In this document: one piece after another, positions 1 through 64,000 of the stretch | Layout: each line of letters begins with the position of its first letter | Numbering within the stretch: the first letter of the stretch is position 1 | Assembly: GCA_964016885.1 (NCBI GenBank) | Contig: OZ024742.1 | Span: 39,060,001-39,124,000 of the forward strand | Length of the DNA stretch: 64,000 nucleotides | From: Eledone cirrhosa | Taxonomy: Eukaryota | Direction of reading: 5' to 3' | Position numbers and translations under genes: made by a program | The notes under the pieces: generated by a model | Told to the model about the DNA's origin: nothing | What the model saw: only the letters and a program-made list of their open reading frames with translations | The model's database searches: none

Positions 1-652
1 AGGCTATGTAAAACAAAGATCGAGGATGTAAGCCACATTGTTGCCAGCTGCGAAAGAATGTCATCTCGCTACTACCTCCCCATGAGACACGATGGGATAG
101 CTAGAACCATCTGGAACGCACTTCGGAAAACAAAATTAACAACAAACGAGGAAGAATATATTGAGACAGATGGCACTAAGGAATACTGGTGGAACCTGAA
201 AATAAAAACTGCCACCAAATTAAAGCACAACCGGCCTGATATTGTAGTTTGGGACCACACATTGAAAACGTGTTCTGTTGTGGAGCTCAGCTGCCCACTT
301 GATGTAAACGTTGTCAGAAAAATACAGGAGAAGGAGGACATCTACGGACCATTGATGAGGAGTTTACAAATCCAGTATCCAAGATACACCTTTAGCTTCA
401 TACCCATCATTATTGGTGCTACGGGTTATATACCAACCCGCTTGGACCAAAGTATGACTGAACTTGGATTTGCGGACAAAAAGCGCAGCTCCCTAATTCA
501 TAGTCTACAAATGGCTGCGATAGCTGGCACCTTCAAAATTTGCAAAACATTCTTGCGATTCAAGGGATGATAATTTCTTTTCTTTTACAACCTTGCCACC
601 AGGAAGGTGGCCGGTCAAAAAAATATACTCGAAATTAAGAGAAAGAGAAAAC
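1..652 (+). mobile_element. 3' end of an R4/Dong-clade non-LTR retrotransposon (CCHC knuckle + restriction-like endonuclease), running in from the window edge
   Basis: ORF 58..570 has RHD, WWN and RPDIVV..VELSCP (PD-D/ExK-type REL) and ends FIPIIIGATG..KICKTFL. The 3' UTR runs into (CATA)n. Near-identical to 57378..58030 on the - strand. Confidence 0.9.
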
Positions 653-757
653 ATGCATACATACATACATACATACATACATACATACATACATACATAC
701 ATACATACATACATACATACATACATACATACATACATACATACGTACATACATACA
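653..757. repeat. (CATA)n microsatellite at the 3' end of the R4-like element
   Basis: Direct reading. Confidence 0.97.
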
Positions 758-855
758 ACTGGCTTCTGCACTTTCCATTCAAATATCACTCGTAAGGCAT
801 TGGATTTATATCTTTTCTACCTACTTAACATCTGACTGATAAAATGACAAGTCAG

Positions 856-1130
856 TCAATCATATTGGTGGCCTCCCACAGCCCTGGCGGACAGAACGGA
901 GAAGGCACCTCCCCGGAGGACGGCAAGGGAGACGCACCAGAAAAACCATTCCAGCTCGCGATGCCTACACCCACGGCCGACCAGCCCAGCTCCTATGGTG
1001 GCGAGTAGGGAGGCAGCCCTAGGGCCGAGGACACCAGAATTCTCCACTGCCAAGGGCACAACCACAAACCTGTCGGAGAGCGACCGGTCCCGAGGCTAGA
1101 GCAGAAGTGACTTGCACAATGTGCCACGAA
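856..1130 (-). mobile_element. Decayed 3' fragment of a CRE-like (REL) non-LTR retrotransposon
   Basis: Translates to VVPLAVENSGVLGP..SLAVLRGGAFSVL; homologous to 48590..48800. Confidence 0.6.
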
Positions 1131-1563
1131 GCGTGACTGAACCATGTGGTTGCGAAACAATGTGGTTGCGAACCATGTGGTTGCGAAACAAACTCCTTAA
1201 CCACACAGACCTGCCGGTATCTAAAAATAAATACATCATAATTTACAGGTTTAGCTTGTTTTGTTGGAGAGGGGTACAATCCTAACAGACTCATTGCCCC
1301 AGTTTACTAAACGATTTCTTTATAATTGAACAGTTTTAATCTATATAAGCTATTAACAGTAGACCGTCTATGTTTTCTAGCCGAATATGTCATTAGTGAA
1401 CAATATCTTCATACTGTTGGTAACATTTCTGTGGGGCGGCGATGGAAATCTGGCGCATCTGGTTCAAGTATTTTGTTATAATCAGAGATAACATTTCTTC
1501 TGAATCATAATATCATTGAATATTAATTCAAATTTTCTTATTAGAATCTCTGATGTACGAGCG

Positions 1564-1960
<397 letters not shown>

Positions 1961-2212
1961 ACACACATAGACACATATAAATACATAGACACATATACAT
2001 ACACTCACCAACATACATACACACACATATATATATATATATACACACACATGTACGCATATGTGAACACATAGATGTATATATATATTGGGAAAGAGAG
2101 AGGGTGTGAGAGAAAGAAGAGGAATGAACGAGAGAGAGAGAAAGAATGAAAAAGAGAGAGGGAGTGAGAGAAGGAGAGAAAGAGAGAGATAGATAGATAG
2201 ATAGATAGCTAG

Positions 2213-2286
<74 letters not shown>

Positions 2287-2343
2287 ATAGTGAGCAAGAA
2301 GTAGAGAGAGGGATTGAGAGAGAGGGTAATTGAGAGAGCGGAA

Positions 2344-2412
<69 letters not shown>

Positions 2413-2415
<3 letters not shown>

Positions 2416-2618
2416 TTTTAATATAGATGAGATTCTACAGGACTAGAACTGTTTCATTCTTTAGAAATCATCAGGAATCAGATGATTTCTAAAGATGATT
2501 TCTAAAGAATGAAACAGTTCTAGTCCTGTAGAATCTCATCTATATTAAAACTTTTATACTCTGCTATGTATTGAGTACCTTACTTACTGTGGTTACCTCC
2601 GATTCAACCCGGAATAAC

Positions 2619-2620
<2 letters not shown>
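2413..2620 (+). mobile_element. Short fold-back element in (TA)n, family A (other copies about 20597..20737, 34330..34475, 43118..43270)
   Basis: About 60 bp inverted repeat (2414..2472 vs 2494..2552), then the tail tactctgctatgtattgagtacc..; (TA)n on both sides. Confidence 0.8.
2431..2479 (-). ncRNA. Type I hammerhead ribozyme (family A)
   Basis: Minus strand reads gattc-CTGATGA-t ttc taaa gaa t-GAAA-CAG ttctagtc CTG-TA-gaatc. Stems I, II and III all pair; cleavage triplet GUA. Confidence 0.7.
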
Positions 2621-2689
<69 letters not shown>

Positions 2690-2836
2690 TATATAGTAAT
2701 AATAATAAATGTGAAGACTAAATATATATATATATTTCTTAGAGGTATTTTGTTGTAAGAGACTATTTTGAGTTCCTAACTCAATATATACATTTAATAT
2801 ATATATATACATACATACATACATACATACATACAT

Positions 2837-2883
<47 letters not shown>

Positions 2884-2942
2884 TAGATTAAAGTTTAAGC
2901 AAAGAATCGCTGCTTTATTACTATATATATATATATATATAT

Positions 2943-3390
2943 ATGGTGGCTGCCAACTCGTTTTCGAGTACGGCCACTACTTTATATCCATGTAGGAGAA
3001 TCCCTACCGATGCGCTGAACGAGTGTTACTTTTTAGTCCAGCCAGTGACTTGAAAACTCTGGTACAAACATTACACCTGTAACAATTATTAACACATAGT
3101 GCTGGGCCCATGGTACCATGTGAGGACAAGTGCAGAGAGATCTCCAGATATAAAGCAATGCCTGTGCCGTGAAGCTTTTATAGTGAGCAAAGGCACTGCA
3201 CAAAGCCAGTCCCACTCTCTTAATCAAGATGATATTTACCAAAAAGAAGAACAAGTCAACATCATTGGATACCATCAGGGTTGCAGGTGTTATATCAGAG
3301 TTTTCCTTCTCCTAGAATTCTGCCTTAACAAAGGCTAAGGGGTCATCTCTCCCGGAGAATTCTGCCTTAACAAAGGCTAAGGGGTCATCT
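2943..3390 (-). mobile_element. Non-autonomous RTE derivative, 5'-truncated copy
   Basis: Closely similar to 3818..4230. Confidence 0.7.
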
Positions 3391-3817
3391 CATACATACA
3401 TACATACATATATATATACATACATACATACATATATATATATATACATACATATATATATATACATACATATATATATATACATACATATATATATATA
3501 TAAATATATACATATATATATATACACATATACATATATATATATATATATATACATACATTCATACATAAATACATATATACATACATATATATATACA
3601 TACATATATACATACATATATATATACATACATATATACATACATATATATATATACATACATATATATATACATACATATATATATACATACATATATA
3701 TATACATACATATATATATACATACATATATATATACATACATACATATATACATACATACATATATACATACATATATATATACATACATATATATATA
3801 CATACATATATATATAC

Positions 3818-4430
3818 ATGGTGGCTGCCAACTCGTTTTCGAGTACGGCCACTACTTTATATCCATGTAGGAGAACCCCTACCAATGCGCTGAACGAATG
3901 TGACTTTTTAGTCCAGCCAGCGACTTGAAAACTCTGGTACAAACACTACACTTGTGACAATTATTGACACATAGTGCTGGGCCCATGGTACCATGTGACG
4001 ACAAGTGCAGAGAGATCTCCAGATATAAAGCAATGCCTGTGCTGTGAAGCTTTTATAGTGAGCAAAGGCACTGCACAAAGCCAGTCCCACTCTCTTAACC
4101 AAGATGATATTTACCAAAAAGAAGAACAATTCAACATCATTGGATACCATCAGGGTTGCAGGTGTTATATCAGAGTTTTCCTTCTCCTAGAATTCTGCCT
4201 TGACAAAGGCTAAGGGGGTCATCTCTCCCGGTGATTTTGGATGGCTATTGACTCTTAAGAGCCTCTTTGCCTTTTGACAGGTTTTGTTTTTAGTCCTGCA
4301 GGATGTCCAAAGCCACCCTCCTCACCAAGAAACCTTGGTGGGGTTGCCAGTTTAGTCGCCAACGACCCGACCATGAGACAGGTTGTACTGGGATACATGT
4401 TACCAGTAGCACCAACTGGTGACCTGACAC
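3818..4430 (-). mobile_element. Bipartite non-autonomous RTE derivative (RTE 5' UTR + RTE 3' end)
   Basis: The 5' part (ctaggagaagg..ctctgatata..gagagtgggactggct) matches the region upstream of the RTE ORF at 62810..63020. The 3' part encodes [25 protein letters not shown], like the RTE C2H2 finger at the end of ORF 55614..56051. It ends in the tail ggccgtactcgaaaacgagttggcagccacc. Confidence 0.75.
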
Positions 4431-4502
4431 AATATATATATATATGTATGTATGTATATATATATACATACATACATACATACATATATATATATTTATA
4501 TA

Positions 4503-4560
<58 letters not shown>

Positions 4561-4630
4561 TATATATATATATGTATGTATGTATATATATATACATACA
4601 TACATACATACATATATATATATTTATATA

Positions 4631-4695
<65 letters not shown>

Positions 4696-5009
4696 TCGGA
4701 GAGAGAATCATATCTGTTAGAGTTGCTTGATAACTCTTTCAACACTACACTTAATAGGATTCAGGTTTTCAAGTACTTTTACACGTTAGAAATCATAACA
4801 TTATTGACTAGGACGCTGCATCTAACTTTGTAGCTTTTCATAGTTGCATACAATTTAGAAGTCTTAGTCTTAATTATATTTTACCTTTCGTAATTTATCA
4901 TCTTCCGGATTGGACATGCGTGAAAAATTTCAGTTCTTGTGAAACACCAGAATTAATGAATTTTTTTTATCTAGCATCAGCCATAAGAATAATATGTCAT
5001 AATGTCATA

Positions 5010-5040
<31 letters not shown>

Positions 5041-5342
5041 GAACGATTCCAACCGTGACTAATCCCACTGAAAAGTTTCGTGAAATAGTCTTTTTAAGAC
5101 TATATAGAGCATTTGTAGTTTTTCCAAATTGAAGGATGAGTATTTAACCTTATTTTTATTCTGAGTTAAGACTCTATTGGTTTTGTTCCCTGGATTTCAC
5201 AAAATCTGTGGATAAATTTCTGTCTTGATTTTTTTTTTTGATTGAGTTTGAATTATTTTCCCATATTTTACGTTAAATATTTTCCATCTTGACGTTATAG
5301 TCACTTATATATTATGAAATACTGTTGGCTTCTTGCTCACAT

Positions 5343-5957
<615 letters not shown>

Positions 5958-6067
5958 ATATATATTTATATATATATAATTGTTTCTACTTTTGGCACAA
6001 GGCCAGCAATTACTCAGTGTATTACTGGTACTTTATTTTATCGACCCCGTAAGGATGAAAGGCAAAG

Positions 6068-6101
<34 letters not shown>

Positions 6102-6104
<3 letters not shown>

Positions 6105-6296
6105 GAAGGAAGTGTAGTAAGGAATCAGGTGGACCATAACGCACCAGGGTACTCGATACTTTGGGTAGTAGAGTGGATAATAGGAAAAGGTTCACGACCC
6201 CGCCGGCAGAGCTCAAGCCGTTTCGATGGCTATTTCTGACTCCAGAAATAGCCGTCGAAACGGCTTGAGCTCTGCCGTCAGGGTCCTGAACATTTT

Positions 6297-6299
<3 letters not shown>
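6102..6299 (-). mobile_element. Family B fold-back element (Penelope 3' end derivative); other copies 29757..29915, 43334..43445, 54010..54205, 55502..55548; related B' at 6350..6521 and 42093..42140
   Basis: Matches 22482..22618. Contains GAAA-CGGC..GCCG-TC (hammerhead stem III) and an inversion centred on tatttctgactccagaaata; (TA)n flanks. Confidence 0.8.
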
Positions 6300-6350
<51 letters not shown>

Positions 6351-6528
6351 AATGAGTCAGGAACCCGACGACGGCTGACCTGCCGTTTCAACAGCTAGTT
6401 CCTGATTCAGTCTGGAACTAGCTGTTGAAACGGCAGGAGCTCAGCCGTTGGTGTCCTGCCTCATTCATATGACAATGCCCAAGTATCGAGCATTTTGGTG
6501 AGTAATGGTCTAACCATCCTGATATATA

Positions 6529-6569
<41 letters not shown>

Positions 6570-8156
6570 GATGATAATAATAATAATGGTTTCTTTATAA
6601 TAATACAAGGACGATTTGTTAAGCCTTCATTACGTTTATTGATTGGTGACGCCCGTTTCGCTATTGATCAACTCGAGGTTCGATCTGTATCGATCTTCGT
6701 AGCAGTCCACCTGTTGCTTGATGGTCGTGTGAATACTTTCGTTGTTTGTGTGTTTCGTGGAGATGTCCACGAAGTTTTCTGTAGCATTTCATAATAGTTA
6801 CTGTACACTTGTTAAAATGGGTAACTTTCAACTTCTTTGATATGTGATAACATTTTCATATTGATTGCTCCAGAGATGTCAGGGTTAGGAATACTTCCTA
6901 ATAACAAATTCATTGGAAAACTTCGGAATTTTTAATTTTCTTCACATCAAACATGTCTGAATCGATAATTAGAAACGATGCTTTCCATGCTTTTTTGATT
7001 GTGAATATTCTCAGTTTTCACTACACCGGACACATGTAAATTAAAAAAACACTAGAAATTCTAATTTTCATGGCCCTCGGATATATCAGAATTGGCCTTT
7101 TTTGGCTTATCAACATTGAAATGTTTTACAATTTTATTAATCTATGATCATTTATAACTTGAAAATATCTCAGAATTTCTATTACTGTGGCTCCAGGGCA
7201 TACTGGAATGGATTATTTTAATGACACCAAATCAGAGAGAATTCTTTCATATGTAAAACAACTCTGATCAACAGCTATGACCCTGCTCAGTTAGTATTTG
7301 TATATTTTAAGATTACCGTTGTGTAAACATATCCAGCTTTTATACTCTTTGTCCTATCTGAATTAATTACCTTTGGTTTACAGTATTTGTGACATTTGAT
7401 AATTTTTAATTTATCTTTATATTCCTTTGCGTTTTTGAAAGTAAATATTTCCAATACTGTAAATACATCGAAATCACAAGTTTTTATGTGGATCTACAAC
7501 ATGTAATTTATCAATTTGGCCGCCAGAAATATTTTAGAATTAAATGATTTCTGAAATACAAGGATTTAAAAGATGTCAATATATTATAACTGCTGTAAAA
7601 ACTAACTGAAGTTTTTACCTAAGAACCCTCAAATGGCCACTTTTGTTTACTGTTTAATTAGAAAAAGGACAGGGCGCATGATTATATTTTTCAAAAGCTT
7701 CAGAGTATGGTAGAATAAAAGAAAGAAGTTATTTTCAAACCGGAGACCTACTTTGAATAATTAAAATAAAGTGGACTCATCCAAAGGTACCAAAAGGCCG
7801 GGTGTTAGATTTAGATTTAAACAGAACGACAGATTAAGTCTAACACTGAAGAACTCAGGCAAAAGTCAAAATAAATACCTTAAAGCAGCTTGTCCAATGC
7901 TCTGACAATCCAACTAATCCTCACTCTATAACTGGTCCTTCATTTTATCAACCACGAAGAGGAAAGACAAAATCGACCCGGACGAGATTTAAATTCAGAA
8001 CGCAGAGAACCAGAGAAATATTGCAAGGTATTCTATCGTACACTCCAACAACTTTGTTAATTGGGAAACCCCAGTTTTTACGGATCCTTAAAGCAACTAA
8101 ACATATTTATATTCGACAAGTTCTTTGGGATTTTGTTTCGATTATTAATGTACTTA

Positions 8157-8345
8157 GCGGTGGATTGGCAGTATCGGTAGAGGGTCAGACGCCAGGCTTT
8201 GCAGAATAGAGTTATGGCTCTTTACGGTCTGAGTTCAAATCCCGCCGAGGTTAACTTTGCCTTTCATCCTTACGGGGTCGATAAAATAAAGTACCAGTAA
8301 TACACTGGGGTAATTGCTGGCCTTGTGCCAAAAGTAGAAACAATT
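8157..8345 (+). mobile_element. tRNA-derived SINE family 1 (other copies: + 50772..50960; - 44815..45006, 44585..44800, 49775..49945, 49686..49760, 62320..62470, 5978..6068)
   Basis: A-box tggcagtatcgg, B-box gagttcaaatccc, central ctttcatccttacggggtcgataaaataaagtaccag. 18 bp TSD attattaatgYacttagc at 8141..8158 and 8343..8360. Confidence 0.88.
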
Positions 8346-9144
8346 ATTAATGCACTTAGCTTTACTCTTTTCAGTGGATTTTGAATTTTGACCCAAAATA
8401 ATTTCTACGATAGTTCTTTGATAAATTAACATTTTCAATCTTGATGATATCACCGAGGTATCGATAATTCAAATATTGAGAATTTTCAGAATATTTCAAT
8501 TTCTAATGATATCCTGTTCAACCGTGAGAATATATCAGAATTACCATTTTAAACATTCATGTTATAAAATATTCCGAAATTTGAAATATGTTCATATATC
8601 TATTTCTGTGAGAATTAGTATATATCATGATCTCAGACAGGGATTAAGACTGGAAATTCAATCACCCGTTTTCTAGGTAAATTGGTATTACTGGAATTCT
8701 TTGAATTCTAATAATATTTCTAATTAGATAACTGCGGTACAGTTGGAATTTAAATTCTCATGAGTACAAATACATTATAATCTCTAGTTTTCACGGCCAT
8801 ATATTTGCGGGAATTAATAACTCTGCTTGCTCAGTATCTATCTGCTAGTTCATAAATAACCTAAAGTACTTAATGCTTAGAATTTTTCAAATTTGTTGAT
8901 TCTACAGTATTTGAATTTTTATTATAAAAGTGTTTGTATAATAATTTATAGAGTTTACGACGCAAAATTTAATAGTATTGATCCGATTCATAACATTTAC
9001 GATGATTTTAAAGCTGCTCAATTTTCTTGCTATACATTTCTTAGAATTATTTCGTATTTTACCTTAATTATTGCGGTTATTTGAAATGTATACATTTACA
9101 TAGAATTCTCTAAATTGGTCAGAACCATTGTTGTTAAAACTAAA

Positions 9145-9145
<1 letters not shown>

Positions 9146-9221
<76 letters not shown>
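9146..9221. repeat. (TATC)n microsatellite at the 5' flank of Tx1 copy 1
   Basis: Direct reading. Confidence 0.97.
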
Positions 9222-9430
9222 CTGGGATGGACACACGCGTATAACTTGCTGAGTAAGTTTTGTTTAAATTTCTATAGAAATTCTTGTCTGATAACTTTAA
9301 TTTTTGTACCATTTTGTAGAGGGACTGCCAGGTCAAACTTTGATCTGGTCAGTCTCTCAAAATATTCTACGCCTTTAGGCGAAATAGTTAAAAAAAGTTT
9401 TTTCTTGTTGAAAAGTCAATATTTTTTTAA

Positions 9431-11212
9431 ATGGCCGAAGCTTCTTCACCAAAATTCGAAGGAGGAAAGGGGAAGATGAACTTACAGCTTCCCCCTGCCA
9501 CTGTCACAGTAGCAGAGGTCAAGAAGATAGGTCAGCCAGAGGAAGAATTCTCTCCACCTGTTAACCGACAACTTGACGTTACCATGGCAACAACCCAAAG
9601 AACCAACAGCAACAACAACAACAATGCGACGGTAGAAAACAACACCAATAACAATAACAATAACAACAACAAGACCAATAACGGTGACAACAACAACAAT
9701 GATAACAACAACACCACCAACGACAACAACAACACAAACAAACAAAATTTCTCCTTCGCCGAGACGACAAGGAAAACCCTCGACTATCTGCCAGTAGATA
9801 TAACAAAAGCGAAGGAGCTACTGGCGGATGCGAAAAAATATATAGTGTACGGGGAAAATGGTTCATTCACAATCCATTCCCCCCCGGAACTAAAAAGCCA
9901 GAGACTCCTAAACACGGTCATGTTTAGGACAATCTCGAACAAAAGTAAAAAACCAGCTCAACCATCACAGAGCGAGATAGAGCTGGTTTTAAAAGACGTC
10001 ATGAAGGACATCACCTTCATTCAGAAGGATAGACTCTACGGGAGTCTATCCATTCTCATGAAGGACAGGGACACAGCAGTGAAACTGTCCATCAAACCAA
10101 TCACATCCACCGCATACACCTTCTACCCTACGTACATGGGTAGAAGAACACAAAAAATAAAAATCCACACCATCCTGCCGATTATGGACATATGGTGGGT
10201 TTTGACAGGTTTTCTGGACCTGGAGGATGACATGCTGGTGTCCATGGGAAAGGCATCGGGTGACGCGTTCAGTGGAACGAGCCTCGAACTTGTAGTTCAA
10301 ATGAGGCCCGAAAGGATCGCCCAGATCCCTGAACGCGTCATACTGGATGATCTAACCTTCATCAACATTACCGTTGAGGGTAGACGGCCCTCGTGTTACC
10401 TCTGCGGAACCAGAGGTCACCTGAGGGCTGTCTGTCCCCAACTTAATAAGAAAACCCCAATCCTGCCTACACCACCAACAACTGCACAACCAACACAATC
10501 ACCACAACAACCACTACAAAAACAACCACCACAGCTCAAACCAAAACAAAACAATGTCCAACCCATCCCCTCCACTCAAAAAACAAAAACAATTTCCAAA
10601 ACACCCGTACCGCAAACACAACCCGAAAATATACCCCTCCCCTCCAACGCGGAAGATGACCCTAGTTCGTCGTCAGACGAGGAGGAGCACTTCCACACAA
10701 TCAAAAGAAAAAAAAGAAAACACACCTCAGACACACAAATGAAAAAAACCCCTCCCCAAAACATAACACTGACACCAACACAAAAGAGCTCACAACAGCA
10801 AACAAAAAACACCACACAAAAACAAAAACATGCATACACATACATAAATACAAGAAACAAAAAACTGTTAAACATTGTGTACAACAACAATCTAATAAAA
10901 ACACAAGGGCCTAACTTCACCCAGGCAGGGGATTTCCCCCACCTCAAAATGATTAAGGCCCCACAGGACACCTATAAAACTTTAAAAAACAATTTTAAAG
11001 AGGACGTGGGTCCCCCCTGCGTCGGGCCCATTAACCGAGTCCTCCTAAAAAACTATCCCACCCCCTCCCCAAACACCCTCACAACTCCAAGCTCCCCAAC
11101 CACACAACACACTGATGCCCCCACACTTCCACAAACCACCACCCCACCCAACAACCCATCCCCCACCCTAATGGAAATTGTGCAGCCCGATACCCGGGAC
11201 GCAGAGAGGTAA
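9431..11212 (+). CDS. Tx1-type ORF1p (gag-like nucleic-acid-binding protein), 593 aa
   Basis: CYLCGTRGHLRAVC zinc knuckle, SFAE motif, Asn-rich N-terminus and Pro/Thr/Gln-rich C-terminus; directly upstream of ORF2. Confidence 0.88.
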   Translation: MAEASSPKFEGGKGKMNLQLPPATVTVAEVKKIGQPEEEFSPPVNRQLDVTMATTQRTNSNNNNNATVENNTNNNNNNNNKTNNGDNNNNDNNNTTNDNNNTNKQNFSFAETTRKTLDYLPVDITKAKELLADAKKYIVYGENGSFTIHSPPELKSQRLLNTVMFRTISNKSKKPAQPSQSEIELVLKDVMKDITFIQKDRLYGSLSILMKDRDTAVKLSIKPITSTAYTFYPTYMGRRTQKIKIHTILPIMDIWWVLTGFLDLEDDMLVSMGKASGDAFSGTSLELVVQMRPERIAQIPERVILDDLTFINITVEGRRPSCYLCGTRGHLRAVCPQLNKKTPILPTPPTTAQPTQSPQQPLQKQPPQLKPKQNNVQPIPSTQKTKTISKTPVPQTQPENIPLPSNAEDDPSSSSDEEEHFHTIKRKKRKHTSDTQMKKTPPQNITLTPTQKSSQQQTKNTTQKQKHAYTYINTRNKKLLNIVYNNNLIKTQGPNFTQAGDFPHLKMIKAPQDTYKTLKNNFKEDVGPPCVGPINRVLLKNYPTPSPNTLTTPSSPTTQHTDAPTLPQTTTPPNNPSPTLMEIVQPDTRDAER

Positions 11213-11236
11213 GTGCCTTTTCTCTTCACCACCAAC

Positions 11237-14200
11237 ATGGCTATGCTAAGAGTAGGCTGTTTAAATGCGCGTGGCCTGGGCTCAACTTGGAAGCAAGCAA
11301 TGCTTCTAAATGACCTCAGGTCACAACGTATAGATGTGATGGTTATTTGCGAGGCCCGGATCAGCAACGTGCGACAGCTGGCCCCCACCTTTGATGACTT
11401 TGAGATGCACGCATCTCTCTGTCAGCCTGGAGGTGGGGGTGGAGTTGTCGTTCTGCTGCAAAAACATCTGGGTCTCGCAACACAGATGGTACATTTGGAC
11501 CCGGAGGGTCGACTAGTGGTTCTGGACCTTGGCAGTGGTAAAGGCGGAGCGTTTAGGTTGGTAGCCGCCTACGGCCCTTTCGGGTCAATGCGGCCGGACT
11601 TCTTCCATCGTCTGGAGACTTTTCTAGGGACGTCCCGCTCCTTGCTATTAGTGGGGGACTGGAATGGTATCCTAGATGCACGTTGGGACTACGTAGGGGC
11701 CTGCCCCGATAGAGAGGGGTGTAATAGCCTCAAAGGGTTAATCGGTCGATTTGACCTGGCCGATAGATATCGACTAGATTTTCCGACTGCGCCAACCTGG
11801 ACTTGGGCAAATCGTAGCGGATCATCTAGGTCGTACCTAGATAGGTTCTTAGTTAGAATTAAGGATAAGGAATTTTTAAGTTGTCCAAAAATGCGCATTG
11901 TTGGCTATTCAGACCACAAATTAGTGACCTGCATGGTCAACCTTGACAGAACTCATAGACAGGGCCCCGGTTACTGGAAGCTCAACTTGTCCTTGCCGGC
12001 AAGTAGAGCCTACAGGAATCGGATTAGTACGTTAGTTAAGGAACGGTTGACTGGAGCGATCGTCAACAGCAGGTGGTGGGTATCTCTAAAGAGAGAGATT
12101 AGAGTAGTCTCGATAGAATTTAGTAAGGTTCTAGCTGCGGATAGGAATAGGAAGGAAAGGGAGCTAATAGATAGAGTAGAAGAGGCAATTAGAAGCGGCG
12201 ACGTGGCCAGAGTGCTAGCGTCGAGAACGGCTTTGAGCCAGTTTTTCGACGCGAAGCACGAAGGCTGCGTTGTCCGAAGTAAAATACGTGCTCTAGGGAA
12301 CGAGGGGACCAAAGCTGTTAGCTGGGCCCGCGTGACAGAGGCCAACAGTGGAACTAAATCCACCATCCGGTCTTTGCGAGACCTGGATGGACGGGCGATT
12401 CTTGAGCCTAAGCAGATGTGTGAGGCCTTTCAAAGGCACTTTGCCCGACTGTTCGGGAGGGGCGGGGAGCCGGTTGGGAACGTGGACTTCGGTCCATACC
12501 TCGACGGCCTGCCGCGCCTCTCGGACAGGGAGGCGAAGTCCTGCGAGGAGCCGATTTCGGCCGCTGAGATAGAGGACGTGCTGAGCCAATGCGGCAAACG
12601 CAAATCCCCGGGTCTCGATGGTCTTCCTTACGAATTATATCTAGCTATGCCGGACTTGTTCCCCGATCTCCTCGAGGCGGTCTACTGCAACTGGCAACAG
12701 AACGGGAGAATTCCCTGTACTGTGACCAAGGGCGTAGTCACGCTAGTGAGGAAGGACGAGAACAAGGGGGACGAAATAAGTAACTTCAGGCCCATAACAC
12801 TGCTAAATACAGAGTTACAGATTTTGGCCAAGGTGCTAGCAAAGAGGTTGGCGCTTGTCGTGGGCAACCTGGTGGGAGATGCGCAGACATGCGCTATCCC
12901 GTCCAGGTCCATCCATGACAACCTCCACCTCATGCGATACATCATAGAGAGGGTTGGGAACGAACCCGGCTTTGGTGGGGCTCTGATCAACTTGGATCAA
13001 TCTAAGGCGTTCGATAGGGTCGACCATGGTTACCTGGATGCGGTGCTAGCGGCGGCAGGCTTCGGACCCGTTTTCAGGGGCTGGATCACTGCTATGCACA
13101 GCAGCCGCATCTGCTCTAGGGTCAAGGTGAACGGCTACCTCTCGGAGCCGTTCAAAATCGCGCGGTCCATCCGACAAGGGTGCCCTCTCTCCTCCCTTCT
13201 GTATGTATTGACTCTCGAGCCACTACTGCGGAAGTTGGAGTTGTTGCAGGGCATCCCTTTGGAACCGGGATTGCGGAAAGCGGTGTCGGCCTACGCCGAT
13301 GACGTGACAGTAATGGTGTCGACGGCCTCCGAAATCGAGGCGGTCGGCACCTTACTGGAGGAGTACGAAAAGTTCACAGGGGCTAAGCTGAACCGGGACA
13401 AGTCGATCGGTTTGCAACTCGGCACGTGGAGGGGCAGACCGATGCCCTCCGATAGCGTCGTCGGACGCTGGACGGAGGGCCCGGTGAAGTTGCTCGGGGT
13501 CTGGTTCGGACCGGACCTCCAGGTGGAGAAAAACTGGGCGGAGGTTACGAACAGAGTGTTTGCACTGACCCAGAAGTGGGCCAGTTGCAAACTATCCCTG
13601 AAAGGTCGGGCGGAGGTGGCGAACACCTACATAGCGTCCGTCATCTACTACCGCCTGACCGTAGTGCCCTGCCCAAGGGAAACCCTCACCAAGATGGAGC
13701 GCGCGCTCTTCCAATTCCTTTGGAAGAGGCGGGCTCCTATGGTGAGGAGATCCATCTGCTGTCAACACCCTTCGAAAGGAGGGCTGGGGATGCCGTGGCT
13801 AATGATGCGTAAACACGCATTAAGGCTACGGCACCTCTACGTATTCCTCACCGGACAACCGGTGTGGGCCTCGTTTGTGAGACGAACCTTTCCCAGACTC
13901 GTCTCACTCACCGAGCTGCAATCCTGGGTCAAGCAAAGACCGAGAAAACTGGGCGCCTGGCACACTGAGTGTGCCCAGGCGCTCACCGCCCTCTGGCAGG
14001 CGGATCCGGTTATCAGTGGAGACTCCACCGCAACATTCTATAGAGGGCTGGTACGCAGCAGGTGCGACGACGCCCTCGGAGAAGCCCTAGACATGGAGGA
14101 GGACGAACTGGCCAGCCTTTTCGGTAGGACATTTAGCCCGGGACCTATGGACAACTTCCAGAAGTCCCTGGCCTGGCAGTGCTACCGAGGGGCTTTACCC

Positions 14201-14674
14201 GTTCGAGAAAGGCTCTACAGACACGGGCGCCCGGGTAGGGACCCCGCCAAAAAGATCTGTCCCAGATGCGTGTGCGACGAGGAAACCGTTGCACACGCAT
14301 TAGTACACTGCTCGGGCGTAGCCGATCTGTGGGGCTATGTCGAACAACTGCTGTCAAGGGTGGGACCGATCCGGTTGACCACCGAGTCTATTGTAATGAT
14401 CAAGCCGCCTCCCCCCTTCAAAGATGAAGCAGAGGCGGTGTTTCTGTGCGTAATAGCCATGGCGAAAGAGGTTGTATGGTGGACGCGTCTGAAAGGACTG
14501 AGGTCGGGCACCTTTCTCTCTGGCCAACAACTGGTCCGTTTCTTCCGATATCATTTCGGAAGAAGGATCAGGATGGAGAGAGAGGTGCTGCACCCCAGCC
14601 GTTTCTATGAAAGATGGGTGAAAGTGGCGAGAATGGCCCGTGTGAATGGGCCTTCACTCTACATCAGACTATAG
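11237..14674 (+). CDS. Tx1/L1-type ORF2p: apurinic endonuclease + reverse transcriptase + C-terminal zinc finger
   Basis: CLNARGL, GDWN, SYLDRF, SDH (APE); PGYWKLN; KSPGLDG, FRPITLLN, LDQSKAFDRVDH, RQGCPLS, YADD (RT); CPRC..ETVAHALVHC. No stops. First ATG at 11237; the frame is open from 11213. Confidence 0.95.
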   Translation: MAMLRVGCLNARGLGSTWKQAMLLNDLRSQRIDVMVICEARISNVRQLAPTFDDFEMHASLCQPGGGGGVVVLLQKHLGLATQMVHLDPEGRLVVLDLGSGKGGAFRLVAAYGPFGSMRPDFFHRLETFLGTSRSLLLVGDWNGILDARWDYVGACPDREGCNSLKGLIGRFDLADRYRLDFPTAPTWTWANRSGSSRSYLDRFLVRIKDKEFLSCPKMRIVGYSDHKLVTCMVNLDRTHRQGPGYWKLNLSLPASRAYRNRISTLVKERLTGAIVNSRWWVSLKREIRVVSIEFSKVLAADRNRKERELIDRVEEAIRSGDVARVLASRTALSQFFDAKHEGCVVRSKIRALGNEGTKAVSWARVTEANSGTKSTIRSLRDLDGRAILEPKQMCEAFQRHFARLFGRGGEPVGNVDFGPYLDGLPRLSDREAKSCEEPISAAEIEDVLSQCGKRKSPGLDGLPYELYLAMPDLFPDLLEAVYCNWQQNGRIPCTVTKGVVTLVRKDENKGDEISNFRPITLLNTELQILAKVLAKRLALVVGNLVGDAQTCAIPSRSIHDNLHLMRYIIERVGNEPGFGGALINLDQSKAFDRVDHGYLDAVLAAAGFGPVFRGWITAMHSSRICSRVKVNGYLSEPFKIARSIRQGCPLSSLLYVLTLEPLLRKLELLQGIPLEPGLRKAVSAYADDVTVMVSTASEIEAVGTLLEEYEKFTGAKLNRDKSIGLQLGTWRGRPMPSDSVVGRWTEGPVKLLGVWFGPDLQVEKNWAEVTNRVFALTQKWASCKLSLKGRAEVANTYIASVIYYRLTVVPCPRETLTKMERALFQFLWKRRAPMVRRSICCQHPSKGGLGMPWLMMRKHALRLRHLYVFLTGQPVWASFVRRTFPRLVSLTELQSWVKQRPRKLGAWHTECAQALTALWQADPVISGDSTATFYRGLVRSRCDDALGEALDMEEDELASLFGRTFSPGPMDNFQKSLAWQCYRGALPVRERLYRHGRPGRDPAKKICPRCVCDEETVAHALVHCSGVADLWGYVEQLLSRVGPIRLTTESIVMIKPPPPFKDEAEAVFLCVIAMAKEVVWWTRLKGLRSGTFLSGQQLVRFFRYHFGRRIRMEREVLHPSRFYERWVKVARMARVNGPSLYIRL

Positions 14675-14937
14675 GTGAGGAAGATGAAAGACCAAGGGAG
14701 CACCCCTTCTCTGTGCTCCTGAGGAGAAGGGTTGCACACTTTTTTCGGGGGTGTGTGCGACCCCCCAAGGCGCCTCCTCTCTATTGAGGATTTTGTTAAA
14801 AATTTTATTTTTTGTTATATCTTATTTTATTTTTATATTTTGTTATTGCCTTCTCCTTATTGAGGACGCCTTTTTGTGTAAACTCCCCCCTTTGTACTTG
14901 TCCCACTTTTGATGCCCTAGTGGCAAATAAAAGAAAT

Positions 14938-14938
14938 A

Positions 14939-14988
<50 letters not shown>
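14938..14988. repeat. (TATC)n between the two Tx1 copies
   Basis: Direct reading. Confidence 0.97.
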
Positions 14989-14989
<1 letters not shown>

Positions 14990-15202
14990 TATACGTGTGT
15001 AACTTCGCGGAGAAGTTTCCGTTATTTTATGTAAGAAAAAAACGTGAGTTAAATTTTATATTATTGTGTAACTTGACCCCCCGTCTGGACCTTCAGGTGG
15101 TGGGTCAACTCATTTTCGCCCCTACAGGGGCGAAATATTCGTTTGAAAAATTTATTCTCCATCGAATTTTGGAAAAAATATCGTAAGAAGTTTGATTACG
15201 TT

Positions 15203-16997
15203 ATGAACGCTGCGTTTGGCGATAATGGTGGTGGAGAGTCGGTAAGACTACATAGCTCGCAGTCAACATCGTCTTCTTCCCTAGATACTATGGAGATGGA
15301 AAGACGAAATGAAATTGTAAAAACAAATTCATATCCAAACAACACAAATGACACCACACAGTACAATGACAACAAAAATAACAACAACAACACCAATAAT
15401 GATGATAAAAACAACAATGACAACAACAACAAAGAAAAAAATAAAGACAACACCAATAATACCAGCATCAAAGACAACAACAACAACAACACCAACACCA
15501 ACACCAAGGAAAATACGAATAATATCAACATCAGTGACAACAAGAATAACAACAAGAATAACAACAATAATGACAACACCACCAACACGGATAATTCCAC
15601 AAAGAAACCAAAAATCTCATTTGCACAGACAGTTAAAAAAAAGGAGGAACTGACATATCTCGACATAACAAATGCCGAACAACTTTTAAAGGACGCTAGG
15701 AGATATGTCACTTTCGAAAAAAATGGTGCTTTCAGCATCAATTCTCCGGTAGAAATTCGCAAGGAAACTGCTCTCAAAACGATAGTTTTTAGGACAGTTT
15801 CCAATTCTACCCGAAAACCAGCCAATTGTCACAGAAAGAAATTGAACTGGTTTTCAAAAATTCAATGAATGATGTTGCATTCATTCAAAGAGGCAAACTT
15901 TTTGGGAGTATTTCGGTACTCATGAAGGATCAATTGACGGCCCAAAATTACTCTGTGTCGCCAATTGTATCCAACCTGTATACCTTTTTCCCTACATACA
16001 TGGGAAAAAGGACACAAAAGATTAAAATCACGAGTGTCACACCAAAGGTGAACATATGGTGGATACTGTGCGGCTTCATCAATTTTGATGAAGACAGAAT
16101 ACTGTCAGTAGGAAAGTTCCCCGGAGATGTATTCAATGGGACTAGCATTGAAGTTCTGGTGCAAATGAGCCCAGAGCGAATAGCTATGATCCCACAACGT
16201 GTACTCCTGGACGGACTCACCTACATAAACTTTTCGGTTGAGGGTAGGCGGCCTTCATGTTACCATTGCTTTAGCAGGGGTCACCTGAGGGCTTCCTGTC
16301 CTAAATTAATGAGTAAAAAAAAGACTCTTCTGCCGACACCCATCAAAACAACACAACCATCAACACCACCACAACAACAACAACAACACCAACACACAAA
16401 AATAACCACAACAAACACAGTCCCACCCAACCCCACTCCACCTAAAACCACTGCAAAATCACATACAGACACAACAGCTCCCCAAGACATACTCCTCCCC
16501 AATCACACAGACGATGCAACAGATGAGGCTATCTCGCCATCACCCAGTGAAGACAAGGGAGAACCCCATCGCTCGAAAAGAAAGAAAAGACATCACAAAA
16601 GCAAAAAACCAGCAAACACTACCACAAACATACAACCACCAACACAAACAACAAAAACATCACAAACAAAACCCCCACTTCTTGAAAACAAAATACCTAC
16701 AACAACACGAAAGCACACACAAGAACTACAGACAAAAACAAGCACAACACAAGAAAATTACACTTACACTTATATAAACACTGAAAACAAAACACTAATG
16801 GAGACCATCACGAACGACCCTTCGGTGAAAACCGAAGAGAAAACTTTCGCCCACTCTATTAAAAATAACAAAAAACTGAACCTAAAACTGATTAGGGTCC
16901 CTATACAAACTTATAGGTCCCTAAAAGAAACATTTGAAAAGGATGTGGGGAATTCCTGCGTGAAACTACTTAACCACGTCCTTCTCAAATGTCCCAC
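15203..16997 (+). pseudogene. Frameshifted ORF1 of Tx1 copy 2
   Basis: ORFs 15143..15868 and 15826..17169 join by a frameshift near 15826. CYHCFSRGHLRASC knuckle present; C-terminus deleted. Confidence 0.85.
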
Positions 16998-17001
16998 AGC
17001 G

Positions 17002-20000
17002 AGCGACAGCTGGCCCCCATCTTCGATGACTTTGAGATCTACGCATCTCTCTGTCAACCGGGGTGTGGGGTGGGGGCGGAGTTGCCGTTTTGCTGCGGAA
17101 ACACCTGGACCTCGTAACACAGACGGTACATCTGCACCCGGAGGGTCGACTGGTGGTCCTAGACGTTGACGGTAGTGAAGGTGGAGCCTTCAGGCTGGTG
17201 GCTGCATATGCCCCATCCGGGACACCGCAGCCAGACTTCTTCAAACGTCTAGAGACTTTTCTGGGAACGTCCTGCTCCTTGCTTTTAGTGGGGGACTGGA
17301 ATGGAATCCTAGATGCACGTTGGGACTATGTGGGAGCATGTCCCGATAAAGGGGGGTGTAACAGCCTCAAACAGTTAATCGACCGATTTGACCTGGCCGA
17401 TAGATATCGACTAGATTTTCCGACTGTACCACTGTGGACGTGGACTAATCTTAGCGGAACATCTAGATCGTACCTAGATAGGGTTCTAGTTAGAAATAAG
17501 GATAGGGACATGTTAAGCTGTCCACAAATGTTCATGGTTGCCTATTCAGATCACAAACTAGTGCCCTGCATGGCCAACCTTGATAGAACCCATAGACAAG
17601 GACCCGGCTACTGGAAGCTGAACTTGTCGTTACCGACAAGCAAAGCCTACAGTAGACGGATTAGCACTTTAGTTAAACAGCACTTGACAGGGCCATTGTC
17701 AACAACAGATGGTGGTACTCTCTCAAGAGGGCAGTTAGATTAGACTCGTTAGTTTTTAGTAAAGAATTAGCGTTAGATAGAAATAGAACCGAGAAGGAAC
17801 TGGTAGATAAAGTAGAAGAGGCAATTAGAAGTGGCAACGTAGCCAGCGTGATAGCAACGAGAACGGCCTTGGACCAGTTCTTCGACGCAAAGCACGAGGG
17901 CTGCGTTGTTAGAAGCAAAATAGTGCTCTGAGAAACGAGGGAGCCAAAGCTGTTAGCTGGGCCCGAGTGACGGAGGCAAAAAGTGGCAACAAGTCCATGA
18001 TTCGGTCTTTGAAGGACCAAAACGGACGCGTGATACGTGAGCCGAAGCAGATGTGTGCGGCCTTTCAGCGGCACTTTGCTCGGCTGTTCGGGCGGGGCGG
18101 CACGCCGGGATGGGCTATGGATTTCGGTCCATAACTCGACGGCCTACCGCAACTCTCGGACAGCGAGGCAAAGTTCTGCGAAAAGCCGATTTCAGCCGCT
18201 GAGATAGGGGACGCGCTGAGCCAATGCGGCAAACGCAAATCTCCAGGTCTCGACGGTCTACCCTACGAATTTTACGTAGCAATGCCGGACTTATTCTCCG
18301 GTCTCCTGGAAGCGGTCTACTGCAACTGGCAACAGACCGGGAGAATTCCCAGTTCTGTAACCGGGGGCGTAGTCACACTAGTCAGGAAGGACGAGAATAA
18401 GGGGGATGACATAGGCAACTTCCGGCCCATAACTCTGCTAAACACAGAGTTACAGATTTTGGCCAAGGTGTTGGCAAAGAGGCTGGCGCTTGTCGTCGAG
18501 AACCTGGTGGGAGAAGCGCAAACATGCGCAATCCCGACCAGGTCCATACACGACAACCTCCACCTCATGCGATACATCATAGAGAGGGTAGGGTGTAAAC
18601 CCGGCTTCGGTGGGGCCCTGATCAACTTGGATCAGTCTAAGGCTTTCGATAGGGTTGACCATCGTTACCTGGATGCTGTGCTCGAGGCGGCAGGCTTCGG
18701 ACCCGTGTTCAGGGGTTGGATTGCTGCAATGCACAACAGCAACATCTGCTCAAGGGTCAAGGTGAACGGCTACCTCTCGGAGCCGTTCCATATTACGCGA
18801 TCCATTCGACAGGGATGCCCTCTCTCCTCCCTTCTGTACGTACTGACTCTCAAGCCACTACTGTGGAAGTTGGATCTATTGCAGGGCATCCCTCTGGAAC
18901 CGGGACTGTGGAAAGCGGCGTCGGCCTACGCCGACGACGTGACAGTAATGGTGTCGAGCGCCTCGCAAATCGAGGAAGTCGGCACCTTACTGAAGGAATA
19001 CGAAAGTTTCACAGGAGCGAAACTGAACCGGGACAAGTCCATCGGTTTGCAACTCGGATCGTGGAGAGGAGGCAAACCGATGCCTTCCGATGGTGTCGTC
19101 GGACGCTAGACGGAAGGACCGGTAAAGCTGCTCGAGGTCTGGTTTGGTCCGGACCTCCAGGTGGAGAAGAACTGGAACGAAGTGACGGCCACGGTGTATG
19201 CACTCACCCAGAAGTTGGCCGAGTGCAAACTATCCTTGAAAGGTCGAGCGGAGGTGGAGAACACTTTTATAGCGTCCGCCATCTACCACCGCTTGACCGT
19301 CGTGCCTTGTCCAGCCAAAACGCTCGCCAAAATGGAGCGCGCGCTCTTCCAATTCCTTTGGAAGAGGCGGGCTCCTTTGGTGAGAAGATCCATCTGCTGC
19401 CAACACCCTTCTAACGGAGGGCTGGGGATGCCGTGGTTGACGATGCGCAATCACGTGCTCAGGCTGCGGAATCTCTACGTATTCCTCACCGGACAACCGG
19501 TGTGGGCCCCGTTCGTGAGGCGAGCCTTCCCACGACTCGTCTCGCTGACCGAGCTGCAGTCCTGGGTCAAGCAAAGACCGAGGAAAATGGGCGACTGGCA
19601 CATCGAATGTGCTCAGGCGCTCACAGCCCTCTGGCAGGCGGACCCGGCGATCAGTGGAGACTCCACTTCGTCATTCTATAGAGGGTTGATCCGCAGCAAG
19701 TGCGACGACGCGCCGGTGAAACTCTAGGCGTAGAGGAAGATGAACTGGCCAGTCTGTTCGGTAGGACCTTCCGCCCGGGACCGATAGACAACTTCCAAAA
19801 GTCCCTGGCCTGGCAGTGCTACCGAGGAGCTCTACCAGTTCGAGACAAACTCTACAGACATGGGCGCCCGGGCAGGGACCCTGCAAAAAAGATCTGTCCG
19901 AGGTGCGTGCGTAACGAAGAAACCGTCGCGCACGCATTCATACACTGCCCGGGCGTCACTGACCTGTGGGGCTATGTAGAACGACTATTGTCGCGGGTGG

Positions 20001-20311
20001 GACCAATCCGGTTGACCACCGAGTCCATTGTCATGATCAAACCGCCACCCTCCTTCAAAAACGAAGGAGAAGCGGTTTTCCTTTGTGTGATAGCTATGGC
20101 GAAAGAGTTTGTATGGTGGACAAGGTTGAAAGGGCTGAGGTCAGACACCTTTCTCTCCGGCCAACAACTGATTCCTTTTTTCAAATACCACTTTGGAAGA
20201 AGAATCAGGATGGAGGGAGAGGTGCTGTACCCCAGCAAGTTTTATGAAAGGTGGGTGAAAGTGGCGAGAATGGCCCGAGTGAATGGGCCTTCTCTCTATA
20301 TCAGCTTGTAG
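17002..20311 (+). pseudogene. Disrupted ORF2 of Tx1 copy 2
   Basis: Fragments 17063..17743, 18282..19109, 19161..19727 and 19700..20311 align to copy 1 ORF2 with stops and frameshifts. The APE N-terminus is missing. Confidence 0.92.
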
Positions 20312-20736
20312 GTTGAGGAAAAGGAGGAGGAGAGGAAAGGAGCACAAACTCTTCGTACTCCTGGAGATGAGGGTTGCACATTTTTTCGGGGGTATGTGTT
20401 ACCCATATGAACTGTCTCCCCTATTGGGGAAAATCGACTAATTTTTTAAATTGCATTTGTGATAACATTTTACACGTTTTTATTGTATGTAAACTTCCCC
20501 TTTGTATTTGTCCCCTTCTTTTGTGCCCCTGTGGCTAATAAAGAAACATATCTATCTATTTATTTATCTATTAATTTATCTATTTATCTATCTATCGGTT
20601 TCAGTCAAAAGAAATCCCAAGTTCTAGTCCCGTAGAAGCCATTTCTATATTAAACTTTATGTTTACACTCTACTAATGTATTAAGTACCTTACTTACTGT
20701 CGTTACCCCCGTTGAACACAGGGACCCCCCATCCCC

Positions 20737-20845
<109 letters not shown>

Positions 20846-21179
20846 AGAATCAAAGCTATGTTCAAAGCATTTATTCACTTACAATTGTTTCATCCAAACA
20901 TAGGCTTAGAATCTTCGGAGCATTTTTCAATGTTTGTACACATAATTGACCTCCTTTCCAACGCAAGAGACATACAGATACATATATATATATTGATGTA
21001 CAGTGGAGTGACAGATATTATACTATACTATTTTTGTACAGCAATTCAAATTCAAAATCAAAATCAAAATCAAAATTCGGTAATAAAGTAGTAATAAAGT
21101 ACTGACCTTCACTGTTTAGGGTTTAAAATATACATAACTATAAAAAGTTTAAATATATACATAACCATAAATAGTATCC

Positions 21180-21265
<86 letters not shown>

Positions 21266-21505
21266 GTATAGAGAGAGAGAGGAGAAAGAAAGAGATCGCT
21301 ACATAGATGTTATTTTCATTGTCTGAAGAGAGAAGGATATAGTTCGTTACACCACTGACCATTTCATCAACACTATGTGTGTGTGAGATGGGTGGGGGAT
21401 AATATCAAAGCACAGTCATGCTCAAATTGTATGTATGAGTGTGTGTTTGTTTGTGAGTGGAGTGTGTACGTATGTATGTGTGTGTGTGTGTCTGAGTGTG
21501 TGTGA

Positions 21506-21567
<62 letters not shown>

Positions 21568-21849
21568 ATGTGTGTGTTTGTAAGAATATTCCTTGGACCT
21601 ATACACTGATCAGGGTTGTGGTTGTACTGCAAGGGAACCATTACATAATCTAAACCCTTACTGCAAGGTTTGCTTTTCAGCTCGTACTTCCTGTCAGGTA
21701 AGTGTTTCATTGTAGCACTTCCTGTCTGCGTGTGGTGGATTCACCGGATGTAAACGTTACTATTGGAAACGCACTGTCAACCAGTGGCTTCATCAGAGAA
21801 AACAAGTCTAATTCAATGAATGTCATATACTATATAATATATATCACAT

Positions 21850-21859
21850 TGCAGCTGCT

Positions 21860-21903
<44 letters not shown>

Positions 21904-21923
21904 CGACGACGACGACGACGATC

Positions 21924-21969
<46 letters not shown>

Positions 21970-22112
21970 CGATGGCAATGATAATGATGATGATGAGGAA
22001 AATGGTGACGACTGTGACGCTGACGGTGATGATGATGATGATGATGGTGATGGTTGTAGTGGTGGTGGTGGTGGTGGTGGTGATGGTGGTGTGGTGGTGG
22101 TGGTGATAGTGA
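21850..22112. repeat. Compound trinucleotide tract (CTG/ATG/ACG/GTG)n
   Basis: Direct reading. Confidence 0.95.
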
Positions 22113-22417
22113 TAATTCATGTCGTCCAACATTTGAAAGCTTCCTCCATTTTTTAGACTAACATTAGCAGGAAATATAGTAAACCCCTCTGACATCTAAG
22201 GGGACATCCGATACCATCTTCCTTGGTGTAACTCTTCTCATCGTTTGTATAATCAATGTCCGCTGTTGCTTCACTCGAGGTCCACACTGAAGTTGTACAA
22301 GTAGAGAATACTGAGAACAACATGCTCTGCCGTGCCGTGGACCATTAACCCATGGCGGTTCCTCTGCAGATCAAAACACATTCAATTTCCTCCACATAAT
22401 GAGAAAGAAGGAAGGAA

Positions 22418-22483
<66 letters not shown>

Positions 22484-22574
22484 CGAAGGGAATGTGGTAA
22501 GGAACCAGATGGACCATAACGCACCAAAGTACTCACTACTTAGGGTAGTAGAGTGGGTAATAGGAACAAGTAGG

Positions 22575-22669
22575 ACCCGACGGCTGAGCTCAAGCCGTTT
22601 CGACGGCTAATTCTGGACTAAATAAAAATGTTTAGCCTGGTAAGTGAATAGCCGAACTTCTCAGGGGGT
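22575..22669 (-). ncRNA. Hammerhead-like motif of the Penelope element (variant core)
   Basis: acccc-CTGAGAAG-ttcggcta..(long loop)..tagccgtc-GAAA-CGGC ttgagctca GCCG-TC-gggt. The core deviates from CTGANGA. Confidence 0.55.
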
Positions 22670-23829
22670 AATTCCATATATGGTAAAAGTGATTGTCACA
22701 AGGATTGGTCAAAAGTTTGTTGTTAAGAAATATGATTCTATTATGGCATTTTGTGGAAGGTAGGGGTAGCTGGACTTGCCAGTAGAAAAAAGAGGGAGAG
22801 GGAGTGGAGGAAACCCAGTCAAGCGTTGAAAGTGAAAAATACAGCAGATTCTAAGGATAGTGTATAGAAGGTCGAAAAAAGTATACTAGAGAAGGGAAGG
22901 GAGGGGAGGGAGTTGAAACAATAAGTAAACAAGAAAGTCATTATAAAAATGAGGAAATATATAAAAAAATATATAAAAAAATATATAAAAACAATTTCTG
23001 GTTACTACTCCCTTTCCACAATCATCAAATCTCTCACTGGTACTGCTAAGCTATAGAAAAGTTTAATAGGTAGGAAGGAATACTAAATAGGAGATTGTAT
23101 TGAAAGAATTTTATGAGGCCATCATTACAGGCGGTCTACCACCACGACGATAGTTAGTAGTAATCAGCCAATGCTATCTTACAATGACAGGTTAATAAGT
23201 TGAGGACCAACATACTAAAAAAACTAATACGAAATATTAATTCAGATTCCCGAAACTAATACGAAATATTAATTCAGAATCCCGAAACATGAATACTAAT
23301 ACAATATATATAAAAGTACTGCTACAATACATAAATTCTAATACAATCTACAGAAATACTCGTACAATATATATGAAAAACTAATACGAAATATTAATTC
23401 AGAATCCCCCAAAAAGATAAATACTAATATACAAGAAACTAAAGCAGAAATACCACTAAGAAATCTAGAAGTCACGGAAAAGGGGCAGCAACCAGAGAAG
23501 AAAGCAAGTATCTGGGGTCCAGCACATCTTCTATAAAAAGTGGAATCGGCCAATTCTATCATAAAATAAGTGGTGGGTGGGGATACTGAGGCTACAGAGG
23601 ACCGAAGGGCTGCATCGGGGTGGGCGAGAAGGTGAAAAGAACGACGACAAAGAAGGAGATCTGGGGTGGAAGGACTAGGAAGGGATGGGGGGGGGATAGG
23701 AAATATAGAGGAAACGATAAAAAATATGTAAAAAAGAATATATAAAAAAGTTACGTCTACCTTTGTCGGCAAGTGGGGTGTTTCAGCCCTTGTCTACCCC
23801 CCCCCCGGGTCATTATGGGGTTTGAGGGC

Positions 23830-24795
23830 GAAGTAAGTCCTACGCAATCTGTGTTTGCATGCAGTTACCAGTTCGTCTTTCTTGTTTAGGAGTTGGTCCG
23901 TCGAAACAGCATTTGTAATGTTTCCTCCGAGCATAAGTTACACGGACGGCGTCTTCCCGTGTAAGAGTTGGCTCTGGATAGTAAGCTCCAAGTGAGATTG
24001 TAGGTTATATTATTATCTTTGAGATCCCAGATGTGGCCCGAAAGTGTAGTGGCGTGACGCCGGGTCGGGTTTCAGAAAGTATGTCTGTGTTGGTAGAGCC
24101 GGGTCTCGAAGGCACAAGCGGTTAATCCTATATAAGCTTTGTTGGAGGTGTCCGTCCTCACGTTGCACTGGTAGATCACATTACGATCTCTGCATCTGTT
24201 GTCGAGGGGGCAAAGGGATCCATAAGGACAGTTACACCTCCTGGTCGACTCCCCACTGCTATCTAGGTTATTTCTTCCATAGGGGTTGAGTTTTTTGTTG
24301 TTAGAGGAGACGATGTTTTGTTCAAAGTTAGGTGTGGTGCTGTAGGAGAGTTTTATGGAGTTTTTGTTGATTATGTTGTGGTAGCGGTGTTGTAGTGGGA
24401 AGTGTTTTGCGATGAACCTAAAGAAGAATTTCCCGATAGGTGTTATCACCTCGGCGTTGTGGGGGAGGATTGAACCATGTTACATTGCGTGAGCGGCGGT
24501 GTCGTCTGCTGGTTCCGTCAATGGAAGCTGGATAATAGGATATTTCCTCCCGGAAGCCACTCCGCTTGAGGGCCTGGTTGTAATAAGGTGCATGTTCCTC
24601 GAATATCTGCTCATTAGCGGACAAACGAGATATGCGGAGGGAGATGTTTTTAACCAGGTTATTGGTGATGTTTCTAGGATGGTTCGACCGGCGGTGGATG
24701 TAGTGCAGGTTGTCGTTTGGTTTCCTGTATGGGTAGTACAGCTCGTTATCGAGGATAAGGGTAACGTCCAGGAAGTTTACTCGGGTTAGGGACGT
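23830..24795 (-). pseudogene. PLE RT thumb + GIY-YIG endonuclease remnant
   Basis: VNFLDVTL, YRKP, SNHP, RNVTWFNPP, IKLSYS, CNC..CPLDNRC, VIYQC..AYIGLT, RLYQH. Beyond an in-frame TGA it continues TTLSGHIWDLK..CNLCSEE. Frameshift near 24450. Confidence 0.9.
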
Positions 24796-24830
24796 TTGTA
24801 GGTTTATATATATATATATACATATATATA

Positions 24831-25142
24831 CAAGCAAATTACAAACGTAAACATGTAAGTATGTTTTTGAAACAGTGCGCGAGTTTTGAAATTAGAAATT
24901 AGAAATTATAAGCTTTCACCGTATTTTAGACTAAAGAAATTTCTAGCCTGATAGTTGGGTTTATAACCCTCGGAGAAATGGAAAAAGATGAGTGTTGCCG
25001 TACATGGTCTGGATAACCAAAGATGTGGGCTCCCATGTACGGCAACACTCATCTTTTTCCATTTCTCCGAGGGTTATAAGCCCCACTATCAGGCTAGAAA
25101 TTTCTTTAGTCTAAAATACGGTGAAAGCTTATAATTTCTAAT
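24831..25142. mobile_element. Family G fold-back copy (tRNA-like element)
   Basis: Inverted repeat 24898..25007 vs 25033..25142; matches 51896..52100. Confidence 0.8.
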
Positions 25143-25157
25143 ACATACATATATATG

Positions 25158-25240
<83 letters not shown>

Positions 25241-25245
<5 letters not shown>

Positions 25246-25952
25246 TAAGGTAATGAATTCTTTTACAATGGAATCAGCTCGAATGAGGAAAAATATCCCC
25301 TGAGCAGTGTATAAAATAATATGTATGTGATGAAACACAGATACCAACACATCTGTATATATATTGCAAAAGAAAAATTTAGCCAGATTGAAGTATACTA
25401 ATTATTATACTACAGTTTGTCCATATCGATTTAAAATAATAAATCAACGGAGACGAACTGTATTGCCAAAAGGCCGTGATGTTTAGACACATTTAAATTT
25501 CAAAATCAAACCTGTTCCGTAGATAAGTTTAGACTTTAAGATCCAAATATGTTTCGAGTTAAATAAGTGTAGGAATATCATGCCCTGCTCTCCTCAGTAA
25601 ACATCCAGAGACAAATTGATATGCTTCACTTCTAAATAATTTAAAAGACTGCGTGACGCACATGGCTTTACAGTATCTAACTAGTCTCATAACCGTACTG
25701 CTAGAAATAACAGTCGTATATATGAGGCGGCTTGCAGCTCAAATTAGGAGCAGTTAAAATTAATAAGGTAATGAATTCTTTTACAGTGGAATCAGCTCGA
25801 ATGAGGAAAAATATCCCCCGCTGATTTATTATTTTAAATCGATATGGACAAACTGTAGTATAATAATTAGTATACTTCAATCTGGCTAAATTTTCTTTTG
25901 CAATATATATACAGATGTGTTGGTATCTGTGTTTCATCACATACATATTAAT
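25241..25952 (-). mobile_element. Family I element in (TA)n: 518 bp unit with terminal redundancy plus an inverted segment
   Basis: 25241..25300 is repeated at 25759..25818, and 25821..25950 is the reverse complement of 25317..25447. Degenerate CTGAGGA-gag..ctc-GAAAC on the - strand near 25545..25600. Confidence 0.75.
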
Positions 25953-25972
25953 TTATATATATATATATATAT

Positions 25973-26824
25973 ATTCATTTAATTTATTAATTTATTGATA
26001 TTTTATTTGAGTGACCCGAATCTTCCTGGTCGTTCTTTTTCGGCTGCACGGGTGATTTTAGGCATAATCTCTATGTGTTGGTAATTTAACGATGGTTATA
26101 GCTCTGATTTATCCAAATTATTGAGCCCTCTGCCACACATGTCGGATATTGTTTATCGTGACTTCGTGGGCTGATATTCCGATTCTCGATTATTCTACTA
26201 TATTTAGCTCTAGACCTTAGCTATTGACCAGTTAATTTTATTGATTATTTCTTCGTCGATCTTATTGACTGATGAATAGCTCCTGTTTATTTTAACACGT
26301 CTGTTGAGCACTCTGATTCGATATGTGATATTTTGTATTCTTACATAATTTGCACATCACCGAATTCTTTCGCTAATATAGAGGTTATCTCCCTTGCTGA
26401 GTACCATGTGCGTTTTTGGCTATAGGTCCCCTCTTTATTGTCGGACGAAAACCCGTTGAGAAAGCTGTTCCGCGTCCACCCCTTCTCTAGAAGTCTTATA
26501 TATTTTTTATGTGGGCTGATAGTGATTGGATTAAGGAATTGCAGAAACCCAAGAAGCTAGATTTAACACCCTTCTAGCGGGTCCGGGTGAGTTTTTTTTA
26601 CATTCATTTAATTTATTAATTTATTGATATTTTATTTGAGTGACCCGAATCTTCCTGGTCGTTCTTTTTCGGCTGCACGGGTGATTTTAGGCATAATCTC
26701 TATGTGTTGGTAATTTAACGATGGTTATAGCTCTGATTTATCCAAATTATTGAGCCCTCTGCCACACATGTCGGATATTGTTTATCGTGATTTCGTGGGC
26801 TGATATTCCGATTCTCGATTATTC

Positions 26825-26828
<4 letters not shown>
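25973..26828 (+). mobile_element. Family H element: about 627 bp unit with a terminal direct repeat of about 226 bp, in (TA)n
   Basis: 25975..26200 matches 26602..26828; diverged relative at about 54950..55410. Confidence 0.82.
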
Positions 26829-26887
<59 letters not shown>

Positions 26888-26977
26888 GGAAAAATTTGAA
26901 CAGGAACAAAACAGAGAGGCAGTACAACGAATGTTTATTAATTTCACGCTCTGGAGAGTGGGGTGGTGGTGGGGAAC

Positions 26978-27005
26978 GACGTTTCGGGCATAAGCCCTTC
27001 CTCAG
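26978..27005 (-). ncRNA. Minimal Penelope-type hammerhead core in a pLTR-like fragment (about 26886..27085)
   Basis: CTGAGGA-A-GGGC ttat GCCC-GAAA-CG-TC, with AATAAA downstream; stem I is weak. Confidence 0.65.
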
Positions 27006-27092
27006 GTGAGAAGTGTGTGGGAACAGAGTTCAAAGGGTGTGTAGGGGAGTGGTGGAGAGACATATAGCGAAAGGAAACGGTGCGAATGAAAT

Positions 27093-27360
27093 TAAAAATA
27101 AAAATAAAAATAAAAATAAAAATAAAAATAAAAATAAAAATAAAAATAAAAATAAAAATAAAAATAAAAATAAAAATAAAAATAAAAATAAAAATAAAAA
27201 TAAAAATAAAAATAAAAATAAAAATAAAAATAAAAATAAAAATAAAAATAAAAATAAAAATAAAAATAAAAATAAAAATAAAAATAAAAATAAAAATAAA
27301 AATAAAAATAAAAATAAAAATAAAAATAAAAATAAAAATAAAAATAAAAATAAAAATAAA
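27093..27360. repeat. Pure (AAAAAT)n hexanucleotide repeat
   Basis: Direct reading. Confidence 0.97.
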
Positions 27361-27399
27361 GCATGATCAAAATACAAGGAATGAAATATATATATATAC

Positions 27400-27456
<57 letters not shown>

Positions 27457-27461
<5 letters not shown>

Positions 27462-27994
27462 GGAAAAAATGAAACGAAATTTCATTTCCCACTCTTAGTA
27501 CGGCGGTTACTTAAATATAAGTATGTACACGTACATACATATATGTATACAGACGCACAGTAGTATGTATATATATATACATACATGCACACATATATAT
27601 ATGTACGTATGGATTCACCGAACATTTATTATAATGCTCGGTGTGTTTGTAAACAAACATCCCGTATTAAGCCGTAGTGTCTAGCAACCATCGTTGCTCG
27701 TTTGTTCAACACTGACAAAGGAACGCTGTACTAGTTTCAAGCTTATTAGCTATCGTCAGCAACGTATACCTTCCTGCCAGATTGTTGAAAGTATATACTT
27801 ACCTTATGCATATTAACGGCTGTGTAGCCCAATTTGCATATCGAGTGGGTAAATCGGCCGGGTGCACCGAAAACGATAAACGGAAAAAATGAAACGAAAT
27901 TTCATTTCCCACTCTTAGTACGGCTGTTACTTAAATATAAGTATGTACACGTACATACATATATGTATACAGACGCACAGTAGTATGTATATAT

Positions 27995-28000
<6 letters not shown>
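27457..28000 (-). mobile_element. Family J retrozyme-like element: 420 bp unit with a terminal direct repeat of about 120 bp, in (TA)n
   Basis: 27457..27578 matches 27877..27997; contains an internal hammerhead. Confidence 0.8.
27723..27765 (-). ncRNA. Type I hammerhead ribozyme (family J)
   Basis: acgttg-CTGACGA-t agct aata agct t-GAAA-CTAG-TA-cagcgt; palindromic stem III; cleavage triplet GUA. Confidence 0.8.
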
Positions 28001-28049
<49 letters not shown>

Positions 28050-28096
28050 AAGGAAAAGCGAAGTAGTTTCAGATGTTCAAGTCCTTTAATAATAAT

Positions 28097-28164
28097 GCTG
28101 TGATATATATTTCAGTGACGACACTGGCCACACTGTTCTGTGTGTCGTGTCATCATCAGACAGC
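28097..28164 (-). ncRNA. Type I hammerhead ribozyme in a short (TA)n-flanked element (28045..28200)
   Basis: gctgt-CTGATGA-tgac acgacac..gtgtcgt cact-GAAA-TATATA-TC-acagc. Confidence 0.75.
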
Positions 28165-28200
28165 TTGTTACATAATAAGGTTATGTTTCCGAGGCAATCC

Positions 28201-28244
<44 letters not shown>

Positions 28245-28254
<10 letters not shown>

Positions 28255-29431
28255 GAGGATGTCTGTCTGTGTGTCTGTTTCCCTAAAACTCGAGAAGTAA
28301 CCAACCCTTTTTTTTTCAAACTTTACACATGTAACCCGTATGGCCCCGGAAATGTTTTGGGCAAAAGAAAATTTAAAATTATTCTGACCTAGGCGATTTA
28401 GCGATCTCTTTCTCTTTCTCTTAGTCTTGTCTTTTTAGATAGATACATAGATATGACGTCGCGCCTTCATAATATCTGTCTGTATGCCTGGCTGTCTGCA
28501 TTATGATATTATGACGCGATCAGTGTGTATATATAGTGTGTGCGTGTGTGTATATATATATTCTTATGTCAGGGAGCGTCTTCACGAACCAAAGTATCGT
28601 CTTCCTGTTTTCCTTCGGTTGCAACGTTTTTCGAAATATTTACATCTGCGTTCACAGATTGATTTTTTTAGTTTCAGAAGATCCCGTTAAGGTTGAAAGC
28701 AGCGATTTTTTGCTTAAACATTAATATATTATTTTAATATAGATATTCGTGTACAGATATTTTTGCATACACAAAAACAAAATGTAAACAAACAAGGCTG
28801 GCGATTACATAATCACATGCATCACTGACAGATATTTTTGCATACACAAAAACAAAATATAAACAAACAAGGCCAACGATTACATCAATTAGTCTTAATG
28901 TACTTCATACTGCTTTTAGGTAGAAGATTCCGTTAAGTGTGAAAGCAGCGATTCATTTTCTGCGCTCACAGAAGATCCCGTTAAGTGTGAAAGCAGTGAT
29001 TCTTTGCTTAAACTTTAATCTGTTATTTTAATATATATATATATATATAATGTGAAGGCGTGTGGCTGAGTGGTTAGAGAATTGGATTCACAATCGTAAG
29101 GTTGTGAGTTCGATTCCTGGACCAGGCGATGCGTTATGTCCTTGAGCAAGACACTTTATTTCACGTTGCTCCTTCTACCTGGAGTTGCGACCGATAGATA
29201 GTATTAGCAATTGGAAAGACCAACGGAAACATTGTTCCCTCGGTCCGATTTGACGAAAGTCGATCGTTCCTATATATATAATTATATATTCGTGTACAGA
29301 TATTTTTGCATACGCAATAACAAAATATAAACAAACGTATTTATTTCACGAGGCTCGATAAGGATAAATATATATCAAATATATAAGAACCCTAGGGCAA
29401 ATCCCGAGCAACGCCGGGCCATTCTGCTAGT
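28245..29431 (+). mobile_element. Non-autonomous Helitron-like element with internal duplications and a nested SINE fragment
   Basis: 5' ataaaacagaggatgtctgtctgtgtgtctg. 3' hairpin cccgagcaacgccggg followed by CTAG-T at 29427..29431. Confidence 0.7.
29054..29172 (+). mobile_element. tRNA-derived CORE-like SINE family 2, partial (others: + 42731..43099, 49255..49420; - about 43600..43745)
   Basis: A-box tggctgagtgg, B-box gagttcgattcc, CORE-like tccttgagcaagacacttta. Confidence 0.8.
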
Positions 29432-29711
29432 ATATATATATATATTCAGAAACATATTGCAATGATTACATGACATTGTAGTATATACGTCATCAGAATA
29501 CATCAAACAAACAACGTAGCAACAAATATAATTTTATTAAGAATGAACTAATGTCAGTTTACACGGCAGTTTCTCTTGTATGCTTACATATCAGACCCCG
29601 TAGACATACAGGAGGAACTCCAGTGTAACAGGACACTGACTTGACCTAAATAAAACTATTAAGCTGTACTATGGTATTGAATACTTATTCTCGTGACCGA
29701 CAATTTTAAAC

Positions 29712-29758
<47 letters not shown>

Positions 29759-29913
29759 AAAAAGTATGACCCCGGCGGCAGAGCTCAAGCCGTTTCGACG
29801 GCTTGAGCCCTGCCGTCGGGGTCATACCTTTTCCTATTTCCCACTCTACTACCCTAAGTATTGAGTACTCTGGTGCGTTATGGTCCATCTGGTTCATTAC
29901 CACAATTTCTTTG

Positions 29914-29956
<43 letters not shown>

Positions 29957-29961
<5 letters not shown>

Positions 29962-30758
29962 GGATATTTAGTAAAATCGAATCTCTCGCGGTTTGCAAGC
30001 AAATTCGGCCTACTATATGAAATAATGAGTTAGCAAAGCACTCGATAAGGTAGGCCCTTAGAGTAATAACATACGTTTAAATAGCTTGACAAATCGAACA
30101 TTGTGGTAGGCAAAATCTAACACATAATAATATACCAAAGTAACGATAGAACCAACAGGTTGAAAAAAATACACCTGGACAAATCAAACGATTATACGTT
30201 TAAAGTGTTTCTTTGAATCCGAAATCAAATATCAGACTTACGTGACTGGCAAGCTCGTGGTATTCATGATCGAACAGAGGATTCAGTTCTTCAACAGGTT
30301 TTCGTTCTACCAAGGACGGGGTGGTAGGCTAAATGTTGCCGCTATGTTGCAGCGTATCGTATCTATAGCTGTCACGTGTTAATTCCAGCAAGGGAAATAA
30401 CCCCCAGTTTTTGGCAGGTCATTCAAAATGTTAGACAAAGGAAATATTTTAATTTCCGCTAATCATCAGAATAAGCTCTCGACCAGATGTTATAAAACAA
30501 ACACAAATAATTAACCAATCAACAGAATTGTCTAATTAAATTAATTAGTTAATTATTAAATCTAGGAGAATAATATAATTGGATATTTAGTAAAATCGAA
30601 TCTCTGGCGGTTTGCAAGCAAATTCGGCCTACTTATAAGAAATGATGAGTTAGCAAAGCACTCGATAAGGTAGGTCCTTAGAGTAATAACATACGTTTAA
30701 ATAGTTTGACAAATCGAACATTGTGGTAGGCAAAATCTAACACACAATAATATACCAA
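29957..30758 (-). mobile_element. Family K element: 620 bp unit with a terminal direct repeat of about 180 bp, in (TA)n
   Basis: 29957..30138 matches 30577..30758. Confidence 0.8.
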
Positions 30759-30869
30759 TATATATATATAAGCAAAGAGTTATTTAATTTGTTGGTTATT
30801 CAACAAATTTAATTATAACAGATTCGAAGCACTCTACAAAATTCTTCTGGAGTATAATATCAATGATAT

Positions 30870-31334
30870 TAATAAATGGAGACTATCTTTATAAAACCAT
30901 ATTTATTTTATTATATATATTTCAAGGGTACCAACATTTTGGTACGCCCTCATCAGATAAAATACAAAAGTTGTTTTATAAATAGTGACATATCCAAAAA
31001 ACAAGAACTTATCGTTTGACTATTCAAACAGAACTTAAAACGATAAGTTCTTGTTTTTTGGATATGTCACTATTTATAAAACAACTTTTGTATTTTATCT
31101 AATGAGAGCGTACCAAAATTTTGGTATCCCTGTAATATATATAATAAAATAAATATGGTTTTATAAAGATAGTTTCCATTTATTAACATGGACGGCTGTA
31201 CAAAAAGGATTTTATTTGCAGTAATAACAATTGTTTCATTGATCAGGTGGGTTTAAAGGCCGTACGTTAAAACTATCCATAGTACAGAGTACTCACAACC
31301 TGTAGCTGGATTACCTTAAACGATACCTTGTTAT

Positions 31335-31337
<3 letters not shown>
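30870..31337 (+). mobile_element. Family D fold-back element
   Basis: Inverted repeat of about 145 bp (30870..31017 vs 31038..31186), then a tail into (TA)n. Confidence 0.78.
30904..30964 (-). ncRNA. Type I hammerhead ribozyme (family D)
   Basis: tattttat-CTGATGA-gggcgtacc aaaatgtt ggtaccctt-GAAA-TATATA-TA-ataaaata. The mirror copy at about 31091..31151 has core mutations (CTAATGA, GTAA). Confidence 0.8.
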
Positions 31338-31418
<81 letters not shown>

Positions 31419-31833
31419 ATTATATATATATAATAAACAACACAATATAATTATTCCATTAAAGTTCGCAAAACCGTGGGTAATGGAATAATTATATTGT
31501 ATTGCTTACTACATAATCAAATACCTCTGTACTATACATAAAGCACTCTTTTTTCCTTTACCTTTTCTACGGAAATAGTTAACACACACACACGCATGCC
31601 CCCCCCCCCCCACACATATATATGTATATATATATATCTCATAAAGTGAAACGACAGGAGGCCAAGTATGTTGGATTTCCTTAATTATCTATTTCTGCAA
31701 ACACTGCACATTTCAGTGGCCAGGTTACGTAAGAACCCGGTGACATCTTCAGGTGTAAATTGCGTAATAGATGCATACCAACGGAATGGTGGTAAACGTA
31801 TATATATATGTGTGTGTGTATATATATATATAT

Positions 31834-31989
<156 letters not shown>

Positions 31990-32564
31990 CATAGCATAGG
32001 TCATAGAGAAAGTTTATATGCTAGAGCAAACTTTGAAACCTTAGGTAGCAAGCAATTTGCTCTGTACTTATATAGAGTCCTCCTTTCCCTTTATCTATTC
32101 TACTGAAGCCATTGACACTACCCCCCCCCCAATACACACAGACACACACATATATATACTACCACAGATATCTATATATCTATTAATTCCCTTCTGTTTA
32201 TACATATGCACAAACATAAGCATTCGCACCCTCACAAACATTAAAAAAAAAAAATAATAAAACAAACACTGACAAATGATTTATAGAACTGAAAGTCAAG
32301 AGGACATTTTGTAGAGGATGGAAGAAAAAAATCTGATGGTAATATGGGCTGGGAGTGTTGTGGATGGCTGGAGGTGGAAGGAAAGACTGTATTGAGAGGC
32401 AGAGACAGAATTACATCTAAAGCTATTTCAGATGTCTTGGCAGCTTAAAAATTCGTACAGATGGGTCATGCCAATGAAGAGTTATGTTATTAATAATATA
32501 CAGTGGAGACTATCCAGAAACTTTATGGCATTATATATTCCAATGTAGAGACTATCAGTTATAT

Positions 32565-32628
<64 letters not shown>

Positions 32629-32667
32629 GTGGGAGAGAAAGAGAGAGGTGGGGTAGGGAGAGAGAAC

Positions 32668-32708
<41 letters not shown>

Positions 32709-33044
32709 TGGGAGAGAAAGAGAGTGTGTGGAGCTATTATGAAACTGGTCTTTTACAAAAACTACCAAGTATGGAGGTGCAACCATAACGATGTTCTTCC
32801 AATCCATGGAGGCTACGAAAATATTCAACATCAGAAACATTACCTGTCCGAGAGAGTGAGGACTTAAATAGTGTTCATTGAAAACTACCAATACTGGAGA
32901 TGTAAAATATTGTGAAGGATCAACCTACCAGAAATGAAGTCTTCCAGTTTCATGGAGGCTACGAAAAAGTTCAACAACAGAAACAATTAACTGCTCTGTA
33001 TCTGTCCGTGTTTTCATCTTTGTTTTCTTAATTTCAGCATTCAG

Positions 33045-33547
33045 TAATTAGAAGAAGAGTGGTTGGTGTAAAAGCTAAACTCGCTATCTTCATTTCGATG
33101 TTCGCGCCAACCCTTACCTAGGGTCATGAATCTTGGGTAATGGCCGAAAGAATACGATCGCAAATACAAACGGCCAAAATGGGGTTCATCTGAAGGGTCT
33201 CTGGTGTAACGTTACTTGATAGAGTCTGTAGCTCGGAGATCAGAGAGTCACTCCAAGTAGAGCCGCTACTTCTCCGAATTGAGAGATCACAGCTCCTGTA
33301 CTATGGGCATGTGGTTAGAATGTCTCAGGAAAGAATCGGTGGGCAGATTTTACGTGCAGAATCAACTGGCAGGAGACCCAGGGGTAGACCCCTAGAAAGA
33401 TGTTTAGATAGCCTGCTTGGGGATCCAGCCGGATCAGCTGGAAACGGTTGGTTCTGACAGGACCCGCTGGAAGGAGTGTTTGAGGACTCTGCCCCCCCCC
33501 CCCCCCCCCCCCCGCACGACTCTGTCAGGAATAAGTGGGCGAAGAAG
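33045..33547 (+). mobile_element. Decayed 3' fragment of an RTE-clade (Rex3/Expander-like) LINE
   Basis: Translates to KAKLAIF..PTLT*GHESWVM..LLDRVCSSEIRESLQVEPLLLRIERSQL..GHVVRM..GRRPRGRP, with stops. Confidence 0.85.
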
Positions 33548-33581
33548 TTTTCTTAATTTTGCTTATTGTTCGTTCTTCCCC

Positions 33582-33661
<80 letters not shown>

Positions 33662-33993
33662 TTGCTTTTGTTTCTTATTTATAAAAGGTATTCGATATCC
33701 TTCTCTGTCATGGCTTACCAGCGCTACATACACGATTAAATTGATTAAATAAACTAACGAATAAATAATAGATAAATAATTAAATAAATATGGCACGGTA
33801 CCTAGATTAAGAAACATAATAAAAAGTCGAAACAGCAGCGATATTATGGGACGTTTATCTTACTTTGAAGGACAGAGTGATACGATAAGACTTAGAACGA
33901 GAAGGTGAAGAAAGAAGGAGGAGGGTATGTGAAGAGAGGGAGGAAGGGTAGGGGGTAATTAAGGACACATCATGGGGCTATATTTATATATAT

Positions 33994-34024
<31 letters not shown>

Positions 34025-34271
34025 GTGAATGTATATATATATATATATATAATATATATAAAAGAAAAATTGATATCGTATGACGATGTCACACGGTTTT
34101 GTTGCTTGTTGGTGGCTGTTTCTAATTTGTGATTTGATGTGTGCATGCATGTATATATATATGTATACACACATATGTAGGTGTGTATGTATGTACACAC
34201 ACACACACACATATATATTAGACACCCTATATATTTCCAGGGGTACTTAGTACCTGTGGGCATATTAACTT

Positions 34272-34317
<46 letters not shown>

Positions 34318-34582
34318 TATATATATATACTTTAATATAGAAATGACTTCTACAGGTCTAGAACTGTTTCATTCGATGGTTTCCTAGTCATGTAGAAGCC
34401 ATTTCTATCTAAAAAAAAATTATACTCTGCTATGTATTGAGTACGTTACTTATTGTGCTCACCCCCGTTTGAACATACACAGACACACACAGACACACAC
34501 ATACACACATATATATATGTATGTATATGTGTGTATATATTCTATATATAATATACAAAAACATACATCTATACAAACATAC

Positions 34583-34701
<119 letters not shown>

Positions 34702-35088
34702 AAATGTATGCATCCAAACACCCATACGTATGCATACACCCAAACTCACACTTACACTCACACTTACACACACTCATTCGTCTGTACTTGAGAAGATATT
34801 ACACAAGACGTAGGTAGATAACATGGTCGTATATATCAAATTAAGTAGTTATTCGTTATATATTATATTGTTTTAACAAATCATTATATATATATATATA
34901 TATAAATGTAATCTGAGTTTTTCGATTCTGATAATATTCGATTCGTTTGCAATTATGCAAACAAGTCTCTTTTAAGCCATGTCAGTAGAAAAGTGGGAAG
35001 GGACAGAGTTACGAGGGTGTGAGGGGGAGTGGTGTGTGTGTATATATATATATATATACACCACTCCCCCTCACACCCTCGCACCCCT

Positions 35089-35187
<99 letters not shown>

Positions 35188-36537
35188 AGTTGTAGAGGTG
35201 CCGTCGTAACATTTAAGCTTGGCTAAGTTATCCCTCTCCAAGTATGAACACCACTGATTTCACCTAGATAAGGAGAGACTGCAGGAGATGGAGAGAGAAT
35301 GAGAGAGAGAAGAGATTTGTGTGTGTTAGAAAGAAATATAGAGGAACAATCGAACAAAGTATTTGACTGTCAGTTTATTTATCCATCTTGAAAGGATTAA
35401 AAGAACAGTTGACCTCGATGGGGTTTTATCTCTGAGCGTAGAGTGTCCTAACAAATAGCACAAAGCACTGTATTCGCCGACCTAACGCCTACCACACCGA
35501 CAGGGGTTGCATAACTTCAGTGGCTATACAGGACATTACAATTATCCAATATGGCCATTGTATATCTCTGCACAGGTTTTGTATAAACGATAGAGCATAT
35601 TTTGTTGTTATGTCTAGGGTGTGCCGGATATGCATGCAGGCTGTCGCCATACAAGGTGGAGATGACTTTCACTTCCGGTTGCTTGTCTGTTCATGGCAGG
35701 AGATTCTAAACTTTAATTAACTGTTTATACCAGTGTAAACTTTGTTCTCAATGCGAGATTTTCTATCTAATAATATTGTTCTTGATGTTTTGTTCCTGCC
35801 ATTACAATTCCAAACCATTTTCCGTCATAGTTCTATGTTAGTAAAGATCGGCAATATATTAAATTGACTGTGGTTAACCGAACTACTGAATGCTCATCGT
35901 CGAAAGTGACGGAACATCTATAATAAACCTTTAGATAACCATAAATTCTACGTAATCTCATAACTAATCTATTTTTTCCTATCATATTTTCGAGCAGGTA
36001 CTCAATATTTTAAAGAAAGTGGACTACAGTATACTATTTTGTCGTACTGCTTTTAAATCTGGTTTTTAAATCAGGCCGAGAATTTAATTCTGTAAATCTA
36101 AGTCCAAGAATATATTGGCACCGTCAATTCAATTAACTATACTCATTCATTTCAGGAATTGTTCTTCAAATGGGAGCTCTTTCTTTCTGTCTTTCATCCA
36201 TTTCTCTTTTTCTTTCTCCCCCTCTCTCTCACACACTTTCTCCCTCTCCTTTCTATACACATACACCATGTTTCTCTCACCAACACACACATACACACTC
36301 ACACGCATACACTCTTTCTCTTTTTCTTTGACACACACATACACTCCTTCATACGCACACAAACACACATTTTCTCTCTCTCTAGCTCCTATACATACAT
36401 ACATACATACATTCATAAATACATAAATACATACATACAAGAGATTAGGAATGAGATTATGTGTTAATCTCGTTATTCCAAAGACTATTAGCTGTGTAAC
36501 CGAACGTAAATTGACGAAATATGTTTATTACCCTGGT

Positions 36538-36583
<46 letters not shown>

Positions 36584-36741
36584 GGGGGGGGCGTGTGTGA
36601 GTGTATGTGTGTGTCTGTGTGTCTGTGTGTATGTATATATAATATTAGGTGTTGTTTTCTCAAAGAAACACCAAAAATCAGTCCGGGGCAATACAATAAA
36701 TCGTAACAAAAGAAGTAAACTTTATTTTTGTTCAACATCTA

Positions 36742-36800
36742 GCTGTCTGACGTGGTCATAACCGTTGCATAATGGTTATCACCGAAATATATATAACAGT
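36742..36800 (+). ncRNA. Type I hammerhead ribozyme, variant or degenerate core
   Basis: gctgt-CTGACGT-ggt c ataaccgtt gcat aatggttat c acc-GAAA-TATATA-TA-acagt. A9 is replaced by T; stems I and III match those of 28097..28164. Confidence 0.65.
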
Positions 36801-36838
36801 GATTATGAATAAACAAGCCTGTTGACTTGTACTTCATG

Positions 36839-36874
<36 letters not shown>

Positions 36875-36904
36875 TATATCTATATCTATACACACACACA
36901 CACT

Positions 36905-36939
<35 letters not shown>

Positions 36940-36946
36940 ACACACA

Positions 36947-36985
<39 letters not shown>

Positions 36986-37167
36986 ACACACACACACATA
37001 TATATATATTACGCGTAGGTGTGTATCATTTATTAAGATGTTTCGATAAAATATATAAAATATATAAAATATATAAACAAAGAAATAAAACAAAAGAATT
37101 GTTTATTATTTCTCTCTCGTCACTGAAACCTCATAATAAAGATAATAGGGAGTGTTTATAATTGGAG

Positions 37168-37960
37168 AACAATCATCAACACCACCAGCATCTCAAACAG
37201 CAGCAACAGCAACACCATAACCACTAGCACCAGCACCACCATCAGCAGCAGCAGCACCAGCAGCAGCATCACTACCACGACCACCACCACCACCACCACC
37301 ACCACCAGCACCATCAGCACCATCACCACCACCACCACCACGACCACCACCACCACCACCAGCATCACTACCACCACCACCATAATCAGCACCACCACCA
37401 CCAGCACCACCACCACCAGCATCACTACCACCAACACCAACACCATCAGCAACACCACCCACACAACAACACCCCCCCATCACCACCACCACCACCACCA
37501 CCACCACCACCACCACCACCACCACCACCACCACCACCACACCACCAGTATCACTACCACCACGAGTACCACCATCTCAGCCACCACCATCACCCCCACC
37601 ACCACCACCACCATCACTAGCACCACCATCAGCACCACCAACATCTCAGCCACCACCACCAGCAACACCACCAGCACCATCAGCACCCCCACCAGCATTC
37701 CCCACCACCAGTATCACTACCACCCCCACCACCATCACCACCACCACCACCACCACCTCCACCAGCATCACTACCACCACGAGCACCACAAACATCTCAG
37801 CTACCACCACAACCACAACCACCACAACCACCACCCCCAGCACGACCACCAGCAGCAGCACCACACAACAACAACAACAATAACAACAATAGCAACAACA
37901 ACAAGACAACTAATAATACTGCCAATATCACAAACATAACACCATTAACAACAACATCAA
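37168..37960. repeat. (CAC/CAG/CAA)n low-complexity tract
   Basis: Direct reading. Confidence 0.95.
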
Positions 37961-40900
37961 CAACAACAACAACCATAGCTCTAACAACAACAATAATAAC
38001 CATAGCTCTAACAACAACAACAAGAATAACCATAGCTCTAACAACAACAACAACAATAACTATAGCTCTAACAACAACAACAACAACAATAACCATAGCT
38101 CTAACAACAACAATAATAACCATAGCTCTAACAACAACAACAATAATAACCATATCTCTAACAACAACAACAACAATGACCAAAGCTCTAACAACAACAA
38201 TAACAATAACCATAGCTCTAACAACAACAACAACAACAATAACCATAGCTCTAACAACAACAACAACAACAATAACCATAGCTCTAACAACAACAACAAC
38301 AATGACCAAAGCTCTAACAACAACAACAACAATAACCATAGCTCTAACAACAACAACAACAACAATAACCATAGCTCTAACAACAACAACAACAACAATA
38401 ACCATAGCTCTAACAACAACAACAACAATAATCATAGCTCTAACAACAACAACAATCACCAAAGCTCTAACAACAACAACAATAACCATAGCTCTAACAA
38501 CCACAACAACAATAACCATAGCCCTAACAACAACAACAACAATAACCATAGCCCTAACAACAACAACAATAACCATAGCTCTAACAACAACAACAATAAC
38601 CATAGCTCTAACAACCACAACAACAATAACCATAGCCCTAACAACAACAACAACAATAACCATAGCTCTAACAACAACAACAATAACCATAGCTCTAACA
38701 ACCACAACAACAATAACCATAGCCCTAACAACAACAACAACAATAACCATAGCTCTAACAACAACAACAATAACCATAGCTCTAACAACCACAACAACAA
38801 TAACCATAGCCCTAACAACAACAACAACAATCACCAAAGCTCTAACAACAACAACAATAACCATAGCTCTAACAACCACAACAACAATAACCATAGCCCT
38901 AACAACAACAACAACAATAACCATAGCCCTAACAACAACAACAATAACCAAAGCTCTAACAACAACAACAATAACCATAGCTCTAACAACAACAACAACA
39001 ATAACCAAAGCTCTAACAACAACAACAATAACCAAAGCTCTAACAACAACAACAAAAATAACCATAGCCCTAACAACAACAACAACAATAACCATAGCCC
39101 TAACAACAACAACAATAACCATAGCTCTAACAACAACAACAATAACCAAAGCTCTAACAACAACAACAATAACCATAGCCCTAACAACAACAACAATAAC
39201 CATAGCTCTAACAACAACAACAATAACCAAAGCTCTAACAACAACAACAATAACCAAAGCTCTAACAACAACAACAATAACCAAAGCTCTAACAACAACA
39301 ATAACCATAGCACTAACAACAACAATAACCATAGCTCTAACAACAACAAAAACAATAAGCATAGCTCTAACAACAACAACAACAATAACCATAGCTCTAA
39401 CAACAATAACAAATACCATAGCTCTAACAACAACAACAACAATAACCATAGCTCTAACAACAACAACAATAACCAAAGCTCTAACAACAACAACAACAAT
39501 AACCATAGCTCTAACAACAACAACAATAACCATAGCTCTAACAACAACAACAACAATAACCATAGCCCTAACAACAACAACAACAATAACCATAGCTCTA
39601 ACAACAACAACAACAACAATAACCATAGCCCTAACAACAACAACAATAACCATAGCTCTAACAACAACAACAACAATAACCATAGCCCTAACAACAACAA
39701 CAACAAGAACCATAGCTCTAACAACAACAACAAGAACCATAGCTCTAACAACCACAACAATAACCATAGCTCTAACAACAACAACAATAACCATAGCACT
39801 AACAACAACAACAACAATAACCATAGCCCTAACAACAACAAAAACAATAACCATAGCTCTAACAACAACAACAACAATAACCATAGCCCTAACAACAACA
39901 ACAACAATAACCATAGCCCTAAAAACAACAACAACAATAACCATAGCTCTAACAACAACAACAACAATAACCATAGCTCTGACAACAACAACAATAACCA
40001 TAGCTCTAACAACAACAACAACAATAACCATAGCTCTAACAACAACAACAATAACCATAGCTCTAACAACAACAACAACAACAATAACCATAGCTCTAAC
40101 AACAACAACAATAACCATAGCTCTAACAACAACAACAACAATAACCATAGCTCTAACAACAACAACAACAATAACCATAGCTCTAACAACAACAACAATA
40201 ACCATAGCTCTAACAACAACAACAATAACCATAGCTCTAACAACAACAACAACAATAACCATAGCTCTAACAACAACAACAATAACCATAGCTCTAACAA
40301 CAACAACAACAATAACCATAGCTCTAACAACAACAACAACAATAACCATAGCTCTAACAACAACAATAACAATAACCATAGCTCTAACAACAACAACAAT
40401 AACCATAGCTCTAACAACAACAATAATAACTATAGCTCTAACAACAACAACAATAACCATAGCTCTAACAACAACAACAATAACCATAGCTCTAACAACA
40501 ACCACAACAATAACCATAGCTCTAACAACCACAACAATAACCATAGCTCTAACAACAACAATAACAATAACCATAGCTCTAACAACAACAATAACAATAA
40601 CCATAGCTCTAACAACCACAACAATAACCATAGCTCTAACAACAACAACAACAATAACCATAGCTCTAACAACAATAACAATAACCATAGCTCTAACAAC
40701 AACAACAATAACCATAGCTCTAACAACAACAACAATAACCATAGCTCTAACAACCACAACAATAACCATAGCTCTAACAACAACAACAACAATAACCATA
40801 GCTCTAACAACCACAACAATAACCATAGCTCTAACAACAACAACAACAATAACCATAGCTCTAACAACAACAACAATAACCATAGCTCTAACAACAACAA

Positions 40901-41680
40901 CAATAGCCGTAGCTCTAACAACAACAACAACAATAACCATAGCTCTAACAACAACAACAATAACCATGCTCTAACAACAACAACAATAACCATGCTCTAA
41001 CAACCACAACAATAACCATAGCTCTAACAACAACAACAATAACCATAGCTCTAACAACAACAACAATAACCATAGCTCTAACAACAACAACAACAATAAC
41101 CATAGCTCTAACAACAACAATAACAATAACCATAGCTCTAACAACCAGAACAATAACCATAGCTCTGACAACCACAACAATAACCATGCTCTAACAACAA
41201 CAACAATAACCATGCTCTAACAACAACAACAACAATAACCATGCTCTAACAACAACAATAACAATAACCATAGCTCTAACAACAACAACAATAACCATAG
41301 CTCTAACAACAACAACAACAATAACCATAGCTCTAACAACAACAATAACAATAACCATAGCTCTAACAACCAGAACAATAACCATAGCTCTGACAACAAC
41401 AACAATAACCATGCTCTAACAACAACAACAATAACCATGCTCTAACAACAACAACAACAATAACCATAGCTCTAACAACCAGAACAATAACCATAGCTCT
41501 GACAACAACAACAATAACCATGCTCTAACAACAACAACAATAACCATGCTCTAACAACAACAACAACAATAACCATAGCTCTAACAACCACAACAATAAC
41601 CATAGCTCTGACAACAACAACAATAACCATGCTCTAACAACAACAACAACAACAATAACCATAGCTCTAACAACAACACA
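37961..41680. repeat. 3.7 kb minisatellite, unit ACCATAGCTCTA(ACA)nATA (about 24-33 bp)
   Basis: More than 100 tandem units with a variable internal triplet count; source of the 932 and 1056 aa ORFs. Confidence 0.97.
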
Positions 41681-42023
41681 ATAGTTACATAAACAATATC
41701 AACTTTGGTAGTATTTGCTACTATTATTATTTTGTAAGTTTTCCAGAGATAAACTCCTCATATCTTGATACGTTGTTTTACTAACGGGGGTTAAAAAACA
41801 GACGCATTAACTCTTATCTTTGAAAGCTCTCGAGGAAACTCCTGCAAACACATGTCCCTATATAACCTCACTATATAACCACCACATAACTTCACTTCTC
41901 CGTTTTCCTCTTATCTTTGAAGAATTTTAAAATATCGCCTTAACTTGAAATGGGCGCGTGTTGGACTACCGTCGGTTCCAGTGTTTATACACGCACACAC
42001 ATACACACACATGCATATATATA

Positions 42024-42096
<73 letters not shown>

Positions 42097-42730
42097 CGAT
42101 GGCTGAGCTGTTGCCGTTTCAACACCTAGTTCCAGATTGAATTGAAGATTCGTGGCTTACTGGTTAGGATGTTCATAATCATATGGTCGTGAGTTAGATG
42201 TTGCAGTCCACGAAGCTGAAGCATCTGGCCATTATATTTTATTCACCAAAGGTCGTCTATTCAAATGGAACCAGCAGGAGGGTACTTTCACAAGCCCCTT
42301 CTAAAACACCCCTTAAGCATCCCAACACCTCCCAACTCCACTCTCAATTAATTATCTTGCTTTTACCATTCACTATTTTCTTTCACGTCTTGTGTGTATA
42401 TGCTTTAATTCCTTTAAATCTTCATCAACACTCATTCACTCCCCCCACTAATTAACCCCCCCCCCCCGATACCTAAATCTCTTATATAGAGTCACACATC
42501 ACAACACAACCTGAGATCAGTTTAACAGTAGCCACCAACGAATACGAGGGGAGGTTCTCCAAGAAAATTAACCAGGAATCTTTAAAAAATCTCCCCATCG
42601 AAGAACAAAGAACTTACGAGATCTACAAAACCAAATTGTAAAATTATAATATTATAAAATCAAATCGTTTAGAACTACAAGTAAAGCCATTCTTTTCCCT
42701 TTTTCAACTATATATATATATATATATATA

Positions 42731-43099
42731 TGGCTTAGTGGTTTGAGCATTGGGCTTGCAATCGAAAGGTTGTGAGTTCAATTCTCAGACCGGGTGGTGT
42801 GTTGTTTCCTTGAGCAAGACACTTTATTTCAGATTGCTCCAGTTTACTCAGCTGTAGAAATGAGATGATAGGGACTGGAGTCCCTATCATTCCACTGCAA
42901 AGTGGTCGTGGATGTGCCACGGCAAAAAAGCACCCAGCCCACACTGTAAAGTGGACGTGTAGGCACCACGGAAAAAAGCACCAAGCACTCACTGTAAATG
43001 AGGTTGGTGTTAGGAAGGGCATCCAGCTGTAGAAATCAAGCCAGAATCAGTTCCCGTCCCACCCTTGCAAGCAGGGAAAAGCGGACGTAAAATGATGAT
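42731..43099 (+). mobile_element. tRNA/CORE-like SINE with an RTE-like 3' part
   Basis: tggcttagtgg..gagttcaattc, ccttgagcaagacac, ggtgttaggaagggcatccagc, and tail ggacgtaaaatgatgat. Confidence 0.78.
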
Positions 43100-43302
43100 A
43101 TATATATATATATATATAAGTTTATCCCGGGTTCATTCGGGGGTAACCACAGTAAGTAAGGTACTCAATACAAAGCAGAGTATAAATATTTAGGCTTCTA
43201 CAGGACTAGAACTGTAGGAATTCCTGATGTTTTCTCCCGAATGAAACAATTCTAGTCCTGTAGAAGCCTTTATATATATATATATATATATGTATATGTG
43301 TA

Positions 43303-43333
<31 letters not shown>

Positions 43334-43471
43334 AGGAAAAGAATCAGGACCCCGACGGCTGAGCTCCGGCCTTTTCGACAGCTAGATCTGAACTCTAGTG
43401 CGTTATTGTCCACCTAGTTTCTTACCACTCTTTCTTTGTTATTATTATTATATATATATATATATAAACAC

Positions 43472-43516
<45 letters not shown>

Positions 43517-43989
43517 TATATATATATATATATAAATATATATATATATAAACAAGTGTGCAGGGACATTCAGCAGGATACAGTGTGCGGCAAGGTTAGT
43601 CATTTAAATTAGCGATGCAATGTTTCTAGCTGAATAGATTGAAGGAACGTAACATAAAGTGACATGCTCAAGAGCATTACGTTCCACCGGGAATAGAACT
43701 CACGAATTTACGATCGTAAACCAAATACCCTAACTAAACCACGTAGCTTTACTGAACATAGGTTAACTGCCGGAGCCAATCACTTAGGAATTTGAAACAA
43801 AAATATCGACCTTAAGGTAATGTTTAGAAAATGCTTGTTCAGAATTACGTGATAGATTTGGTCCTTTGGCATATAACGCGAAAACGAGGGAGTGTTCTTG
43901 CAGAACATTTTACCAAAATCAGATAAAGACGATTATATATATATATATGTATGATGTTGATGTATGTATGTATGTATGTATGTATGTAT

Positions 43990-44390
43990 GAAGGACACCT
44001 AGCCTTTGTCATGGCATTCTTCTAGGAGAATGCAACTCAGGAAACTGGGATAACTCCGACATAAAACCTGCGGCTCAGTAGTTACCGATGATGTTGATCT
44101 TTTCTTCTTTTCGGGTTATAGCTACTGTCGCTCAGAGAGTGGGATTGGCTCAGTGCATAGACTTTCCTCATTTAAAAAAAAAATGTTCACGCACAGGCAT
44201 TACACGATAGATGTATGTATGTGTGTGTGTGTATGTATGTATGTATGAAGGACACCTATTGATAATTATTAATAATGTTATATTGTGCATTGGCCATACT
44301 CGATAACGAGGGGCAGCCATCATGTATGTATGTATGTATGTATGTATGTATGTATGTATGTATGTATGTATGTATGTATGTATGTATGCG
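43990..44390 (+). mobile_element. RTE 5' UTR fragment plus RTE 3' tail with (TATG)n
   Basis: 43998..44205 matches 62812..63020; the tail ggccatactcgataacgaggggcagccatc runs into (ATGT)n. Confidence 0.7.
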
Positions 44391-45448
44391 TATATATGTG
44401 TGTGTGTGTATGCAAATATATAAAATTAGATTAATAAGCAAATAGTTAGTCTCGCTGTGAAAATATATAGTTATTCTTTTGGTGACTATATTTCTAAGAA
44501 GAATATATAATTTGTTGTGTTTTAATTATCAAAGTAATCAAGAATTATGAGAATTTTAGTGAAATATTAACTTCCAATAATAGTTTTTAATTTCAGCACA
44601 AGGCCAGCAGTTTTACGGGGGAAGAATAAATCGCTTATGTCAACTCTAGTACTTGATTGATAATTTATTTTAACGGCTCCTCGAAGGATGAAAGGTCATG
44701 TTGACCTCGGTGTGATTTGAACTCAGAACTTAAAGGACTGTAATGAATGCCACGAGGCCTTTTGTTCGACGCTCTAACCATTCTGCTAATCTACCCACCT
44801 AACTTCCAGCTAAATAATTGTTTCTACTTTTGGCATAAGGCCAGCAATTATCCAGTGTATTACTGGTACTTTATTTTATCGACCCCTTAAGGATGAAAGG
44901 CAAAGCTAACCTCGGCGGGATGTGAACTCAGAACGTAAAGGGCGGTAGCTCTATGTCGTGAAGCACGGTGTCCGACGTTCTACCGATTCTGTCAATCCAT
45001 CGCCCCCTTCCCACTAAATAAGAAAAGATAAATATTTAACCACTGAGATCTAATATCATATGAGATGTAATATTTAGATTTCAGTCCAAGATTAGAATTG
45101 ATATGTGCATATTTTCATAGAGGTGGTATTTAAAAGGTTAAAAGGTTACCGAATTTTCAACACTCATTGAGGTCATTTACCTCAAAATCTCAGCTACAAA
45201 TCTTCTGAAAAACGCACACTATTTTCGGTGCAGTGTCAATTACATTTTATTTAAAAAAAAAAAAAAACACAAATCTAGCATTGTTTTGAATAAATGCTTA
45301 TCAACCAGGATTTAATAAAACATTCGCATACACAGCCTTGTCATCCTCTTTCCACAAAAATTCATTACAGCCCTCTTGTTACAGCTCTCTCACTCTCTCT
45401 AGCACTTACTATCCCCTTTCTATTAAAACTTGTTACAGTTCTCTCCCA

Positions 45449-45480
<32 letters not shown>

Positions 45481-45489
45481 CTTTATATA

Positions 45490-46122
45490 TGAGAGACGTA
45501 AAATAAGAAAATTATAAAATTAACTTACTTACTAAAAAATCACTTCCAACTAATTAGTTTCTGGAATGGAGTAAATATATTTTCCGAAGAAACATATAGA
45601 AAATCATTCCTTCATCAGGAAAGTCTTTTTCCGTGTAATCTCCAGGCATAGCGAGGACTCTGGAAACTTATTAAAAAATAATTCAGTGGAAAGGAAATAG
45701 CGAAGCGTGGACTGGATTCCTAGCCATTGAGAAAGTCACTGCCTCTTCGTCTGTGACAAATTCAAAAAGAATCAATCACGTGACATCGAGGTCAATCAGT
45801 GGAAAGCGAATGGTTAATAAGACAGCGGCCAGCCTACTACCATAGTAGCAGTCATGGCCAAATATTGCTCGACAAATGAACGGAATGATTTTCTATATGT
45901 TTCTTCGGAAAATATATTTACTCCATTCCAGAAACTAATTAGTTGGAAGTGATTTTTTAGTAAGTAAGTTAATTTTATAATTTTCTTATTTTACGTCTCT
46001 CATATTATTGTTCTGCAACCCCATGCATTGAACCACAATGTTAATAAGACAAAACCTATATATTTGCTAGCATTGATATGCATCTGTGTGTATATAAATG
46101 TTACTAGATATAAATTCCTTAT
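45490..46122 (+). mobile_element. Family C fold-back element, copy 1
   Basis: 45488..45610 is inverted at 45882..46004; tail homologous to 53820..53945. Confidence 0.82.
45542..45624 (-). ncRNA. Type I hammerhead with extended stem II (family C)
   Basis: actttc-CTGATGA-a ggaatg..cattcc a-GAAA-CTAATTAG-TT-ggaagt. Confidence 0.75.
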
Positions 46123-46146
46123 ATCTCTTTATATATATATATATAT

Positions 46147-46259
<113 letters not shown>

Positions 46260-46692
46260 CACTCTGATGCATATACACTCACGCACGCATACTCTTACGA
46301 AATTCTTTCCCGATGGTTTAATGGAAAGATAAAAAAAAAAAATTCCACGAGTAGTACTCTGTACCGTCGATCGAACAACTGTAAAAGTCATCATCGGAAA
46401 CCGATGGAGGTCCATTCATTATTTCTCCCTGCAGCTGTTTAAAGATATTGTCCTTATTGACACATATATAACTCTCCTACTGCTTTCAAACTTCTTATCT
46501 TTTCAATCAGTTTAGGAGGCGAGGCTTCGTTCTCCAAGGAAATCTGCCCCTACACTTCCTGGCACCGCTTTCCCTCCACTGGATCAACAATGTATATAAA
46601 TACATTAATATATAAATAATATAAATAATACCTTAAAAAAGATTAAACAGCATAAATATATAAAATACGTATTGAAGTACACACCCCATTTG

Positions 46693-46839
<147 letters not shown>

Positions 46840-47060
46840 TGTGAGAAATGTACATACATCTACATATATACATCTGTGTATATGTATGCATGTATATATA
46901 TATATAAATGTATGTGTATATATAGGTATATATATATATGTACATATATATATATATGTACATATATATATATATATATATGTACATATATATATACATA
47001 CATCTATACATATACGCATATTTATATATATATACATATATATATGTATTTATGTATATG

Positions 47061-47098
<38 letters not shown>

Positions 47099-47177
47099 TA
47101 TATACATATATATATATATATGTATATATATATGTACATATATATATATATATATGTACATATATATATAAATATGC

Positions 47178-47209
<32 letters not shown>

Positions 47210-47392
47210 GTACGTAAGTGTGTGTGCGTGTGTGTGTCTGTGAAAAATCTTGATAATCCGGAAAAAGATGGAATAGGTTGGGAGGGTAAAGGTACATTGG
47301 CTTACTTTCGTCCCCCTCTCTCTATTTCTATATCTTCCTCTACCTACATCTTTTTTTACTTTGCCTCTTATATTTGCATATCCAAACATGTG

Positions 47393-47426
<34 letters not shown>

Positions 47427-47593
47427 AACACCCACATAAACACCCACATACACATATGCATAGACAAATAGTGATGTGGATGAAAGATAACTGCTGATAT
47501 ATATAAGTATATATATATATATACAAATGTATGTGCATATATATGCCAACACACACATGCATATATATATATATACACACATATATATATATA

Positions 47594-47699
<106 letters not shown>

Positions 47700-48126
47700 T
47701 ATACTTATATATATGAGGAAATGGGTGTGGGATAAATGTTTTAAAGTGAAAAGAGCAACCACCCATGAAGATTGAGATGTGTTGTTAGATTTATGGAAAT
47801 GTGGAAACAGGAAGTCGGTAGGTTTACTTCCCTTGGATACTGGTGACATAAGTGAAGACGGCTGTTCCATTTAGAAATCGGAACTCTACGGTGTTTGCCT
47901 CCTGAACACCAACTTAAATGGCATATATGTATCTGGAGGATGTTTAGAGGCGTGTGTGTATTATATATGTGTGTCTGTGTCTGTATGAGTATGCGCGCGC
48001 GTGCGCCGTGTGTGTGTGTGTGTCTTGGACTTCTGTCGGTTCTGACGATGAGTGATCCAGTTGTACGTATCGGGAGGACATTTAGAGGCGTTTGTGTATT
48101 TTATGTGTGTGTCTATGTCTGTATGA

Positions 48127-48161
<35 letters not shown>

Positions 48162-48569
48162 GGACCTCCGTTGGTTCCGATGAGGAGTGTGCCAGTGTAT
48201 GTATCTAGAGGACATTTAGAGGCGTGTGTGTATTTTATGTGTGTATGTCTGTGTCTGTATGAGTGTGTGCGTGCGTGCACGCGCGCGTGCATGTGTGTTG
48301 GACCTCCGTCGGTTCCGATGAGGAGTGTTCCAGTTGTATGATCAACGGAACAACCTTCTCATGTGCAAGTGACTGGGCAATGTACAAACAGTGTGCCATT
48401 GATGCAATTCTGAGGCAGGTTAATGCCACACAATATTTTATACGGTTGGACATTTCAATAACAGGTTACACTCAGATGATTTTTTTTTCCAGATGTCTTT
48501 AATAACGAAAGATTTATTTACAATAGTCTATAACTTTGCCTATTAATCCGTATGGTGAGCAAATGGGGT

Positions 48570-49030
48570 CCCACGTGCTGGCCTCCCCACAGTCCCGGCG
48601 GACAGGACGGAGAAGGTGTTTCTCCGGAGGATGGTAAGGGAGATGCGCTGGAAGAGCCATTCCAACTCGTGAGGCTCACACCTGCGGCTGGCCAGCTCAG
48701 CGCCTATGGTGGTGAATAGGGAGGTAGCCCTAGGGCCAAGACACCAGAAGTCTCCACTGCCAAGGGCACAACCGCAAACCTGTCGAAGAGCGACCGGTAA
48801 TTGGAGAGGTTGGCCTCCTCAGCCCGACGTGCAGCAGTACCTGGGTTAGTCGCAGACTGCACCAGATTGTGGCTGGAGAAAGTATCGCTGCAAGTGGCAT
48901 CCGAGTTGAGGGGTTTGCCATTGCGGAACGGTAAGATGGTCATGCCGTCTGACCTTTTGCCATCCCCTCGGTCCAGCCGCACCGGCTCGAGCTGGGAGGG
49001 GAAGCCTGCAGCGTCCATGTCATGCTTTCC
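48570..49030 (-). mobile_element. 3' fragment of a CRE-like REL non-LTR retrotransposon
   Basis: LEPVRLDRGDGKRSDGMTILPFRNGKPL..DATCSDT..AARRAEE..VPLAVETSGV, the typical RPDG..WD.TC.DT REL signature, decayed. Confidence 0.75.
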
Positions 49031-49502
49031 CAGCTGAGTGGACTGGAGCAAAGTAAAAGAAAGTGTCTTTCTCAAGAACACAAGGATTTGGAGGGATTTA
49101 GAAATATAACTTTCTCATTAAGCTAGTATTTGGACTTGTCATCCTCTTTCCACAAAAATTCGTAACATCCCTATTGTTACAGCTCCTTTTCTCCCTCTTT
49201 CTCTCTTTCCCTCTCTCCTACACACATACTCTTACCATTCCCTTTCCATAAAAAAGGCGCATGGCTTAGTGGTTAGAGCATTGGGCTTGCAATCGAAAGA
49301 TTGTGAGTTCAATTCTCGGACAGGGTGATGTGTTGTTTCCTTGAGCAAGACACTTTATTTCACGTTGCTTCAGTTTACTCAACTGTAGAAATGAGATGAT
49401 AGGGACTGGGGTCCATATCATTAAATCACCCAAGACACCTCCAACGAGACATACCTTGGAGGAGGCCAGCTACACCTGCATAGGTGTGAGCTGTCACACA
49501 CA

Positions 49503-49641
<139 letters not shown>

Positions 49642-50338
49642 TCCATAAAGATATGCAGACTTGTTACAGCTCTCTCACTCTCTTAAATTACCCCAGTGCA
49701 TTACTGGTACTTTACTTTTTCGACCCGTAAGGATAAAAGGCAAAGTTAACCTCGGCAGGATTATATAAAATTATAATTGTTTCTACTTTTGGCACATGGC
49801 CAGCAATTACCTCAGTACATTACTGGTACTTTATTTTATCTACCCCGTAAGGATGAAAGGCAAAGTTAACCTCGGCGGGATTTGAACTCAGACCATAAAG
49901 GGACGTAACTATGCTGGAGAGCATGGTGTCTGACCCTCTACTGATAAATGCCAGGTTTTTAGATAAATATAAACTCTTTAAAATAAACAGTTTTGTATTG
50001 TAGAACCTGGGGCAGTTTAGGCAGTTTTCAAAAATGACAAAAAAGACGTGTGGCCGTGGGTAGTTGTTTACGGTTAGAATGCTCAATCAGAGTTAAACAG
50101 AAGCATCATCAACACCAACAACAACGACAACGATTTGGGGCATAAGAACCATAGCAAAAAAGATGTAGTAAAGGGTATTCATGAGTAACGCTAACACATC
50201 CAAGAAAACTCAGTCAAGGGGAAACATTTTGAGTGATGGATTAAAGGAATCAGTTACATATGAAATGTCTGTGAAAACCATTTCCAAAGACTTGAGAGGA
50301 AATCTTGATGGAGTCGCTTGTCAGGAAATACAGATATG

Positions 50339-50369
<31 letters not shown>

Positions 50370-50371
50370 CT

Positions 50372-50403
<32 letters not shown>

Positions 50404-50620
50404 ACTTTCATTCATTTATCTTTTTCTTCTGTTCCACCCTACAACTTAGTGGACAGCTACCCTACTTCGTTCACTGGGATTATGCATTCGAATTCAACCA
50501 AACGTTCTTATCTTATATAAAAACAAGGATATAGTGCAGCGTAATAAGATATGTTGGAGTCAATGTTTTTGTTCCATAGTTTATATTTAGTTAATATTTT
50601 ATTTTCAGACGTAAACTGCA

Positions 50621-50649
50621 CTGATGAAGGGCAATCACCCAGAAACATC
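50621..50649 (+). ncRNA. Minimal Penelope-type hammerhead core
   Basis: CTGATGA-A-GGG caatca CCC-A-GAAA-CA-TC; stems I and III are weak. Confidence 0.45.
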
Positions 50650-51823
50650 AGTGTCTTCAGTTCTGTTTGCATGCCAACACAAGAGCGAGAATGAAGGGCT
50701 CATTCCACTGACATAGCTTATAAAAGAGGTTGTTTGCATAATTGCAAACGAATCGAATATTATTATTAATAGGGCGGTGGATTGGCAGTATCGGTAGAGG
50801 CTCGGACGCCATGCTTTTCAGCAAAGAGTTACGGCCCTTTATGGTCTGAGTTCAAATCCCGCTGAGGTTAACTTTGCCTTTCATCCTTACGGGGTCGATT
50901 AAATAAAGTACCAGTAATGTACTGGTTAATTGCTGGCCTTGTGCCAAAAGTAGAAACAATTATTAATATTCGAAAAACTCGGATTACATTTATTGTATTC
51001 AGCCATGTAGAGCGATAACTAGTTGTTAGTTACATATATATTGTACAAATATATATGAGCCTTTTTTACACGAAAGAAAGAGAAAAACAGGAACACATAG
51101 GGCGAAATACAGCAAACAACATCTAAACCTCTCATCAGCCTCCAAGCTGACGATTTATTACCATTATGAGCAGTATCGCTATTTAAACCAGAACGTACAA
51201 TGTATACGAAACTATTGTTTGGGAGAGATGCGTGTAAGACAATACAACAGCAACAGAAACAAAAGCAGTAAAAGTAGGGAAAATAAAGTAGGCAATATGT
51301 TACTCCACAGGCGCAACAACACTGTGAGAAACGGAATAACAATTTAGGGAACAATTCTATTGAATGAAACAAAATAAACAATGAAATGGGACACTGTTAT
51401 CAGTTGTATATAACGATATTAAGTTGGAACAACTCTAAAAACTAAATTCAATTGAATAATTATACATTAAAGAATAAAATAAAATTGATATGAAACTACT
51501 GACGGAAATCAAAATAGGTAACTATATAGCTTGTTGAGTGTTGGCGTATTGAGCTTGCTGCAAGAATCGGCATTTTAGAGCACCAATACTAATTCCTAAT
51601 TTTTGCTGGACCGGCAACTGCTCTGTTTAATTAGGTCTTAAACTTCTCTGGAATTATATAAATCCAGCTTCTATAAATCTCGACTGAAGCGATGGGATAT
51701 GTAATCTTGACAACCACTAACGAGCGAGAAACGGGCATACATTGCTTCCCTTTGCTTTGGCCGAGACCAAGTAAGTGATGCAGTCACTACTTTAAAACTC
51801 ATAGCGAATGGTCTTCAAAATGT

Positions 51824-51859
<36 letters not shown>

Positions 51860-51895
51860 ATATATCGTATATATAAACATATATATATATATATA

Positions 51896-53036
51896 CAAGC
51901 AAATTATAAACGTAAACATGTAAGTATGTTTTTGAAACGGTGCGTGAGTTTGAAATTAGAAATTAGAAATTATAAGCTTTCACCGTATTTTAGACTAAAG
52001 AAATTTCTAGTCTGATAGTGGGGTTTATAACCCTCGGAGAAATGGAAAAAGATGAGTGTTGCCGTACATGGGAGTCGAATCCACATCTTTGGTTATCCAG
52101 ACAACTGTGCTACCATTACACCAATACACATCCCATCTCCTTCCATTCGAATTAGAAGCTATGAACTTAGCAAGTGAATGATAAACAAGCAAATTATAAA
52201 CGTAAACATGTATGTTTTTGAAACGGTGCGTATATATATATATATATATTATTAGAAATGTTAGCTTTCGCCGTATTTTGACTAAAGAAATTAAATAAAT
52301 TATTTAGACTGATAGTGGGGTTAAGAACCCTCGGAGAAATGGAAAAAGATGAGTATTGACGTACATGGGAGTCGAACCCACATCTTTGGTTATCCGGACC
52401 ACTGTGCTACCATTTACACCAACACATCACCCGTCTTTTTCCATTCAAATTAGAAGCTATAAACTTAGCGATTCTAATGTCAAGTAAGAATATTTTCGAA
52501 ACAGCGAGTTGATTTGAAATTATTAGAAATGTTAGCTATCGCCGTATTTTGACTAAAGAAATTAAATAAATTATTTAGCCTGATAGTGGGGTTAAGAACC
52601 CTCGGAGAAATGGAAAAAGATAGTATTGACGTACATGGGAGTCGAACCCACATCTTTGGTTATCCGGACCACTGTGCTACCATTTAATTTCTTTAGTCAA
52701 AATACGGCGATAGCTAACATTTCTAATAATTTCAAATCAACTCGCTGTTTCGAAAATATTCTTACTTGACATTAGAATCGCTAAGTTTATAGCTTCTAAT
52801 TTGAATGGAAAAAGACGGGTGATGTGTTGGTGTAAATGGTAGCACAGTGGTCCGGATAACCAAAGATGTGGGTTCGATTTCCATGTACGTCAATACTCAT
52901 CTTTTTCCATTTCTCCGAGGGTTCTTAACCCCACTATCAGGCTAAATAATTTATTTAATTTCTTTAGTCAAAATACGGCGATAGCTAACATTTCTAATAA
53001 TTTCAAATGAACTCGTTGTTTCGAAAATATTCTTAC
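51896..53036. mobile_element. Family G array: tandem and inverted units of about 270-290 bp containing a tRNA-like cloverleaf
   Basis: 51896..52230 (-, terminally redundant), 52250..52685 (-, tandem), 52685..53036 (+, inverted); (TA)n boundaries. Confidence 0.82.
52821..52892 (+). other. tRNA-like cloverleaf (tRNA-Gln-like D arm) inside a repeat; not called a functional tRNA
   Basis: GATGTGT/GTACGTC acceptor, GTGT/GCAC D stem with TGG, TGGT/ACCA anticodon stem, GTGGG-TTCGA-..CCAT T arm; non-canonical anticodon loop CCGGATA. Confidence 0.65.
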
Positions 53037-53054
53037 ATATATATATATATATAT

Positions 53055-53940
53055 AAAAGACGTAAAATAAGAAAATTATAAAAATTAACTTACTTACTAA
53101 AATTTCACTCCAACTAATTAGTTTCTGAAAGGGAATAAACATGGTTTCCGAATGGAACAACATGGAGAATGCCTTTCGTCATCAGGAGTCAATTCTCAGC
53201 TAAGTTCCCAGGCGATGCGTGGACACAGGGAACTTATACAAAAATAATTCAGTGGATGGAAAAAAGCAAGCGAGGACTAAATTCAAAGACATTGAAAAAA
53301 TCACTGCCTACTTGGTCGGTGGCAAATTCAAAAGAATCAATCACGTGACATCGAGGTTAATCAGTGAGGAGTGGGGTGTTAAGAAGACAGTAGCTGAACT
53401 ATTACTATGAACTATAGTAGCAGTTTTGGCAAATTTTTGCTCAACAAAACAATTTGGAGATAATTATAAAGAATTAGTATATCTACCAACATATATATAC
53501 ACTCCTCACTGATTAACCTCGATGTCACGTGATTGATTCTTTTGAATTTGCCACCGACCAAGTAGGCAGTGATTTTTTCAATGTCTTGGAATTTAGTCCT
53601 CGCTTGCTTTTTTCCATCCACTGAATTATTTTTGTATAAGTTCCCTGTGTCCACGCATCGCCTGGGAACTTAGCTGAGAATTGACTCCCTGATGACGAAA
53701 GGCATTCTCCATGTTGTTCCATTCGGAAACCATGTTTATTCCCTTTCAGAAACTCATTAGTTGGAGTGAAATTTTAGTAAGTAAGTTAATTTTTATAATT
53801 TTCTTATTTTACGTCTTTCATATATTTGTTCTGCATCCCCTTGCATTGAACCACAAAGTTACTAAGACAAAACCTATATAGCATAAACCTTGCTAGCATA
53901 GGTATGCATCTGTATATATATGTTGGTAGATATACTAATT

Positions 53941-53945
<5 letters not shown>
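53055..53945 (+). mobile_element. Family C fold-back element, copy 2
   Basis: About 320 bp inverted repeat (53056..53373 vs 53500..53818); explains the duplicated MDTGNLY.. ORFs. Confidence 0.85.
53684..53767 (+). ncRNA. Type I hammerhead with extended stem II (mirror copy 53107..53189 on -)
   Basis: actcc-CTGATGA-c gaaagg..cctttc a-GAAA-CTCATTAG-TT-ggagt. Confidence 0.75.
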
Positions 53946-54011
<66 letters not shown>

Positions 54012-54225
54012 AAAATGTTCAAGACCCCGACGACAGAGCTCAACCCGTTTCGACGGCTATTTCTGGACTCAGAAATAGCCATCGAAACGGCTTGAGGTCT
54101 GCTGTCGGGGTCTTGAACATTTTCATATTACCCTCACTACTACCCTACGTATTGAGTACTCTGGTGCGTTATGGTCCATCTGGTTCCTTACCACACTTCC
54201 TTCGTTATATATATATATATAATAT

Positions 54226-54399
54226 ATAAGAACAAAAGATGGTTAAAGGAGTTCCATGTATTTTATTATGCGCAATGGAACTCCTTTAACCATCTTTTGT
54301 TCTTATATATTATGTATACTCCAGTCCTACAAACTGTAGAGTGCTTCTTATCCGATATCTGCATTGCTTTATTGTACTACAATAAAACTCACCTCCTAC

Positions 54400-54401
<2 letters not shown>
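54226..54401 (+). mobile_element. Family E short fold-back element in (TA)n
   Basis: Inverted repeat 54226..54267 vs 54275..54306, plus a tail with the bulged hairpin. Confidence 0.65.
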
Positions 54402-54494
<93 letters not shown>

Positions 54495-55411
54495 GCATTC
54501 ATGTATATGTGTGTGTCCGCATGTATCTGTGTGTTTCTAAATATATTGTTAATAACTCCCTCTGGTCGAGCAATCTTTGAAGTGTGGGGACTGCTGGAAA
54601 GCTTCCATTACTCATACTTCTCGCCTCCTTCACCACCTCTTCTACGGCTTCGATATAAATACCCCCTCCGCCTCCGTGGTATTTTCTTCGGGGTTATAAG
54701 AGGCTTAGCTCTGTTTCTCGACCGTTATATCGCGTGACTATCTCCCCCTCCGCCTTTTGGGATTCTTTCTCACGTCGTGTAGACGCGTTCTTGAGACTAG
54801 TAAAATGAGGTATCCTCTTGATAAGTCGGCAGACCTCGCAAGGACTCTATATCTTTATGATGTATTGTTCTTGTTTATGCCACGAAACTACGTAGTCGAG
54901 GAATCTAGGAGCAGTTTAGGTATGATACATTTTATTACTAATTATATCTAAATGTTTCTTCTCTCTTCATAATGTATATATATCCATGTGCGTATTTTGC
55001 TTGTAGTTAGCCTCTTATCCGTTAGGACGAAGCTCGTTGAAGAAGTAAATATCCAGTCCGCTTGCTCTAGAAGTCTTATATATTTATATGTGAGCTGATA
55101 GAGTACAGTCTAAGGATTTATAGAAACCCAAGAAGCTAGATTTAACACCTTTCTAGTGGGTCCGGGTATGATTTTACATTCATTTAAATTATTGATTTAT
55201 TGATTTATTGATATTTTTTATCTGATTGTCCCGAATCTTCTATTATCGATTTTTTTATCGTACGGTTGATTTTAGACTTGTTCTATGTGTGACGGTATTT
55301 TAACGATAGTTATAGCTCTGATTCATCTGAATTATTGAGCCCTCTTCCGCTCATTTCGAATTTTGTTTATCGTGAACTCGTGCGCCGATTTTTCGATACT
55401 CGATCATTCTA

Positions 55412-55505
<94 letters not shown>

Positions 55506-55629
55506 GATCTAGCTGTCGAAACGGCTGTCGGGGTTCTCAATCTTTTCATATATATTGCATATACACATGCACACGATGTATATATACGCATATAAGCATA
55601 CACACATATATGTATGTATGTATGTATGA

Positions 55630-56051
55630 CTGTATATGAGGGAAAAGTTGCCTTTGAGGCATCTCGAATCGCATACGAGAAAGTAAAGCGGGATGTGAGG
55701 AAGGGCATTGCTGTTGCACTTCCAGACGGCGAGGGTCCTCCTATGGTGCTGACATGCAGCGTCTGTGCGAGACTCTGCCTAAGCAAAGCTGGACTCGAAA
55801 GTCATCTTCGCAGTCATAAAATAAGACCACTGGTTGACTACCGGGCTACTGTGGGAGATGCTACTCATCATGCTTGCCAAACATGTGGTAGAGAATGTAA
55901 ATCAGCAGGAGGGCTCAAGCGACATGCAAAAGTACACGAACTCCAACCACAGCCGACTATTCCCAGTGAATGTTTTGGTTGCCGACTCTGTGCAAGACAT
56001 TTTAGATCATTGGGTGGGCTAAAAAGCCACATTCGATCGCAGCGCTGTTAG
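55630..56051 (+). mobile_element. 3' fragment of an RTE LINE encoding three C2H2 fingers; probable tail at 56735..56815
   Basis: [75 protein letters not shown]; begins abruptly after (TATG)n. Confidence 0.75.
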
Positions 56052-56057
56052 TTGCTA

Positions 56058-56102
<45 letters not shown>

Positions 56103-56209
56103 TGTGTGTGTGTGTAGATATGCTTATGTGTGTGCGTGTGTGTGTGTATATATATATGTATATGTATATTATTATTGTTGTTGTTATTATTATTGTTGTT
56201 ATTGTTATT

Positions 56210-56541
56210 CCTTGAATCTCAGTCATTGATGTTGGTTAACTGGAAAGTCCGTTGGATTGAATATCAAGCCACTACCTGCAGCCTCAGATATTCAGGACGT
56301 ATCGGAGGGTTCTTGCCGTTCCAAGCAAGCATGCCTTTTGAAGCGTTCCAAAAAGCGTGAAGGGGCCGATTTTCTTTAACCATCCCTGGAAACCTTTGGA
56401 GATAGTCCCCAGTGCGCCTATGACAATCGGGATCACTTTGACTTCATGGCAGTTCCAAATCCTTTTCACCTCCCACTTTAGGTCCTGGTATCGGTTAATT
56501 TTCTCCCTCTCCTTCTCTTGTACTCTCGTGTCGAACGGGCA
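56210..56541 (-). mobile_element. 5'-truncated Dong-like (R4 clade) element in (TAA)n
   Basis: CPFDTRVQEKEREKINRYQDLKWEVKRIW..IPIVIGALG..LQKACLLGTARTLRYVL; (TTA)n-type tracts on both sides. Confidence 0.85.
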
Positions 56542-56678
56542 ATATTATTATTATTATTATTATTGTTATTAATGTATGTGTGTGTATATGTGTGTGTGAG
56601 TGTGTGTGTGTGTATGTGTGTGTGTATGTATATATATATATATATATATATATTTATTTTTTATTTTTATTATATTTT

Positions 56679-56714
<36 letters not shown>

Positions 56715-56816
56715 TTTTTCTTTCTCCTCGTGCAATGGCCATATTCGATAACGAGGGGGCAGCCATCATCATGTATGTATGTATGTATGTATGCATGTAT
56801 GTATGTATCTATGTAT

Positions 56817-57290
56817 GTTCTTTGGGTTTTATAATTTCACAAATTTTTACCAATAAAGAGAGAGAGTGGGTTTCTAACATAGACACAAGACTCATTGGAA
56901 TTTACACAACATCAACTAGGTAGATTATGTATGCATGCATGTGTAGATATAGATGTTATTGTATGTGTGGATGTATATGTTTTGAGTTGTATGTGTGCAT
57001 GTGTATATGCTTTGCATCTGTACATGTGTATATGCAGTTATTAGATGCTAAATTTTTGGAATGTTTTACATATTTTTACTGTTCCATTAATGGATTGTAC
57101 TTGTAATTTCCTAACTAGTTGTGTTCTTTCTGTTCCTGTGAAGCCTAGCTTCTCAATATTTGTATTGAGGCAGTAACTAACATACCCCAGTGCCCCAATA
57201 ATCACAGGCATAAATCTGAAGGTGTAATGAGGGTGGAGTATCTGCAGATTTCTCATCAGTTCTGCATAAATATTCTCCCTTTCGTTAATC
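56817..57290 (-). mobile_element. 5'-truncated R4-like element, second family, in (CATA)n
   Basis: ERENIYAELMRNLQILHPHYTFRFMPVIIGALG..KICKTFQKF; (CATA)n on both sides. Confidence 0.82.
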
Positions 57291-57456
57291 ATGTATGTAT
57301 GTATGTATGTATGTATGTATGTATGTATGTATGTATGTATGTATGTATGTATGTATGTATGTATGTATGTATGTATATCTCGTTCTCTTAATTTTGAGTA
57401 TATTTTTTTTGACCGGCCACCTTCCTGGTGGCAAGGTTGTAAAAGAAAAGTAATTG

Positions 57457-60400
57457 TCATCCCTTGAATCGCAAGAATGTTTTGCAAATTTTGAAGGTGC
57501 CAGCTATCGCAGCCATTTGTAGACTATGAATTAGGGAGCTGCGCTCTTTGTCCGCAAATCCAAGTTCAGTCATACTTTGGTCCAAGCGGGTTGGTATATA
57601 ACCCGTAGCTCCAATAATGATGGGTATGAAGCTAAAGGTGTATCTTGGATACTGGATTTGTAAACTCCTCATCAATGGTTTGTAGATGCCCTCCTTCTGC
57701 TGTATTTTTCTGACAACGTTTACATCAAGTGGTCAGCTGATCTCCACAACAGAACACGTTTTCAATGTGTGGTCCCAAACAACAATATCAGGCCGGTTGT
57801 GCTTTAACTTGGTGGCAGTTTTTATTTTCAGGTTCCACCAGTATTCCTTAGTGCCATCTGTCTCAATATATTCTTCCTCATTTGTTGTTAATTTTGTTTT
57901 CCGAAGTGCGTTCCAGATGGTTCTAGCTATCCCGCCGTGTCTCATGGGGAAGTAGTAGCGAGATGACATTCTTTCACAGCTGGCAACAATGTGGCTTACA
58001 TCCTCGATCTTTGTTTTACATAGCCTACATTTATTGTCAGCTGATGGCCCTCCCCTTTTGTGCTGCAGATATTTGGTAGGGAGTTCTTATTCCTGTATTG
58101 CATAGAGATATCCTTCAAGGTGTGATGTCATAAACTTGTCGGAACTCCATGCCAGGCTTTTTGAGTGGTTTATCCCCTTTATGGTCTGTGTTTTACGTCT
58201 CAAGTATCCATGCACAACTTTTTCTGTAAATTGGTAAATTTTTTCATCTTGTTTGAACATTGGATAGGATCTTCTGATTTCTCTGGGTGAGAGATTTATA
58301 TCAGGCTTTATTCCATATCTCTCCTCCAGTTCAGTGGCTATTCTAAAGATTCTTTTTTTCATGCTCATAAACCTGGGCAAGATGGTTGCCAACCATTTTT
58401 CCTCTGTTGAAGATGTTGCTTCAGTGTTACTATCCGGGTCTCATATGATGTTCATATGGATTTTAGACCCCGGCCACCTTCCTTACGTGAGAAGTATAGC
58501 CTATCCACATATGTTAAAGTTCCCAGTAACACTGAGAAGTTTGCGATTTCTAACATCAATCTCACTTCGTTCTTGCAATGACCAGTTCAGCAGGCCAAAT
58601 GTTGGCGTTAGAATTGGCACAGCATAAGTATTGTGTGCAATGTATTTGTTGTACGCTGACAGTTCTGATGACCATATTTTCTTTACTCTTCTGAGGTATT
58701 CAGTTCTGGTTCTCTCTTTATTTATGGGTCCATCATATCTGACATTCTCATCCTGTCCAAGATATCTGTAGTTGTCACCTGACTATAGAGGTTGTATTGT
58801 CAGGTCGTTCATCTCTAGATTTTTAGAGGAGGGCACTGCTCTTCCACGTTTTACTGCCAAATATGCACACTTGGACTCACCAAATTTCATTTTGATGTCT
58901 GTTGAAAATTGTGAGGTCCAATTGTTTCTTGATGTCATTGATATTTGGCCCATACAACTTCAGGTCATCAACAAAGAAAAGATGGGAGATACTTCTGGGC
59001 CCACTTCTTTCTTCACCTTGTTTCCTGAGTAGGTAAGGTAGTAGATTTAGTGAGAGAACGAAGGGTAGCACTGACAAGCTATCACCCTGAAAGATGCCTT
59101 TCTGGTAATGTATCTTATCAGTCTTAACTTGCTCCTTCTCACCTCTAAGGATCAAATTGGTGTACCAGTTCTTGGTCAGACGTTCAACAGCAGCAACCAG
59201 TGGTTGTGGGACTTTGGCTAACTGTAAAGCCTTAACAATCCACCCATGAGGTACACTATCAAATGCTTTTTGATAGTCCAGCCACACCACAGTCATGTTT
59301 CTGCGATTCTTTGTTGTTTTTTCTTGAATCATTTTATTAGTTAGTTGGTGATCTATGTAACCCCACGCCTCCCTCTTTCCACCAGCTTGCTCAGGTGTTA
59401 TGATGTTGTTGGTAGCACAGTGATCCTGTAAGAACAGGTTAAGGCACCCAGTATATAATTTATACATGATGTTTTGGCAGGCTATTGGGCGGTAATTTTT
59501 AGCAAGGGTGGTTTGGCTATTTTGGTGAATGAGGAGAGTAGTGGCAGTTGATAACCATCTGGGCAGTTCTTGTGTGCCTTTAATGGTTTCTGTAAACAGC
59601 CGTATGAGATCTTGCCGATAGAAAGTGAAATTCTTCAACCAGTATCCTGTAATGAGCTCTGGGCCTGGTGATTTCCTATTCGACATTTTCTGTAGAGCTG
59701 TTTCCAGTATTGACCCATCTATGTCATATTGTTTTGTCTGGACATGTTGGCAGTAATCCTGTTCCAGTTCTTTTAGCCAATTAGTTTGTCTGTTGAATCC
59801 GTCATCCGTTTCCCATACAGATCTCCAGTAGCTCTCAACCTGTTCTTTTGAATGGGTGTCATTTACAGAGATTGAGCTTTTGCCACTGAAGCTGCGATAA
59901 ACTGATTTAGGATCTCTGGCAAACAATCTATTTAGCACTTGTCGTTTATGTGCTGTTGACTTATATTTTAGTCTTTCTGTTGTAGCTGTGAGTTGTTGTT
60001 TCAACTGGTGTAATTTGGAGTTTAAAGTTTTAAATTTTGTATCTCCAAATCGTCTCTGTAACTTGTTCTTTAGGTCTTCCTGGTGTCGTGTGAAGTTGCT
60101 CTCTATGTTGCATTTCATAACGACTGCGATGTGTGAGATACTTCGTCTCAGGGACAAAATTTTGGTTTTTAAATTTCGCATCCACGCTGGTTCAGGCTTT
60201 TTGTTTGTATCTTGATTGCGTGGTTTTAGATGTTTGTTATATGATAGCAATGTGACAGCTGAAACATATAACAAAATGTTAAGCGTTTCAAATGTTTCTA
60301 CACGTTTATATCGTATAGCCTTCAGATAATTGTCAGCTATTTCGTTCACCGCTTCCAATTCCAATTTAGTGGGTTCTTTACTGATTCTGGTGTTGTATGG

Positions 60401-60948
60401 TCTGTCACTCACATTAAGGCTGTGTATCTCTTGAAACATATCGTCCCATATCACTTGTAAGGTGTCCACAAGTTTTTGGTGTCTGTTTGTACAGTAGAGT
60501 CATGAATTTCAGCCTCGTTGTTGATGTAGTGACAATTACTACTAGAGTTAGCTGACCTTTCTCGCTGTTCTTCAGTGGAGGTGGGATGGATTTCAGCAAA
60601 ATTGTTGGTGAACTGTTCACTGTTAGATTTAGCTGGCCATTCTCTTTGTCTGTCAGTGGAGGTGGGGTGGTTGTCTACAAGGGCTGTATTTGTAGTATCA
60701 CTCAATTCCGTTAGATGTATCAATTTACATCTAATGATACGTTTTGCCTGTTCATTTAAATGCTTTAGAGAAAAGTCTAATTCTGGGTGTTTGGAGTTCC
60801 ATAAAGTTTTTAGCCTTTGCATAAAACCGAACTTTTGGGGTTCAGATTGTTTGTATGCTTCATATAATTCTTTGTTGAGCTTGTAGCTCCACTGTATACA
60901 ACGGTTGTTGTTGCGATTTGGTCGAAGGAGACTTGTACGTTTTGCCAT
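57457..60948 (-). pseudogene. Disrupted single ORF (RT + REL) of the R4-like element
   Basis: Fragments 60451..60948, 58877..60469, 58087..58392, 57733..57969 and 57457..57675. Confidence 0.9.
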
Positions 60949-61341
60949 GATGAGTTCGTCTATTCACTAATATTTTGTATTTATTTTTCAAAATAGTCGA
61001 TGATCTTTAAACGTTTCGACAAAGTTCTGTCAGAATCAAATTTAAAGTCATTCACAGCTTGGGTAATATTTCTTTTCAGGTAGTTTTTAATTCTACAACT
61101 GTGTTTTAAACGTTGTTCTTGAATCGTTTGAATCGAGAACAAAAAGAACCGTTACTTAGTATATTTCTTTATGAATGTATTTATATGTTAAAGTTTATGT
61201 ATCATTCATATAAATAGGTGTTCTACAACATATTCACAACATATTCACAGTTCAAACACTTATGTTTTTGTTTCTGAATAGAAAACGTTACTTGCATATT
61301 TCTTTACAAATGTAATATAACACCGTTGCATTTATATGTTA

Positions 61342-61467
61342 AAGTGTATGTATCGTTCATATATCATAAGTGTATGTATCGTTCATATATCATAAGTGTA
61401 TGTATCGTTCATATATCATAAGTGTATGTATCGTTCATATATCATAAGTGTATGTATCGTTCATATA
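61342..61467. repeat. 26 bp tandem repeat (about 5 copies) in the R4-like 5' UTR
   Basis: Unit aagtgtatgtatcgttcatatatcat. Confidence 0.9.
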
Positions 61468-62789
61468 AATAGGTGTTTTACAACACACAGTTCAAACACT
61501 TATGTAGAATTATTGTATGTAATCTTATCGCGTTATGTAGCTCAACTTTTTCCAATATATGGTATGTTGTCTTCATGTAAGACGTAATTACACACGTCCG
61601 ATTATCGGACACTGACCACAACAGTCGCTATTGTATGTATGTATGTATGAGGGAGCTTATAGATAGGACAACACACGCTGTCTTTTCGTGGGGTAAGTTT
61701 TTAATTAATTTTTGTATTCTGAAACATCAAAATGCAACAATTTTTTGGTCACTGGACTCGGGAATGTCACGACAGAAGTTTGTAGAAGTTACACAAATAT
61801 TTTAGTATATTTTACCAGAGCAATCCTTATTTATATTTTACATTTTACATTTACTTACATCTCAATATAACATGGCTAAAATTCAAATTTTGCAAAGAGA
61901 AGAAAACGGACAAATGAACTAGATACATCTCACTGTCCCCCGCCACCACAATAACGTTTATACTCTCTCCCCACCATCACATGTCATTACCCTATCTAGA
62001 CTAAAGTCATCGACCTGTTGTCAAACTCTCTCTCAGTCAAACGACCAGATTTCAACCCCAACATCTACAACAACAACACCGGCACTAATGTTTACAGCAA
62101 CAACAGCTTCAGAATGAATTGAAATGAACATTTACAACAACAGCGGCATCAAACGATAAAAAAAATAACCCGCAAACAAACAAAAAAACTCAAAATAACA
62201 AAACACACACACACACGCACACAACACAACAACAACATCAACTGCCACGACGACCACCACCACCACCACGCCATCACCATCACCAACGACCGGGCCTTAA
62301 GAAAACAACTTTAATAATAATAATTTTTCTGCTTTTGGCACGGATCCAGCGACTGGTCCAGCGCATTACTGGTACTCTCTTTTGTTGACTCCGTGGGGAT
62401 GAAAGGCAAGGTTGACCTCGGCGGGATTTAAGCTCAGAGCGTGGAGAGCCATAGCTCTATGCTGTAAAGCAATTATAATAATACTGGACTGTAATACGAA
62501 CGGCTTCAACTATACAAACTCTTGAAAATCAACAGTTGACATAATCTTGTAATCTTGTATCAGTAATGACGGTAATATATATATATGTGTGTGTGTGTGT
62601 GTAAGTGAGTAGCGTGTGTGTGTTTGTTTGTATGTATGAGTGTTGCTGTGTGCGCGCGTATGCATGCGTGTGTGCGCGCGCGTATGTATGCGCGTGTGTA
62701 TGTCGTACGTAAAAGTGTCAATAAGTGAGTTTTTTTTTTTTTGCGCGGGGACATAAAAATAATCGGGCTGGATGCCCGATCGCGCAGTT

Positions 62790-64000
62790 AAACCACTGGG
62801 ATTGAAGAACCCCTAGCCCTTGTCAGGGCATTCTTCTAGGAGAAGGCATCTCAGGAAACTGGGTTAACTCCGATATAAAACCTGCGGCTCAGTAGTTACC
62901 GATGTTGTTGATCTTTTCTTCTTTTCGGTTTATAGCTACTGTCGCTCAGAGAGTGGGATTGGCTCAGTGCACAGTCTTTCCTCACTTTAAAAATATTCAT
63001 CACGCACAGGCATTGCACGAGTGCAATAATAATTATTAATAGTGTACTATTATTATTATTATTATTATTGTTACTATTATTATTACTTTTTTTTTTTTTT
63101 TCCAATTCAATGAAGTTCCAGAACAATATAAAAGAGATAATTGGCAATTTAGGTTCTGGAACAAAAAAGATAATTGGCAATAAGGGCAGGGGCCCAAGGT
63201 TATCACAGCCTGGGCCCGCTCGTCATCGTGCCATTGTAATAGAGCCAAACAAGGCATTTAGTCTTGGCTGCTGGAACGTACGAACGCTGCTTGACAGCGA
63301 TTCCTTGGGGCGTCCTGAACGAAGGACCGCTCTTGTTGCAAAGGAGCTTCGACGTTACGATCTTGACATCGTGGCTTTATCTGAGACGAGGTTAACTGGA
63401 GATGGTCATCTTACAGAATTTTGTGGAGAATATACATTCTTCTGGAAAAGAAGAGATGAAGGAACCAGAAGAGAGGCTGGGGTAGGATTTGCTGTTAAGA
63501 CTGTTCTTGTGAATAAATTAGAAGAATTCCCAGTAGGGATTAGTGAGCGTCTTATGTCCATGAGAATTCCGCTGGACAAACGAAGATATGCGACCCTGGT
63601 GAGTGTGTATGCTCCAACTATGATTTCTGTCGATGAAGAAAAAGTGTCCTTTTACCATGCCTTGAAAGGTGTTTTAAGAAATATCCCTCAAGCAGAGAAA
63701 GTCATCGTGCTTGGTGACTTTAATGCTAGAGTGGGTAGGGATTTTAACACATGGAATGTAATCGGAAGGCATGGGGTGGGAAAGTGTAACAACAATGGTA
63801 TGCTCCTGCTGCAGATGTGTGAGGAGCTGGATCTGTGTGTTACCAACACCATGTTCCAACAAAAGAACAAATTCAAGACCACATGGATGCATCCTGGATC
63901 TAAGGAATGGCATCTTTGGACTACGTCCTAGTCAGGATGCGTAACAGACAGGATGTGTAGTGTGTTCGTGCTCTTCGTGGAGCTGAGTGCTGGACGGACC
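62790..64000 (+). mobile_element. 5' part of an RTE (BovB-like) LINE, defective, running off the window
   Basis: APE motifs CWNVRTLLD, PERRTALVAKEL, IVALSETR, SVYAPT, LGDFNARVG, TTWMHP. Frameshift near 63915 and a stop near 63960. The 5' UTR is shared with 43998..44205. Confidence 0.9.

Follow-up and report, generated by a model that had tools for sequence, protein, structure and literature searches.

Two LINE copies bounded by TATC tracts

The window, a stretch of 64,000 nucleotides of Eledone cirrhosa DNA, contains two LINE copies lying head to tail on the forward strand and bounded by three tracts of TATC type in a single orientation, as the initial annotation had described. The first tract, (TATC)19 at 9145-9220, is best read as target plus duplicated target, with some units possibly being element-borne. 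It precedes copy 1 (9221-14938; 5,718 bp), a full-length young LINE of family F1 that comprises a 5' UTR with predicted hairpins (9221-9430), ORF1 of 593 amino acids (9431-11212), ORF2 of 1145 amino acids (11237-14674) and a 3' UTR (14675-14938) whose conserved terminal block includes GCCC..GTGGC, AATAAA, GAAA and two subfamily-specific bases. Both reading frames are free of stops, in keeping with the earlier description of this copy as intact, and the element ends AATAAA-AGAAA-TA without poly(A). The tract between the copies, (TATC)12 at 14939-14986, begins in the fixed phase NN/TATCT (a slash marks the junction) and is followed by copy 2 (14987-20548), an older, frameshifted full-length LINE of family F2, behind which a degenerate TATC tract at 20549-20596 begins CA/TATCTATC.

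ORF1 of copy 1 contains a CCHC zinc knuckle of the form C-x2-C-x4-H-x4-C at residues 322-335, a feature of the Tx1 clade, although not exclusive to it because plant L1 has one too. A Pfam search with ORF1 gave no match and a homologue search found none; its look-alikes in the Atlas carry zf-CCHC, with RRM and ZCCHC3 domains in lower-ranked rows. ORF2 matches the endonuclease and reverse transcriptase (RT) profiles of Pfam, together with a weak zf-RVT match, and alignment with human L1 ORF2p recovers the APE endonuclease motifs (N10, E39, D141, D202 and H227). The RT motif YADD occupies residues 686-689, and the C-terminal cysteine motif reads C-x2-C-x8-H-x4-C. The closest solved structure is human L1 ORF2p (E 2.8e-48, residues 8-857), R2 reaching just E 1e-19, and among named proteins the nearest belongs to Argonauta hians (67% across the RT region), in keeping with an octopod host. 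The predicted fold of the 5' UTR has a z of -2.84, with 3 of 200 shuffles equally stable, and inverted repeats resembling hairpins recur, by eye in the alignment, in the UTRs of other families. A consensus fold of the family UTR alignment returned no structure, the fold of the 3' UTR was not significant (z -1.74), and no ribozyme or known RNA of Rfam matched the element near its gathering score. Four contig runs contain related DNA, which speaks for presence as DNA and not for expression.

Copy 2 is 83.8% identical to copy 1 in nucleotides across the ORF2 part and 65% across part of ORF1; aligned to copy 1 it shows frameshifts and stops, and relative to three full-length relatives it has lost about 290 bp at around 16993, on the ORF1/ORF2 boundary. 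The ORF1 proteins of the two copies are 43-45% identical and the copies belong to separate families, which bears out the earlier view of them as independent insertions rather than a tandem duplication. The 40 best matches to the head of copy 1 are 99-100% identical to it, and ten other F1 copies match it at 99.93-99.98% across 5.7 kb. Among 36 elements traced end to end in 39 stretches around the best F1 head matches, a sample biased to young copies, 18 have both ORFs whole. In comparison, the head of copy 2 is 92-95% identical to other F2 heads, and 39 F2 stretches, 28 of them fully traced, yielded no whole ORF2 and none longer than 834 amino acids. Copy 1 is hence the younger of the two, and because F1 copies are near-identical while F2 copies are more diverged and have no whole ORF2, we infer that it landed in a tract ahead of the already-present copy 2. 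The intact ORFs and near-identical copies further suggest that F1 may be active.

Analysis of neighboring elements revealed at least eight families with distinct 5' heads, ORF2s about 60-95% identical to that of copy 1, and ends of the form AATAAA..NN/TATCT or similar (the alignment of these 3' ends includes one misplaced row, L254). Assignment to the non-LTR retrotransposons of the L1 group follows from the two ORFs of copy 1, from an ORF2 that combines an APE endonuclease, RT and a C-terminal cysteine motif, and from 5' truncation and target-site duplications, the latter in 29 of 36 truncated copies. In a midpoint-rooted RT tree of 59 rows, the families with the GATA motif form one clade (14 rows) with P0003 and Argonauta as sisters. 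The octopod clade occupies a separate branch within a 46-row group (support 96/94) that also holds APE elements inserted in U2 and U1 sites and turtle and fish proteins, and this group lies apart from the plant L1 and Phallusia rows. Membership in Tx1 is therefore likely, as judged from these U2- and U1-inserted relatives and not from curated Tx1 references.

Elsewhere in the window, a broken LINE on the minus strand (57440-60948) has an RT recognized by Pfam and, by eye, an apparent restriction-like endonuclease motif; its 3' end adjoins (ATAC)n at 57291-57376, with a similar 3' end occurring once more near 57060, and it is possibly another microsatellite-associated LINE. An ORF with an APE endonuclease domain at 63110-63931 is likely the start of a LINE cut by the window end. 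A 3.8-kb array of 27/30-bp units within 37220-41683 includes an ORF of 932 amino acids (38176-40974), rich in Thr, Ile, Ala and Leu and devoid of Pfam matches, which is either mucin-like or a chance frame.

A single fixed-phase 3' junction

Across the 3.0-Gb genome, an exact-pattern search recovered 4,042 3' ends of the copy-1 type, of which 3,328 continue as NN plus TATCT, and 16,792 of the copy-2 type, of which 13,614 continue as NN plus TAT[A/C]T; reversed-pattern controls gave 0-7, and TATCT occupies 0.14% of positions in the non-element DNA of the window. Thus, thousands of copies share one fixed-phase 3' junction in one orientation and without poly(A). In 220 distinct 3' ends (pooled, partly from best-hit loci), T1, A2, T3, C4 and T5 are each present at 95-100%, with TATCT opening 198 flanks and TCTCT 6. 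The 5' side was of particular interest, since a general lack of TATC there would have spoken against the targeting proposed earlier for the pair. TATC lies within 35 nt upstream of 28/30 F1 heads (the first 30 of 388 by position), as against a background of 0.7%, in 25/30 best-hit F2 heads, with three more in (TC)n, and at 29/36 5' junctions of truncated copies. With 81-82% of 3' ends and 28/30 heads in one flank type, these elements are target-specific in the sense of PMC4494074, whose available text sets the mark at more than 20%. The remaining 18-19% or so of 3' ends fall off the junction patterns, among them ends on (TA)n and ends of a family in a 72-bp repeat.

The first 30 F1-type 3' ends by position start with TATC (24), TATAT (5) or TACCT (1), and just five of them have three or more perfect repeat units. 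The target is accordingly the short motif TATCT(AT), which is most abundant in (GATA)n tracts, and not a long array as such. The original proposal of GATA-microsatellite targeting thus stands as regards the fixed-phase 3' junction and the TATC at 5' junctions, but not as regards the array itself.

Simple repeats abound in this genome, and one could imagine that the elements insert unspecifically and merely survive in repeat-rich DNA, or that the pair in the window is a tandem duplication; an array around C3:217.90 Mb, with identical junctions at 5,764-bp spacing, does look duplicated. We consider this exceedingly improbable for the families at large and for the pair, given that thousands of copies, 99.9%-identical ones included, share a single orientation and a phase fixed to the base, and given the ORF1 divergence between the window copies; that the youngest copies keep the fixed phase refutes unspecific insertion. 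As to the array itself (C3:217.89-217.91 Mb, L025-L027), its F1 copies likely arose by tandem duplication and not by new insertions.

A second alternative, already raised in the initial annotation, is that the element itself makes (TATC)n as a tail, with the 5' tracts representing tails of earlier insertions or slippage. The absence of poly(A), the TAT that starts nearly all 3' ends, and the seven of 36 truncated copies with 3' TATC in the absence of 5' TATC are what such a tail would leave. The same 36 truncated copies, both ends of which are in view, divide into 13 whose duplication extends into non-repeat DNA, 16 whose duplication lies inside pure TATC and seven that lack one. The duplications into non-repeat DNA start at TATCT and measure 8-20 bp (e.g. 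16 bp at L050), and because they run into unique DNA, the TATC must have been present before insertion. At none of the 13 such sites does the 3' tract exceed the 5' tract in length, and 13/13 have gained no tail; likewise, insertions into (TA)n or TACCT sites have gained no TATC, and 16/30 heads have upstream TATC before which no element tail was detected. We therefore regard the tail as very unlikely and largely refuted already, the TATC repeat being a pre-existing target. There is room for occasional RNA-borne TATC units at non-target sites, because seven of the 36 truncated junctions lack both TATC and a duplication, as do several longer truncated copies, some of them mis-chained by the script.

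One class of tract end occurs 17,845 times genome-wide, and the first 30 of these by position (25 distinct sites; a small sample from one chromosome end region) were inspected for occupancy. Eleven of these 25 long tracts adjoin an equally oriented member of the families, in seven cases behind a 3' end, and a similar share of F1 heads (12/30) directly follow another element. As every insertion would leave target on both sides, later elements may land beside earlier ones and so build trains; in these small samples the head-to-tail trains are explained by saturation of a self-renewing target, 11/25 long tracts being occupied. Another dispersed repeat ends right before TATC or TA tracts at L011, L031, L129, L164, L225 and L239, which then serve as LINE landing sites.

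Proposed insertion mechanism and a sister family in a 72-bp minisatellite

In light of these junctions, we consider it probable that these L1-type, likely Tx1, families owe their fixed-phase join to TATCT(AT) to an endonuclease nick on the GATA strand that primes reverse transcription. A putative APE nick on this strand at the motif would initiate target-primed reverse transcription, and a second nick would follow about 11-20 bp downstream. On either side of the element the transcripts may include a few bases of adjoining repeat that pair with the target, in the manner suggested for R1; AATAAA stands 6-7 bases ahead of the 3' junction, and cleavage 10-30 nt past it would fall within the tract. 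The two bases ahead of TATC vary by subfamily or internal lineage, and the TC before the head tracks internal lineage. Truncation at the 5' end is common in the F1 type (388 heads for 4,042 3' ends). Of 25 full-length copies whose 3' flank is informative, eight have a matching upstream duplication, and at L405, L062, L068 and L091 extra TATC lies between duplication and head. Long head tracts borne on the RNA were also considered. Full-length copies have longer 5' tracts than truncated ones (p=0.007), but the two classes do not differ in 5' minus 3' tract length (p=0.15) or in the frequency of unique duplications (4/17 full-length versus 11/34 truncated), so that such tracts are unsupported beyond a few units.

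A sister family, F10, with at least 327 ends, surfaced in 20 stretches around 3' ends lacking TATCT. Its ORF2 is 82-85% identical to that of copy 1, and it is nested among the GATA families in an unresolved branching order; its copies are 96-99.9% alike, with both ORFs whole in 1/18. All 30 of 30 F10 3' ends read NN/ACTCT within a 72-bp minisatellite, and 18/18 full-length copies have one exact 5' junction at which 7 target bases are omitted. Truncation within 1.5 kb affects 1/30 F10 copies as against 13/30 of the F1 type, and the sole truncated copy (L456, n=1) has a duplication. Mostly full-length F10 copies, often in trains, occur at C1:4.22-4.26 Mb (L407-L410), L411-L426 and L427-L456, and lie toward chromosome ends among the matches listed. 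In a more distant relative (L423), 57% identical at the end of ORF2, the 3' end adjoins TTATTATT, which might be a third target.

The 72-bp site and the GATA motif share TCTAT in the same register, yet the 72-bp site holds 24/24 F10 ends and 0/255 other ends. This raises the alternative that the endonuclease is permissive, recognizing a TCTAT core, and that target sequence at the RNA ends, by pairing with the nicked DNA, mainly decides between GATA and the 72-bp repeat, in which case target preference would be inherited from the donor site. Consistent with this are the nesting and ORF2 similarity of F10, the lack of cross-use, the 7 target bases missing at all 18 full-length 5' junctions as against the duplication in the lone truncated copy, and the beta-B6/B5 loop of the endonuclease, WTWTNRSGTSRS, which is the same in F10 and the GATA family F7. 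This loop has been implicated in target reading (PMC1950540), and because it matches that of a GATA family, a purely endonuclease-driven model must invoke other residues. Such residues are at hand, as the F10 endonuclease has about 14 family-specific ones, including a G to W change beside the conserved YAP motif. Furthermore, endonuclease swaps between SART1 and TRAS1 switch specificity, according to the available text of PMC7265360, and insertions of the GATA families occur at sites that offer nothing but TATCT or TATAT for pairing. On balance we hold a choice governed by the RNA ends to be unlikely, and favor priming from an endonuclease nick at the motif as set out above. Broader still, and in our view doubtful, is a scenario of an octopod Tx1-like radiation with a permissive TCTAT-cutting endonuclease and a target inherited via the repeat at both RNA ends: its GATA branch would fill nearly half of the long tracts, adding units with each insertion, a sister branch would have moved to the 72-bp minisatellite with its DNA-reading loop unchanged, and the core may descend from the U2-site TATCT used by Keno.

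Comparison with known target-specific LINEs

Microsatellite targets on record include TC, TTC, TTCC/TTTC, AC, ACAY, TAA and TG (PMC4494074, PMC3812793, PMC4640811, in the parts available), and a search of the literature on LINE targets found no GATA-targeting LINE, though Repbase or Kojima and Fujiwara 2004 may already list one. Octopus vulgaris has 13 recently active L1-Tx1 families, for which the available text of PMC13282606 states no targets; the corresponding portions of PMC9004415 and PMC8967140 hold no target information. The microsatellite-targeting habit of Tx1 elements is known, and (GATA)n is a real new target for this habit, joining a short list at an unusual scale of more than 20,000 ends and 11/25 sampled long tracts occupied. 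This bears on the growth of GATA tracts and on octopod microsatellite markers. The mechanism of APE-type target choice has been called not well understood (PMC3812793, in part). With ORF2s at 82-85% identity and no shared site in 279 ends, intact F1 and F10 provide a pair for mapping it, which could separate the contribution of enzyme residues from that of the RNA ends and is of relevance to LINE-based gene insertion tools.

The closest comparisons by habit are Kibi on (TC)n, Koshi on (TTC)n and the crocodilian Tx1 families on (TTCC)n/(TTTC)n (PMC4494074, PMC3812793, in the parts available). All are APE-type LINEs of the L1 group specific to a microsatellite with a pyrimidine-rich top strand. 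Compared by description, the octopod families differ in their target, TATCT(AT)/(GATA)n, their mollusc host, the coexistence of at least eight families and their abundance; the flanks expected of Kibi and Koshi are rare among them (TCTCT at 6/220, TATCT at 198/220).

Keno is a member of the Tx1 clade that targets U2 snRNA (PMC4640811 and PMC4494074, as far as available). At the metagenome loci L309 and L315, APE elements are followed by U2 from AGUAUCUG, the Keno site, and at L318 by U1. A metagenome scan for the targets of the sister group at 40-54% returned distant relatives only. In the RT tree, the supported group that holds the octopod clade also takes in the elements of L309 and L315, whose junction, poly(A)/GTATCTG, contains TATCT. 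However, the octopod clade branches apart from the U2-site elements rather than within them, the two are 36% identical in RT, and the U2-site elements have poly(A). Descent from Keno was accordingly set aside, the pentamer TATCT being all that is shared. In this genome, about 48 U2 snRNA genes stand in tandem at C3:307.35-307.45 Mb with 2,219-bp spacing, and the ten U2 copies inspected of 70 matches are all uninterrupted.

Mechanistically, the nearest analogue is R1A of the Drosophila melanogaster group, although it belongs to the R1 clade and targets 28S rRNA (PMC2718515, in the portions available). It too lacks a poly(A)-type junction, and target sequence has been suggested to flank its transcripts on either side; its full-length copies show a small precise deletion, truncated ones a duplication, and some a duplication with extra upstream target. 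These "insertion site rearrangements" resemble the duplication with extra TATC at L405, L062, L068 and L091. The octopod pattern agrees with the R1A model of target-bearing transcripts, for which SART1 and R1Bm offer parallels (PMC7265360, available text). For the family in the 72-bp repeat, Tx1L of Xenopus, which inserts into Tx1D by means of a sequence-specific APE endonuclease and likewise belongs to the L1 group, provides an analogue; its endonuclease loop has 11 residues, whereas that of the octopod group has 9, as in human L1 (PMC1950540, in part).
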